This document shows, one piece after another, positions 1 through 64,000 of a DNA stretch of 64,000 bases. The notes under the pieces were generated by a model that was not told the DNA's origin, did not search any database, and saw nothing but the letters and a program-made list of their open reading frames with translations. Every line of letters begins with the position of its first letter. Position 1 is the first letter of the stretch. The stretch lies in the NCBI GenBank assembly GCA_963845755.1, contig CAWJTV010000011.1, positions 576,001 through 640,000 on the forward strand, in the 5' to 3' direction. Position numbers and translations under genes: made by a program. The stretch is from an uncultured Planctomycetota bacterium. Lineage in GTDB: Bacteria; Planctomycetota; Planctomycetia; Isosphaerales; Isosphaeraceae.

Positions 1-1182
1 AGCCCCGGCCGCGAGCCGGGCCTCGGCGCGCCAGGCGTCGGCCAGCCGGGCGAGGCCGGCGTGGCTGGCCAGGTCGGCGAGGTCGCGCAGGGAGACCGGG
101 TCGTCGCGATGGGTGAGGGCGACGTCGAGGCGCGGCCCCAGCGTCAGGGGGTCGAGCACCTCGCGGATGCGGCCGATGGTCACGGCGGCCTGGAGGGCCT
201 CGGCATCGCGGCGGAGGATCCGCAGGGAACGGGCGATGCACGACCACGATCGCCAGTCCTGGGGCAGCACGGCCACGGCCTTGCGGCAGGCGTCGACCGC
301 CCGATCCGGCCGGCGATTGTATTCCAGGTCCCAGCGGCCGCGGAGCCGCCAGTATCGGGCGTCGCGCGCCGATTCGGGGCCAGGCCAGCCGTCGAGCACA
401 GCCCGGCCGCGATCGGGCTCTCCGGCGTCGGCCAGGGCGGTTGCCAGCGCCTCGCGCGCGCCGAGGTGCTCGGGATGGGCCGACAGGATCGCCTCGAGCT
501 CGGCCAGTCGCGTGTCGCGATCGGGATCGGCCGCGCGCGGTTGCGCCGCGATCCGCTGCGACAACGCCACGCGGGCGTCGATATCGCCGGCATCGGCGTC
601 GATCCAGCGCCGCAATATCGTCCGGGCCCGTTCATCGGTCAAATCGGCGAGCAGGGCCAGGGTCAACTGGCCCAGCAATTCGCGGCGGGACTCGGATGAG
701 ACCCGGTCATACCCCGCCCAGCCCAGCTCCTGGGCCTCGAGCGTCCGGTCCTCGACGCGCAGGATCTCCAGCAAGAGGATCCAGCCCTCGGGTTCGGCCG
801 GATCGGCGGCGACCGCCCGCCGGAGGCTGCGCTCGGCCTGCGCCGACAGGCTCAGACCCAGGCAGGCCCGCGCCTCAGCCAGGTGGGTCGCGCCCGTCGC
901 GGCACTCGTGGCGTTGAGCCTACGCCAGGCGCGCAGCGCCGTCACCCAATCGCCGGCATGGGCCGCCGACTCGGCTTCCGCTCGCAACCGTGCGGGCGAT
1001 TCGGGGAGCAACCCTCCGATCACGAGCACCAGGCCGACGCCCGCGACACACAGGGCCGCCAGGATCCACCGCCGGCGCCCTCGGCCGATCGAACGACCCG
1101 CGCCGGGTCGCGACGCGGCCGGGTTCGGAGCGGCGGGGGCCGGGGCTCGGGAACGGGATCGGCCTGCGGGACGTCGGGGCAT
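1..1182 (-). CDS. TPR-like protein with N-terminal membrane anchor (3' end runs off the window)
   Basis: Not in the ORF track; hand-translated from ATG 1182: MPRRPAGRS...RRWILAALCVAGVGLVLVIGGLL (one TM helix), then helical repeats (AEARACLGL..AQAERSLRRAVAADP..EGWILLLEILR; HLGAREALATALADAGEPDRGRAVL). No stop before position 1. Confidence 0.75.
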   Translation of the reverse strand, partial: MPRRPAGRSRSRAPAPAAPNPAASRPGAGRSIGRGRRRWILAALCVAGVGLVLVIGGLLPESPARLRAEAESAAHAGDWVTALRAWRRLNATSAATGATHLAEARACLGLSLSAQAERSLRRAVAADPAEPEGWILLLEILRVEDRTLEAQELGWAGYDRVSSESRRELLGQLTLALLADLTDERARTILRRWIDADAGDIDARVALSQRIAAQPRAADPDRDTRLAELEAILSAHPEHLGAREALATALADAGEPDRGRAVLDGWPGPESARDARYWRLRGRWDLEYNRRPDRAVDACRKAVAVLPQDWRSWSCIARSLRILRRDAEALQAAVTIGRIREVLDPLTLGPRLDVALTHRDDPVSLRDLADLASHAGLARLADAWRAEARLAAGA

Positions 1183-1280
1183 CGGTGGATCGTCGTGATG
1201 GATGGCGAGTGGCGGGTGAGAGTCCGTTTCCTCACTGACAACCCTTCGCTCGGGAGCACTCGAGGGACCTCTCCCCAGGA

Positions 1281-1304
1281 GTCGCGGCGGTCGACCCGCC
1301 CTAC
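1281..1304 (-). repeat. Single GTAG-type REP-like element
   Basis: gtcgcggcggtcgacccgccctac; the reverse complement begins GTAGGG and is followed by a short GC palindrome; intergenic. Confidence 0.4.
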
Positions 1305-1399
1305 AAAACCTTATGTGCCTTGAGCCCTCCGCGCCAAGGGCAGACAATGGACCGGCGCGAGAAACCCGATCGCCTCGAGAAATCCGATCCAACGAGCCG

Positions 1400-4300
1400 A
1401 TGACCATGAAGACCAACGAACATCCTCGAACAGGATCGAGCCGGGAGCCCGTCGTTCGCCGACCGGACTGGGTCGTCCTGATCGCCGCGATGTCTGCCCT
1501 GATCGCTCCGTCGCGCGCCACGGCGGACGACGAGGCTTTCATCATCACGCCGCCCGGCTTCACCCAACCGGGCCAGGCGAAGACAGCGATAGGTGAGAAG
1601 ACCGCCCGGCTCCGGATCACCGTCCGCGACCGCGCCACCGGCCGGCCGACACCCTGCCGGCTCAACGTCGTCGGGCCTGATGGCAACTTCTACCAGCCTG
1701 CGCCCGGTCCGCTCTCGCCCTACAGCCTGACCGGCCAGTGGCCCAGGACCGGCAAGGGGAACCGCGAGGGCAAGGCGCCGATCCGCTACCTCGGCCGGTT
1801 CTTCTACACGAGCGGAGCAATCGAGGTGGCCGTCCCCGCCGGGACCATGCGTATCGAAGTTTGGAAGGGGTTCGAGTATCGGCCCGTGGCAAAGACCATC
1901 GAGGCGGCCATCGGCCAGACAATCCCGGTTGACCTCGCGATCGATCGCACGGCTGCGATGGCACCGAGCGGGTATCACTCGGGCGACCTGCATCTGCACT
2001 TCCCCCGCAAGACCGAGGCCGACGACCGGGTCATCCTCGACCTGCTGGAAGCCGAGGACATCCAATTCGGTTCGATCCTCGCTTACAACGAACCGGCCGG
2101 ACCGTACAACGGCGTGATGGAAGCCATGGACGCGCCCCAGCTCCGCGGGTTGGGGAAAGCCTCGGTCGTCCGTCGCGGCGAAATCGCAATCGCATCGGGA
2201 CAAGAATATCGAAGCTCGACTTATGGTCATCTCAACCTATTCTGGCGCGATGACCTCGTGCTGAAGAGCCAGCAGGTGGATGCCAACAACTGGCCCCTGT
2301 ATGGCATCCTCGGCCGGGAAACCCGGCAGCACGGCGGCTTCGCCATCCACGCGCACGGCGGTTATGCCCAGGCGATCTATGCCGACTTCGTCCAGAAGGA
2401 CGTCAACGCCGTGGAATTGCTCCAGTTCGGCGTCTATCGCGGGATCGAGCTGACGGACTGGTACCGGATCCTCAACATCGGTTATCGATTTCCGTGCGTC
2501 GGCGCGAGCGACTACCCGGCCTGTCGCTACCTGGCCGATTGCCGGACATACGTCGATCTCGGAGCGAAATTCCTCCCCCCCTTACGGAGGAGGGGCCAGG
2601 GGGGATTGAACCCGCCGGAGCCTTCGACGCCGAGCGCCTCTGATCGGCCGACCCGAACAGTACCCCCCCATACCCCCCCTTCGCAAGGAGGGAGAAAAGG
2701 CGCGGGCGGCCGCGAATCACGGCGTGGCCGCAGACAACGCGTTCGCCGCCTGGCTCAAGGCCGCTGTCGAGGGCCGCAGCTTCGTCACCACGGGTCCGCT
2801 GCTGTTGCTCGAGGTGGATGGCGAACGCCCCGGCGGCATCCTCCGCAAGACCGGACCGGGGCCGCATCGCATGAAGGTGAATGTGCGCGCGGTGTGCGAG
2901 GTCGCGCCGATCCAGACCGTGCAGATCATCGTCAATGGCAAGGTCGTGCACGAGCAGGCCGTGCCGGCGGAGCAGGGCAGGGGGGTCTGGATCGACGTCG
3001 AGCAAACCCTCGACCTGAATCGCTCGTCGTGGATCGCGGCGCGGGCGTTCTCGAAGGCCCCCTCCGGGGCGCCCGACTCCGAGGCTCATACCAACCCGGT
3101 GTACGTCACCTTCGACGACAAGGCCCCCTACGACCAGGATTCGCTCGATCACCTGGTGACGCGGATCGACGAGCAGATCGCCGTGCACCGAAAGCGACGG
3201 TTTGATGAGAAGGCCCGCGTGCTCGATTATTTCCAGAAGTCGCGGGACATCCTGCTGAGGATTCGACGGAATGGCGGACTGCCGGCCGGAGGCGTCCCCG
3301 ACGCCTGGATCGCGGATACCACCGAGTCAATCGACGCCAGCCGGCGGAAGATCGCCGACGATCAGCTCGAGCACTTCCTCCAGGCCGAGCCAGCCGTCAC
3401 ACCACAGGATGCTTTGAAGACGTTCGAGACGGTGGATCGATTCCGCATGGAGCTGGTCGCGGCAGAGCCGATCGTGCAGAGCCCCGTCGCCGCGGCCTTC
3501 GATGCCGACGGTCACCTCTACGTCGCCGAGATGCGGGACTATCCCTACAAGCCCAGGGCCGGTAAGACGCCGCTGGGCACGGTGCGACTGCTGCGCGACA
3601 CCGACGGCGACGGCCGGTTCGACCAGAGCACGGTCTTCGCCGACGGCCTGCTCTGGGCGGCCGGAATTGCGCCGTGGAAGGGGGGCGTCTTCGTCACGGC
3701 GCCGCCGGACATCTGGTACCTGAAAGACACCAACGGCGACTTCCGGGCCGATGTGCGGACGAAGGTCTACACGGGATTCGGCACGCAGAATCAGCAGGCG
3801 ATGGTGAACAACCTGGCCTGGGGCCTCGATCACGTCATCTACGGCGCGGCGTCGGGCAATGGCGGAATGATTCGAGTGGCGGACGATCCCAAAGCGCCGG
3901 GGGTCTCGGTCGAGCACAGCGACTTCCGATTCGACCCGGTGAGTGGGGCGTTCGAACTGGTCTCGGGCAACAACCAGTTCGGCAACACGTTCGATGACTG
4001 GGGGAACCGGTTCACGTGCAATGAGTCGCACCCGCTCTCGCAGCCGGTCTTACCGCGCCGGGAGCTGGCGCGGAACCCGTACCTCGCCGTGCCTTCGGCG
4101 GTCCGGGACATCGCCGGGGGCTCGGTGCCGATCTTCCGGATCAGCCCGGTCGAGCGCTGGCGGCAGATCCGTTCGAGTCGACGGATCGCCTATAGCGAGC
4201 GGCCCACGGGATCGGCGGGAGTGAGCCACCACGTCGTCAACGCCGGCGCAGGCGCGACCGTCTATCGCGGCGGCGCCTACCCGGCGGAGTTCTACGGAAA

Positions 4301-6363
4301 CGTGTTCGTCGGCGACGCCCAGAATAACCTGATCCATCGGAGGATTCTTGTTCCTGATGGGCCAACCTTCCAGGCGGTCCGCGGCCCGCGCGAGCAGGCC
4401 ACGGAGTTCGTCCGCTCGTCGGACAACTGGTTCCGGCCCGTGAACTTCGTGAACGCGCCGGATGGTACGCTCTACGTCCTCGACATGAGCCGTGCGGTCA
4501 TCGAGGCAATTCATATCCCGCTCGACGTGGTCAAGCATCTCGACCTGAAGCGTGGGCGCGATCAGGGCCGGATCTACCGGATTGCGCCGCCGGGGTTCCG
4601 CTATACACGTCCGCCGCGCCTGAGCCAGGCTACGACGATCGAGCTGGTGGCCGCGCTGGCGCGGCCTGACGCCTGGTACCGCGACACGGCGCATCGCCTG
4701 ATCTTCGAACGCCAGGACCCGGCCGCGATCGAGCCGTTACGGAAGCTGTTGAGTCCGGCCAGAGCCGCATTCCCACCGGCACAGGTCAATGCGCTCTGGT
4801 CGCTGGAAGGATTGAAAGCGCTCAGGGATGATGATCTTGCCGTGGTCTTATCAGACCCCGTGCCGGAAGTCCGCGCCCAGGCGGTCGTGCTGGCCGCCGC
4901 GCGGCTCGATCGATCGCGGGCCTTGCTCGAGAAGGTCATGGACCTGGCCATTGACGTCGATTCGCGCGTGCGGTTCCGCGTCGCGCTGGCACTCGGTGAA
5001 ACGAACCGACCCACGTGCCGTATGCCGCTCTGGCGCGGATCGCCCGCATCGGGATGCGGCGAACCGCTGGATCCGCACCGCCGTGCTCAGCTCGTGCGCC
5101 GCGACGGCCGATCGGCTGTTCGTGGACCTCTGGACGAACCAGGCCCCGCCCACACCGGACGTCGCCGAGTTGCTGAAGCCGCTGGTGGAGATCGTCGGCG
5201 CGCGGAACCGACCCGAGGAGATCGGCCGCGTGCTCGATGTGCTGGCGGGCTCACAGGTCGCCTCGGCACTTGCGATGCGAGACGGGCTGGTCCTGTCCTT
5301 GGCCCGAGGCGTGCGGCGTTCGGGCGGACGGATTCCGATCGATCCGAAGTCGGCGCGGCCTGGGGTTGCGATGGTCGCGCGCTCGTTCCAGCGTGCCCGG
5401 GCCTTGACCCACGACGCGCACACGCCCGAGGCGGCACTCCTGACCGCGATCGACATATTGAGCACGCTCGACCCGGACGGATCGCATGCGGATTTGCAGG
5501 AATGGCTCGCACCGCAGCAGCCGCTGTCGGTGCAGGTCGCCGTGGTGCGGGCCATGGCCGAGGGCCGCGCGGCGAACCTGCCCGACATCCTGCTGCCCCG
5601 CCTGCGCACCTTCGAGCCGACGGTCCGCGCGGCGGCCATCCGGACCCTCTTGAGCCGCACCGATTGGACCAGGGCGCTGCTCCGCGCCATCCAGCCCGGC
5701 GCCGCGGGCGGGATCAGCCCCAGCCTGATCGAGCCGTCCGACCGGACGCCGCTGGTGAAGCATCGCGACCCCGAGATCGCCCGGCTGGCCAGGCCGTGTT
5801 CGGCCAGTCCGCAACGGGCTCCCGCGCCCCGAGTCATCGCCGACTACGCCTCGATCCTGCGGACCAAGGGTGACCCCGGCCGCGGTGCCAAGGTGTTCGA
5901 CCGCGAATGCAAGACCTGTCACAAGGTCAGCGACCGCGGATTCGCGCTCGGCCCCGACCTGACCGGCTCACCGTCGAGCGATTCCGCCGCGCTGATGGCC
6001 AACATCCTCGACCCGAATGCCAGCGTCCAGCCTGCGTATCTTCAATACATGGTGATTGACCAGAACGGCCGGACGTATTCAGGCATCATCGCAAATGAGA
6101 CGGCGACCAGCCTGACCCTCCGCCGCGGCGACGGCGCCGAGGACACCATCCTCCGTGCGCAGGTCGCCGAGATGGCCAGCACCGGGCTGTCGCTGATGCC
6201 CGAGGGGATCGAGAAGGCAATCACCAAACCCGAGATGGCCGACCTGATCGCCTTCCTGCGAGCCTCGCATCGCGGCGGCCCGGGAGAAGGGCCGGACGCC
6301 GACGACCGCGCGCGTCCGCTCGATATCGGGACCTTGCCGGGGCTGATCGAGCCGGATCATTGA
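1400..6363 (+). CDS. Secreted fusion: CehA/McbA-like (PHP-type) metallohydrolase + PVC-type heme-binding CxxCH protein (glucose/sorbosone dehydrogenase-like propeller, HEAT repeats, cytochrome c); frameshifted
   Basis: Signal-like N-terminus; SGDLHLH, GQEYR..GHL, HAHGG, GASDYP and GRSFVTTGPLL motifs; then FRMELVAAEP..SPVAAAFD, DTDGDG, SSDNWFRPVNFVNAPDG; C-terminal CKTCH, GPDLTG, SLMPEG. Rebuilt from ORFs 1313..3205, 2724..5873 and 4828..6363, with shifts near 2700, 5010 and 5800. Confidence 0.85.
2570..2697. repeat. Inverted pair of CCCCCCTTACGxAGGGGGG-type REP-like elements inside the metallohydrolase gene
   Basis: ttcctcccccccttacggaggaggggccagggggga ... acccccccataccccccct tcgcaaggagggagaaa; same family as 44281-44370. 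Confidence 0.8.
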
Positions 6364-6403
6364 GGCCGTTGCTCTCGCGGACGACGTGGCGTAGCATGAG
6401 TGT

Positions 6404-6609
6404 ATGCCGACCGTACTCCGAAGCGGGCCGTTCCGATTCTTCCCCTCGTCCCACGCTCCCGCGTGGGAATGCCGTCCCGGACGCTCCGCGTCCCCGTCGG
6501 CGCCGAAGACCGCGACGCAGAGCGTCGACGACGGCATCCCACGCAAGAGCGTGGGAACGAGGGGAGTTCGCCGTCTGACCGCGTGATTGAAGAAGACGGT
6601 CCTGAATTG
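6404..6609 (+). pseudogene. DUF4160-family toxin-antitoxin partner, disrupted by a palindromic element
   Basis: MPTVLRSGPFRFF matches the typical DUF4160 start; it breaks at 6442. A C-terminus-like remnant (RVIEE..PEL) follows the element. It lies directly upstream of DUF2442. Confidence 0.7.
6442..6564. mobile_element. REP/MITE-like palindromic element (CTCGT.CCCACGCTC..CGTGGGAA family)
   Basis: Terminal inverted arms cccctcgtcccacgctcccgcgtgggaatgccgtc / gacggcatcccacgcaagagcgtgggaacgagggg, with inner inverted pair gacgctccgcgtc / gacgcagagcgtc. Confidence 0.85.
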
Positions 6610-7023
6610 GGGGCTGATTCCGCGGTTGAAAGCCGGGTCGCCTTGGCCACCGGCGTGATGGTCAGCGAGGATACTCTCTCCGTGGAGCTAGCCGACGGCC
6701 GCACCATCGCCGCACCGCTGGCCTGGTATCCACGCCTGTCGCATGCCACAGCCGAGGAGCGGAATTCCTGGCGGCTAATCGCCAACGGCCAGGGAGTCCA
6801 CTGGCCAGCCCTCGATGAAGACATCAGCCTCGTCAATCTCCTCGCGGGTCAACCCTCGGCCGAAAGCCAGAGTTCGTTCAAGAAATGGCTCGCGAGCCGG
6901 GCCAAACCACGCCCCGGAACAAAGTGGCCGAGAGCCTACATCACGTCAGTGGTGGCTTCTCGAGGAATCCGATGCGGTAGATCCGAGGAACCGAACGCGG
7001 TGAGCACAGTTAGACGCCGTTAA
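6583..7023 (+). CDS. DUF2442 domain protein (partner of DUF4160); start uncertain
   Basis: DTLSVELADGRTIAAPLAWYPRLSHAT.EERNSWRLIANGQGVHWPALDEDIS..NLLAGQPSAES is the characteristic family signature. Confidence 0.85.
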   Translation: MIEEDGPELGADSAVESRVALATGVMVSEDTLSVELADGRTIAAPLAWYPRLSHATAEERNSWRLIANGQGVHWPALDEDISLVNLLAGQPSAESQSSFKKWLASRAKPRPGTKWPRAYITSVVASRGIRCGRSEEPNAVSTVRRR

Positions 7024-7040
7024 GTACCGGCGAGGAAAGG

Positions 7041-7617
7041 ATGGGACACACCATGGAGATGGAGCGGTTCGAGGCGGAGATCAAGGATCTCTCCCAGCGC
7101 GTCAGCAAACTGGAGCCCGGACGAAAGGGATGGCGGGTCGCTCGCCGCAACCGAGGCCTGCCGATCCTTCGACACATCATCAGGGTTCCGAGGACCCGGC
7201 AGGACAAGGGCAACCCACCGACTGGCCTGGGCTCGAGACGATCGAATTCCGATCGGTCGCGGCCTTCGAGCAGGATCTCGAAAGGCTCGACGCACCGCGA
7301 GCACCAACGTGTCATCGAGACCATCAATGCCAAGTCGCCGCTCTGGCTGAAGGATCGTCGGAGAGCGGAGAAGGAGTTCCTTCGTCCGTTCGTCTTCCGG
7401 CTTCGCGGTGGACTGGAATCGTCGCTGTATGACGATTCCGGCTGGAAAGGCGCAGAGGAATCATCCTGGCGGTGGATGACGATCCCATCTTCGGCCAGGT
7501 GATTGTTACCCTGTGAGGGTCGTGACGAAGCGTGTCAGAAAGGCGGCATACGACGAGCTTGCAGAGCTGCTGTATCCTGGACAAGTCCTCGAAGTTCAGA
7601 AGCTGGAAGGTCAATGA
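7041..7617 (+). CDS. Hypothetical protein with N-terminal coiled coil and RelE/ParE-like C-terminal domain; frameshifted
   Basis: Rebuilt across about 4 shifts: MEMERFEAEIKDLSQRVSKLE...IEFRSVAAFEQDLERLD..EHQRVIETIN...GGLESSLY...IILAVDDDPIFGQVIVTL.RVV...AYDELAELLYP...EGQ*. Its TGA (7615-7617) abuts the next ATG. The RelE-like fold is inferred. Confidence 0.6.
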
Positions 7618-7958
7618 ATGGCCAGGATCAAATGCTTGAAGGACGAGTACGGGATCATCCGAGAGGCCGCGAAGATTCTACCTGATGATGCCTTGAAGGC
7701 TGCCTTCCCCGATGCGCTCGGCGAACTCGAGGACAATGATTGTTATGTGAAGAAGTCGTTCCCTCAGACCCGGCTGCACCGGATTACTGGGATCAAGCAG
7801 GCCATCTTTCGTGCCGACATCGACAGGATTTCGGGCTGGAGGTTGCACCTGCAGATGGGCAAGGATACTTGCATCCATCTCAAGGATATCATCGAGGGTC
7901 AGAAGCACGATGACGTGGTTCAGGTGATCAAGGCCAAGAAAGAGCCTCTCCAAGATAG
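7618..7958 (+). CDS. Hypothetical RelE/ParE-like protein of about 110 aa (as sequenced it reads in frame into the CHAT gene)
   Basis: MARIKCLKDEY...TRLHRITGIKQAIFRADIDRISGWRLHLQMGKDTCIHLKDIIEGQKHDDV; out-of-frame TAG at 7956-7958; looks lower in GC than the flanks. Confidence 0.55.
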
Positions 7959-7998
7959 AATATGCACTCAGCCTCCTCGTTTATCGGGCGAATCCCCC

Positions 7999-10900
7999 AT
8001 GAACGAACTCCGCGTCCTCTTCACCCCTGACAAAGACAAGGGCTATCTCGCCCACCTCGCCGATGCCGGCGACAACAAACTGGGCGTCGAAGTCCCGTTC
8101 ACACCCTTCCTGACCGAGGACGATTACGAGAACCTGTGCTGGTACCTGGAAGAGTACATGGACCTGCCCGACGGCGGCGCGGTCACCCGGGCGCGGGGCA
8201 TCGAAAAAGACCTCGACCGCTGGGGCCACACGCTGCACGACGCCCTGTTCGCCGCCAGGGAGAACCGCGACCTGCTGAAGAGCCTCCTCGCCGCTTCAGA
8301 GCCGCGCGAGCTGACCCTGGCCACCCAGGACCCGATGCTGCTGCGGCTCCCCTGGGAGCTGATGGCCGACGGCGCGGGCCGGCTGGCGCAACGGGTGTCC
8401 GTGCGCCGGCAGTTGGAAGAACCGGAGAAATCCGCGACGGTCGCGGCCAAGCTTCCCCTGCGGATCCACTACATCGTCAGCCGGCCGACCGATGCGGGCT
8501 TCATCGATCCCCGGTTCACCACCAAGGCACTCTTCGACGCGCTCGACCCGCTCGGGGGCAGCGTGCGGGTGGATTTCTGCCGCCCGCCCACCGTGGCGCG
8601 CATGGAGGAGCTGCTCCGCGACGGCCAGCATGCCAGCGACCCGTACGACCTCGTCCACTTCGACGGCCATGGCACGTTCTTGCCGCATTCGCAGATCGGC
8701 GCATTGTGTTTCGAGCAACCCGACGATGGTTCGGACGTCTCGAAGACCGACCTCGTCGAGGCCGAGCGGCTGGGCAACCTCCTGGCGAAGTATCGGGTTC
8801 GTCTCGTCGTGCTGGAGGCATGCCGTAGCGGCACTGTGGGGAAGTCCGCCGTCTTCCGTTCGGTCGCACCCAGGTTGATCAAGGCGGGCGTAAGCAGCGT
8901 GCTCTCGATGAGCCATGCCGTCCACGTCGAGGCTGCAAGACTGCTGCTCGACCGCTTCTACCGCGAACTGGTGCGCGGGACCACCATCGGCCATGCCGTG
9001 GCCCAGGCCCGCGGCGCCTCGACGTCCACCCCAGCCCGCTGGCTGGAATCCGGTCCGGGAGCCTTGACCATCACCCTGGCGGACTGGTTCCTGCCCCACC
9101 TCTACCAGCGCGGTGTGGATGATGCACTCGTCCCGCCCGATGCCGCCGAACAGCCGCCCGTGCGAGAGTTCGACATCTTCCTCAGCCACAATCACAACGA
9201 CTCGGACCGCGTCGAGGCGCTCGCCCGCTTACTTGTGGAAACGCACGGCCTGCGAGTCTGGCTCGACAAGTGGGAGTGCGGGCCTGGCGGACTAGAGCCG
9301 CAATGCGAGATCGGTATCAAGAACAGCCGTTTCACGGTTGTCGTCACCTCGCAGGACGCCCTTAAGTCGAGGTGGGTGCGGTGGGAAATCAAGAAGCACA
9401 ACCAGCTCAATCCCGATGGCGACCGCCTCATCCCGGTCAAATTTGAGCCGCTGAAACTTCCGCCCAAGTTGGATGGTCTGCTCTGGGTGGACTTCACCGA
9501 TCCCGCCCGTGACGTCGACAACGCCGCGATCCTCGCCCGGCTCATCCGCAGTGCCGACGCCGAGGACGCCCGTCGCCGTCGCAGGTTCCGCAGCCCGGCA
9601 CAGCGGCCCGAGGAACCCGGCCGATTCCCACCGCCGCCGCAATACAGTTTCCACGGCCGGGCGCGGGAGCTCCACATTTTGGAGCGACGATTCCGCACCG
9701 AGCGCGGCATCGTGCTGCATGCCATGGGCGGAATGGGCAAGACCGCGCTGGCCACCGAGGCAGCCCACTGGTGGACGCGCAGCGGCCTGTTCCACGATGG
9801 CGCCTGCTTCCTCAGCTTCGAGCAATTCGCCAGCGCCGACCGCGTGATGCAAGTCCTCGGCACCTACCTCGCCGGGCCGAAGTTCGAGCAGCTCCCCGCC
9901 GTCGAGCAGCGCCGCCGAGCCATCGAGCTGTTCCAGCAACACGCCGTGCTCATGGTCTGGGACAACTTCGAGAGCGCCCTGCCGGAGTTCGAAGACCCGG
10001 CCAGCCCCTACACCGACGACGAGCGCCGCCGCCTCGCCGAGCTGTTCCGCGACCTCACCACCGGCGAAGGCCAGGGCCGACTGCTTGTCACCTGCCGGCC
10101 CGGCGACACCGGCCTGCCCGGGGCCGGACGATACGAACTCCACGGCCTCGAACCCGCCGACAGCCTGTGGCTGCTGTCGCACATCCTGAAACGCGATGGC
10201 CTGACCTTCAACGATCCCCGGTTCGCCCGCGACCGGCTCGATCCCCTGCTGCGCGATCTGGCACACCATCCACACTCACTCGAGCTCGTTGGCCCGTACC
10301 TGCGCATCGCTCACGCCGGAGGCTATCCGGGCCGACCTCGGTAAGATCGTGGCGGAGGCCAAGCAGGATGCGCCGGAGGGCCGCAACCAATCGCTGTTCG
10401 CCTCCCTGGAGTTCTCCCGCCGCCATCTCAGCCCCGCCGCCCGCGCGGCGCTCCCCTGGCTCGGCCTGTTCCGCGGCGGGGTGTTTGAGATCAATCTGCT
10501 CGACGTGAGCCAGCTCGACCCGGCCGCCTGGGAATCCATCCGCCGGGAGCTGCAAGCCATCGCCCTGGTGCGGCCGGAGGACGACATCCAGATCACCGGC
10601 CGCCTTTTTCTGCGTTTCCACCCCACCCTCGCCTCCGCCGCGGCCGACGCCGCCCTGGCGCAGCAGCCCGAGACCCGCCGGCGCTTCATCGACGTCTATT
10701 ATGCCCTCAAGCGGGCGCTGGACCAGGCACTGAACGGCTCCCAATCGCGTACTGCGCTGGCAATCCTGGACCGCGAGGAGGCGAACTACCGCACCGCCGT
10801 CCACTGGGCCTTGGCCGATCGGCAATTCCGGGCCGCCGCGGCGCTGGGCGACACGTTTCGCGACTATCTGCAAATGTCCGGCCGCCTCCGCGAACGCGAT

Positions 10901-12164
10901 GCCTGGGTGCAGTGGCTGAAGGACGTAGTGACCCAGCAGGGCTTTACCCGGGAAGCCGCCACCTACGAACGGCAGCACGCCTACACGCGGTTTACCCAGG
11001 GCGATCCGCAGGGCGCGGTAGAGCAGCTCCAGGCCCTCATCGAGCGCCTCCGCCACACCACGGAGTTCGATCCCGCGTTTCAACTGGCCTTGGCGATTGG
11101 GGACTTGGGCAGGATCTTGTACCTCAGCGGTGCTCCGACCCAGGCGATCCGCATCCTGCGGGAATCCATCGGGCTCTGGGAGGCTCTGGTAGAGAAAACC
11201 GGTGGCCAGCCCTGGGAGACGCTGTTGTCCATGCCGGACCACGCCAAGGCCGCGGCCGAACTGGGGAACCTCTCCGCCACGATGGGCGATTTGGCCAATG
11301 CCCTGAGGGAAGCTGGTCAATACGACGAGGCCCTGGTCGTGGCGGAGAAGGTTCTGGGGATTCAACAAACTCTGGGCAACCAGCGCGAAGTCGCGACCGG
11401 CCACATCCAGTGCGCCCAGATCCTCATGGCGGCGGGCCGCTACGACGAGGCCGATGCCCGCTACGACCTGGCCCTGGCCGCCGCACGCCAGGCCGGGGAC
11501 AAGGAACAGGAGGGAACGACCCTCCAGCATCAGGGTTTCCTCGCCGACAACCGCAATCAACTCGGCCGCGCCATTCGACTTTACCAGCAGGCGCTCCGGC
11601 TCTTTCAGGAGGCGGGCGATCAGGGCTCGATGATGCGGACCTACAACCTCTTCGGCGAGGTCGAACGGAAGGCGGGCCGCCTGGCCGAGGCGCGGGCCTG
11701 GTACGAGAAGTCCCGCGAGCTGGCCGGGCAGTTGAAGGATCAGGTCGGCCTTGGCCAGGCCGCCCAGAACCTCGGCATCGTCTGTCAGATCGAAGGCGAT
11801 GCCGCCCGCGAGCGGGGCGACGAGCCGGCGGCCCGGCGGCACTACGAGGCCGCCCGCCAATCCGTGGAGGAAAGCTTGCGAATCAGGCAATCCCTCGGCA
11901 ACAAGCCCGATGAAGCCGGCTCGTTGAGTCAGCTCGCCCGCATCCACCTGCGCCTCGGCGACCTCGCCGCCGCCGCGCACCACGCCCACGCAGCCCGCCA
12001 GATCCGCGAATCCCTCGGCCTCCTGGATGTCTGGAGGAACTACGACACCCTCTCCGAGATCGCCCAGGCCCGCGGTGATGCAGCCGCCGCTAGCGAGTCG
12101 GCGCAGAACGCGCGATGCCGTGCTCGCAGAAGCCAAACGCCGCGCCCACGGTCTGGCCAAGTAG
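7999..12164 (+). CDS. NLR-like protein: CHAT caspase-like protease - TIR - STAND (NB-ARC-like) NTPase - TPR repeats; frameshifted
   Basis: CHAT: LLRLPWELM, VHFDGHG (His), VVLEAC (Cys). TIR about 9169-9550: FDIFLSHNHND..LRVWLDKW..SRWVRWEI..RLIPV. Walker A AMGGMGKT, Walker B LMVWDNFE, LLVTCR, LAHHPHSLEL; TPRs from about 10800. Shift near 10305; probable end ...RRAHGLAK* at TAG 12162-12164 (the ORF track reads on to 12361). Confidence 0.88.
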
Positions 12165-12224
12165 GGTGCTCTGCGAGCACCGAATCCCCGTGTCAAAACG
12201 ATTGGTGCTCACAGAGCACCCTAC
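12161..12224. repeat. GTAG-type REP doublet
   Basis: gtagggtgctctgcgagcacc ... ggtgctcacagagcaccctac; same family at 37696, 44627 and 63350. Confidence 0.85.
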
Positions 12225-12472
12225 AAACCGGCTTCGGCGATGGCTCGTTCCCCGCGTTCGCCGTCGGCCAACTCCCGCCGATCCCCCACGGCCTGCCGGC
12301 CGAGCTTCGCCAGTGGCTGGAGGAGTTGACGCAACCCATCCGAGACGCGCCGCGGGGATGAGGGCGCGAAGGCAAGCCGATTGTTGGGTGCGGGTCGCTT
12401 CACCGGCAAAATCGGCAATGATCGCAATAACGGCAAAGACGGCAGACCTTGCCACAATGAGGCTCGTCCGCT

Positions 12473-12785
12473 CCATAGATACTCAGTTTCTCCGTAGATG
12501 CTCACCTCCCCGAGTGAGTATCTACGGCGTTTGGTGAGTATCTACGGGGCCCGGTCAACACACATGACCACCCCCACGGCCCGTCGAGCCGGTCCGGACG
12601 GGGACGGCTCCGTTCCCATAGAGGCTCACCTCTCTTCATAGGGGCTCACTCTCTGAAGGTGAGCCCCTTCGGCGGTTGGTGAGCCTCTACGGTCGAGCCG
12701 GTCCGGACGGGGACGGACGGCTCCGGTCCCATGCAGGCTCACTTTGTCTATGGAGGCTCACGCGCGCAGGCTGAGCCTCCATGGG
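12473..12785. repeat. Array of three nested-palindrome units built from a 14-bp motif (about CCATAGAGGCTCAC and its reverse complement)
   Basis: Forward copies at 12473, 12492, 12616, 12636, 12729, 12748; reverse copies at 12514, 12534, 12659, 12679, 12771. The linker gtcgagccggtccggacggggacgg occurs twice (about 12583 and 12692). Confidence 0.85.
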
Positions 12786-13127
12786 GATGCCGGTGGAGAG
12801 GACCGAAAGAAACGACCAGGACCGCGGCCTGCTCCGCAATTCCTGACCATGGACCATCGACGACTCTTCCTTCCGGCACGCGATGGTCGAAAAAGATGCC
12901 AAAAAGTGCCACCCTGCCGAGCCGGTTGGCCGCCCGAAGTCTCGGGAGCAACTGTTGTTGCTTCAAGACCATCGCCTCGGCCCCGCGTGGCACGGCACTC
13001 GGGTGTGAGGCGTCAGGAGATGGCGGACACGTCGGGAGAGTCCGGCGGGAAAGACTGACCTATAAGTGGACTTCCCCGGTACACTGAGTTGACTTCAACG
13101 CGATGTCATCCTCCCAGGGTTCTCACG

Positions 13128-13908
13128 ATGAACACAACCCCCACGACCCCATGGAATACCAGCCTCTACGACGACAAGCATTCGTTCGTCTGGAAGCATG
13201 GGGCCGCGCTGCTCGATCTTCTGGTACCAAAGCCGGGCGAGCGGATCATCGACCTCGGCTGCGGCACGGGTCATCTGACGACCAAGATTGCGGAGGCCGG
13301 GGCCGAGGTCGTCGGCATCGATTCCTCATCCGAGATGGTCGCAGAGGCGCGGAGCCTCTATCCCAACATTCGTTTCGAAATCGCCGATGCCCGCGACTTC
13401 GCGTTCGCTGAGCCGTTCGACGGGGTGTTCTCCAACGCCGTGCTCCACTGGGTCAAGGAGCCCGAGAAGGCCATCGCCTGCGTGCAAGAAGCCCTGAAGC
13501 CGGGCGGTCGGTTCGTGGCGGAGTTCGGCGGGCGGGGAAATGTCAAAGCGATCGTCTCAGCCCTCGATGCGGCATCCCGCGCGATCGGCCTCGGAGCCTG
13601 GGAACATCCCTGGTACTACCCCGGCGTCGGCGAGTATGCTCCGCTGCTCGAACGTGCGTGGGCTGGAGGTGACCCACGCGTTCCTCTTCGACCGCCCGAC
13701 TCCTCTGGAAGGCGAACAGGGCCTGCGAGACTGGGTCAAGATGTTCTGCGGCAGCCTCCTGGGCCGCGTACCGCCTGCCGATCATGAGGGCTTCTTCCGG
13801 AATGTCGAAGAGGTCGCCCGGCCGACGCTCTATCGCGACAGTGGGTGGTTTGCCGATTACCGACGCCTGCGTATCGTGGCACGCAGGACCGACGATCTCG
13901 AGACCTGA
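13128..13908 (+). CDS. Class I SAM-dependent methyltransferase (trans-aconitate methyltransferase-like); frameshift near 13658
   Basis: IIDLGCGTGHL, VVGIDSS, FDGVFSNAVLHWV, LKPGGRFVAEFGG; continues FDRPTPLEG...WFADYRRLRIVA in another frame. Confidence 0.9.
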
Positions 13909-13929
13909 TCCAGACAAAGGAGGCAGTGG

Positions 13930-14482
13930 ATGAAACGCAGCTTTGCCATGCTGGTCCTGCTGACCGGCTTTACGGTGGCGGCTTTCTCGGCGATGGAAAC
14001 GGATCCCCCGGCGCCGAGCGCCGATCGGGTCGGCTTCCCGAAAGACTACCGCGAGAAGTTCACGGTGCTCCGCCGCGTCAACCGGCCCGAAAAGAAGCAG
14101 GTCGTCACCGTCTATGGGAACGAGCCCGCCGCGTCGATCAAGCGTCCCGCGGACTTGCCCTATCCCTATGGCTCGATCCTCGTCATGGAGACGGCCGGTG
14201 CCAGGAAGGATGCCGAAGACAAGACTCTACTCGATGGCGAGGGCTATTATCGCAAAGACCAGGTCGTCGGCCTCCATGTCATGAGGCGAGAGAACGGATT
14301 CGGCGAAGCCTACGGCAAGAATCGGACCGGTGAGTGGGAGTACGTGGAATACCGGGCCGATCAGACCTACATCACCCCGCCCCAGAAGTCCTTCGCGTGC
14401 GGCAGAGTGCCACCTCAAGGCGGGGCGAGAGCGCGACTTCGTCTACCGGGGAAGGCTTCCGGCCGCCGCAGGGGAGAAATGA
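13930..14482 (+). CDS. Cytochrome P460 / c'-beta family protein, secreted; frameshift in the heme motif
   Basis: Signal peptide; FPKDYR, VYGN, YPYGSILVME, VMRRENGFG, GEWEY. Removing one base at about 14402 restores CAECH...DFVY with stop at 14480-14482. Confidence 0.8.
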
Positions 14483-14493
14483 GGTCCCTGAGC

Positions 14494-14883
14494 ATGGAAC
14501 CGATTCAGATCCTAGGCTTACTCCTGATGGCCTTGTGCCTTTTCCTGGCCTTCTGGGTCCCCGCGGAGTTCCTGCGCAAAGCGGGATTCTCCCGATGGAT
14601 CGCCTTGATCATCCCGTTGACCGGATTCGTCGGACTGGCCATCTTCGCGTTCATCGAATGGCCGGTTGAGCGCGAGCTGGCCTGGCTGCGCTGGAAGTCG
14701 GGTGAGCTGACGGCCGATACCCTCCCATCGATCGAACGATACGCTGTCGAACTCGAGCGGCGCGGCGAATGGAAGAAGGCCGCCGAGATCTACATGGAGC
14801 TGGCACAGAGGGTACCTGCTGATGAGAACGGTGAGTATTACCAGAACTGCGTGAAGCGCCTGAAGGAGCACCTGGACGTGTAG
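14494..14883 (+). CDS. Small membrane protein (2-3 TM helices) with TPR-like tail
   Basis: MEPIQILGLLLMALCLFLAFW...KAGFSRWIALIIP...AFIEWP; tail ELERRGEWKKAAEIY. Confidence 0.7.
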   Translation: MEPIQILGLLLMALCLFLAFWVPAEFLRKAGFSRWIALIIPLTGFVGLAIFAFIEWPVERELAWLRWKSGELTADTLPSIERYAVELERRGEWKKAAEIYMELAQRVPADENGEYYQNCVKRLKEHLDV

Positions 14884-14923
14884 CCGGGGGTCCTGGGCGA
14901 GCGTGCCCCGTGAGGGACCTGTC

Positions 14924-15712
14924 ATGTCAATCGACACCTACGCGGCCGGGACGTGTCTGATCGTGGCAAGCGCCGTGATTGCCGTCCTTGGCCTGATCGC
15001 GGTCCGGAGGACCTATAACGTCCGGAACCTGGCCACGATCCACGAGGTGAGCGGGCAATTCCTGTCGATCGTCGGGACCCTGTATGCGGTCCTCCTCGGC
15101 CTGATCGTCGTGGAAGCCATGTCCCGATTCCAGCAGGCCAGCACCCTGGTTGGAGACGAATCGAATGACCTCGCCGAGGTGATCTACCTGGCCGGCGGAA
15201 TGCCGAGCGCTCAAAAAACGGCGATCTACGAACGGGCCACGGCCTATGCGCATCTCGTCATCGATCAGGAGTGGCCCCTGATGGCCCGCGGCCGGCCCCT
15301 GCTGGAAGCCCGGCAGGCCGTGCTCGATCTCATGCAGATCGTGCGCGACTGGGAACCGGCGACCGAGCGTGAGAAGGCCATCTACGCCGAAGCCCTACCG
15401 ACCGTCTCGGACCTGTGGAACACCCGGCGACAGCGGATCATCGCCAGCCAGCACGGCATCCCGGCGCTGGAGTGGTGCGCCGTCATCCTGGGCGGCATTA
15501 TCACCGTGGGACTCACGTACCTCTTCGTCCTCGACAATCTCAGGCTCCAGATCGCCCTCACGGCGATGGTCGCCCTGCTGATCGCGCTGAATATCTTCCT
15601 CCTCCTGATGTTCGGCTATCCGTTCTCCGGCGACCTGTGCGTCAGCCCCGACAGCTTTCGCGTGGCCTTGTTGGCCTTGCCCCAAAATCAGTCCATCCCC
15701 GGGTCGCGGTGA
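14924..15712 (+). CDS. DUF4239-like membrane protein
   Basis: GTLYAVLLGLIVVEAM, Y..LVIDQEWPLM, RRQR, YPFSGDLCVSPDSF; four TM helices. Confidence 0.8.
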   Translation: MSIDTYAAGTCLIVASAVIAVLGLIAVRRTYNVRNLATIHEVSGQFLSIVGTLYAVLLGLIVVEAMSRFQQASTLVGDESNDLAEVIYLAGGMPSAQKTAIYERATAYAHLVIDQEWPLMARGRPLLEARQAVLDLMQIVRDWEPATEREKAIYAEALPTVSDLWNTRRQRIIASQHGIPALEWCAVILGGIITVGLTYLFVLDNLRLQIALTAMVALLIALNIFLLLMFGYPFSGDLCVSPDSFRVALLALPQNQSIPGSR

Positions 15713-15716
15713 GTCG

Positions 15717-15968
15717 ATGGCCGACATCCAGAGCCCCCGGCTTCTTTACATCAAGGGCGCCTTGTTCCTCGGCCTGGGCGTCCTGGCATCGACGATCCTG
15801 CTCATCGAACACCCGCGCGTGAAGACCGCCGCGCTGCTGGCGCTGGCCGTCTGGGCGTTCGCGCGGGCCTATTACTTCGCCTTCTACGTCATCGAGCATT
15901 ACATCGATCCTCATTACAAATATGCGGGACTCCTGTCGTTCTTGCGATATGCGATCCGGCGGAAGTAG
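15717..15968 (+). CDS. Small hypothetical membrane protein
   Basis: 83 aa, two hydrophobic helices, ARAYYFAFYVIEHYIDP.YKYAGL; follows the previous gene after 4 bp. Confidence 0.7.
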   Translation: MADIQSPRLLYIKGALFLGLGVLASTILLIEHPRVKTAALLALAVWAFARAYYFAFYVIEHYIDPHYKYAGLLSFLRYAIRRK

Positions 15969-16229
15969 ACGTTCGTCCTCGAATTTCAGGAGCCGCCGCC
16001 ATATAATGAGGAAGGACCGAATCCCCATGGGAGGGGACGAGGACCGACTCATTCACCGCGCGGAGTGGCCATCGCGGATGAGATTGGCGCGCGGCAAGGC
16101 GGCACCCAGAACGGCCTTGATGATTTGCCTGATTCTGGGTCGCATGTCGCCCTGATCTGAAGTCATTATCCAGGGACCGAACGGGCCTGGTTTGAACCGA
16201 TTCACCCGATTTGAAGCTGGGAGATTGTC

Positions 16230-16544
16230 ATGGTCGACCTGATCAAGAAGGCGTTTTACACGGGCCTGGGCCTGGCGGTGTTAACCAAGGAGAAGGCCGA
16301 GGAGCTGGTCAAGGACCTCGCCGAGCAGGCCAAGCTCTCGGAACACGAGGGCAAGGACCTGGTCGAGAACATGATGAGGCAGTCCGATCAGGCGCGGAAT
16401 GATTTCCAGGCGAAGATCGATGAAAGCGTGCAGGCGGTCGTCAAACGGCTCAACCTGGCGTCCAAGGACGAGGTGGCCAGCCTCAAGGCCAAGATCGACG
16501 AGCTGTCAGCCAAGCTCGGGCAAGGGCAGGGGACCGGATCGTAG
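16230..16544 (+). CDS. Phasin-like / polyhydroxyalkanoate granule-associated protein
   Basis: MVDLIKKAFYTGLGLAVLTKEKAEELVKDL...LNLASKDEVASLKAKIDEL; GGAG ribosome-binding site upstream. Confidence 0.8.
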   Translation: MVDLIKKAFYTGLGLAVLTKEKAEELVKDLAEQAKLSEHEGKDLVENMMRQSDQARNDFQAKIDESVQAVVKRLNLASKDEVASLKAKIDELSAKLGQGQGTGS

Positions 16545-16749
16545 TACCCAGGCGCATCTCGCCCTTCAGGGCCTCCAGCTCGGCGCGGAGGGCGGCATGC
16601 CCGGATTCGGGAACCTCGTCGAGATAATCCTCGATCGCCGGCCGCTTCCCGGTTCGCCAGTCAGCCTCGAAGCGGCGACAGACGGCGTCGATGCGTCGCG
16701 CCAGGTCAAGGTCCAGACGATCGAGACGGGAATCTGTCGGGTTGTTCAT
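16545..16749 (-). pseudogene. N-terminal remnant of an ECF-associated Ser/Thr kinase
   Basis: MNNPTD...LARRIDAVCRRFEADWRTGKRPAIEDYLDEVP...LRAELEAL is the typical pre-kinase segment; no kinase domain follows. Confidence 0.65.
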
Positions 16750-16856
16750 CGGATAGTCCGTTATTGGCAAGCTGGCGCGATCATCGCAACCGGACGGTGC
16801 TCGCAGAACACCCGCCGACGGCAAGATGTCCGCTCCGACGGAAACGGTGACAGGAA

Positions 16857-17135
16857 TCAGTCCGAATCGGTGTCGAGGATGCGGCGGATCAGCGCCAGTT
16901 GCCGCGCCACGGTGCGGCGGGCGCAGCCGAGCTGATCGGCGATGGCGTCGGTCGTGAACCCCTCCATGTGCAGGATGGCGACCCGGCGAAGGACATCGTC
17001 GTCCAGGCGGTCGAGGAGCCGCCGATATTCCTCGGCCACCATGGCGGCGAACTCGGGAGTCGGCTCGGAGCTGACGGCCTGAGCAGGAGGTCGTCGTCAT
17101 CGCCCTCGTGAGGATCGGTGAATTCGGAGGCGGCC
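16857..17135 (-). pseudogene. C-terminal remnant of an ECF-type sigma factor
   Basis: SSEPTPEFAAMVAEEYRRLLDRLDDDVLRRVAILHMEGFTTDAIADQLGCARRTVARQLALIR (region 4); no region 2 upstream. Confidence 0.75.
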
Positions 17136-17334
17136 CGGCTCGATGGCCGGTCCGCTGAGTGCGAGAAGATGTTCAACGCAGTCGTCTCCTGACTCAGCCC
17201 GGATGCCGGACCGGAGGTCTCCTTCCCCTCGCCGCCCACCATATTCCCCTCATGGGCCAGGACCTCAAGTGGTGAGTGACGAGCGAGACACGACCGATCG
17301 TTTCCTTTTCTCGCGAAGGGCTGCTGCAAGTCCC

Positions 17335-17432
17335 TATCCACTAAATTTATAGTTCAAAGATTATTGGGATCAGGATTATCAGGGACTGGCATTGCGCAGT
17401 CTTATCTGGTAGATTAACCCTTCAAGAATTGT
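17335..17432. promoter_or_regulatory. AT-rich intergenic patch, probable promoter region
   Basis: ctaaatttatagttcaaagattatt...agattaacccttcaagaatt within a GC-rich background. Confidence 0.3.
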
Positions 17433-17724
17433 CAGAGCCACCTCGAACGTCCCTGGTTGTCGTGCCGTCCTATCTGTCGCGTGGGGCGTCCCGAGGTTGT
17501 CGGATCACATCCGATAGTCGCCCGGCCCGACGTTGCGCAATCCTGTCGTCTGCATCGATCATTCGAAAAGGTGAAGTCGCCTCGGCAGTGGCGAGGAATC
17601 GACCTCGCCAGGATGTCATCATGTCTGACTAATTCATGGCCCGGGTTCTCGCGGGACGGCGGATTCCCGAAGGAACCAGGCGACGAACCCCGGACCGCGC
17701 CTGTCCCGAAGGAGGGGGTTCTCC

Positions 17725-19020
17725 ATGTACGCCTATTTGCGGGTGGTCTCCGGCCCCGATCAGGGTCGCATTTTCAACCTGGTCGAGGGGACGTCGCTCT
17801 CGATTGGTCGTGGCGAGAAGACCGACACACGACTGACGGATAAGGCCGCCGCTCGGCTCCATTGCGAGCTGCGCTGCGCGGCGGGAGGGTTCCTGCTGGC
17901 CGACCTGGACAGCATCAACGGGACGCTCGTCGGCGGCCAGAAGATCCAGGAGCACGCCCTGAAGCACGGCGAGGAGTTCGAGATCGGCAATAACCGGATG
18001 AAGCTGTACACCTCGGTGATCGCCGATACCCAGAAATTGGAAGAGGCGGCGAAGTCGGCGTTCCATCCCGCCATCCGGACGGAGGAAACGGTACTCACCG
18101 GCCAGACGATCTCGCACTACGAGCTGGGGCCGCTGCTGGCCCGGGGCAGCACGGGCATGATCTACAAGGCCCGCGACACCCGAACTGGCAAGGAGGCCGC
18201 CTTCAAGATGCTCTATCGCGAGATCGCGCAGGACGAGGAGAACCTCAGGCGGTTCATGCAGGTCATGAAGACCACGGTCGGCCTGCACCACTCCAACCTG
18301 GTCGCCATCTGCGGCGCCGGAAAGCAGGGCGAGAGCTGCTGGTTCGCGATGGAGTATGTCGAGGGCGAACCACTCGTCAAGATCATCGAACGCCTGGGTA
18401 CGAAGAAGATGATTAGCTGGCGATACGTCCTATCGATGGGGATGCAGGTCGCCGGTGCCCTGGAGGCCCTCCACGAGAAGCATGTCATCCATCACAACGT
18501 GGCGCCCCAGAGCATCCTCATCCGCACCAAGGACAAGGTCCCCAAGCTCGGCGACATGATGCGGGCCAGGGTGATGAACGGAGTCGAGGTCAAGCCCGCG
18601 ACCCGTCCGGGCGAGCTGACGGGGAACGTGGCGTACCTGGCCCCCGAACGGACCCGCGGCGACGCGGAGGTGGACATCCGCTCGGACATCTACAGCCTGG
18701 GAGCAACCCTCTACACGCTCCTGGCCGGCAGGCCCCCGTTCGAGGGGAAGACCCTGGTCGAGACCGTGGCCAGGATTCGTCAGGAGGACCCGATCCCTCC
18801 CAAACGATTCCAGGACGCGATCCCCGACGAGTTCCAGGATGTCGTGGAGAAGATGCTGGCCAAGCGCCCCGAACTTCGCTACCCGACCCCCGCGGCGGTG
18901 GCTCGCGTGCTGGGGCACGTGGCGAAGGCACAAGCCACGGCCTCGGACCCGAACAAGTCGGCGTTCATCCGGCTCTCCAGCCAGCCCGGATCGACGGGAG
19001 GCGGACCCGTCGGCGGCTGA
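17725..19020 (+). CDS. FHA domain + Ser/Thr kinase-like protein (probable pseudokinase)
   Basis: FHA: SIGRG...ARLHC...DLDSINGT. Kinase fold: AFKML, FAMEYVEG, YLAPE, SDIYSLGATLY; but HHNVAPQS and GDMM replace HRDxKPxN and DFG. Confidence 0.88.
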   Translation: MYAYLRVVSGPDQGRIFNLVEGTSLSIGRGEKTDTRLTDKAAARLHCELRCAAGGFLLADLDSINGTLVGGQKIQEHALKHGEEFEIGNNRMKLYTSVIADTQKLEEAAKSAFHPAIRTEETVLTGQTISHYELGPLLARGSTGMIYKARDTRTGKEAAFKMLYREIAQDEENLRRFMQVMKTTVGLHHSNLVAICGAGKQGESCWFAMEYVEGEPLVKIIERLGTKKMISWRYVLSMGMQVAGALEALHEKHVIHHNVAPQSILIRTKDKVPKLGDMMRARVMNGVEVKPATRPGELTGNVAYLAPERTRGDAEVDIRSDIYSLGATLYTLLAGRPPFEGKTLVETVARIRQEDPIPPKRFQDAIPDEFQDVVEKMLAKRPELRYPTPAAVARVLGHVAKAQATASDPNKSAFIRLSSQPGSTGGGPVGG

Positions 19021-19127
19021 CGCGGATCGACGACGGACAGGCTCGAGCCTTTATCGCCCGAGTCTCCCGGTGTACGATACTGGGGATATCTTACATCTGT
19101 AGTCGTTGCGTTGGCCAGGATCAAGTT

Positions 19128-21024
19128 GTGGGCCTCAATCCGATCATCCGCTTCGAGCTGATCCGGACTGCCCGCCGGAGTCGCCACTATGTGATGCGCG
19201 CGGCCCTCGGCCTGGTCCCGGTTTACGTCGCCTGGGTACTGTATGAATTCGGTGCGCAGGCCGCGGCGATGAACGGGGGCCACGAGAGATCGATCGGCTT
19301 CCGGTTCCGGCCCGAGGTCGCGGATCTGGTCTTCCTCGAGCTGACCTGGGCGCAGGGGCTGGCGATCCTCCTGTTGGTGCCCGGTCTGGTGGCCGGATCG
19401 ATCGCCGAGGAAGATCGGCGTGGGACGATGCTCGATCTGCTGGCCACTCCTTTATCGAGCGTCGCGATCGTGCTGGGAAAATTGATGGCGCGGTTGGTGC
19501 ACGTCGGTGTGGCCGTGGGAGTCGGTCTGCCGGTCGTCGTGCCGCTGGGTCTACTGGGGGCGCTCGACCCCGTGATCGTGGCGCTTGCCTACGCGATGTT
19601 GCTTGCGCTGACGTTATTCGTCAGCTCGCTCTCGCTACTCGTCTCGGTCATCGTGCGCCAGTCGGCGCCTGGCGATTCCGACAGCGTACCTCCTGGTCGG
19701 TAGCTGGCTCCTGCTCCCGGTCTGGTATGCCCCGATCGCCGGAAAACTCGGGTGGCCCTTCTCCTGGCTCCGGGCGCTCAACGACGGGATCCTCCAGAGC
19801 CACCCACACGAGGCCGCCATGTTCCTGTGGCGGATCCCCTCAGCGCGGCTGTTCTACCCGCCGAATCTCGCGTGGGCCTGGTCGGGGTTCTTGAAGGCGT
19901 TCCCGAGCTTCGTGGGACTCCAGGCGGCGTGCTCGGCACTCTTTCTGCTGCTGGCCGCCTTTTACCTCCGCCGCCTCCGTTTAGGGCTCGGGAGACGGCG
20001 AGCCCGTGACCTGATCGGCTCGCCGCGCCCCGCCATCGGCGACGACCCGATGCTCTGGAAGGAGTGGTACGCTCCTTCACGCCTCTCTCGAACGGCGGTC
20101 AGGCTCGCGGCGATAGTGCTCGGCGTGCTGCTGTTGTGCCCGCTGATCGAGCCAGCCTGGGCTGCCTTCCGGGAGTGGCAGGCGAGTTGGTGGGATGAGA
20201 CGACCAGCCTGGGAGCACGAGGGGATCTGAACGAGTCCCTGCGTCAGCTCAATGCGGGGATTTACCTTCTCGGACTCGTCGCCGTCGCCGCCCTCGCGGC
20301 GAGCAGCATCACCGGCGAGCGTGAGCGGGGGACCTGGACGAGTCTGGCGACGACCCTCGTCAGCGGCCGCGAAATCGTCATTGCCAAGGTCTCCGGCACC
20401 CTTCGGGCCGTGCGAGGGCTGTCCATGCCCTTTCTGACCTTGTGGGGGATCGGCCTGGCGACCGGTTCCGTCCACCCGCTCGGCGTCCTGGCCGCGGCGG
20501 CCGGACTCATCATCTACGCCAGATACGCGGCTGCACTTGGCGTGCTCTTCTCGATGGTGTCGAGTAGCTCGGACCGGGCGATTGCGGCGGCGCTCCTCGC
20601 CCTCTTGACCAGCAACGCGATCGCTTTGCTCTTCATACCCCTAGATCTCATCGGCCCACTCGGCGGGTCATGGCAGACCGTATGGCTGGCCGGTGTGACG
20701 CCGTTGGTCGAGTGGGTCTCGCTGGCATCCCCCGTGGAGATCCGGTGGTGGCTCGAAGGCCGAATTGGGGAGGGGCAGATCGGACTGCCGTGGGGCCTCT
20801 GGAGCACGCGGATCCGTCTCGATCCTGGTCTGGTCCGGACCTATCTGGCCAGTCTTATTCTGCACGCGATCGGCACAGTCGCCGTGATGCGGGTCGCGGC
20901 CTGGTTATTCGACTCTCAACGCGATGGATTCCGACGTCCCTTGAAATCCCTCTGGGGAGGTCCGGCGCGTGTAGACCGACCCCGAACATGGAATCGAAAG
21001 AATCGAACCGCCTCTGGTCGTTGA
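19128..21024 (+). CDS. ABC-2-type transporter permease-like membrane protein (two permease halves); frameshift near 19665
   Basis: LNPIIRFELIRTARR; AGSIAEEDRRGTMLDLLATPLSS..IVLGKL; IGDDPMLWKE; SSITGERERGTWTSLATT..SGREIVIAK. Confidence 0.8.
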
Positions 21025-21207
21025 GAGAGGGTGTTGGAGCGGAGCAACCGCCCGACGGTCCGAGGGGGCTTCCGCCGATCCTGGGCTCTTCTTCGGATCC
21101 GCGCCGGACGGCTCGCTTGACTTGCTCCCGCGCCTCGACCAAGATTCCGTTACGAGGAACCTTGGCGATCGATTCCGATCAGGGCCATCAGATAAGAGGG
21201 ACCACGC

Positions 21208-22151
21208 ATGGGACAGGATCCGACGCGCCGAACTTTCATGAAGGACTGCTCGACCTCGGCCGCGGCCCTGGTGGTGCTCACCGCCGCGCAGCCGGGCGCC
21301 GCCGAGGCCGAGGCCGACGAGCTCCGGGCGGGCACGCCCTATCTCTGCATCACCTGCGGGACGCAGTTCTCCGAGTCGGCGCAGCCGCCCGCGCACTGCC
21401 CGATCTGCGAGGACGAGCGGCAGTACGTCCATCCCGACGGCCAGCAGTGGACGACGCTGGAACAGCTCCGATCGTCGCACAAGAACGTGATCAAGCCGGA
21501 AGAGCCGGGGCTCTACTCGATCAATACCGAGCCGAAGTTCGGCATCGGCCAACGTGCGTTCCTGATCCAGACAACGAAGGGGAACGTCCTGTGGGATTGC
21601 GTCGCGCTGGTGGACGACGCGACGATCGCGAGGGTCAAGGAACTGGGAGGGATTGCCGAGATCGCGGTCTCGCACCCGCACTATTACACGGCGATGGTGG
21701 AGTGGAGCCGGGCGTTCGACGGCGCGCCGATCCACCTGCACGAGGCCGAGCGCCAGTGGGTGATGCGCCCGGACCCGTGCATCCGTTTCTGGAAAGGCCG
21801 GACGCTCGCGCCTGCGCGAGGGCCTGGCGCTGGTCAGCACCGGCGGCCACTTCGAAGGCTACCAGGTCCTGCACTGGCCGGCCGGCGCCGGCGGCCGGGG
21901 AGGCGCTGATGGCCGGCGATCAGCCGCAGATCTGCATGGACCCCAAGCAGGTCACCTTCATGTACAGCTACCCCAACTACATCCCGCTGAACGCCCCATC
22001 GATCCGCCACGTCATGGAATGCCTCGACCCGCTCGAATATGACCGGATCTATGGCGCGTTCTTCACGCGCGGCAAGGGCATCATCCCGACGCGGGGCAAG
22101 GAGGTCGTCCGCCGTTCGGCGGAGCGATACCTGCGGGCCATCCAGAGTTGA
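21208..22151 (+). CDS. MBL-fold metallo-hydrolase with N-terminal Cys motif and Tat-like signal; frameshifted
   Basis: TRRTFMK...AAEA; CITCG..CPICEDERQYV; IGQRAFL; SHPHYY; GGHFEG; FMYSYPNYIPL; YDRIYGAF. Confidence 0.85.
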
Positions 22152-22184
22152 ACGCCGGTCGAGGCTATTCAAAGGAGTCGTCCC

Positions 22185-22736
22185 ATGGCAACCGCCGAGG
22201 CCCTGATGACCGCCGAGGAGTTCGGCCAACGGCCCGACCCCGGCTATCCCGAGGAGCTCGTTCAAGGAAGGATCGTCGCGATGCCCCCACCGGATCGACG
22301 TCATGGTCGGACCTGTCTCAAGGCTGGGCGAATCCTGGACACGTATGCCGAGGAGCACGACCTCGGGCGCGTGATGACGAACGACTCCGGCATCATCACG
22401 GAGCGCGACCCGGACACAGTGCGCGGGGCCGACGTCGCGTATTACAGCTTCACGCGGCTGGCCAAGGGGCCGCTGCCGGCCGGCTATGGTCCGGAAGTCC
22501 CCGAGCTGGTCATCGAGGTTCGGTCGTCCGGCGATTCGTGGCGAGAAATCCTTCGCAAGGTCACGGAGTATCTGACCGCCGGTGTGCTGAAGGTCGTGGT
22601 CCTCGACCCCCAGTCCCGTAAGGCGCATATCTACAGCGTGGATCAGGAGCCAGAGGTCTTGGGCCCGGAGGACGAGCTGACCATCCCCGATCTGCTGGGC
22701 GATTTCCGGGTCGCGGTGCATCGGTTCTTTGAATGA
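22185..22736 (+). CDS. Uma2 (DUF820) family endonuclease
   Basis: EELVQGRIV.MPPP..RHG, PDTVRGADVAY, PELVIEVRS, EYLTAGV..VVVLDP. Confidence 0.9.
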   Translation: MATAEALMTAEEFGQRPDPGYPEELVQGRIVAMPPPDRRHGRTCLKAGRILDTYAEEHDLGRVMTNDSGIITERDPDTVRGADVAYYSFTRLAKGPLPAGYGPEVPELVIEVRSSGDSWREILRKVTEYLTAGVLKVVVLDPQSRKAHIYSVDQEPEVLGPEDELTIPDLLGDFRVAVHRFFE

Positions 22737-22801
22737 TCGGCATCTTGCTCTGAGCCGGTCGCGCCAGCCGGGAATGGGCCTTTGGTTGATCCCGGCCGAT
22801 C

Positions 22802-25800
22802 TCAATCAGGGGCGCCCCGATAGAGCTGAACCAACCCCCCGTGGTCGGCCGAGGCGAGGGTGCGGCCGTCAGGCGCGAACGCCAGGGCGTTGAACTGTCC
22901 GGGGCTCTCGCCCAGGCTCAACAGCTCCTGACCGGTGACCGGGTCCCAGAGTCGAACGGTACGGGATACTCCGGCCGAGGCAAGGGTGCGGCCGTCGGGC
23001 GAGAACGCCAGGGCGCGCACCTCATCATCGTCGGCATTGATGACCCGGCGCGGGGACCAGGACGCCGGGTCCCACAGGGTGATGAAACCGCTCTCGTCGG
23101 CCGAAGCCAAGGTCAGCCCGTCCGGGGCAAAGACGACCGAGGAGACCGGGTATCGGCCCCGCAAGACGGCCAGGGATTGACCCGTGCGAACGTCCCAGAG
23201 TCGGACGGTCCGGTCGTTGCTTGCCGAGGCCAGGGTCAGGCCCTCCGGGGAAAACGCCAGCCGGCGGACGACGTCGTCGTGGCCGTTGAGGACGGCCCGC
23301 GGGGCACCGGTGTCGCCATCCCAGAGCCGGATCGTCCGATCGGAACCGGCCGAGGCCAGGATGGCGCCACCGGGCTGAAACGCGACCGACCGGACGCGAT
23401 GGGTGTGCCCCGAGAGCGTCTGGATCAGCCGCCCGGTCGCGGTCTCCCAGAGTTTCACATTGTCCCGCGCCTCGAGACTCCCCGAGGCGATGACGCGCCC
23501 ATCAGGTCGGAAGGCCAGAGCGACGACGGTCGCCTCGTGACCCCTGAGTACGGCGCGTTCGCGGCCCGTGGCCGGGTCCCAGAGTCGCAGGGTGTCGTCG
23601 TTCCCCCCGGAGGCCACGGTCGCGCCGTCGGGCGAGAACGCCACGTCCCAGACTTCGTCACGGTGCTTCGCGAACTTGCGGAATTCGGCGGCCGGGTGGG
23701 GCCGCCAGTTGGATAGGTCGTGGTCGCCGCCGAGGTACAGACTCTCGCCGTCGCCGGCGAAGGCGATGTACTGGAAGGTCCGCCGCCCCGGGAAGACCTG
23801 CTCCCGCAAGCCGGTCGCGATCCGCCAGACGGTCATGGGGATCGCGCCGCCGGGCTGGCCATAGCCATAGAGGGCGAGCCGGCCGCCGTCGGGCGAGAAC
23901 GCGAGCTGAAAGGTCCCCTCGCGCCGACTCGAGCGAGACGAGCACGCGTCTCCGACCCGTCGCCAGGTCACGGAAGCTGACCTGCCGTCCCTCCGCGAAG
24001 GCGACGAGCGTAGACCCGTCGGGAGAAAAGATCAGGCGGTCGGGACGCAGCTCGTCGTCGGAATGGACCCGAGGCGCCTGCGCCTGGGCCAGGTCCCAGA
24101 CGAAGACGCGATTGGGAGCGGCGGCGGCCAGGCTCCGCCCATCGAGCGAGACCGCCAGCGCCGAGGCGTCCGGGAATTCCGCCGAGATCGTCCGGGTGAT
24201 CCGGCCACTGATCGCATCGCGGAGGGTTAACCGGCCGTCAGACTCGCGGACCGCGAAGAACCGCCCGTCGGGCGAGGCCATGACGAATCCAAAACCCGCG
24301 ACGACGTAACTTGGCCGTGGCCGCGAAGCATCGGACGCCAGGTCCCAGACCCGGATGGTCCGGGTGCCGCGCGGGTCTCTGGTGACAAGGGCCAGCAGGC
24401 GGCCGTCGTCCATGAAGGTCATCACCCGGACCTCGTCAGCGAGTTCGCCAACGGGCCGCGACCGAAGCCGGCCTTCGGCCACGTCCCAGAGCCGGATTTC
24501 CTTCATTCGGGTTGACGTGGGCTCGATCTCTCCGCATGAGGCCAGGATCCGACTGTCGGGCGAGAACGCGAGCCATTCGGCGGCGCCCGCGTGACCGGAC
24601 AGGGTGGCCCGGGAGCGACTCGAGGGCGTGTCCCAGAGGATGATGCCGCCCGCCGCGTCGCACGATGCCAGCGTGCGACCGTCCGGGGACAGGGCGACGC
24701 GACGGACAGGCGCCTGGTGTCTCCCCAGCAGTGCGACTTCGCGGCGGCTGAGCCGCCAGAGGTATCGCCAGGCAAAGTCACGATGCCTGGGGCCGGGCCC
24801 GTTGACATCGTCGGTGAGGACCTCCTGGCGGCGCTCGAACTGTCCCATGTCGCATGCCTGGTGGGCCAGTCGCATCTGGGCGGAATGGAGGTGCCGATCG
24901 GCCAGGGCCTCTCGCTCCACCGCGAGCCGACGTTGCCGATCGGCCTCCTCGGCCTGGCGGTCGGCCCGGTCGATCTCGTGCTGGAGCCGCACGTTGTGGG
25001 CGCGGAGCCAGGTGTTGGACCAGGCCATCCCACCCGCCGTGCCGATCACGACGATCACCGCCACGGCAGCCAGGGCGGCCTGTGCCGGGCGCCGGCGCGA
25101 CCACTTCAGGCCGCGCTCCCATGCCGATGCCGAGCGGGCCTGGATCGGCCGGCCGGCGAGGAACCGTTGGAGATCCTCGGCCAGGGCCGCGGCCGATGGG
25201 TAGCGGCGGGCAGCGTCCTTCTTCATACAGTGAAGGCAGATCGTTTCCAGGTCGCGGGGGACGTCGGGGCGCAGCACCCGGGGGGCGATTGGGTCGTCGT
25301 CGATGACCTGGCGGACCGTCTCGGACGGTGTCTCACCCCGGAATGGCGCGCGGCCGGTCAGGACCTCATACAAGGTCGCCCCCAGCGCGTAAACGTCGCT
25401 CGCCGGCCCGATGTCTCGCAGGCGGCCCGCAGCCTGCTCGGGAGCCATGTACGGCGGCGAGCCGATCGGCAGTCCGCTGTGGGTCTGATCATTGTCTTCC
25501 TCGGCCAGCTTCGCCAGGCCGAAGTCGGTCACGCGCGGGACCAGGTCCGAGAGATCCTTGGCCGTGTCCGGATCGGCCGGAGTTTGGAACAGGACGTTGC
25601 TGGGCTTCAGGTCGCGGTGGAGGATCCCCCGTTCGTGCGCGTGCTGGACGGCCCCGGCAATCGTCGCGATCAGCCGGGCTGCGGTCCGTGCGGGTACCGG
25701 ATGCTGTCGTCGCCTTCAGCCAGGTCGAGAGCGAAGGACCCTCGCAATACGCCGAGGCGATGTAGGCGATCGGCCCCAACTCGCCGGCCTCGTAGACCGG

Positions 25801-26196
25801 GACGATGTTCGGGTGGTCGAGGACCGCCGCAGCGTGGGCCTCGCGCATGAACCGTCGACGCCCTTGGGTCGTGATCAGTCGTTCGAGCCGGGGCACCTTC
25901 AGGGCCACATCGCGGCCGAGGACCGGGTCGTGCGCCAGGTAGACGACACCGAAGCCGCCCCGGCCGACCTCGCGGACCACCTCGAAACGGCCGAGCGCCA
26001 ACGACGACCCGAGCCCGGCCGGGCCTCCCGACGACTCCGCGCGCGGACGGATCATCTCCAGCAACCGAAGACAGTCATCCATCCAGGGCTCGTCCGCAGG
26101 CCCCTTCGGCCCGGCCCCGGCGGCCATCGCCGCGTCTGCGGACAGGAGTGCCTCGAGCAGATCCGCATCGATCGGCGTGGTCTCATCGTGGGTCAT
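22802..26196 (-). CDS. Ser/Thr protein kinase with TM helix and WD40 repeats; frameshifts near 25700 and 23920
   Basis: VGRGGFGVVY, VALKVP, ILHRDLKPSN, TDFGLAK, YMAPEQ; many GH...VAFSPDG.TLAS...RLWD repeats. Confidence 0.9.
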
Positions 26197-26824
26197 GGCC
26201 GGAGCCCATCGTTTCGCGCAGCCGCAACAGCGCCCGCGCCCAGACCTTGCGCGCGGCTTCCGGCGAGATCCCGAGCCGCAGGGCGATCGCCTCGAACGTC
26301 AGCCGCTCCTCGTGATGCCACCGGATGACTTGCCGGTAGTGCTCGGGGAGGCCCGCCATCGCCGCACGTAGCGCGTCTTCCCGTTCGTGCTTCATGGCAC
26401 GCTCGCTCGGCGAGGTCGCCGACTCGGACACGTTCGCCGCCGGGTCCCGGCCGGTCTCATCCCAACCGCGTCCGCACGCGACTTCCCGGGAGACTCGCCG
26501 CTTCCCGGTCCCACGGTAGCGGCGGCGCATGTTCGCGAGCAGATGCCGGAGGATCCCCTCGAGCCAGGTCCGCAACACCGCCGCGTCGCCGCTCCGCAAC
26601 TGAGCGATGTCGCGCCCGGCGGCCAGGAACGTCTCCTGGACCAGGTCCGAGGCGTCCACCTTCGCCGCCAGATCGGGCGCCAGCTTCCGACGCGCCATCA
26701 GGGTCAAATGGCCGCGGAATACCTCGAGCGCCCGGCCGATGACCTCGGCTCGTCCCCGGTCCTCCACCTCGCCTCCTCCGGAAGAGGCCTCCGGGATGAG
26801 CCGACTTTCAGAGTCGATGAGCAT
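26183..26824 (-). CDS. ECF sigma-70 factor (kinase-associated type)
   Basis: LAAKVDASDLVQETFLAA, WLEGIL, SPSERAM..E, LPEHYRQVI..LTFEAIALRLG.SPEAARKVWARAL; overlaps the kinase start. Confidence 0.9.
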   Translation of the reverse strand: MLIDSESRLIPEASSGGGEVEDRGRAEVIGRALEVFRGHLTLMARRKLAPDLAAKVDASDLVQETFLAAGRDIAQLRSGDAAVLRTWLEGILRHLLANMRRRYRGTGKRRVSREVACGRGWDETGRDPAANVSESATSPSERAMKHEREDALRAAMAGLPEHYRQVIRWHHEERLTFEAIALRLGISPEAARKVWARALLRLRETMGSGHDPR

Positions 26825-27298
26825 GTTGGAATACCATTCAGAAATCCCGCCTCCTCGGCGTCTCGACCAAGCGTTGCAGAGAAAGGCCAATTCCGCGACC
26901 CCAGGCCGGTGGGCACGGAGGCCCACCCCGCTGGATCAAAGCAGGATCTGCTCAGTACCCCGGACTCGAGGCCGCTCGGGCGTTCAATCCTGTCTCCGAC
27001 CGGATTGAGTGAGACTGCATCACCTCATGACTCGCCGGTCCGGGCGCCGAGCGGCTCTCCTGTAAGAAACGTCGGAAGGCCGCGTCCGGTCGCGACAGGA
27101 ACGGGTCCTTACCGGGAGAAGCCGGCTCATCCCATCAAGCGTCAGACGGCGTCGTGCGCTGGCGAGGCGTGTCACCCGCGATGGGCCAGCGGTCTCTTTC
27201 CACGAAGGACTTTCTCATGGGAGCGGTCTGCAAGAAACCAACAGATTGTTTGACGGGAGACCGCTCTCGCCGACGTCACAAGCTCAGTGGAGATGATC

Positions 27299-27634
27299 AT
27301 GGCGGGCTTTGAGATCTGGTCCGAGATCACGACGGACGCTACAGGAGGCGACGGGGTGCGGCATTCCGCTTGGAGCGGTTGGGATTCCAACACCGCCCCA
27401 CCCGACTTCGTCATCAACAACAACACGGTTCGCGTCGAATGGCACGGACAAAACGGCTCCGAGAACAGCTACGACCTCGTGTATGACGATTATGTCGAGA
27501 TCGTCCCCGGGTCGGGCCTGAAGTTTCCGTCCACGATCAAGGTCCGGACTTACGCACGCAGCCCCAAGGGGAATGGCAGCGGCCGGGGCTGGTCGAAGAT
27601 CAAGGTCGTCGGCGATTACGTGAAGTATCGCTGA
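27299..27634 (+). CDS. Hypothetical protein (111 aa, beta-rich)
   Basis: GGAG upstream; high GC at third codon positions; MAGFEIWSEITTDATGGDGVRHS...VVGDYVKYR. Confidence 0.7.
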   Translation: MAGFEIWSEITTDATGGDGVRHSAWSGWDSNTAPPDFVINNNTVRVEWHGQNGSENSYDLVYDDYVEIVPGSGLKFPSTIKVRTYARSPKGNGSGRGWSKIKVVGDYVKYR

Positions 27635-27968
27635 CGACGCCAGCGCTGCGGCTGGCTCCCTCACCAATCATCACCCCGTGAGCCGAGCGAAGGGCCCTCG
27701 CAAAGTGATCGCTTTCATTCATCAAGCGGCTCCGACTCCCGATAGGGAGGCCGAAGTCTCCGAGGGCCACGTCCGTGCGATTTCCCGACGGATGGGGCTC
27801 CCCATGTTCTCCGATCCGGCCATTATGCCCGGCTGGCCATCGAGCCCCATCCGTGCGGCTTCCGCACGGGCGAGGACCTGTGTTGCCCGTGCGGCCGAGG
27901 TGCCGAACGGCGAAGGTTCGATCCGCGGTCGAAGACCGCATCAAGACGTGCACTCAGGAGGTACTGCC

Positions 27969-30863
27969 GATGCTGAATCAAGTCAAAGGTCTGCGCCAAC
28001 GCGGACGCGGGCTGACGCCTTCTTGGAGAGGCAAACCGTTCCGGCCGACGCGATGGCGGCCCGTGCTGGAGCCACTGGAGGAGCACCTGCTCCTCAACGC
28101 TTCCAACCTGGTGGTCTCCGCGGCCGTAGCACCGACAACGCTCATTTCATCGCAGTCGGCCCACTTGAGGTGGGACGTGACCAACCGGGGGACCGAGGCG
28201 GCTAACGCGAGCTGGGTCGATCGCGTCTATCTGTTGACGGACGACGCGATCGACGGCGCCGACGCCCTCCTCGGCGGGTCGGTCGCCGCACCCTCGACGC
28301 TCGGGCCGGGCGAGAGCTACACCCAGGATCAGAGCATCACCGTGCCCGCCGCCGACTCGGGCAACTATTACCTGCTCTTCGCCACCAATTCCGACGGGGC
28401 CCAGGACGAGGCCACAACGGCCGACAACATCCGCGCCGTACCGATCACCCTGGTCGGGTCCTCGGGCAAGCTCCCCGACCTGGTCGTCACCGCCGCAACG
28501 GCGCCGACGTCGGCCGAGGTCGGCCCCATCGATGTCTCCTGGACCGTCAAGAACCAGGGAACGGGCAAGGCCTCCGGTTTCTGGGGGGACACGTTCTACC
28601 TGTCGAAAGACAACACCTACGACTCGTCCGATACCTCGATCACCACTTCATACCACGACGCATCTCTCGATCCCGGAACGAGTCAGTCCTTCGATGCGAC
28701 GCTCTATCTCCCGAGCGTAGCGGCCGGCAACTATTACCTGCTAATCGTCGCCGACGGTTCGCATTACGTGAGCGAGAGCGACGAGTCGAACAACGTCTTC
28801 GCCCTGCCGATCGCGCTCACGGTCCCGGACGTTCGACCTGGTCGTGACGGCGGCCGAAGCCCCCAGTACTTTCAAGTCCGGCTCGAACGTCGACGTCTCC
28901 TGGACGGTGACCAACCAGGGGATCGACTCGACGACGGCTCCTTACTGGTACGACTACGTCTATCTGTTGACCGACGACAAGTACGACGGCTTCGATCCTT
29001 ACGTGACTAACGAATACATTGGCAACACGACCCCGCTCGCGGCGGGCGAGAGTTACACGCGCAACCCGACCATCACGATCCCTGCGGTGACTCCCGGCAA
29101 TTACTACCTGCTGTTCCTCACCGACAACTCGCACAGCCAGGCCGAGGCCAACGAGAACAACAACGTGCGCTCCGTCGCCGTCACGGTGACGCCAGCCAAC
29201 CTCGATCTTGTGGTCACCGGCGCGACCGGGCCGGCCTCGTCGCCGCTCGGCGCGATCGACGTTTCCTGGACGGTCAAGAACCAGGGGACGGACCCGGCCG
29301 GAGGCTACTGGTCGGATTACGTCTACCTCTCCACGGACGACGCGCTCGACGGCTCCGATCTCTTCGCCGGGTCCAGTTTCGTCTCGGCGAGCCCGGTGAT
29401 CGACGGCGGGAGCAGCTATACCCGGACCCTCACCGTAAACCTGCCGAACGTGGCGGCCGGCAACTATCATCTGCTGTTCGTCGCCGACGGTTCGCACTCC
29501 CTGAGCGAGACCGACGAGAACAACAACACCTTCGCCCTGCCGATCACGCTTTCGGTCCCGGACGTTCGACCTGGTCGTGACGGCCGCCGGCGCCCCCAGC
29601 TCGGCCAGGTCCGGCTCCGGGGTCGCCGTCTCCTGGACGGTGACCAACCAGGGGAGCGATTCGACGACCGCACGGAACTGGTACGACACCGTCTACCTGT
29701 TGACCGATGATACGCTGGACTTCTTCGATGACTACGTGACCTCCGTGTACATCGACAACCCCACCCCGCTGGCGGCGGGCGCGAGCTACACCCACGATCA
29801 GACGATCGGCCTTCCCTCGGTGGCGGCAGGCAATTACTACTTGATCTTCGTCACCAATGAATCGAGCTATGACCAGCCCGAGACCAACCCGGACAACAAC
29901 GCCCGCGCCGTGCTCATCGCGCTCACCGCGGCGGAAGTCATCAGCCCAGTCGATCTGGAGGTCGAAAACACGACTGCCCCGGACTCGGGCTCGGCCGGCG
30001 AGTACATCGCCGTCACGTGGGTCGTCTCCAACGTGGGGACGGACTCGGCGAGCTCGAGCTGGCTCGACGCCGTCTACCTCTCGACCGACGACACCCTCGA
30101 CACGGCGGCCGACACGCCGCTGGCGTCGATCTCGATCGCTTCCCAAAGCCCGCTGCCCGACGGTGACGGATACATCGTGTCGATGGACGTCTTCTTGCCG
30201 GGATCGGTGGCACCGGGAGATTATTTCCTCCTGTTCACCGCGAATTCGAACGACACTCAGGATGAGGCGAGCCGGGCGAACAACGTCGGGACGCTCTCCT
30301 TCACGGTGGAGAACGTCTCGACGCTACCGGCGACCGTGTCGTCGTTCCTCGTCAACGACGGCGAGGCGCAGCGGTCGATGGTCACTCATCTGACGTTGAC
30401 ATTCAGCGGGGTCGTCACGATCGGGAGTGACGCGTTCGTGCTCACGCGCTCCGACGGGGCGACCTTGGGCGTGGTCGCTTCCTCGGAGGTGGTGAACGAC
30501 CAGACGGTGGTGACCCTGACCTTCACGGGGAGCGGGATCGTGGCCGGTTCGCTGGCCGACGGCAAGTACACGCTCACGATCCGGGGCGACCGGGTCCATG
30601 ACGCGGCGGGTCAGGCGCTCGACGGCGATGGCGACGGCGTGGCGGGCGGCGATTACGTGGCTCATCTCTTCCGTTTCTTCGGCGACGCCAATGGCGACGG
30701 GGTCGTGGACAACGTGGACTACTTCTCCCTCCGATCGACGATCGGCAAGAAGGCCGGCGACACCGGGTTCCTCTGGTTCCTGGACTCCACCGGCGACGGC
30801 ACCGTCAACCTCGCCACCGACTATTCCGCGTTCAGCAGCCGGTACCACAAGACGATCGCGTGA
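27969..30863 (+). CDS. Secreted CARDB-repeat protein with LEPR-XLL-like N-terminus and dockerin-like C-terminus; frameshifts near 28832 and 29566
   Basis: RPVLEPLEEHLLL; six DLVVT...VSWTV.NQG...W.D.VYLS.D...GNYYLL...E..E.NN repeats; QRSMV...FRFFGDANGDGVVD; CAGGAGG ribosome-binding site. Confidence 0.88.
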
Positions 30864-30961
30864 GGCGATCCCTCCCGCGAGCCGGGGACCGCCCGCAGAC
30901 AACGGCGCGGTCCCCTCTTCTCTCGTTCCGAACATCCGTTTTTCAACACCAGGAGATTCTG

Positions 30962-31672
30962 ATGAACTCAGTCAAGAGGATTTTTGCTCTGATTGTGGTC
31001 GGGGCCGGTGTGTCGTCCGCATCGGTCGCCGAGGCGGGATCGGTCTATCAGTTCGCCTTCGACCAGTTGACTTACGAGGTCGATCCCGGCACCCAGGTGC
31101 TGGTGAACGTCTTCTTGCAGGAACAGGTCAGCGCCGGGACCTCGTCGGTCCTGGCGACCGACGGTCTGATCGGAGCAGGCGTGCGGGTCTCCTTCGACCT
31201 GTCTCCGCTGCCGAGCGATCCGGCGAAGGTCCTCGGCGTGAGCGGCGTCCTGCCGAACGACGGCTCGGGCGGCTTCACGGGCGGCCTCTATCACCTCGGC
31301 GTCGCCTCGGGTTCCTATGCCGAGCTTTCGGAGACCGTCGGGCTTTCGAGCCCTCCCATCATGGGGACCGATCTGGGAGGCGGCCTGTTCGAGATCCTGA
31401 TCGGGACGTTCCGGTTCACGGCGGGTTCGATCGCCGGGCAGACCACGTTGATCCAGGCCGGCGACATCCCGGGGTTTTCCGAGATCGTCACGAACACTGG
31501 CGAAGTGTTGGATGCTTTGATCGCCCCAGGAACGGCCAGCATCCATGTCCGCGGAGAGGCCGTGCCCGAGCCCTCGAGCTGGATCGTGCTGGCGCTAGGT
31601 CTGATCGGTGTCGGCGGCTACGGCCTGACGCAGTATCCCCTGCGGACTTCATCGGGCCGCCCCATGCTGTAA
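30962..31672 (+). CDS. PEP-CTERM sorting domain protein
   Basis: Signal peptide (..VAEA); C-terminal AVPEPSSWIVLALGLIGVGGYG; AGGAG ribosome-binding site. Confidence 0.85.
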   Translation: MNSVKRIFALIVVGAGVSSASVAEAGSVYQFAFDQLTYEVDPGTQVLVNVFLQEQVSAGTSSVLATDGLIGAGVRVSFDLSPLPSDPAKVLGVSGVLPNDGSGGFTGGLYHLGVASGSYAELSETVGLSSPPIMGTDLGGGLFEILIGTFRFTAGSIAGQTTLIQAGDIPGFSEIVTNTGEVLDALIAPGTASIHVRGEAVPEPSSWIVLALGLIGVGGYGLTQYPLRTSSGRPML

Positions 31673-31961
31673 TCGCGGCCACGCCCGCCTATGGCTCGGC
31701 CCCCTGGGTCGAGCCGGACGATCATCGGAAAGCCGCGTCCGGTTGCGCAGGAATCGGCTCCGTACTCAGGGAAGGACGTTCGCACTGACGAGGCCATCCG
31801 ACGCGCCGTGCTCGGCGGCCGATCCACTGCGGGGTTGGGGCGGCATGCATTCCGCTTCAACCCCGCCGCGGGCCGCTCCCGATGAACACGGTGGATCAGG
31901 GTTACTTGTTGGGGTCGTCGTTCTCGAATCTTTTGAACGAATTCACTCTCGTGGAGATCGT

Positions 31962-32369
31962 ATGATGATACCATCTTTCTCGGGCCGGTTCCTCTACCGG
32001 AGCTTTCGCAACGGGCCGATCGACGTGAGCGGCGGCAAGGTCGCCGGCTCGCCGGTACTGGCGGAGCCGTGGGCACCGGTCGGTACGCTCGACGTGAAGA
32101 CTGACGCCGTCACGGGCAAGGTTACCGGCACGTTAACGTTCCGGCCCGGGGTTGTCCTCCAGATCTCGGGCCAGTTCATCCTCGCCGACGACCCGCTCCC
32201 GGCCTCCGTCGAGATCCGTGGAGAGGGGCTCGGCGCCGTCTACCAGATCAAGGGGTGGTTCGTTCCCGACGGTGACCACCTCGTCGGCTCCGTGCTCTGC
32301 CTCGCGGGTGATCTCGCCCAGCAGCCGGTCGGGACGGTCGGGCCATTCGCTCTATTCCGGACGAATTGA
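31962..32369 (+). CDS. Hypothetical protein (small, beta-rich)
   Basis: GGAG ribosome-binding site; SGRFLYRSFRN...YQIKGWFVP...LVGSV...GTVGPF; coding-like codon usage. Confidence 0.7.
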   Translation: MMIPSFSGRFLYRSFRNGPIDVSGGKVAGSPVLAEPWAPVGTLDVKTDAVTGKVTGTLTFRPGVVLQISGQFILADDPLPASVEIRGEGLGAVYQIKGWFVPDGDHLVGSVLCLAGDLAQQPVGTVGPFALFRTN

Positions 32370-32395
32370 TCGCCCGGGGCAGGCGGGTCGAACCG

Positions 32396-32818
32396 GACGA
32401 GACTCTCACCCTCAAGGGACATACGAACGGAGCAACGAGCGTGGCGTTCAGCCCTGATGGCCAACGGATAGCCTCCGCCAGCACTCTCCCAGACCCGACG
32501 GTGAAGGTTTGGGACGCCGTGACCGGACAGGAAATCCACACTCTCAAGGGACACACTCACTCCGTTGTCCGCGTGGCATTCAGCCCCGACGGCCAGCGGA
32601 TAGCCTCCGCCAGTGGGGATAAGACGGTGAAGGTTTGGGACGCCGTGACCGGCCAGGAAACCCTTACCCTTAATGGGCATACGGGGGGTGTCATCAGTGT
32701 GGCGTTCAGCCTCGACGGCCAGCGGCTCGTCTCGGTCGGTGAGGACGGGACGGTAAAGGTGTGGGACGCGCGGCCGCTCGACGCCGAACCTGCGAAATCC
32801 GGCCCAACCCCACGTTGA
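32396..32818 (+). pseudogene. C-terminal WD40-repeat fragment (3 repeats)
   Basis: ETLTLKGHT..VAFSPDGQRIASAS.D.TVKVWDAVTGQE three times, ending VWDARPL; too few blades for a propeller and no convincing start. Confidence 0.7.
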
Positions 32819-33269
32819 GGGAGCCTCGCAACCACTCCTCGGATTGCGGCCTGGACTCGCGGCAGATCCTGATGCTGCCCCGCGAGTCGTCAGGCCAGTG
32901 CGGGTGTCAGGAACCCTTCGACGTCTTGGTCGATTTCAAGAATCGGGACTGGCTCCAGCTTTCTCCCACGACTGGGACATCTTCAGGGTGGCGCGAACGA
33001 TGGACCCGAACCTGCGGAAGGAACACTTGAGAAACGCCTATTTCCGTGCTGGCACCGCCGCAGCCGGGTTTCAGGTCTACAAGCCGGAGCCCGACGTCGA
33101 TAAGATGGACGGGGGCATCGCCGCGCCGGGTCCGAAGAAGACGGTCCGATTACCCAAGGTCGAGATTCCACTCAACGAGTACAAAAGACGAGGCACCAAT
33201 CCGAGAGGCTCGCCCTACCTTGCAGAGGGGGCGCGAGTGGACATCCGGGACCGGAGTCGGGAGAAGGAA

Positions 33270-33557
33270 ATGGCCACAGTGATCGTCGAAGTACCGGACA
33301 GCGCGTTTTCGGCGTTGCGGCGTTCTCCCGAGGAATTCGCTCGGGAGATGCGCATTGCCGCGGCGATTCAGTGGTATCATCAGGAGTTGATCTCGCAAGG
33401 AATGGCTGCCGAGATCGCGGGATTGAGCCGGGCGGATTTCCTTGACGCCTTGTTCCGCGCGAAGGTGCCGGCCAGCCAGGTCACCATCGAAGAGTTGCAG
33501 GAGGAGCTCGAATCGTGGCAACGCCGCTCCGGCGAATTGTCAACACCTCGCCCTTGA
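33270..33557 (+). CDS. UPF0175 family protein (putative antitoxin)
   Basis: ALRRSPEEFAREMRIAAAIQWY...ISQGMAAEIAGLSRADFLDAL; AAGGA ribosome-binding site. Confidence 0.88.
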   Translation: MATVIVEVPDSAFSALRRSPEEFAREMRIAAAIQWYHQELISQGMAAEIAGLSRADFLDALFRAKVPASQVTIEELQEELESWQRRSGELSTPRP

Positions 33558-34006
33558 TCCTGCTGTCCAAGGTGGGGCGGCTCGACCTGCTCCGCGCCGG
33601 GGTACCCGATATCCTCGTTCCGGACGCCGTGTTCCAGGAAGTGGCCGCGCGAGGACCCACCGACCCGGTCTTGCTTGCGATTCAGCGGGCGATGTGGTTG
33701 AAGATCGTTCCCTCGCCTGCGACTCCACCCCAAGTACTGGCCTGGAACCTCGGTGCGGGAGAGAGTTCCGTGCTCACGGTGGCTCTGACCGATCCGGACT
33801 GCGAGGCGATCCTCGACGACCGCGATGCGCGTCGATGTGCCCAGGCCCTGGGAGTCGGATTCCGAGGCACAGTCGGCCTGGTCATTCTGGCGAAGCAAAT
33901 CGGGACACTCCCGTTGGCTCGTCCCGTGGTCGAACAATTGAGGCGATCCGGCCTTTTCTTGACTGATGACCTCGCCAACCGGGCCCTGGCCTTGGTCGGG
34001 GAGTAA
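33515..34006 (+). CDS. DUF3368 PIN-like protein (putative toxin)
   Basis: IVNTSPLI.L, VPDAVFQEV, LGAGESSVL, ILDDRDARRCA..LG..GTVG; overlaps the UPF0175 gene. Confidence 0.88.
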   Translation: MATPLRRIVNTSPLILLSKVGRLDLLRAGVPDILVPDAVFQEVAARGPTDPVLLAIQRAMWLKIVPSPATPPQVLAWNLGAGESSVLTVALTDPDCEAILDDRDARRCAQALGVGFRGTVGLVILAKQIGTLPLARPVVEQLRRSGLFLTDDLANRALALVGE

Positions 34007-34024
34007 TGCCTTATGCCCAAGCTC

Positions 34025-34245
34025 ACATGTGGAGTGGCTCCGCAACGCGGCCCACGATGTGGTCCACCTACGCGAGGAGGGGTTGCAGCGCCTCCCGAAC
34101 GGCGAGATCTTTCAGAAGGCGCACGCCGAGCAGCGCCATCCCGACCTTCGATCTGGACCTCAACGAAATCCTTGCCAGGACTGCGCGTCAGATCGTCAGC
34201 GTGATTCTCTTCCGCTTGCGCGTCACCCGTACCGAGCACGTCGCT
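34025..34245 (+). pseudogene. DUF5615-like PIN-domain fragment
   Basis: VEWLRNAAHDVVHLREEGLQRLPNGEIFQKAHAEQR / TFDLDLNEILA...VSVILFRLR; both termini missing. Confidence 0.65.
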
Positions 34246-34296
34246 GCCACCCCCCCTCTTGGCCTCGGGTCCGGCTCGCGGTATGATCCGGGTACT

Positions 34297-35797
34297 ATGG
34301 AACCCACCTCCTATGATTTGATCGTGATCGGATCCGGCCCGGCGGGCGAGAGCGCGGCGGCGGCGGCGGCGCTGTTCGGCAAGCGGGTGGCGATGATCGA
34401 GAAGAGCCCGCTCGTCGGCGGCGCGTCGGCCAATACCGGGACGCTGCCGAGCAAGACCCTCCGCGAGACGGCCCTGGCCATCTCCGGGCTCAAAGCGCGC
34501 GACCTCTACGGCGTGGACCTCTCCCTACGCCGCGAGGCCACCGTGGCCGAGTTCATGTTCCACGAGCGGCGGGTCTCGGCCAGCGAGCGGAAGCGCGTCG
34601 AGCGCAGCCTCTCGCGGCACGGCGTCGTGTTGTACCACGGGATGGCCTCGTTCCTCGATCCCCACACCATTCGCGTCGTCACCGAGGTCCACAACCGGGA
34701 CGGCGGCGGGGGGCACGGCGGCGAGCCGATAGGCCATCATCACAACCACGGCCACGGGCCCGCTCGGACCTGCGAGATCCGCCTGCACGGAGAGACCATC
34801 CTGATCGCGACCGGGTCTTCGCCCGTGCGGCCCCCGGGGTTTCCCTTCGATCATCCCCGGGTTCTCGACTCCGACACGATCCTCCAGCTCGATCGCCTGC
34901 CCCGGTCGCTGGCGGTCATCGGCGCGGGTGTGATCGGCAGCGAGTATGCCTGCACATTCGCCGCGCTGGGGACCGAGGTCTGGATCGTCGACGGCCGCCA
35001 GGAGCTGATGCCGTTCCTCGATCACGAGGTGGCGCGGCGCACTCGAAGAGGCCATGCACCGGCAGCTCGGCATCGAGTTCCTCTGGAAGAATCACGTCAC
35101 CCGGTGCGAGGCGCACGATTACGGGGACATTACCCTGGAGTTCGACACGGGGGGCCGGCTCTGCGTCGACGCCGTGCTCGTGGCGGCGGGGCGGTCCAGC
35201 AATACCGAGGCGCTCAACCTCGCCGTCGCGGGCATCGAGCACGGCCCGCGCGGGCTCCTGAAAGTCGATGAGCATTATTGCACCAGCGTCGGGCATATCT
35301 ACGCCGCCGGCGACGTCATCGGCTTCCCTGCGCTGGCCTCCACCAGCATGGAGCAGGCCCGCGTCGCCATGTGCCACGCTTTCCATCTCAACTACAAGAC
35401 CGACCTGGCCCCCATCCTCCCCACCGGGATCTACACGATTCCCGAGGTCAGCATGGTCGGCGCGACCGAGGCGCAGCTCAAGGCCCAGGCGGTCGATTAC
35501 GTCGTCGGCCTCGCCTCGTATGCCCACTGCGCCCGCGGCGAGATCATCGGCGATCAGACCGGGTTCCTCAAGCTCTTGTTCCGCCGCGAGGACATGAAGC
35601 TCGTGGGCGTGCACGTCATCGGCGAGCAGGCCTCGGAGGTCGTGCACGTCGGCGTCGTGGCCATGCTCGCCGAAGGCACCGCCCAGCTCTTCAACCGCTC
35701 CTGCTTCAATTTCCCCACCCTGGGCGACCTCTACAAGATCGCTACCTACGACGCCCTCCAGAAGCGCGAGCACGGGGCAGTGGTCCGTAGTCCGTAA
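34297..35797 (+). CDS. sthA: Soluble (Si-specific) NAD(P)+ transhydrogenase; frameshift near 35038
   Basis: YDLIVIGSGPAG, NTGTLPSKTLRE, VIGAGVIGSEYA, IYAAGDVIGFPALASTSMEQAR, PTGIYTIPEVS, FNFPTL..YK.A.YD; lacks the redox CxxxxC pair. Confidence 0.88.
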
Positions 35798-35829
35798 GGA
35801 TTCCCCCCACCGGCAGGAGCCTTTCACCC

Positions 35830-36486
35830 ATGGCCACCGCGACCGAGACCGAGACGATCGCCGATCTACTCGAGCGACTCGGAAACATTCCCGCGAGGAG
35901 AGTGCGCTCCCGGCCTGCGCCCGGCACGGCCACCGAACGCGATGTCATCGCCATCCACGACCGCGAGAACCGGCTCTTCGAGCTGGTCGACGGCACGCTG
36001 GTGGAGAAAGTCATGGTCTTCGATGAATCGATTTACGCCGTCTACCTGGCCGGCTCAATGCTCAAATACCTCGAGACCCACGACGTGGGCAAGATCGTCG
36101 GCGCCGACGGCATGATGCGGCTCTTTCCCGGCCTGGTGCGGATTCCCGACGCGGCATTCATCTCGTGGGGCGCTATCCCAAGAAGAAGCGGAAACGGGGC
36201 GAGATCCCGACGGTCGCGCCCGACCTGGTCGTCGAGGTACTCAGCAAGGGGAATACCCCCAGGGAAATGGCGCAAGCTCGACGAATACTTCCGGGTCGGC
36301 GTCCGGCTCGTCTGGTACGTCGATCCCAAGAAGCGGACCGTCCGGGTCTATACCGCGCGCGATCGTTGGGTCGTTCTCCGAGAGGACCAGACTCTGGACG
36401 GCGGCGATGTCCTGCCGGGCTTCTCGCTCTCACTTCGCGACTGGTTCGCCGAGGCCGAGCGGACCGGGCCGCGGCGCGGAAAGTAG
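35830..36486 (+). CDS. Uma2 family endonuclease (compensating frameshifts)
   Basis: FELVDGTLVEKVM, VRIPDAAFISW, APDLVVEVLSKGNT (other frame), EYFRVGVRLVWYVDP, LDGGDVLPGF. Confidence 0.88.
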   Translation: MATATETETIADLLERLGNIPARRVRSRPAPGTATERDVIAIHDRENRLFELVDGTLVEKVMVFDESIYAVYLAGSMLKYLETHDVGKIVGADGMMRLFPGLVRIPDAAFISWGAIPRRSGNGARSRRSRPTWSSRYSARGIPPGKWRKLDEYFRVGVRLVWYVDPKKRTVRVYTARDRWVVLREDQTLDGGDVLPGFSLSLRDWFAEAERTGPRRGK

Positions 36487-36718
36487 GCGGATGCCGACGC
36501 ACCGAAGTGCGGCCGGAGACGAAACCGTTGCGGATCCGGGGCCGCCGATTTACTGTGAGAGAGTGGTCTGCAAGACGAAGCGAGAGAATCCCGCCGAGTC
36601 GCCGGGACGACCGCAGCACCCCCAGGCCGGCCTCCCACCGGGCCAGCAACCCCAGAGCCCAAGGCCCCCGAGTTAGACTCGTGCGGATGATCGATCCATC
36701 GACCAGAGAGAATTCATC

Positions 36719-37699
36719 ATGACTCAGAACTCGAATCGCTCCTGGATGCCCCGCGCAACCCTCGCCCTCCTGGTGACGGGAGGCCTGCTGGCGCTGTCCG
36801 CCACGCCCAACCTCGCCCGGGCTCAGCAGAAAAAGGACGAGAAGAAGGTCGAGGCGAAGAAGCCCGAGGCCAAGCCTCAAGCCAAGCCCGAGGCCAAGAA
36901 ACCCGAGGCCAAGAAACCCGAGGCCAAGAAACCCGAGGCCAAGAAACCCGAGGCCAAGAAACCCGAGGCCAAGCCTCAAGCCAAGCCCGAGGCCAAGAAG
37001 CCCGACCCCAAACCTCAGCCCAAACCCGAGGCCAAGAAGGCCGACGCCAAGCCGGCTCCGGTTGTCACGCCGGTTGCCGCCCCGGCCACCGCGAAACCGG
37101 CCGCCGATGATCCGGCCAAGCTGAAGTCGCAGGTGGCGGCCCTGGAGAAGGAGGTCGCCACGCTGAAGCTCAAGATCGTGACGCTCGAGCTCGAGAAGCT
37201 CGGCGCCATGGTCAGCATCGACAAGGCGAAGGACGGCAAGGAAACGGCGACGGTCAACATCCTCAAGAAGTGGTCGGGCGACAAAGACTCGCTGCAACTC
37301 TTGAAGACCGTGCCCCATCTTCAGGTCGTCTACATCGACAATGAACAGATCAACGACGCGGCGATCACCCCGCTCAAAGATCTGCCCGGCCTGAGTGCGC
37401 TCACCTTGATGAGCCCGCAGGTGACCGATGCCGCGCTCGACAACCTCAAGGGGTTGAATGGCCTGACGATGCTGTTCTTGACCCGATCGAAGGTCGGCGA
37501 CAAGGGCCTGCCGAGTCTCAAGGGGCTCAAGAACCTCCAGGTGCTGGCCTTGAGCCGCACCCAGGTCACCGACGCCGGACTCGACGCTCTGAAAGATCTC
37601 AAGAGCCTCAAGTCGGTCTACCTGATCGGCACCAAGGTGACCCCGCAGGCCGTCGACAAGCTCAAGCAGGCGATCCCTGGAGTCGCGGTTTACAAGTAG
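36719..37699 (+). CDS. Secreted leucine-rich-repeat protein with Lys/Pro/Glu/Ala-rich repeat stalk
   Basis: Signal peptide (..LARA); KKPEA repeats; coiled coil; LRRs such as LKGLKNLQVLALSRTQVTDAGL. Confidence 0.88.
   Translation: MTQNSNRSWMPRATLALLVTGGLLALSATPNLARAQQKKDEKKVEAKKPEAKPQAKPEAKKPEAKKPEAKKPEAKKPEAKKPEAKPQAKPEAKKPDPKPQPKPEAKKADAKPAPVVTPVAAPATAKPAADDPAKLKSQVAALEKEVATLKLKIVTLELEKLGAMVSIDKAKDGKETATVNILKKWSGDKDSLQLLKTVPHLQVVYIDNEQINDAAITPLKDLPGLSALTLMSPQVTDAALDNLKGLNGLTMLFLTRSKVGDKGLPSLKGLKNLQVLALSRTQVTDAGLDALKDLKSLKSVYLIGTKVTPQAVDKLKQAIPGVAVYK
36857..37040 (+). repeat. Coding 15-bp tandem repeat (cccgaggccaagaaa)
   Basis: Five perfect copies from 36887 plus degenerate flanking copies; encodes KKPEA. 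Confidence 0.9.
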
Positions 37700-37767
37700 C
37701 GTGCTCGGCGAGCACCATTCCTCTCCTCGCGGTTTGTCCCGAAGCCGGTTCTCGTAGAGCACTCTAC
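37696..37767. repeat. GTAG-type REP doublet between convergent genes
   Basis: gtagcgtgctcggcgagcacc ... ggttctcgtagagcactctac. Confidence 0.75.
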
Positions 37768-39622
37768 GGGACCGGCATTGGCCGTTTAGTCGGCGATCGC
37801 GAGTGAAGCCCACGCAGTCCGTCTGCGCGGCGAGGCGGACGCCGGGGACGCTCCGGCATCCGCCCCATGCAGCGGTCGAACGTCACGAGCGTGAGCCCGA
37901 GCACCAGCACGGCGAAGAGCAACGTCACCAGGAGCAGGAGGACTTCCCCGATGTAATACGTCAGACGGCTTTGCGAAGGCGGCCAGGTCGCCGTCTCGAA
38001 TGGCAAGAGCTGGCCGCCGAGTGGGCAGGCACTGGCGAGGATCTGGGAGAAGTATTCTTCCGCCTTGTGGTCATCCGGCCCGAACAGGCCGAGCCAGATC
38101 AGGAACGGTGTGAGGAACTGCAGCTCGAGGATGATGATCCAGGCGAAGGCGACGAAGGCGTAGCTCGCGACGCTCACGGCCACGGCGCGGCCCAGTCGCC
38201 GCATCCAGGTCGCCAGCGCCAGGCCGACGCTCGTGACCGCCGCGCCCTGGACCAGCAGGAATGCCACGGGGAAGATCGCAAACGCGATGCGGTCGATCGC
38301 GGTCAAGGGCGCGGACGGCGGCTGTCGAAGGCCGTGAACCGATTCCGGCGCTCTCACCGCGATCACGATCGCCCCGATCATTGGAAGAAAGGCCAGCGCC
38401 GGCACCACCCGATAAGCTCCCCACCACTTGGCCAGGACGATCCGGTGGGTCGGCAAGGGGGTCGTCATCAGCACGTCGAGGCTGCCGCGCATTCGCTCCT
38501 CGGCCAGCACTGTGGGTGCCATGAGGCTGACCAGCAGCAGGCCGAACGTCGCCTGAAGACCAGCGTCCATCGCGAGAAACCGCTGCCCGTTCGGGTAATC
38601 GTCGGAGATCGTGGCGAGTCCCAAGCCGGTCCCGGCCAGCGAGCCGGCGATGAAGAGGCCCCAGACGACCCGAGCCATCCGCGACGGTCGGCTCCGCCGC
38701 CACTCGCGCCAGAGGACGGGGTTCTTATCCAGTGATGGACTCGGGAACCAGGCGCTCAGCCGCCTGCCGACCTGGCCCAGCCGCGCCGACCATCGCGCAA
38801 TCCTTGTGGCCGATCGGTTCGTCAGATCGGACCGGAGCCGGAGCACGGCGTAGCCGACCAGCCCGGCTGAGAGCACGAGTAGCCCGCCCAGGATCGCCGG
38901 GAGGAACGCACCGCTCACATAAGTCGGCCAGGCGTAAGGGGCCCACGCCAGCACGAACGGGTTGATTTTGATGAACCAGTCGGGCACCACGGGGAGCACC
39001 CCGGGCGACCTCAGCAAGTCCCAGACCACCGGACCCAGCACCCAGGCGGACTCGATCGCATAGACGACCATCAAGACCTCGTGCGTCCTGGTCGCCCGGA
39101 CCGAGACGGCCATGGCCAGCGCGCAGCCGAAGACGGCCAGGACCACCGTGATCAAGGTCAGGGCCAGGATCGCGTCGATGATGACCCCGCCGAGCAGTCC
39201 GGCCAGCGCCAGCACGGGCACCGTGGCGGCCATCAGGGCGAAGACCGGCATCAGCCGCGCGGCCAGCTTGCCCAGCACGATCTCGGTGCTGGATAGGTCG
39301 GTGACCAGCATGTGGGTGAGGCTGCCCGCGCGCGGTCCTGGCAAATCGCGCCGGCGGTCGCGGCCGGTGCGACCAGCAGCACCAGCGCGATCTGGGTCGT
39401 CGCGATGGCGTAGTAGAAGAGCTGACCCAATTCGGCCAGTCGCTGGATCGTGGACGCGCCGCGGTGGTTGGCAGGCATCGTGCCCAGCATGTACCAGGCC
39501 ATCGCCATCGCGACCAGGAGGCCCAGGACGAAGAACGATCGCAACGCGTAGACCTGCCAGCGCCGGGTGGCGGCGATCGATTCGTGGATGAAGACGGGCC
39601 CGGGTCCCCAGCGCATCGACAT
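37764..39622 (-). CDS. ABC-2-type transporter permease-like membrane protein; frameshift near 39330
   Basis: GPGPVFIHESIAATRRWQ.YALR; APAATAGAIC.DR.RGSL.HMLVTDLSS.EIVLGKL; LDKNPVLWREW; LAEERMRGSLDVLMTTPL. Confidence 0.85.
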
Positions 39623-39760
39623 CGGCGTCCCTCCGTGTAGCCATCGATCCGCGGGATTCCCCCGAAAGCGAGGCACCCATCGGATGACGGAAGATATCAG
39701 AGAGACGCGCCCGTTGACAACCTCACGACGGCGGCAGCTCTTCGAAATTCGTTAACCGCT

Positions 39761-41959
39761 CTAACTTGTGGTGTAACTCCCGTAGATGTTGTCATTGGAG
39801 GTCGTGGCGAAGTTGCCGACGACCTTGGTCTTGTTCGAGAGCGTCACGGTGCCCGCGGAGATATACAGGCCGCCGCCGATCCCCTGACCGCCACCGCTGC
39901 CGCCGTTGGCCGCGTTGAGGGTGATCAGGACGTTGGAGAAGGAGGCCGTGCCGGAGTTGTAGACGCCGCCGCCCTCGCCATTGCCGCCCCCGGCGCCGCC
40001 GATAGCCTGGTTGCCCAAGATCGCGCTATCCGTGACGGTGAGTGTCGAGCCCGAACTGCTCTGGATGCCACCCCCCTCGCCGGAGCCGCTGGTGGCGCCA
40101 TTGGACGCGGCGCCGCCCGTGGCGACATTGCCCGCGATGCTACTGTTGGTCATCGTGAGACTCGCCGATTCGTTCTGGATCGCGCCACCTTCGCCGGGGC
40201 CGGCCTGGCCACCGGCGATGGTGTCGGAGCCGCCGGTCGCGCTGTTGCCGAGGAAGCTGGAGTCGGTCACGGTCGCGGTCGCGCCGAGGAAATTGACCAG
40301 GCCGCCGCCGGCACCGAAACCGCCGAAGGAGCTTCCCGAAGTGGCGCCGGCGCCGCCAATGGCCCTATTGCCGGCCAGGAGGCTGGACGAGAGGTTTAGC
40401 GTGGCATCGGAGTACTGGTTGATGATGGCCCCGCCCAGGCCAAATCCTCCACCGCCTCCGCCCTGGACCAGGTTGTTCGTGAACGTGCTGCCGCTGATGG
40501 TCAGCACGGCTGGCTGATAGCCGCCTGAGGTTGGCGATCGCCCCGCCGACCGCCGGTTGCACCCAGAGTGGAGGCGTTCGAGGCGACAGCCTGATTGCCG
40601 GCGAACAGACTGCCGGTGATGCTGCCCTGCAACAGCCCCTCGAGGTCCAGCGCACCGCCCTGCGCCGGTCCGGTCGAGGTCGCGCTATTGTTGACGAACG
40701 AGCTGTCCGACACCGAGATAGTCGCGAAGAGGTCGGTATGGATGGCGCCGCCGTCGCCGATGCCGTAGGAGCCCGTCCCGATGGCCTGGTTGCCCTCGAA
40801 AGTGGTGTCGGTGATGGTCAGGACGTTCGCCGCCGACTTGACGAAGCCGGTCTCCATCGAGATGCCTGCGCCCAGGGCCAGCGAGCCCGAGGCGGTGTTA
40901 TTCGCGATGCGGCTCCCGGTGACGGTTACGTCCGCGCTCTCGGAGACGATCCCGGCGCCGAAGGCCTGGCCGCCACTCGCACTCTGATCGATCGTGTTGT
41001 TCTCGATCGAGCTGTCGGTGACCGTCAATGTCGGGACGGGCGATTCGTACGGACGCCCGAAGATCTCGACGCCGCCGCCCGTGTTGCCGCTGACCTGGCA
41101 GTTGGTCAGATACAAGTTGGCGTAGGCGTTGTCGACGGCCGCGCTTCCGCCGCCGGAGGTGTTGCCGCTGACCGTGCAGTTGGTGAGACTGACCGCCTGG
41201 CCCGAGCCCACCACGGCGGCGCCGAAGTTGGCCGAGTTGTCGTTGACGGTGCGAGTTGGTGAGACTGACCGCCCCATTGAAACTGGAGATCCACCGCCGA
41301 ATTCGGCCGAGTTGCCGGAGAGGGTGCTGTCGGTGATCGTCAGCGTGCCGCCCGTGTAGACGCCCCCGCCAAGGTCGTTGCTCGTGTTGTGGGAGATCGT
41401 CGAACCGGAGATCGTCAGTGTGCCGTTATTGAAAATCCCGCCGGCGCCGTAAATCCCCGGGGCTGGACACGACGGAGTTGCCCGTGACGACGCAGTCGGA
41501 GACGGTCAGCGTGCCGTAGTTCGTGATGCCTCCGGCACCGTAGCCGCCCGAGATCGCGAACGAGCCGTCGGTGACGGTCAGGCCCGAGATCGTGGCCGTC
41601 ACGCCGCCCGCGACGTCGAACACACTCGACTGGTTATCGCCGCTGACGGAGACGTGCTTGGCCCCGGGCCCGTCGATGTTCACGCTCGTGGCGACCTCCA
41701 ACGGGCCGCTGCTCAGGGTGATCGTCCCGTAGCGCGCTGCGCGGCGAACTTGATCGTGTCGCCCGAGCTGGCCTCGGTGATCGCGGCGCGGAGCGAACCA
41801 GCGCCGTTGTCATTGTCATTGGTGACCGTGATCGTGCTCAGCAGCTCACGGACCTCCAGTGGGATGAGCCGCGGGGCAAACCGCCACACCGGTCGGCGAC
41901 GGGCCCTCCAAGCGGTCGCGGAGAGCTGATTGCTTGTTGCGCGGTCTGTTCATGAACAT
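39761..41959 (-). CDS. Secreted Gly-rich right-handed beta-helix (Pmp-like) protein A; several frameshifts
   Basis: [33 protein letters not shown]/FxxN repeats; ends [23 protein letters not shown]. Confidence 0.8.
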
Positions 41960-42146
41960 CGTGGAACTCCCTGCTGTTGAAAACATAAGGCACGAGTGCA
42001 AACGACATGGCCCTGCCCGGAGGGGAGAACCAGGCTGCGTCCGAACCGTCACGATCGCGAGCAACCTGAGGTCGCCCGTCGAATGGCACCGGCCCGGACC
42101 GAGCCCCTCCGCCGCTGCGGCACTGACGATGCAGGTTGAGAGAGCG

Positions 42147-44187
42147 TCACTCGTCCGTCGTATAGCCCCCGTAGATGTCGTCATTGGAGGTCGTGGCGAA
42201 GTTGCCGACGACCTTGGTCTTGTTCGAGAGGGTGACGGTGCCGGAGGAGATATACAGGCCGCCGCCGATCCCCTTTCCGCCGCCGCTGCCGCCGAGGGCC
42301 GATTGAGCTGATCAGGACATTCGGAGAAGGACGCCGTGCCGGAGTTGTAGACGCCGCCGCCCTCACCGCTGCCGCCTCCCGCCCCTCCGATGGCCTGGTT
42401 GCCCAGGATCACGCTGTCGGCGACGTCGAGGTGGAGAAGCTGCTCTGGATCCCGCCACCCCTGCCGACGCCCCCCATGGCGCCGTTGGGACCCGGCGCCG
42501 CCGACGGCGACGTTGCCCACGATGCTGCTGCCGGTCACGGTGATCATCGCCGAATCGCCGTTCTCGATCGCGCCGCCTACACCGGCACCGGCCTGACCAC
42601 CGGCGACGCTATCGGCGCCGCCGATCGCGCGATTACCGAGGAAGCTGGAGTCGGTCACGGTCGCGATCGCGCCGGAGGACATTGTCCAGTCCGCCGCCGA
42701 ACGCCGCCGCCGAAGGACGTGCTTCCCGAGGTGGGGCCGGCGCCGCCGATGGCACTATTGCCGACCAGGAGGCTGGACGAAAGGTCCAGCGTGGTAGAGT
42801 TGCCCACGTTGATGATGGCCCCGCCCAAGCCGAACCCTTCGTTGGCTCCACCCTGGGCCAGATTATTCGTGAACGTGCTGCCGCTGATGGTCAGGACTCC
42901 GGGCAGATCGAATCCCACGTTGGCGATCGCCCCGCCCTCCGCGTTTCCCTGGAGGTAGGACGTGGACGAGATGATGGCCTGGTTGCCTTCGAAGAGGCTG
43001 CCGGTGATGGTGCCCTGCACCAACCCGCCGAGGTCCAGGGCGCCGCCCTGCTGAGACCCACTACCGAGCGCGGCATTGTTGAGGAACGAGCTGTCGGTCA
43101 CCGAGATGGTCGTGACGGAAAAGGTTTGGATCGCCCCGCCATCGCTACCGGCGCCGCTCGTGCTGATGACCTGGTTGCCCTCGAAGATGCTGCCATTGAC
43201 GGTCAAGATGTCCGGCAACTGAGGGAAGCTATACATGGCGATGCCTCCGCCCAGAGCCAGGGTGCCGATGGCCGTGTTGTTCGCGATCAGGCTCCCGGTG
43301 ACGGTCACGTCCGAGAGGATGGAGTCGATGCCGGCACCGACGGCCTCGCCGCCGCTCGCACTCTCATTGATCGTGTTGTCCGCGATGGTGCTGTTGTTGA
43401 CCGTCAACGTCTCGGTGGGGTAGGGAGGGCCGGAAGAGTTGATCTCAATGCCGCCTCCCGCGTTGCCGCTGACGACGCAGTTGGTGAGACTCGCGTTGGC
43501 GAAGCTGAGGATGCCGCCGCCCTCGCTGGAAGAGTTACCGGAAATGGTGCTGCCGGTGATCGTGAGCGGGCCATCGTTATTGATGCCCCCGCCGAAATTG
43601 CCCGTATTGTTCGAGATCGTGGAGCCGACGATCGTCAGCGTGCCGGCATTGAAGATCCCGCCGGCGCCGTAAGACTCGGAGCCGGACGCGACGGAGTTGC
43701 CCGTAATGACGCAGTCGGAGACGCTCAGCGCGCCGTAGTTCAGGATGCCTCCGCCGCCGAAGCCGTAGGGCACCGCGTACGAGGCGTCGGTGATCGTCAG
43801 GCCCGAGATGGTGGCGGTCACGCCGCTCGCGACGTCGAAGACGCTCGACTCGTCGTTGCCGCTGACGGTCACGTGCTTGGCCCCGGGGCCGTCGATGTCC
43901 ACGCTCGTGGTGACCTCCAGCGGGCCGCTGCTCAGGGTGATGGTCCCGTAAGCGCTGCGGCGAACTTGATCGTGTCGCCCGAGCTGGCCTCGGTGATCGC
44001 GGCGCGGAGCGAGCCCGACGCCGTTGTCATTGTCATTGGTGACCGTGATCGTGCTCAGCAGCGCACGGACCTCCAGTGGGATGAGCCGTGGTGAGAATCG
44101 CCACAACGGCCGGCGACGGGCCTGATCTCGTCGGATCATCGTGGATTTGAGAATCTGAATGCAAGAATGTGACAATAATTGCATCAT
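42147..44187 (-). CDS. Beta-helix surface protein B (paralog); several frameshifts
   Basis: [30 protein letters not shown]/FxGN repeats; ends [24 protein letters not shown]. Confidence 0.8.
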
Positions 44188-44280
44188 ATCATTCCTTGTT
44201 GTAAGCAATCTGGATGGAGGATGAGAGAGCGAGAGCGTTTCACGATCGGGAAGAGCACGCCCCAAGGTCGATGCGCAGCC

Positions 44281-44370
44281 ACCCCCCTGGCCCCCCCTCT
44301 GTAAGGGGGAAAATAGGAGAGGGCACGCCCGATTGCTTTCCCTCCTTACGAAGGGGGGCAGGGGGGCTTC
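44281..44370. repeat. Inverted pair of CCCCCCTTACGAAGGGGGG-type REP-like elements
   Basis: acccccctggccccccctctgtaagggggaaaa ... tttccctccttacgaaggggggcagggggg; same family as 2570-2697. Confidence 0.8.
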
Positions 44371-44536
44371 GCTAGGGACTTGGAGCGAATTCAAGACGAT
44401 CGTGAAGCGCTCGAACCCATTCGATGCCGAGTGGCTGGCCTCGGTGCGCGCACGGCGGGCGGGACTCCTTGAACGGGAAACCGGAGACACCCGCATGCTG
44501 GCACAGGGAGTTCCATCGAGAGGAGCAATCGCTACA

Positions 44537-44562
44537 GGACAAGGCGCCGTTCGCCTCGGTTC
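44537..44562 (-). promoter_or_regulatory. Putative ECF-type promoter GAACC-N17-GTCC upstream of paralog B
   Basis: Minus strand GAACCgaggcgaacggcgccttGTCC; conserved with 47202-47227. Confidence 0.55.
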
Positions 44563-44626
44563 GGGGCGCGGATTAGTCGGATTTTTCGGATCGGGAGCGT
44601 GGTGTGGTCCTTGTTCAGCCGTCTCA

Positions 44627-44647
44627 GGTGCTCACCGAGCACCCTAC
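44627..44647 (-). repeat. Single GTAG-type REP
   Basis: ggtgctcaccgagcaccctac is the exact reverse complement of the copy at 63350. Confidence 0.8.
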
Positions 44648-44688
44648 TACGGATTCCGGATCCGTGCGCAACCCCAGCGTCCGGCGCG

Positions 44689-47024
44689 CTAGTCGGTCGT
44701 ATAGGTCCCGTAGATGTTGTCGTTGGAGGTGGTGGCGAAGTTGCCGACGACCTTGGTCTTGGTGAGCGTGGTGATGGTGCCGGCGGCGATGTAGAGTCCG
44801 CCGCCGTAGCCTTTGCCCCCGCCCGAGCCGCCGATGGCCGAGTTGAGGGTGACCAACACGTCGGTGAGCGAGGCGTTGGCGCCGGTCCCGGAGATGAAGA
44901 CCCCGCCGCCCTCGCCGGCGCCGCCGCCCTGACCGCCGATCGCCGAGTTGCCGGCGATCAGCCCGCCTTTGACCTTGAGAGTGGCCGCGTACTCGAACAC
45001 GCCGCCGCCCTGGGCATCGCCCGCGAATCCGGGGGTGCTGGTGCCCTGGCCGCCGGCGCCGCCGACGGCGGTGTTGCCGAGGATCATGACGTTGGCGAGC
45101 TTCGCCGAGCCCCCGTAGAACACGTAGATGCCGCCGCCCTGGCCGTAGCCCCCGCCGCCGCCGGTATTGCCCTGACCGCCGTCGCTGCCGATGGCGCCGT
45201 TCCCGGTGATCGCGGTGCCGCCGAGCGTCAAGGCGCCTTGCCCGCCGACGAAGATGCCGCCGCCCCAGCCGTAGCCGCCGGTCTCGCCGGCTCCGTAGGA
45301 CGCGTCAGCACCCTTGCCGCCTCTCGCGACGTTGCCAGCGATCACGCCGCCCTGGATGGACAGGGACGCGCCGGTCGTACCGACCGCGCCGCCGATGCCT
45401 TCGTTCCCGTAATAAGCGGGAATTGGCGAGGCGCTGGTGCCCGGGCTCCCGAGGGCCTGGTTGCCGATGAAGGAGGTCTTGGTCACGGAAGCGGGGGTGT
45501 CTACCAAATCCAGCGCGCCGCCCTCGACATAGGTGCTGTATGAGGGTACTCCGGTGCCGCCGACGGCCTGGTTCCCGGTGAACAGGCTGTCGGCGATCGT
45601 TGTCATGAGCGTCGGGCTCGGTTTGGAGTTGAAGAAGAGCTGGCTGTAGATCGCCCCGCCGAGCGCAGCTTGCAGGCCCTGTCCGGAGCCGCTCACCGCC
45701 TGGTTGCCGGAGAACTTATCGGATGTGAGGGCGAGGGCCTCCAGATACGTGTCGATGGCGCCGCCATAGGCGGGACCCGAGGCTTCATCCGAGGGATTGA
45801 TGGTGCTGCTGTCGCCCAGGGCCTGGTTCCCGGTGAACGTGCTCCCGCTGATGGTGGTGGTTCCCCCCCCGGAGGCGCCGAAGCCGCCAATGTTGATCGC
45901 GCCGCCCTGAGCCTGGCTGCCGGCGGTGCCCGTGCCGATGGCCATGTTCCCGGAAAACAGGGAATTCGTGATCGTCACGGGGCTCGGAGGGGGCGGAGGG
46001 AAGCCGTAGGGCGTGCCGGGAGCGACCGCGAGCGCACCGCCAGCAGCGAGGCCGGGGCCGCCTTGAGTCAAGGACTCTTCCGCCTCGTTGTTGAGGAACT
46101 GGCTCGTGCTGATCGTCACCACAACCTGCGGGTCCGTCCAGATCGCGCCGCCGGCCGCGGTCCCGCCCTCGAAGCCAAACTCCGAGGGGTTGTTGATCGC
46201 CACGTTCCCGCGGAACGTGCTGCCGGTGACCGACAAGCTCCCATATACTGTGGAATACAGGTAAGCCGCATTGATGACGTTGATTGCGCCGCCCTGGGCA
46301 TCGACGCTGAAGGACTGGTTGTCGATGAAGGTGCTCGAGCTCACGGAGACGCTCGAGCCATTCTCGGCGTCGATCGCGCCGCCGTCGCCCGTGAAGAACA
46401 GGGCCTTCGCCGAGCCCGCCGTGTTGTCCTCGAACAGGTCGTTGTCGATGGTGAGACTCAGTCCGGTGCGATCGCCGCCGTTGGAGATGCCGCCACCCGA
46501 GCCGCCGGGCGCCTGGTTGTCCTTCAGGACGCTGTCCTCGAGTGTCAGGTTAACCTGGCGCGAGGATCCCGCCCCCGTTGCTGAATACCGCCGTTCCCGT
46601 CGGCAATCGTCAGGCCCGAGACGGTCATGTCGGCGGCCGGTTCGGAGGGATCGTAAGGAAAGACCCCCAGCTCGAAGACGGTGTACGTATCGTTGCCGCT
46701 GATCGTGAGCTTGTTTGCCCCCGGGCCCTGGATCGTCAGGTCGATGTTCGGGGCGCTGAGTGGTCCGCTGGTCAGGGTGATGGTCCCATACGCGCTGGGG
46801 GCGAAATCGATCGTGTCGCCCGAGACGGCCGAGCCGATCGCGGCGCGGAGCGAGCCGGAGCCGCTGTCGTCGTCATTGGTGACCGTGATCGTGCTCAGCA
46901 GCGCGCGCACCTCCAGCGGGATGAGGCGCGGGCTGAACCGCCACGCCGTACGAAGACGGGCCCGGCCCCGCCGGACGAAGACGGATCGCAGCCTGGGCAT
47001 ACCACCACGTGCCAATAATGACAT
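44689..47024 (-). CDS. Beta-helix surface protein C (paralog); frameshifts near 46450-46600
   Basis: AAGGAG ribosome-binding site; [36 protein letters not shown]; ends [23 protein letters not shown]. Confidence 0.82.
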
Positions 47025-47201
47025 GATGCTACTCCTTGTTGCATGAATTCGGGACACAGAACGACCGCAGGACCACGGACGATGCCGAGCGGTCTGGCAC
47101 GGCGCGCACCGAGGGCGATACTCCGGGACCTTGGGGGAACGAGAGCCGGAGCCGCCCGCCTGCTGGTGCAGGGAGTTTCTTCGATCAGAACGACCCTCAA
47201 G

Positions 47202-47227
47202 GGACTAGGCGCTGTTTGCGTCGGTTC
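47202..47227 (-). promoter_or_regulatory. Putative ECF-type promoter GAACC-N17-GTCC upstream of paralog C
   Basis: Minus strand GAACCgacgcaaacagcgcctaGTCC. Confidence 0.55.
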
Positions 47228-47581
47228 AGGGCGCGCGGATGGATCGGAATCCGTGGGCGTTTTCCCGGTCGGCGCATGGGACGGAATGCTCGTTGGACGG
47301 TTTGGCGGGGGGCGTGGCTGTTGACGCCTTCACCCCACGTCGGCTCTTCGCAAGACGTTGCGCGGCCGAGCTTGAGCCTGCGACGTCGGCCAGCCCCGGC
47401 GGATGCGACGGCGCGGGAGACCCCCGACGCCAGTGCCCCAGCCCCTCGATATTGGCAAGACGTGAAGCATGCCGTCGAGTTTTCTTGCATGAGTACCGAG
47501 GGGAAACCTTAGAATGGGTCCTCATCAAGGAGCCGGCCCGACGAAAGGAATGGCGCGAATGAGTCTCTCACGGTAGGGCAC

Positions 47582-49393
47582 ATGCACGACTTCGACCTGA
47601 TCCTCACGCTGACAGGCGGACTGGCCGCGGCACTGATCTGCGGCACCATCACATTCCGGCTCGGGCTCTCGCCGATCGTCGGCTACTTGCTGGCCGGGTT
47701 TATCGTCGGGCCGAATACGCCGGGATTCGTGGCCGACCGGGCGCTGGCGGACCAGCTTGCCGAGATCGGGATCATCCTGCTGATGTTCGGCGTGGGTTTG
47801 CAGTTCCACGTCGAGGAATTGCTGGCCGTGAGACGCGTTGCCGTGCCGGCGGCGATCGGCCAGAGTCTGGTCGCGATGCTGCTGGGGACTCTGGTTGGTG
47901 TGTCATTCGGCTGGAGCTGGCCGGCCAGCTTCATCTTCGGGCTGGCGATCTCGGTGGAGAGCACCGTGGTGCTCACGCGCGTGCTCTCGGACGCAGGTAC
48001 GCTGCACACTCCGGCCGGTCACATCGCCCTCGGCTGGCTCGTCGTCGAGGACCTGTTCACGGTCCTGGTGCTGGTGCTGCTGCCCGCGATCTTCGGCCGC
48101 GGTGGCATGGGCGCGGCCGGCCTGGCGGTCGCGGTGGTCGTGGCCCTGGTGAAGGTCGCGGCGATGGTCGGACTGACGTTCCTGGCTGGCCGACGGCTGA
48201 TCCCCTGGCTGCTCTCAGTGGTCGCGGCGACGCGCTCGCGCGAGCTGTTCACGCTCACGATCCTGGTCGTGGCGCTGGGGATCGCCGTGGGATCGGCGAA
48301 GGTCTTCGGCGTCTCGATGGCCCTGGGCGCGTTCCTGGCCGGCATGGTCGTGGGCCGATCGGAGTTCAGCCTGCGCGCGGCGACCGAGGCGCTGCCCATG
48401 CGCGATGCGTTCGCCGTGCTGTTCTTCGTCTCGGTCGGGATGCGGTTCGACCCGCATTCCCTGGCCGATGCGCCGGGCCTGGTGGCCGGCATGCTGGCGG
48501 TGATATTCCTGGGCAAGCCGCTGGCGGCGCTGGGCATCGTGCGGTGGCTCGGCTATCCCTGGCGCGTCTCGGCCTCGGTCGCCACGGCATTCATCCAGAT
48601 CGGCGAGTTCTCGTTCATCCTTGCCGCCGCGGGGAAGGGCCTGGGCATCCTCGACGATCGGGCCGAGAACGCGCTGATCGCCGGAGCCATCATCACCATC
48701 ACCTTGAACCCGATGCTCTACCGGCTCGCCCGGCCACTGGGGACCCTCCTGGGCCGATTCTTCGAGGAGCCCGCCGGATCGGAGACGGCCGTGCCCGAGC
48801 AGCAGGCCGGAGCCGAAACGGGGCGAGATCGGGCCGTGGTCGTCGGATATGGCCCGGTGGGCCGGACGCTCGCCCAGCTCCTCGGCGAGAACCAGATCGA
48901 GCCGGTCGTCATCGAGCTGAACCTCGAGACCGTGCGCCGGCTCAATACCGAGGGGATCGCGGCCGTCTATGGCGACGCGGCCCATGCGGAGACCCTGAAC
49001 CAGGCCGGATTCGGCGAGGCCCGCGCCTTGATCCTCAGCAGCTCCCAGTCCACGGGGAATCAGGAAGCCATTCGCCTGGCGCGCGAGCTGAATCCTAAGG
49101 CCTTGATCCTGGTCCGTTCGAATTACCTGCTCGAGCGGCCGGCGCTGTGCGGGGCGGGCGCCGATCTGGTGTTCTCCGGCGAGGGTGAGGTGGCCCTGTC
49201 GATGACCGAGGCGCTGCTCGAACACCTGGGGGCGACGCCCGAGCAGATCGACCGCGAACGGGCGCGGATCCGGTCCGATCTGTTCCAGGGCCGGGGAGCC
49301 CAAGGACCCTCGCCGGATGGCCCGCCCTCCTCGGAGGGAACGTGTGAGCCGACGGTCTCTCCTCCTATCAATTCGGATCTCCCATCAGGATGA
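47582..49393 (+). CDS. CPA2-family cation:proton antiporter with TrkA-N (KTN) domain, YbaL/Kef-like
   Basis: PIVGYLLAG..VGPNTPGFVAD, LAEIGIILLMFGVGL, GWLVVEDL, LGAFLAG, RDAFAVLFFVSVG, QIGEFSFILA; VVVGYGPVG, VYGDA. Confidence 0.93.
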   Translation: MHDFDLILTLTGGLAAALICGTITFRLGLSPIVGYLLAGFIVGPNTPGFVADRALADQLAEIGIILLMFGVGLQFHVEELLAVRRVAVPAAIGQSLVAMLLGTLVGVSFGWSWPASFIFGLAISVESTVVLTRVLSDAGTLHTPAGHIALGWLVVEDLFTVLVLVLLPAIFGRGGMGAAGLAVAVVVALVKVAAMVGLTFLAGRRLIPWLLSVVAATRSRELFTLTILVVALGIAVGSAKVFGVSMALGAFLAGMVVGRSEFSLRAATEALPMRDAFAVLFFVSVGMRFDPHSLADAPGLVAGMLAVIFLGKPLAALGIVRWLGYPWRVSASVATAFIQIGEFSFILAAAGKGLGILDDRAENALIAGAIITITLNPMLYRLARPLGTLLGRFFEEPAGSETAVPEQQAGAETGRDRAVVVGYGPVGRTLAQLLGENQIEPVVIELNLETVRRLNTEGIAAVYGDAAHAETLNQAGFGEARALILSSSQSTGNQEAIRLARELNPKALILVRSNYLLERPALCGAGADLVFSGEGEVALSMTEALLEHLGATPEQIDRERARIRSDLFQGRGAQGPSPDGPPSSEGTCEPTVSPPINSDLPSG

Positions 49394-52300
49394 AGCCGGC
49401 CCAGTCGTGGGGATGAGCGAACGGGTGGCCTTCGGACCGGGCATTGGACCTGGCCCGGATCTCGCCCCGCGCGATCTGGCTCAATTCGCGCTCGACCTCG
49501 GTGCCGGTCAACCCGCGGAGCCACGCCTTGGCCTCGTGCAGCGCCTCGGCCTTCGAGAGCGGCTTGTCCAACCCGGGTCGCTTGCCCAGCCAGTTCTGAT
49601 AGAACCGGGCCATCAAGAGCGCGGACGACCTGTCATCCACTTCCCAAAGGCTGACGATCACGCTGCGGCTACCGGCCAGGAAGAACGCCTGGGCGAAGCC
49701 GACGAATCCTTCGCCGCCGCTTTGGCGTCCCAGGCCGCTCCGGCAGGCGCTCAGCGTAACCAACTCGGCATTGAGCTTCCAAGTGTTCATGACCTCGCCG
49801 GCGGTGAGTGTGCCATCGAAGACCGGCGCATTGAGCGAGACCGTGGCGGTCGGGTCGGGCAGCTTGTCCTGCGAGAGCAGCAGCCGGGAGTTCATCGGCG
49901 CGAGGTCGTCGATCTTACCATGGGTGGCCAGGTGAATCACGGTGAACCCGCCGAGCTGTCCGCGAGAGCGCACCGAGTCGAGGGTCTGTTCGCTCGCATC
50001 TGAACCGAGGTAGACCTCACGCTGGTCGAAGAATCCGGCGATGGTCTGGACCTCGCGGCGGGTGCCAGGCAGCGGATCGAAGGTCGCGCCGCGAGAGCGG
50101 CGGAGCGAGATGTCGCCCTCGCGCTGGGCGAGCAGGGCCTGCGGTGCCGGTTGGGTGTTCGGGACGACTCCGAGCGGCCCGGGACGGAGGGTCAATTCGA
50201 ACGTCTTATTGTCGCGCCAGACGGCAACCGCGATGCTCTTGACCTTGAGATCGCCGCCCTGGACCTGCTTCTCGAGGTCGTCGAGGGCCGCGAGCCTGGC
50301 GCCGCCATACTGGAGCAGGATATCGCCCGGCCGGATGCCAGCCTGTTCCGCGTTCGAACCGGGCTCCACCTGCTGGACGAGCAGGCCGTGATTGGGAGGT
50401 TTGGGCGCAGGCGGGTTGGACGTGTCGGCAGCCGGGGGCACGGGGTCGCCCAGGGCCAGCAGGCGGCGAGGCCGTGCCGGCTTGCCCTCCTCCTCGTGGC
50501 GCCGTTCCTGGAGCCAGGCGAAGATTGTGCCCGAGGGAGCATAGCTGACGAGGCGACGCGGCGCAGCCGGCGGACGGGCCTCGACCATCGCCTCGACGGG
50601 AATGCCTGCCAGTGCGGGCGACGGCAGGACGATCAGGTGCCGGACGGACGGCAGGCCGTCGCGAGCTTCCAAGGCAGTCTCCAGCGGCCCCAAGCGTTGC
50701 TGGGCCAACATGGCTAGGGGCGTCTGCCAGTCCTTCTCGATCTCAGTGCCGAGGAGTTGGCGGACCTGACCAGGCCGTTGTTCATCGGCCGGCCTCCACG
50801 CCGGGTCTGGTCCGATCCCGACGATGCGGATCCACTGTGGCACGCCAATGCGCCGGACCACGCAGGCCCAGTGGTCGCCGCGAGGATCGGCGGTGTTGGG
50901 CATGGTCTTGAGGTCGAGCCAGCCGACGAGCGCCGCGTCGGCGGGGATCCGGGCCTGAATCTGGTCGAGGTCGTACACCGCACCGGCGGTCGCCTTGTAT
51001 TTCCGGATGACCTCGGCCTCGAGTTGGACCAGCCGGCCCTGTAGATCGAGGCGCTGGCTCTTGAGCTCCTCGAGCTGCTTGCGCTGATCATTGGTGGGGT
51101 CCTCGACGCTCATCCGGGCATTGATCTGGTTGTCGAGCCGGTCGAGCCGGTAAGCCAGCTCATCATGGCCGCGTCGCTCGTCGAGCGTGAGGGGTCGGCG
51201 TCGGGCGGCCAGGTCATCGAACAAGCCGCGCGCCAGGCCGGATTCCCAGCGCTGCCAGGCGTCCGCGTCGCATGCCTGCCGGGCCAGGAGTGCGGCGAGG
51301 ACGGTCAGGGGCGATTGCTGCGACCCGAGCGCGATCCGGCCCATCCCCGTGAAGCTGACGCGAAGCCTCGCCGCCTCGTAACTCCGGGTCGCGGCGAGCG
51401 CCTGGGTTTCGGCGTCGGAGTAATTCCCCTGGGCGGCCAGGTTGAGAGCCAGGCCCGTGTAGCTCCGCGCCGTTTGGTCGTGTTCCTCACCCAGCCTGCG
51501 GCGGCGGATCTCCAACGACTTATCATAGAGCGCTTCCGCCTCAGCGTACTTCCCTTGCCGCTCCAGATTGACGGCCACTCTGCTGTATCCGACTGCCAGG
51601 TAGGGGTGGCTCTCGCCCAAGCGGCCCCGCCAGATGTCCACGGCTTTACGGTGCAGAGATTGAGCCTCGGCATACCTCTCTTGCCTCTCCAGATTGGCGG
51701 CCAGGTTGCTGTATCCGGCGGCCGTGTGGAGGTGGTCCTCGCCGAGCTGCTGGCGCCAGATGTCCACCGCCTTCTGAAGCAGTGGCTGGGCCTCGGCATA
51801 CTTCCCTTGATCGCGCAGGTTGGCGCCCAGATTGTTGTACGCCAGGGCCGTATCGGGGTGGTCCTCGCCTGAGGCGAGGCGGTAGATCTCCAGTGCCCTG
51901 CGGAGTAGCGGTTCGGACTCGGTGTCTTTGCCCTGGCCGGTGAGATCATAAGCCAGGTTATTGTAGCTCCTGGCGGTGTCGGAGCTGATCTCGCCCTGGG
52001 CCCGGCGGTGGATCTCCAGCGCCTTGTGGAGAAACGGCTGGGCCTCGGCGTACTTCCCTTGATCGCGGAGGTTGAGGCCCAGGTTATCGCAAGCATCGGC
52101 AATCCGAGGGGCATACTCGCCCTGAGTATGGAGGTTGATCTCCAGCGCCCGACGATAATGCGGCTCGGCCTCGGCGTATAGGCCCTGGCCGTCGAGGTTG
52201 GCGGCCAGGTCATTGTAGCTGGCGGCGGTATACGGGTGATTCTCACCCAGGGCGTGGCGATCGATCTCAAGCGCCTTCAGACAGAACGGCCTGGCTTCTT

Positions 52301-52859
52301 CATACCGCCCCTGGGCATCGAGGTTTTCGGTCAACCCGTTATAGATCCGGGCCGTGTTCGGGTGGTCCTCGCCCAGGATCTTGCGGCGAGTGTCAATCAC
52401 CGACCGGATCAGCGGTTCCGCCTCGGCGAAGCGCCCCTTCTGATGGAACTGCTCAATCTCCTCATCGTGCCGTATGGCCGCCGCCAGCTCGGATTGGGCT
52501 TCGCGCGGCAGGCCGGCCACGCGAGTGCACGACTGCTCCTCGATCCGCGCGTTGACCGTCTCCCAGTGGTCCTGGCCCTGCACGCGGTTGCGGATCGCCA
52601 GGACCTCTCTCGCGGGCGCAATCGCCTCGGCGAATCGACCTTTCTTCTCGAGATCAGCGATCTGTTTTTCCAGCGAATCGGCCCACTTGGCGTCGTCGCC
52701 TTGGAGGACGCGCTGCCAGGGGGGCTTCGACTTCAACACGACTTCCTTCCCTGGCGTCGCCTGAGCCAGCACCGGGGCAGCCGAGTTGATCAGGATGGAG
52801 CTTGCCAAGGAGGCGACGAGACACGAGGAAAAACACTTGTTGAAGATTCCGGTTCTCAT
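49368..52859 (-). CDS. Secreted TPR-repeat CHAT (caspase-like) protease with an inserted PDZ domain
   Basis: Signal peptide; about 9 GEDHP.TA..YNNLA TPRs; CHAT LIVLPSPALAGIPVEA, LPGTRREV, IHLATHG, LVTLSACRSG, SLWEVDD, HPHDWAGF; PDZ GLLVQQVEPGSNAEQAGIRPGDILL. Confidence 0.92.
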   Translation of the reverse strand: MRTGIFNKCFSSCLVASLASSILINSAAPVLAQATPGKEVVLKSKPPWQRVLQGDDAKWADSLEKQIADLEKKGRFAEAIAPAREVLAIRNRVQGQDHWETVNARIEEQSCTRVAGLPREAQSELAAAIRHDEEIEQFHQKGRFAEAEPLIRSVIDTRRKILGEDHPNTARIYNGLTENLDAQGRYEEARPFCLKALEIDRHALGENHPYTAASYNDLAANLDGQGLYAEAEPHYRRALEINLHTQGEYAPRIADACDNLGLNLRDQGKYAEAQPFLHKALEIHRRAQGEISSDTARSYNNLAYDLTGQGKDTESEPLLRRALEIYRLASGEDHPDTALAYNNLGANLRDQGKYAEAQPLLQKAVDIWRQQLGEDHLHTAAGYSNLAANLERQERYAEAQSLHRKAVDIWRGRLGESHPYLAVGYSRVAVNLERQGKYAEAEALYDKSLEIRRRRLGEEHDQTARSYTGLALNLAAQGNYSDAETQALAATRSYEAARLRVSFTGMGRIALGSQQSPLTVLAALLARQACDADAWQRWESGLARGLFDDLAARRRPLTLDERRGHDELAYRLDRLDNQINARMSVEDPTNDQRKQLEELKSQRLDLQGRLVQLEAEVIRKYKATAGAVYDLDQIQARIPADAALVGWLDLKTMPNTADPRGDHWACVVRRIGVPQWIRIVGIGPDPAWRPADEQRPGQVRQLLGTEIEKDWQTPLAMLAQQRLGPLETALEARDGLPSVRHLIVLPSPALAGIPVEAMVEARPPAAPRRLVSYAPSGTIFAWLQERRHEEEGKPARPRRLLALGDPVPPAADTSNPPAPKPPNHGLLVQQVEPGSNAEQAGIRPGDILLQYGGARLAALDDLEKQVQGGDLKVKSIAVAVWRDNKTFELTLRPGPLGVVPNTQPAPQALLAQREGDISLRRSRGATFDPLPGTRREVQTIAGFFDQREVYLGSDASEQTLDSVRSRGQLGGFTVIHLATHGKIDDLAPMNSRLLLSQDKLPDPTATVSLNAPVFDGTLTAGEVMNTWKLNAELVTLSACRSGLGRQSGGEGFVGFAQAFFLAGSRSVIVSLWEVDDRSSALLMARFYQNWLGKRPGLDKPLSKAEALHEAKAWLRGLTGTEVERELSQIARGEIRARSNARSEGHPFAHPHDWAGFILMGDPN

Positions 52860-52979
52860 GACAGGATTGCCTTTTTGAAGACATTCGGTCGGTCGATTGT
52901 TGACGTCGAGAGGCCCGCGCCGAACGCAGCGACGTGATCTCGTTTCCGGTTTTCCTCGGTACCATGGCCCTGTTGCCGT

Positions 52980-54961
52980 TCAATCCTTCGGCCTGACCGA
53001 GAAGGCAATGGCCTGGACTAGCTCGACGTCGGAGATCTCTTCGAGATACTCGCAGACCGCCAGGAGGGGCGCGGGGGCTTCGCGTTCGGAGCGTCGCCGG
53101 AGCTCACCGCGGGGGACGCTGGAGACCCGCTGGATCTCGCCGTCTTCGAAGCCCCAGACGCGGGAGACCCGATCGGGCGCGACGTGGCTCCAGGCGCTGA
53201 CGGAGGCCGTCCCTCCCGTTCCATCGGGCAAACGGCGGCAAGGATTTACGCGACGCGACGACCACGAACACTTGCAATCCGGGTCCGTCCGTCAAGCCGA
53301 AGGTCCCCGATGGGCCGAACGAGATGCTCGCCGATCGAGAGGGTGGATCGCTTTCCTTCGGGGGGCTGCACAACTGGACCATTCCGTCGGCGTTTAGGGC
53401 GATCAGATAACAGTAGGCCGGTGCGTCGAGCCGGGCGGTCAATCCCACTTCGTCACCGACCAGGATCGCCCGAGCGGATAAACCGAGCGGGCCGAACGAT
53501 TGCGGAGCGTCGCCGCGCAGGTGTTCGGTCTCGAAACTGACGGTCCTCAAGGGTGCGGCGGTGGCCGGCGAGATCACCATTCGTTCCGGCACCGACGATC
53601 GAGGCTGCGATCTCAGAGCCAGCAGCCAGGCGGCCAGTACTGCGAGTCCCATCAGGCCGGCCGCTGCGATCCGGCGCCGGGCGAGGAACCCGCGCAAGGC
53701 GCGTTCCAGCTCAAGGGCCGTTCGGTAGCGCCGCTCGGGATCGAGGGCCAGGGCTTTGTGGCAGATCCGCTCCATGGCGCGTGGCACGCGCCGGTTCAAC
53801 CTGGCGGACCGGGAGATACTCGGCGTTCAGCGCTTGCCGGAGCTTCGAGAAGCGCGAGAGCCCCCGGTAGAGCGGCTGGCTGGTCAGCAGGTGGTAGAGC
53901 AACCCACCCAGGCCGAAGACGTCGGTCAGGGGACCGATCCGATCGGCGCGGCCCTGCGCCTGCTCGGGACTCATGTAGGAGGCCGTACCGCCGGACCAGT
54001 CGACTGCGTCGTCGGACCAGGCGTGCCTCCAGCGAGCCAGGCCAAAGTCGATCAACCGAGGCCGGCCCTCAGAATCCATCAAGACGTTGCGCGGCTTGAT
54101 GTCCTGGTGGACGATCCCCCGATCGTGGAGGTAAGCGACGACCTGCGCCAGCTCGGCCACCAGCCGGGCCGCCTGTCGCGGAGCCGGCCGGTGAAGGCCG
54201 ACGAATTGCTCCAGGTTCAGACCGGGAACGTACAACATGACCATGTACGGCCGGCCTTCGTGGACGCCGAGATCATAGACTCGTACCAGGCCGGGATGGT
54301 CGCACTCGCATAAGAGCCGCGCTTCGTCAACCAACCGGTCATGTACGGGCGACATGGACTGGCACTCGACCCCTTGTTCGAGCGGCCGCTTGGCCAGCTT
54401 GAGGGCAAAGTTCTTGCACATCCACGGGTGGTGTACCAAGAAGACCTCGGCCTGACCCCCCGTATCCAGGCACGAGAGGACCAGGTACGTACCTATCCGT
54501 CGAGGCGGCTCGACGCCAGTGGCCGGGTTTGGCTCGCCCGGCGCCGACCCCGGTTCCTCGGAGCGCTCCTCCGAAGAACGGATTTCTCGTTCGCTGGATA
54601 CCAGCCCACCCAGCAAATCGCCCTCAACCGCTCTGGCCTGTTCGGGTTCGCCACGCTCGCCTGAGTTCGACGCGCGCGACTCAAGTCCCTGCTCGAAGGT
54701 TTCTAGCGCCCAGACCGTTTGGTCCTGCGAACCATCGCCGCTGATCCAGGACGACTGCCGCAGTTGGTGCAGTTGGTGCAGCACATCGAGGTCTCCGACA
54801 ATCGCCTCGTCGGAAAGGTCTCGATCGATCAGCCATTGGCGAGAGTCGGTCTCCAAATCGCGTTGCAGGTCCTCCCAGTATTCGTCCAGTAGCGCGGAGT
54901 AGTCCGGGTCCGAAATCGGGCCGTCACGCTCATCATGGTCAGATGATTGGCGATCCATCAT
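52980..54961 (-). CDS. Ser/Thr kinase with TM helix and DUF4384-like C-terminal domain; frameshifts near 53800 and 53195
   Basis: [81 protein letters not shown]...[16 protein letters not shown]. Confidence 0.85.
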
Positions 54962-55731
54962 GACCCGTCCTTCGCGATCGCGCGAAACAAGGGCTGTGCC
55001 TCGGCGATCCAGCGCGCGACGCACTCCTCCGACACCTGGAGCCGCTGCGCGATCTGCCTCGGATCAGCCCCCTGGAATCGATGGACGCCGATCGCGTCTT
55101 GCTGGTCAATGCGGAACCCGCGCCGGCTCATCAGCTCCTGTAACTGCATGGCCTCGCGGACACGACGGACCGCGCGGCAGTATCGTTGCCGCACCGCCGC
55201 TGGTGCGATCTCCAGATCGGCGGCGATTCTCTCGTGGCTCTGGCCTTCGAAGAGATGCAGGAAGATGATCGCCCGGTCCTCCTCGCGGCACCAGCTCGCG
55301 GCCAGAATCAGCCGATCGCATTCCTCGGCCCGCGCGAGCCGATCGGCCACGGACGTCGAAGAGCCGGCAAGCTCCTTCTGGTCGCTCCAGGCCGGATTGA
55401 CCGGCTTCTCCTGACCCACGTTCCGCCGTTGATTGTGCCAGTGCCGCAAGAGCTTGAGCAGCAGCTTGTCCTGGATGCGAGCGAGCCAGGTGTAGAATTC
55501 GCCAATGCTCTGGCCCTTGAATCGGTCGAACTGGATCGTGGCCCGAAGCAGAACCTTCTGGACCAAATCCGAGGCGTCTTCCTTGCAGTCCAGCTTCCGG
55601 GAGATTTGCTTCCCCGCGCTGCGGCGAAGTCCCGAGCGGCATGCCGCCATCCACTGGTTTAGGGTGGACGGACTCCTCTGACCTGCCTGCCTGATCGGCC
55701 CATTCAAGGGTCGCGCCGTCGATGATTCCAT
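54958..55731 (-). CDS. ECF sigma-70 factor with C-terminal extension
   Basis: [63 protein letters not shown] overlap with the kinase start. Confidence 0.85.
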
Positions 55732-56217
55732 GGGAGCATTCCCGTCCGGCCTGTCGCGGCGACTTCGCAATCTATTCCGAGTACCGAGCACGATCACGGT
55801 TGTGACGGAGCCGCTGAATCGCCGGCGCGATCTGGTCCCGGCGCCGTCCTCAGAGATTGGCATGCATTCGGGGATAATTCGTACACGTGAGTCGTTGAAT
55901 CCTGATCGACAATCCATGATCTCAGCTCGGGGATCTCAGTTCGGCGGAGATCGCAAGAATCGCTTTCTGGCCCTGTCACACTCTTCGCGAAAAGGGAGCT
56001 TACCCCCATGGAGGACGTGCGGTGTGTGTGACCAGAGGCCCGGCATGGACCCGACCCATTGGGCCGGCGAGGACCATCCCGCAGCCCACATTCCTGTGGC
56101 CCGAGGCGTTGATCACCACATGGTTTCTCGGAGGCAAAACCCGAGGAATCGCGACGGGAGTCATGAGATTCGAAACGAAGTCCGAACCCATTGGGTTCTG
56201 CCGACAAGGAGAAAAGC

Positions 56218-57039
56218 ATGAACATCCGACAGCTTTACCTCGTTCTTTGTCTAGTCTGCTGGATCGGGCTGGGTGATCTTGCCCTCGGCCATGCGCAAGG
56301 GGGTACGATTTCGCCGCTCACGCTCTATGATAGCGCGAATGCCCCATGGACCGTCACCTGGAACGACCCCAATGTCACCATCACAACGACTCCCGCTAAC
56401 GGGAGTACGCCTACTGCGCAAACCACGGCAATGCAACTGAACTATGCGTTCGCTCAACCCAACACCACTCCTCTCGTTCTCACATTCACTGAGGTGAATG
56501 TGGCAACCTCGAGCTACGGCGGCAAGAATGGAGACGGCACGGCTGGGCTCAACTTCAGGCTAACCGAAGCCTTGACCAATAATCTTCTCGACCCCATTGT
56601 CAGGATCAGCGAGGTGCTGAGAGATTCGGACATAATGCCCGATGCGAATAAGAATCTTGTCTACCTCACACGGGCCCAGGAAAACACCCTCTACACGAAC
56701 GGCAGTGCTCACCACCCGGGCTTTTCACACTTCCACACCTTGGGGGGGGCCAACTACGCTGGGTTCACGCCGAACCAATTCAACGGGACGAATGACCTCG
56801 AACTCACCAACGGAACGATCGCGGTCGGCGCCACGGCCACGATTGGTGCCTTCAAGATCCACGACATTGTTGTTGATCAATACAAAAGACAGTTCACGCT
56901 GACGGTCACGGCGGCGACTGCGAACCCGGAGCCGGCGTCGGTGATCATGCTGTCGATCGGAATGGCGTCGATCGTGGGATACACCTTTCAGCGGAGAAAG
57001 CGGGCACGTCTTGGAAACCGACCCAGTGAAACCGTGTGA
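56218..57039 (+). CDS. PEP-CTERM sorting domain protein
   Basis: AAGGAG ribosome-binding site; signal peptide; NPEPASVIMLSIGMASIVGYTFQRRKR; visibly lower GC than flanks. Confidence 0.85.
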   Translation: MNIRQLYLVLCLVCWIGLGDLALGHAQGGTISPLTLYDSANAPWTVTWNDPNVTITTTPANGSTPTAQTTAMQLNYAFAQPNTTPLVLTFTEVNVATSSYGGKNGDGTAGLNFRLTEALTNNLLDPIVRISEVLRDSDIMPDANKNLVYLTRAQENTLYTNGSAHHPGFSHFHTLGGANYAGFTPNQFNGTNDLELTNGTIAVGATATIGAFKIHDIVVDQYKRQFTLTVTAATANPEPASVIMLSIGMASIVGYTFQRRKRARLGNRPSETV

Positions 57040-57083
57040 TTCGCCCGAGTCATCGCGGCGCTGGGATTCTCTGGGGGCGTCGC

Positions 57084-57197
57084 CCTGCGGGCACCGCCCT
57101 CAGCCATCCCGACGACGACGTGAGCCGGAAGTGGGATGGCTTCCACCCTGGCGACGACATCAGCCGGAGTGGGGTGGCTGAGGGCGGTGCCCGCAGG
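57084..57197. repeat. Inverted-repeat (REP-like) element between convergent genes
   Basis: cctgcgggcaccgccctcagccatccc ... ggggtggctgagggcggtgcccgcagg; internal direct repeat gacgac...agccgga.gtggg. Confidence 0.75.
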
Positions 57198-57359
57198 AGA
57201 GCCCGGCTCCGACAAGGACCGGGGCCTGCGGTCTCACGTTCCTCGACGGCGAGGAGCCTACGATACGGGTTCGCGTTCATTGCCCGAACGATGTCCGCGC
57301 GAACGTCGTCCACGTGCAGAAGTTTGCCCGCGCCGTACCCGTTCCCTGAGGCTCGTCGG

Positions 57360-58524
57360 TCATCGATTCGAGCCTGATGACGCCTCGATCTCCGCCCGCA
57401 AGGCGGTGATATCCTGAAGGATGGCCGGCAGCTCGTCCAGGGGGAACTGGGACTTGACGGCGCCGTTCCAGAAATGCCGCTTTGTTCATACCGTAGACGA
57501 CGGAGGTGAATTCGTCCTGGCCGAGCGTGAATCCTCCCGCGGCCAGGATGGCCTTGCAGCCGTCAACACCGTCGCGGCCCATGCCGGTCATGATGATGCC
57601 GACGGTCGCCGACTGGTAGACCCTGGCCGCCGCCTGGAACAACACGTCAATCGAGGGCCGATGCCCGCTGACTTCCGGGTCGTCGGTGATCACGGCCCGC
57701 ACCCGCGGCGGATGTCCCGTCAGGGCCAGGTGCCGGTCGCCCGGGGCGATCAAGATCTGATCGGGGAGCACCAGGTCGCCTTCCTGGGCCATCTTGACCT
57801 TGATCGAGTCGGGCGTGTGGCGATTGAGCCGCTCGGCGAAGGTCCTGTTGAACTCCGCCAGCATGTGCTGGACCAGGAGGATCGGCGGGAGCGGCGCGGT
57901 CAGCATCGGGAAGACCTGGCTGAGTGCCTGCGGGCCGCCGGTCGAGATCCCGATGACGATGCACGGGGCCGCCGCCGCAGCCGAGACCCGCCCCGGCTTC
58001 GTGCCCGGTGGACGCGACGCCGTCGTGGGCGATGTCGCGGTGGTTGCCCGGAGGGCGGCGCGGCGCGGGCGCCGGACCCGGCTCTGGGCGGCGCCCAGCA
58101 CCTTGGCGATGAGCAGGTCGCGGCTGGCGCGCATCTCCGCGAGCTGGTTCCGCTCGGGTTTGGGCAGGAAGTCGACCGCGCCCAGCTCCAGGGCCTGCAA
58201 GGTCACCTCGGCCCCTTCCTGCGTCAAGGCGCTGACCATCACCACCGGCACTTCGTGGACGGCTAGAATCGACGGCAGCGCGTCCAGGCCCGAGACCTCC
58301 GGCATCTCCACGTCCAGCGTGATCACGTCCGGCTTGAGCTTCAGCGCCTGGGCGACTGCCTCGCGGCCATCGCGCCCGTAGCCGGCGATCTCGATCTCCG
58401 GTGACCCGCTGAGTAGGTCTGACAAGAGCCGGCGCATCAACGCCGAATCGTCCACGATCAGCACGCGGACCTTGCCGCGGACCTCGTCGCTTTCCGGCAT
58501 CTGCTCGCGATCGGAAGTCGCCAT
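57360..58524 (-). CDS. cheB: Chemotaxis response regulator / methylesterase; frameshift near the 3' end
   Basis: REC VLIVDDS..DVITLDVEMP; catalytic GISTGGP, VQHM, MTGMGRDG; HRPSIDVLF; SVVYGM. Confidence 0.93.
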
Positions 58525-58572
58525 GGTGGGTCTCGTCTCGTCGGCGGCGATCCGCGATTGAAGAAGGACTCT

Positions 58573-58689
58573 CGATTCGAGATTCGAGATTCAGAGATTC
58601 GAGATTCAGAGATTCGAGATTCAAGATTCGAGATTCAAGATCGATCGTTCTTATTTCAGCAGCCATCCGTATCTTGAATTTTGAATCTG
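58573..58689. repeat. Heptamer tandem repeat (GATTCGA/GATTCAA) with a downstream inverted copy
   Basis: cgattcgagattcgagattcagagattcgagattcagagattcgagattcaagattcgagattcaagat, then atcttgaattttgaatct. Confidence 0.85.
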
Positions 58690-58748
58690 TAGTCGAGGAT
58701 TCCCCCGATGCGCACGCAATGAGGCGTTCCTCCGGAAAAGGCTTCGAC

Positions 58749-59135
58749 TCACGTCGGCGCCGCCGGAGGCGGCCCGTCACCGCCCAGTTTGGCCAGCAGG
58801 TTGAGGACCCGCTGACGCTCGAACGGCTTGACGATGAAGTCGAATGCACCGTCACGAATCGATTCTATCAACGTCTGTTTCTGATCGAGCGCGGTAACCA
58901 CGACGACCTTCGCCTCCGGGTCGCTGGCGCGGATCAGGCGCAGGGCCTCCAAACCCCCCATCTCCGGCATGACGAGATCCATCGTCACCAGGTCGGGGCG
59001 GAGCTGCTTGTAAAGTGCCACGGCATCCACCCCATTGCCGGCCTCACCCACGACCTCCCAGCCGGCTTCGGCCGCTACGCCGGAGATCATCTTTCGCATG
59101 AACAGGGCGTCGTCGACAACCAGGAGACGTTTCAT
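58749..59135 (-). CDS. cheY: Chemotaxis response regulator
   Basis: LLVVDDALFMR, PDLVTMDLVMP, VVVTAL, DFIVKPF; single receiver domain. Confidence 0.9.
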   Translation of the reverse strand: MKRLLVVDDALFMRKMISGVAAEAGWEVVGEAGNGVDAVALYKQLRPDLVTMDLVMPEMGGLEALRLIRASDPEAKVVVVTALDQKQTLIESIRDGAFDFIVKPFERQRVLNLLAKLGGDGPPPAAPT

Positions 59136-59193
59136 GGGCTCACCCCGTTGTATGGAAACCTGATGCGACTCGCTCGAGGATCTCGGCCTGGGG

Positions 59194-59586
59194 TTACTTC
59201 AAACTTCTTGTTAAGATCCAAAGTACCATCGCGCAGAGGGCGACCGCCACCATCAGGCACCTCAGGCGTACCCGGAGGAGCCATGGAAAAAACAGGGCGA
59301 CGATCGCGAGTACCGATCCGAATCCGGCGCCGCAGGCCGATCCCAGTCCCGCGCCGGTCTTGAGACCAGCCTGAGCGGGGCTCCATGAGGGAGGCGGAGG
59401 GTCGCCGTCCAGTGCATACAGGCCCCTCGCGATGCCCGGCGCGAAGACGCCGACGAGGAGACCGAGCGTCCCTCCGCACAGGCCGAATGCCAGGGCGGCG
59501 ACGGCGATGATTTCGAATGCGCGCCTCAAGATGGCGGCTCGACTCTCATTCAGAAGGATCTCCGGCACACCGTGGCTAGATCTCAT
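59194..59586 (-). CDS. Hypothetical membrane protein inside the che cluster (start uncertain)
   Basis: Three hydrophobic segments; C-terminal RVRLRCLMVAVALCAMVLW. Confidence 0.55.
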   Translation of the reverse strand: MRSSHGVPEILLNESRAAILRRAFEIIAVAALAFGLCGGTLGLLVGVFAPGIARGLYALDGDPPPPSWSPAQAGLKTGAGLGSACGAGFGSVLAIVALFFPWLLRVRLRCLMVAVALCAMVLWILTRSLK

Positions 59587-60103
59587 ATTCAGATCCTCCC
59601 GGGACCTTGATCGCGATCATGCCCGAACTGGTGTCCAGGGTCAACCGGCGGCCGGCCGTGCCGCCGAGGTCGCGGGCCAGGATCGGGATCTTCCAGTCGC
59701 TCAGGATCTGCTCGATGGCCTCCTGGTTCCGCTGGCCGATATTGAGCGTGGAATTGACGTCGGGATTGAGCTGGAACATGCTAGCTCCGCCCGCGAGCTT
59801 GGCGGTCAGGCGCGTGCGGACCTTGGCACCGAGCCGACGCTCGAAGTCGGCAATCAGGGTGGGTATTGCCGTGTCGGCGTACTTGCCGGGATGATCGACC
59901 GCCCCTCGCGCCGAGGGGAGCACGACGTGGGCTAGACCCCCCAGCCTGGCAATCCGATCGTAGAGGACGACACCCACGCACGAGCCGAGGAGCGTCCGGA
60001 TCCGGGTCGGCGCGGCGGCGACGACCCATTGGCCGATCGCCACGGAGACGACCTCGAGGGATGCCGGCGGTTCGGTCGAGCGGGGGATCGGCACGGTCGC
60101 CAC
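59576..60103 (-). CDS. cheD: Chemoreceptor glutamine deamidase
   Basis: TLLGSCVGVVLYD..GGLAHVVLP, KYADTAI, AKLAGGASMF, IGQRN, DLGG..GR. Confidence 0.93.
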   Translation of the reverse strand: MATVPIPRSTEPPASLEVVSVAIGQWVVAAAPTRIRTLLGSCVGVVLYDRIARLGGLAHVVLPSARGAVDHPGKYADTAIPTLIADFERRLGAKVRTRLTAKLAGGASMFQLNPDVNSTLNIGQRNQEAIEQILSDWKIPILARDLGGTAGRRLTLDTSSGMIAIKVPGGSEYEI

Positions 60104-60104
60104 C

Positions 60105-60758
60105 TCACGGGGAATCGGGGGATTCGAGCCGGCCCAGCGACGTGGCCAGCGTCTCGAGCGCCGCACGGCTCGGGATGAACAACAGCGTCCAGTTGAGGTT
60201 CAGCCCTGGCCGATCCCCGGCGAAATCGCTACGGATCAGCAGGACCTGGTCCAGCTCCAGGGCCTGCTCCATCAGGGCAAACTCGAGCAGGCTGCCGGCA
60301 AATTCGTGCAAGAACGTCGGAGGCGTGGGGACCAGCTCGTCGGCGACGGACTCGCGGGCGCCGGGCAGGTGCGCCGCCAGCGCGTTGACGTACGCGCAGC
60401 CCACGATGTTGGTCGTCTCCTTGGCGGCCGACTGCTCGAGGTCGCCCCAGGACGTGGTCGTGCCGATCGGTTGGTGCATGAGCAGGTTGACCAGGGCCAG
60501 TCCCGAGCGGTCCTCGAACACCAGGAGGATCGAGCCGGTGAGCCGGCCGGTCAGCCCCATCGCGCAGGCCGCGACCAGGGCATCCGGAGGGCCCAGCAGG
60601 TCGGCCGCCCGATCCAGCTCGAGCAGGTCGACCTCGCTGATCGTCAGCCGGACCTCGGCGCCCAACCATTTCGAAAGCGCCAGCGACGCGGCCTCGGCGC
60701 CCCGGTCGAAGATCATCCGCAACAATCGACACTGGGCGTCCGTCAGGATGGGTTGCAT
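60105..60758 (-). CDS. cheC: CheC-like chemotaxis phosphatase
   Basis: ASLALSKWLG, SAAKETTNIVGCAYVNALA, PTPP; lies between cheA and cheD. Confidence 0.85.
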   Translation of the reverse strand: MQPILTDAQCRLLRMIFDRGAEAASLALSKWLGAEVRLTISEVDLLELDRAADLLGPPDALVAACAMGLTGRLTGSILLVFEDRSGLALVNLLMHQPIGTTTSWGDLEQSAAKETTNIVGCAYVNALAAHLPGARESVADELVPTPPTFLHEFAGSLLEFALMEQALELDQVLLIRSDFAGDRPGLNLNWTLLFIPSRAALETLATSLGRLESPDSP

Positions 60759-60786
60759 GGGTTCTAACTTCGGATTATAGATTGTA

Positions 60787-60808
60787 CATTCAAGATTCAA
60801 GATTCACC
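60787..60808. repeat. Short heptamer repeat (ATTCAAG, about three copies)
   Basis: cattcaagattcaagattcacc; same unit as 58573. Confidence 0.6.
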
Positions 60809-60855
60809 AAAATCCTGATGGAATGGGAGCCCGGAATTCGGTGTTGGGCCCTCCA

Positions 60856-63297
60856 TCATTCCCGCCGCCGGGCCGGCTGCCGGGCGACCATGTCGATCAC
60901 GGCGTCGAGGTCGAGGATCAGCGAGACGCGACCGTCGCCCAGGATGCTGGCTCCCGACAGTCCGGGGATGGACCGGTAGTTCTTCTCCAGCGATTTGAGC
61001 ACCACTTCTTGCATGCCGATCAACTGGTTGACCACGAGGCCGATGGTGGTCTCTCCGTTCTGCACGACGACGACGGTGCGCTTGTCGGTGCCGTCCTCGG
61101 ACGGATGGGAGCCGTTGCGCGCCGCGGGGTGGTCAATCCCGCCCCATCGGAAGACGTCGCCGAGCGCGACCAGGGCGACGATCTTCTTGCGGATCTCGAT
61201 GGCCGGCCGGCCCTGGACGCGGTAGATCTGGCCGGGGCGGATCTCGACGATCTCATCGATGTGATCCAGGGGGATGGCGTAGATCTCGTCGTAGATGCGC
61301 ACCAGCAGGCTGGACATGATGGCCAGGGTCAGGGGGAGCCGGATAGTGAACGTGGTCCCCTGTCCCTGGGCGCTGCGGACGTCGACGGCGCCGTTGAGGT
61401 TCTCGATCCGGCTCTTGACGATGTCCATGCCGACGCCGCGGCCAGAAATCTCGGTGATGGTCTCGGCGGTGCTGAGGCCCGGGTGCCAGATGTAGGTGAC
61501 CAGGTCGCGGTCGGACAGCTCGCCGGCCTCGGTCTTGCCGAGGATTCCCTTGGCGATGATCTTCTCGCGGATGCGCTCGCAGCTAATGCCGTGGCCGTCG
61601 TCGCTCACGGTGATCACGACGCTGTTGCCGCGGTGCGAGGCCAGGAGCGAGACGGTGCCGGCGCGGGGCTTGCCGGCCGCCTCGCGCCGATCGGGCGGCT
61701 CGAGCCCGTGGTCGACGGCGTTGCGGACCATGTGGATCAAGGGGTCGGAGAGCTCGTCGATCATCCGCTTGTCCAGCTCGGTCTTCTCGCCGCCGATCTG
61801 GAGGAGTACCTCCTTGCCCGAGGAGTGGCTGAGGTCGCGGATCACGCGACGGAAACGCTCGAAGAGCGGGCCGATCGGGACCATGCGCGTGTCGAGCACG
61901 CCTTTCTGCAATCCGTCGGAGACCCGGCCGAGGCTGTGGATCGCGTCGGCCAGCGCCTTGATCTGCTCGCGCGCCTCGCGGATCAGCATCAACTCGTCCT
62001 GGATGGCGCGGAAGTTCTCGCGGAGTCGGCGGACGTGGGCCGACCATCGGTCGGGCGAGCCGCCGGCGGACGTGGGCCCGGCGCCGGCCTTGAGGTCGGC
62101 CAGTCCGTCGAGACAGCGGGTGACGCTGTCGAGCCGCTCGCGGGTATCGGAGGCCAACGACTGGGCGTTGGAGCCGCGGAACAGCTCCTCCAGCCCCCGG
62201 GTGATCGCCACGAAACGGGCCTTGGTGATGACCAGCTCGCCGGCCAGGTTCATCAGGTGGTCGAGCCGGTCGCTCTCGACCCGGATCGTCTCGGCGACCC
62301 GCACTTTCTTCGGCCCGCCGGCCTTCGGTGCGCCGGGGGTCGGCTCACCGGCCGACGCGGCGCCAGCCGACGTGGGTATGCCCGGCTCGGGGAGCAGTGC
62401 CTCCGTGGGACTGGTCGCCGGGCTGGCCGCATCGTGGGGTGCTGGCTCGGGCTCGAGTTCGGCCGTCCTTTCGGTAACGACCCTCGCGGGCACCGATGGC
62501 GACTCGAGCGTTCTCGCGGGCCCGGACGCGGGCGGCAAATGGGAGGCTGTCACGTCACGCCCGGGCGGATCGGCCGATTGGATTCGTACCTGAGCCACTC
62601 CCTCGACATCGGCCAGGGCGCGCAGCTCCTCCATGCCACAATCGGCGACCAGGACGACCGTGAACCGCGAGAGCGGGTCGACCTCGTCAAGCCGCTCCGT
62701 GGGCGGGTCGGTGGAGACGACCCGGCCCCGGGAGGATAGCCGGTTCAAGACCAGCCGCGCCTTCATGTCGGCCAGCGGCAGGTTGGCTTCGAAGACGACC
62801 GTCACCGCGAGGCTGTTCTCCTCTTCGAACCTCCGCGTCGTCGGCGCCGGTGCCGGTATGGCGGCGGCTGTTGTGGTCGCCGACGGTGTCGGAGGGGTCG
62901 TTGTTGCCGTCGGCTTCAAGGCGGCCTCGACCTGCGCGGTCAGCCCCGAGAGGTCGACCTCGCTCTGACCCTGCGCTCGCAGGTCGCGATGATAATCCCT
63001 CAATTCATCGAGACAGCGGAATGTCAGGTCCAGGGCTGGACGGTCGAGTACCCGCTTCTTGCTCCGGAACTGTTCGAAGAGGCTCTCCATGTGATGAGTC
63101 AACCGATTGACCGGCTGGAACCCCATCACCACCGAGGCCCCCTTGATGCTGTGGAACATCCGGAAGGCTTCCTGCAAAGCCTTGGCGTCGGCCGGGTCTT
63201 GCTCCAGGCGCAAGAGCGCATCGTTGAGCCCGGCGATGTGCTCGTCGGTCTCGTCCAGGTAGAACGGCATCAGCTCGGCGATGTTGAATCCGGACAC
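60856..63297 (-). CDS. cheA: Chemotaxis histidine kinase (Hpt-P2-dimerisation-HATPase-CheW)
   Basis: FRMFHSIKGAS, ETIRVESDRLDHLMNLAGELVI, PLIHMVRNAVDHG, ISGRGVGMDIVK, LPLTLAI, GASILGDG; GTG start after GGGAGGG. Confidence 0.95.
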   Translation of the reverse strand: MSGFNIAELMPFYLDETDEHIAGLNDALLRLEQDPADAKALQEAFRMFHSIKGASVVMGFQPVNRLTHHMESLFEQFRSKKRVLDRPALDLTFRCLDELRDYHRDLRAQGQSEVDLSGLTAQVEAALKPTATTTPPTPSATTTAAAIPAPAPTTRRFEEENSLAVTVVFEANLPLADMKARLVLNRLSSRGRVVSTDPPTERLDEVDPLSRFTVVLVADCGMEELRALADVEGVAQVRIQSADPPGRDVTASHLPPASGPARTLESPSVPARVVTERTAELEPEPAPHDAASPATSPTEALLPEPGIPTSAGAASAGEPTPGAPKAGGPKKVRVAETIRVESDRLDHLMNLAGELVITKARFVAITRGLEELFRGSNAQSLASDTRERLDSVTRCLDGLADLKAGAGPTSAGGSPDRWSAHVRRLRENFRAIQDELMLIREAREQIKALADAIHSLGRVSDGLQKGVLDTRMVPIGPLFERFRRVIRDLSHSSGKEVLLQIGGEKTELDKRMIDELSDPLIHMVRNAVDHGLEPPDRREAAGKPRAGTVSLLASHRGNSVVITVSDDGHGISCERIREKIIAKGILGKTEAGELSDRDLVTYIWHPGLSTAETITEISGRGVGMDIVKSRIENLNGAVDVRSAQGQGTTFTIRLPLTLAIMSSLLVRIYDEIYAIPLDHIDEIVEIRPGQIYRVQGRPAIEIRKKIVALVALGDVFRWGGIDHPAARNGSHPSEDGTDKRTVVVVQNGETTIGLVVNQLIGMQEVVLKSLEKNYRSIPGLSGASILGDGRVSLILDLDAVIDMVARQPARRRE

Positions 63298-63349
63298 GTC
63301 GTTCCCTCCCGGGTGTCGGGAGCCCTTCGGTCGTTCGTGTGTGGTCTCC

Positions 63350-63414
63350 GTAGGGTGCTCGGTGAGCACCGGCGAGGGCCGGACACGGGAATTGGTGCTT
63401 ACCGAGCACCCTGC
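63350..63414. repeat. GTAG-type REP doublet
   Basis: gtagggtgctcggtgagcacc ... ggtgcttaccgagcaccctgc. Confidence 0.85.
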
Positions 63415-63445
63415 AAGCCTGCGTGCAACCCAAGAGTACGCCGCG

Positions 63446-64000
63446 CTAGCCACTGGGTTTCTGGTAAAGCCACGGCGAGAGTTTCGTCAGGGGGTCGAGC
63501 ATGGTGTAGATCCCCTCGGTGGGGCCCACGACCAGGTAACCGCCCGTGTTCAGGGCGTCGATCAGGTTGCGGACGACGACCTCCTTGGAGTCCTTATCGA
63601 AATAGATCAGCACGTTTTTGATGAAGATGCAATCGAACGGCTCCTCCTTGAGGGGGGAGAGCAGGTTGTGTTGCTTCCAGGTGACGAGCGCCTTGACGAC
63701 CGCCTTGACCTTCCAGCGCCGGGCGGGCTCGTCCTCGTCGAAATAGGCCAGTCGCTGGTCGGGCTCGACGAGTCGGATGGCGCGGGCGTCGTAGCCGCCG
63801 GTCCGGGCGGCGGCCAGGACCGAGCCGCTCAGGTCGGTTCCCAGGATCGTGGTGCGCCATCCGGCGAACGTCGCCTTCTTCTGCAGGATTTTCAGGGCGA
63901 TCGAGTAGGGCTCTTCGCCGGTGCTGCACGCCGCCGACCAGATGCGCAGCGACCTGGGCCGTCTCCGCAGCGCCGCCTGGTTGGCGATCTCGGGGAGGAA
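63446..64000 (-). CDS. cheR: Chemotaxis protein-glutamate methyltransferase (5' end outside the window)
   Basis: Hand-translated: LRIWSAACSTGEEPYSIAL, ILGTDLS, QHNLL, FDCIFIKNVLIYFD, GGYLVVGPTE; TAG at 63446-63448. Confidence 0.93.
   Translation of the reverse strand, partial: FLPEIANQAALRRRPRSLRIWSAACSTGEEPYSIALKILQKKATFAGWRTTILGTDLSGSVLAAARTGGYDARAIRLVEPDQRLAYFDEDEPARRWKVKAVVKALVTWKQHNLLSPLKEEPFDCIFIKNVLIYFDKDSKEVVVRNLIDALNTGGYLVVGPTEGIYTMLDPLTKLSPWLYQKPSG

Follow-up and report, generated by a model that had tools for sequence, protein, structure and literature searches.

The 64,000-nucleotide stretch of DNA analysed here (the window) carries a gene whose predicted product joins a CHAT protease domain, a TIR domain, a STAND NTPase and a TPR array in one polypeptide, read in two long pieces and preceded by small toxin-antitoxin-like (TA-like) genes. 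The features of the locus are given below with coordinates, strand and the evidence for each.

6404-6900, +: DUF4160-like start (MPTVLRSGPFRFF), a ~130-nt palindromic repeat (6433-6565), then a DUF2442 gene (ORF translations)
7618-7998, +: small RelE/ParE-like ORF of 127 codons, in frame with the gene downstream and with no stop between; a separate ORF
7999-12361, +: CHAT protease-TIR-STAND NTPase-TPR gene including its tail remnant, with the stop at 12164 (Pfam, tblastn, fold search)
7999-10305, +: reading-frame piece 1, with the N-terminal subdomain, CHAT, TIR and the NTPase core to an HPLSLELVG-type motif
8224-9033, +: CHAT domain, caspase fold, separase/Csx29-like (PF12770, AF2 model with pLDDT 79.9, Foldseek, conservation)
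8656-8673, +: HFDGHG with the putative CHAT dyad His (motif check)
8812-8829, +: LEACRS with the putative CHAT dyad Cys (motif check)
9175-9528, +: TIR domain, FLSH at 9178-9195 (PF13676, alignment to solved TIRs)
9373-9387, +: WVRWE with the putative TIR catalytic Glu (alignment, conservation)
9553-9588, +: acidic/poly-Arg linker ADAEDARRRRRF from TIR to NTPase, kept in most TIR-bearing copies
9649-10110, +: STAND NTPase core (NACHT/AAA_16 matches, motifs, fold)
9727-9744, +: Walker A, GGMGKT (motif check)
9955-9972, +: Walker B, VWDNFE (motif check)
10081-10101, +: NTPase motif LLVTCRP (sequence)
~10306, +: first +1 indel, frame 1 to 2 (tblastn pieces meet at 10305/10307)
10307-12108, +: reading-frame piece 2, with helical and winged-helix domains (RFHPTL, 10613-10630) and the TPR sensor array
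~12109, +: second +1 indel, frame 2 to 3 (comparison with four relatives)
12110-12164, +: final homologous codons (ending RDAVLAEAKRRAHGLAK), with the TAG stop at 12162-12164; natural short forms end at this hinge
12146-12258, no strand: REP doublet with palindromic units at 12165-12181 and 12204-12220
12258-12361, +: remnant of the native C-terminal tail (ending GQLPPIPHGLPAELRQWLEELTQPIRDAPRG and the native stop at 12361), beyond the TAG stop and with a further 21-nt deletion (tblastn, DNA alignment)

The start at 7999 (MNELRV...) coincides with the start of intact homologs (tblastn). Piece 1 aligns with residues 1-772 of the intact homolog P0003 at 84% identity and piece 2 corresponds to P0003 from residue 773 on, with 74% identity to intact homologs (tblastn); neither piece contains an in-frame stop in the alignment to these proteins. 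The earlier note spoke of one frameshift, but there are two +1 indels, one at ~10306, where the gene has gcgcaTCGctc and the relatives L009 and G001 have gcgcaCC-ctc, and another at ~12109 (cagaaCgcgcg, versus cagaa-gcgcg in four relatives). Neither is inside a homopolymer. A search for sequencing runs gave a single soil-metagenome run, which contains 8% of the sequence words, and no run of RNA. Elsewhere in the same assembly the reading frame of rpoB is broken once, that of rpoC twice and those of the uvrA copies one to three times each, a rate of about one break per 2-4 kb. Because rpoB and rpoC are themselves frame-broken, both indels are probably assembly errors, and at the rate seen in these three genes two breaks in 4.4 kb amount to expected noise; the earlier advice to polish the frameshift was therefore apt, and pseudogene calls in this genome are unsafe, since the same noise disrupts its housekeeping genes.

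The 3′ end of the gene, conversely, carries a real lesion. The earlier note ended the gene at 12164, and a TAG stop is indeed found there, but it lies within the REP doublet, and remains of the native tail run on to 12361. Where the doublet stands, L009 has 175 nt of tail-coding DNA and G001 has 158 nt. It is genome-specific (the REP 11-mer GTAGGGTGCTC is present in 131 copies in the genome, and the REP unit gives 148 blastn-short HSPs, often in pairs) and has replaced most of the ~85-aa C-terminal tail. The resulting product of ~1386 aa ends like natural short forms of 1389-1394 aa; this hinge is also the end point of 8 of the 101 long homologs, and the active sites are intact in the short-form copies L013, L018 and L047. 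Since its product matches these forms in length, the gene copy may well be functional, though the loss of a tail that carries invariant residues in family members may matter.

All of the named catalytic motifs were found intact within 7999-12164 (motif check), and the earlier placement of a CHAT dyad, a TIR Glu, Walker A and B motifs and a TPR array in one gene agrees with the Pfam matches to CHAT, TIR_2 and TPR_12. A sequence-profile search of the PDB returned only TPR and TIR relatives and none for CHAT or NOD, so that a fold search was needed for these two regions. The CHAT domain matches PF12770 at 8e-25 (88.3 bits, cut-off 24; Pfam on the two ORF pieces), and the top Foldseek matches of its model are Csx29/TPR-CHAT, separase and SAVED-CHAT (E 3e-9 to 1e-6, probability 1.00), with sequence identity to solved folds of the Csx29/SAVED-CHAT type at 10-19%. 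Its putative dyad, for which we assumed which His of the HFDGHG motif is catalytic, is kept in relatives (His 75/75, Cys 75/75). No SAVED or other ligand-binding domain was detected next to CHAT with Pfam or Foldseek.

The TIR domain matches TIR_2 (PF13676) at 7.7e-23 (81.7 bits, cut-off 28; Pfam). Its fold resembles those of MyD88, SARM1 and SPARTA, with MyD88 filament TIRs as the best structural matches (Foldseek), and its closest sequence matches are the bacterial NADase-type TIRs AbTIR (8g83) and PdTIR (3h16). The WVRWE Glu aligns with a Glu of PdTIR and with that of the AbTIR NAD+ hydrolase (DWTNYE), which we take to be the catalytic residue, and it is conserved in 52 of 53 copies; the domain is a putative enzymatic bacterial TIR of the NADase type. 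In the syntenic relative L009 a Gln replaces this Glu, which counts against a dual-output NLR-like explanation. A two-domain AF2 model of CHAT-TIR has a pTM of 0.77. Early-branching TIR-bearing copies and most of the TIR-less ones lack the motif of the linker that follows, and to see in this motif a candidate ExxR-like autocleavage site is speculation from the motif.

The NTPase core was assigned through motifs, fold and weak profile matches. The NB-ARC/AAA_16 check proposed in the earlier note fell short for AAA_16 (2.2e-6, 28.7 bits, under the cut-off of 32.6), the match above its threshold being to NACHT (PF05729; 1.1e-6, 29.0 bits, cut-off 26.7; Pfam). Intact homologs reach 25.0 and 26.4 bits for NACHT, under this cut-off, and the homolog L072 has weak AAA_16, NB-ARC and nSTAND6 matches in its place. 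The Walker A Lys (83/83) and Walker B Asp (81/81) are conserved in relatives, and the second ORF piece matches TPR_12 at 1.3e-26 (Pfam). The NOD-TPR model of a homolog (pLDDT 85.1) finds 6mfv, the PH0952 STAND-TPR protein, as its top Foldseek match (E 4e-12) and the Apaf-1 entries 3sfz, 3shf and 1z6t at E about 1e-6 to 3e-7, with the NBD, helical and winged-helix domains and the repeat sensor arranged as in solved STANDs. The NTPase therefore seems closer to AP-ATPases and PH0952 and is not clearly a NACHT. Pairwise identity averages 0.66 over the TPR part and 0.78 over CHAT; such conservation of the sensor is unusual for an arms-race receptor and counts against an NLR-like defence explanation.

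The family, of which the gene is one copy with a truncated tail, is very common, with hundreds of members in at least ten phyla. Relatives number 313 in 185,579 species genomes and are typically ~1475 aa long, with 70-85% identity even between phyla, and scoring of 8000 candidates gave 826 proteins at E<=0.001, with CHAT and TIR_2 present in all of the best 120 of the 826. Most hosts belong to the Acidobacteriota, Planctomycetota, Verrucomicrobiota, Myxococcota and Chloroflexota, while within the source family the gene occurs in 1 of 18 other genomes, the same-genus one. In the tree the phyla are intermixed and the gene copy is nested among Acidobacteriota sequences. The survey of homologs with and without the TIR, which had been advised, found it in 51 of 79 copies; the remaining 28 keep a CHAT-NOD-TPR body with the dyad intact, and the tree requires at least three changes of TIR state. 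One ORF (L072) has the order TIR-CHAT-STAND, with the TIR N-terminal to CHAT, and at another locus (L048) a CHAT+TIR gene adjoins five TIR-less copies, which places the TIR in trans. Paralogs also form tandem arrays in which the TPR parts are 0.59-0.66 identical, compared with 0.75-0.87 for CHAT/NOD, and an intact copy is present in the genome of a cultured isolate (L029/P0099). The suggestion that this is an undescribed system stands insofar as no full-length PADLOC or NCBIfam model covers the protein, a full-text search found no paper on a tandem CHAT-TIR-STAND-TPR protein (preprint tables, Kibby Table S1 and Dyrka Table S1, may list the architecture) and seven supplementary files of PMC13581612 hold no mention of CHAT, caspase or TIR; it does not stand insofar as the family is common and PMC8195603, in the part available, gives a general description of STAND proteins with TIR and caspase effectors.

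Upstream of the gene, the ORF at 7618-7998 has its nearest ESM Atlas clusters at 111-125 aa (scores 0.96-0.98), one of them auto-named ‘putative cytotoxic translational repressor of toxin-antitoxin stabilit...’, and no match in Pfam or NCBIfam; it is a separate RelE/ParE-like ORF outside the family protein, whose homologs begin at 7999. Further upstream, the DUF2442 gene (2.6e-19, Pfam) follows an ORF start that we presume to be DUF4160, judging by the N-terminus of that family, and that is interrupted by the 6433-6565 repeat, which gives >70 HSPs in the genome. These TA-like genes are common to the same-genus genome and absent at the syntenic locus L009, and are lineage-specific. The other flanks in the window and in L009 are housekeeping-like (DUF7133-cytochrome c, methyltransferase, phasin). 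When 3323 flank ORFs were clustered all against all, the largest cluster covered 6 of 65 loci, and the gene stands alone without a conserved partner. A neighbour of ~230 aa was seen in four distant loci only, among the 65 clustered. At E<=1e-8, PADLOC models matched 17 of the 240 nearest-neighbour ORFs, spread over 13 of 65 loci, and 15 of the 150 ORFs used as controls. These counts are HMM-level matches rather than system calls, kinases and methyltransferases also contribute to them, and the controls, taken from the window and from the far flanks at these loci, are imperfect. Certain loci adjoin MADS, type I R-M, Mza or DpdE/ZorD-like genes, but without excess over controls across the 65 loci; the idea of a defence locus marked by TA neighbours is not borne out, these being lineage-specific.

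Judged from its sequence, the product has the architecture of a single-polypeptide STAND/NLR-like sensor with two N-terminal enzymatic domains; this much of the earlier proposal held, and the active sites are conserved across the family. Beyond the domain assignments, we infer function from architecture and from the parallels with Avs, bNACHT, Apaf-1 and plant TNL proteins. It is fairly probable that the gene belongs to a widespread STAND (AP-ATPase-like) switch family built of CHAT, an inserted TIR, TPR and an optional four-helix tail of ~85 aa, and on these parallels the family most likely consists of single-protein, NLR-like sensors for cell death or defence, with predicted protease and NADase outputs. 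A ligand on the TPR array would lift autoinhibition, allowing nucleotide exchange in the NTPase domain and oligomerisation; crowding would then activate the N-terminal modules, with CHAT cutting cellular or invader proteins and the TIR cleaving NAD+, and growth arrest or cell death would follow as abortive infection or another conflict response. CHAT would be the constant effector of such a switch and the TIR an add-on.

Several other readings were weighed. That this copy is a dead pseudogene, with real frameshifts, the REP replacement and the 21-nt tail deletion as marks of decay, is rather unlikely: there are four separate lesions within 4.4 kb, neither indel is in a homopolymer, invariant tail residues are lost and other repeats have inserted nearby, as in the DUF4160 remnant, but the catalytic motifs are all intact, the pieces retain 84% and 74% identity to intact homologs without in-frame stops, and tail-less forms exist naturally. 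The frame breaks of rpoB, rpoC and uvrA are at the same noise level, and together with the natural short forms they led to a multi-lesion pseudogene being set aside as the main reading. It is improbable, too, that the family serves outside phage defence as a regulated protease switch in the stress responses, development or kin interactions of large-genome bacteria, comparable to CHAT proteins of the HetF/separase type. Neighbours not enriched in defence models, housekeeping-like flanks, high conservation that includes the sensor, and the host range would suit such a role, which is countered by the patchy occurrence in the source family, the mixing of phyla in the tree, tandem paralogs with diverging TPRs, the loci beside defence genes and the pairing of TIR and protease, a typical conflict-effector set in the accessible portion of PMC8195603.

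The relation between the two enzymes also admits different readings. The TIR could be a non-catalytic assembly domain like animal adaptor TIRs, leaving CHAT as the sole enzyme; the MyD88 filament TIRs among its structural matches and the Gln of L009 point that way, but with the Glu kept in nearly all copies and NADase-type TIRs nearest in sequence this is very unlikely. Alternatively, TIR and CHAT could act in series, with an NAD+-derived signal from the TIR licensing the CHAT of the same oligomer in a fused form of type IV Thoeris logic, where, in the part of the preprint available, a caspase-like protease is switched on by the product of a bacterial TIR (10.1101/2024.10.24.620036). A TIR joined to the CHAT-STAND scaffold in three configurations and the pTM of the CHAT-TIR model are consistent with this arrangement, which is nevertheless doubtful, as the TIR-less copies with intact dyads imply that CHAT is independent of a cis TIR, and a SAVED-like domain to receive the signal was not detected beside CHAT. 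Equally tentative, and on balance unlikely, is a ‘two-output resistosome’ in which a widely transferred STAND-TPR receptor would fire CHAT and TIR together. Here the TIR would have been recruited at least twice independently, at the CHAT-NOD junction and N-terminal to CHAT, and also in trans, which would mean functional coupling of both enzymes, either through a cis TIR product that licenses or tunes the protease or through ExxR-type autocleavage at the ADAEDAR-RRR linker that frees CHAT-TIR, while the tail, having been lost repeatedly next to REP insertions, would serve as a regulatory latch.

Descriptions of bacterial NLR-like proteins usually give them one effector. In eukaryotes a caspase-fold protease and a TIR are the two hallmark executioners in innate immunity and cell death, and the CHAT-TIR-STAND-TPR family keeps both in one chain, controlled by a single STAND switch. 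Its TIR-less, TIR-first and tail-less variants provide natural controls, and the isolate copy makes it practical to test whether the outputs are parallel, redundant or sequential and which ligand the conserved TPR sensor recognises.

Among known systems, Avs and bNACHT proteins share with the preferred NLR-like sensor an N-terminal effector, a central STAND NTPase and a C-terminal repeat sensor, encoded by a single gene without conserved partners. PADLOC contains Avs models, and at E<=0.01 it gave no match to an Avs or other STAND defence model, only domain-level TIR, CHAT and TPR models; by this test the protein is not an Avs member. The gene differs from both groups in its two tandem enzymatic effectors, in its lack of defence-neighbourhood enrichment and in an NTPase that is not clearly NACHT and stands nearer to PH0952, Apaf-1 and the AP-ATPase of the FxSxx system. 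Bacterial STAND/NLR-like proteins are treated as single-protein defence sensors in the available parts of Kibby et al. (10.1101/2022.07.19.500537) and PMC13581612. Type IV Thoeris likewise combines a TIR and a caspase-fold protease in one immune module, which in the available part of its description (10.1101/2024.10.24.620036) is a two-gene operon with a diffusible signal, whereas here a single fused chain has a STAND-TPR switch and a CHAT-type protease. TIR and protease share one ORF with the STAND NTPase instead of forming an operon of two genes, the 65 loci show no conserved partner gene, and the TIR-less relatives indicate a CHAT independent of TIR. The best NCBIfam match is NF040586 (FxSxx-COOH TIR-AP-ATPase-TPR), at 66.6 bits over the FPPPPxYxFxGR-Walker A region (cut-off 300); the FxSxx-COOH system has a TIR, AP-ATPase and TPR protein with an N-terminal TIR alone, as far as the available part of PMC7159879 describes it, whereas the protein here also has CHAT, and flank clustering of the 65 loci found no vWA-MoxR or peptide-processing neighbours of the FxSxx type. 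Csx29 (the TPR-CHAT of Craspase) and SAVED-CHAT offer the closest solved protease folds and a protease gated by an upstream sensor, the gate being a CRISPR effector or a cyclic oligoadenylate there and a fused STAND NTPase here. The Apaf-1 apoptosome and bacterial Apaf-1-like caspase fusions, finally, share an AP-ATPase-like NOD with a caspase-fold output, from which the present protein departs in having a TPR array instead of a WD40 propeller, a protease that is fused rather than recruited, and an additional TIR.

The gene at window positions 7999–12164 (+) had been read in an earlier note as a fusion of a CHAT protease, a TIR domain, a STAND NTPase and a TPR sensor, and this observation is real: every motif quoted for it is found in the window, and the Pfam profiles proposed as a check agree, with matches to CHAT, TIR_2 and TPR and weak matches to NACHT/AAA_16. 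The coding region is distributed over two open reading frames, the second of which carries TPR_12, TPR_10 and MalT-type TPR matches.

Features of the CHAT-TIR gene in the window.
7618–10344, + strand, frame 1: ORF 1 (P0001)
10289–12361, + strand, frame 2: ORF 2
P0001 residues 203–472: CHAT domain (Pfam, 8e-25)
P0001 residues 520–637: TIR_2 domain (Pfam, 7.7e-23)
P0001 residues 678–831: weak NACHT/AAA_16 NTPase (Pfam, 29.0 and 28.7 bits)
8656–8673, + strand: HFDGHG motif of CHAT
8812–8829, + strand: LEACRS motif of CHAT
9373–9387, + strand: WVRWE motif of TIR
9727–9744, + strand: GGMGKT motif, Walker A
9955–9972, + strand: VWDNFE motif, Walker B
12146–12258: REP-like doublet, palindromic units 12165–12181 and 12204–12220, with the TAG stop inside the doublet

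The start at 7999 stands, since residue 1 of P0003, an intact homolog of 1473 aa, aligns there. Residues 1–772 of P0003 correspond to window 7999–10305 (84% identity) and residues 773–1473 to 10307–12358 (74% identity). The single frameshift of the earlier note proves to be two, as DNA alignment with relatives places one extra base at ∼10306 and another at ∼12109. The end proposed at 12164 coincides with a stop, frame 3 after the second insertion reading ..RDAVLAEAKRRAHGLAK and then TAG at 12162–12164, though the tail remnant continues to the native stop at 12361. Ignoring both extra bases would give a protein of ∼1386 aa. Essential and long genes of the source genome (14.3 Mb) are frame-broken about once per 2–4 kb: rpoB is split over two frames (C34:81189–83015 and C34:79366–81186), rpoC shifts frame twice (C34:567489–571586), and uvrA-like copies on C1, C33 and C36 each lie in 2–4 pieces. 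The assembly is thus indel-noisy, so that two insertions in a 4.4-kb gene are to be expected, and both are probably assembly errors. A search for reads of the source organism found no such run, and one run contained 8% of the sequence words. Overlapping same-strand ORF pairs elsewhere in the window, such as the DUF7133-HEAT/cytochrome c gene at 2724–6363, agree with this level of noise, and pseudogene calls made on the source genome are unreliable.

The 127 codons of ORF 7618–7998 lie in frame upstream of the gene with no intervening stop, and the source gene call (P0002, 902 aa) fuses the two. This ORF has no Pfam or NCBIfam match and resembles small RelE/ParE-type toxins of 111–125 aa by ESM Atlas features; its codons do not belong to the CHAT-TIR family protein, and an assembly error may also account for the absent stop.

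The REP-like doublet at 12146–12258 stands in place of 175 nt of L009, a locus from an uncultured planctomycete according to its title, and of 158 nt of G001, a genome of the same genus; downstream of it the remainder of the native tail, an ∼85-aa four-helix segment, is recognizable to the native stop, with a further 21-nt deletion. The palindrome core GTAGGGTGCTC...GAGCACCCTAC is found >100 times in the source genome, its 11-mer 131 times against an estimated chance expectation of under ten (both strands), and blastn-short returns 148 HSPs, often in pairs ∼45 nt apart. Because G001 retains the tail, its loss is recent and specific to the source genome. Among the homologs listed, 101 reach at least 1300 aa; 82 have the full tail and 8 are natural short forms of 1389–1394 aa (seven recognized by sequence pattern, P0044 by eye) that stop just past ..RRAGGG, the same hinge as the stop in the window, while 12 match neither tail pattern, these being P0044 together with several long forms and some fragments. 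The short-form loci L013, L018 and L047 keep all active-site residues and have no tail remnant. As the ∼1386-aa product ends where natural short forms end, the REP event gave rise to a type of variant that is also maintained in other genomes, though the long-form tail contains invariant residues. Palindromes of the CCCTCTCCC...GGGAGAGGG type occur right after the stop (first 120 nt) in L013 and L018. Tails may have been lost beside REP-like elements on more than one occasion.

The NTPase is better called AP-ATPase-like STAND than NACHT, since in intact homologs the NACHT profile does not score above its cut-off and the best NCBIfam match is to an FxSxx AP-ATPase protein (FxSxx_TPR, 66.6 bits, where the cut-off is 300); no NCBIfam family covers the protein. 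PADLOC gives domain-level matches alone (ThsB-type TIR, SAVED_CHAT, and PDC-S66 over the TIR), and none of its full-length models matched the gene. The CHAT+TIR half of the window protein, modeled with 30 homologs as alignment, reached a mean pLDDT of 79.9 and a pTM of 0.77. Its protease part is closest in Foldseek to Csx29/TPR-CHAT of Craspase, separase, SAVED-CHAT and the anti-sigma factor DdvA (E 3e-9 to 1e-5), and its TIR part matches the MyD88, SARM1 and SPARTA TIRs. By sequence, bacterial TIRs are closest, among them the NAD+ hydrolase AbTIR, and the Glu of WVRWE aligns with their conserved Glu. The NOD-TPR-tail half, modeled on the isolate-genome copy L029 (pLDDT 85.1, pTM 0.62), runs from a nucleotide-binding domain through a helical domain and a winged helix to a long TPR-like solenoid and the four-helix tail, with the STAND-TPR protein PH0952 (6mfv) as top Foldseek match, followed by LGN-type TPRs and Apaf-1. 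In the helix after the TIR (window 9553–9588) lies an ADAEDARRRR(G/R)F motif, acidic-x-x-Arg followed by poly-Arg, which is conserved in most TIR-bearing copies and which we take to resemble an ExxR separase-type site. Autocleavage at this linker is speculation, as the motif is missing from early-branching TIR-bearing members.

A protein homology search found 826 proteins at E≤0.001 among 8000 candidates scored; the best 120 of these each contain both CHAT and TIR_2, have a usual length of ∼1475 aa and are 67–84% identical to the query part. The listed homologs bear only the source names “CHAT domain-containing protein,” “TIR domain-containing protein” or “tetratricopeptide repeat protein.” Across 185,579 species (one genome each), 363 pattern matches were obtained, 313 of them coding for a relative; the set retained from these comprises 76 distinct loci. 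Going by the titles of their records, the relatives come from Acidobacteriota (Thermoanaerobaculia, Holophagales, Blastocatellia), Planctomycetota, Verrucomicrobiota, Pseudomonadota (Accumulibacter, Burkholderiales, Pseudaquabacterium terrae S2, Chromatiaceae, Competibacteraceae), Thermodesulfobacteriota, Myxococcota and Chloroflexota, with some likely binning oddities besides. Mean pairwise identity in a 42-sequence alignment is 0.78 for CHAT, 0.72 for TIR, 0.79 for the nucleotide-binding domain, 0.78 for the helical and winged-helix domains, 0.66 for the TPRs and 0.62 for the tail. The CHAT His and Cys are each kept in 75/75 copies, the Walker A Lys in 83/83, the Walker B Asp in 81/81 and the TIR Glu in 52/53, the exception being a Gln in L009 (L009:11159–11563) that may reflect either a true substitution or a base error. 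The window copy is a noisily assembled member, with a truncated tail, of a family that is both common and strongly conserved. Near-identical gene fragments (branch lengths 0.007 and 0.011) occur in L022 and L024, contigs of ∼2.9 kb binned to Actinomycetota and Gemmatimonadota, a likeness that is probably a binning artifact rather than recent transfer. The source genome also holds a distant CHAT-NTPase paralog (C1:135572–137727; 29–35% identity, no match in the TIR region) adjoining a split uvrA-like gene.

HMMs of five regions, run over the + strand of the loci, yielded 83 gene copies, 79 of them assessable. A TIR lies between CHAT and NOD in 51 (gap ∼475 nt) and is absent from that position in the other 28, from 22 loci (gap 50–150 nt). 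On an unrooted FastTree phylogeny of CHAT+NOD (70 rows, after removal of 13 with <80% coverage of either part), TIR state changes at least three times: at one deep split, where the direction is unreadable on an unrooted tree, and in the TIR-less Byssovorax and L048 copies nested within the TIR clade. The L048 copies retain both flanking linkers, which indicates clean secondary loss. This Holophagales contig encodes five tandem TIR-less CHAT-STAND-TPR paralogs (L048:2453–21617), four of them without the tail, whose TPR parts are 0.59–0.66 identical as against 0.75–0.87 for CHAT/NOD; a separate CHAT+TIR_2 protein (L048:36–2030) is encoded just upstream. Domain order differs from the main clade in L072:645–5096, a Rhodospirillaceae MAG, where one ORF places TIR_2 first (26–146), then CHAT (261–503) and an AAA_16/NB-ARC-like NTPase. 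Since the TIR is optional and also occurs in other positions (L072, L048), CHAT is the constant effector, and the TIR has joined the CHAT-STAND scaffold repeatedly.

On the same tree the window copy and L009 group together (support 99) within an Acidobacteriota-dominated clade, and the two loci are syntenic, having in common the end of a cytochrome c gene, the CHAT-TIR gene, a methyltransferase, a small ORF and a phasin. Only 1 of 30 relatives searched, G001, has the gene, which was not found in 17 other genera of the family, several of whose genomes are incomplete. This patchiness and the placement in the tree suggest horizontal acquisition. Upstream lie toxin–antitoxin-like genes: the start of what is presumably a DUF4160-like ORF, judged by the N-terminus of that family, a DUF2442 gene and the RelE-like ORF. 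The DUF4160-like start is interrupted at 6433–6565 by a ∼130-nt repeat translating as ..DGIPRKSVGTRG.., which belongs to a second palindromic repeat family (>70 blastn HSPs over contigs of the genome). The stretch 6873–7943, which includes most of the RelE-like ORF, is common to the window and G001 and absent from L009, and these genes appear to be lineage-specific, the comparison with G001 covering the RelE-like side of the group.

The proposal that the toxin–antitoxin neighbors fit a defense locus is not borne out. No neighbor gene is conserved, the largest cluster of flanking ORFs occurring in 6 of 65 loci. HMM-level PADLOC matches (E≤1e-8) were obtained for 17/240 of the two nearest ORFs on each side at the 65 loci (13 loci), compared with 7/51 window ORFs distant from the locus and 8/99 ORFs 7–10 kb off in the same loci, so there is no measurable enrichment against these controls, and generic kinases and methyltransferases are frequent among matches in both sets. 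Convincing defense neighbors do occur at a few loci, namely MADS (L027, L046), type I R-M (L044), MzaA (L026) and a DpdE/ZorD-like helicase (L067).

The example of Avs, bNACHT, Apaf-1 and TNL proteins suggests that a ligand bound to the TPR array would release autoinhibition and that this would be followed by nucleotide-dependent oligomerization, and proximity within the oligomer would trigger CHAT proteolysis and NAD+ cleavage by the TIR, ending in cell arrest or death. Parallel CHAT and TIR outputs are more likely than a strictly serial arrangement, because TIR-less members retain the same protease and switch; a serial coupling of the type IV Thoeris kind (preprint 10.1101/2024.10.24.620036) is the less likely reading.

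The family combines its domain set and folds with conserved active sites, a stand-alone, patchy distribution, and a modular TIR and tail. A description of a tandem CHAT-TIR-STAND-TPR family was not found by full-text searching, though preprint supplements may list one. General accounts exist of bacterial STAND/NLR proteins that begin with a CHAT or TIR domain (Dyrka et al., preprint; Kibby et al., preprint), FxSxx systems include TIR-AP-ATPase-TPR proteins (PMC7159879), and Apaf-1-like bacterial proteins have caspase-like N-termini (PMC13581612). The STAND/NLR-like kind itself is thus known, and the novelty appears to lie in the tandem dual effector.
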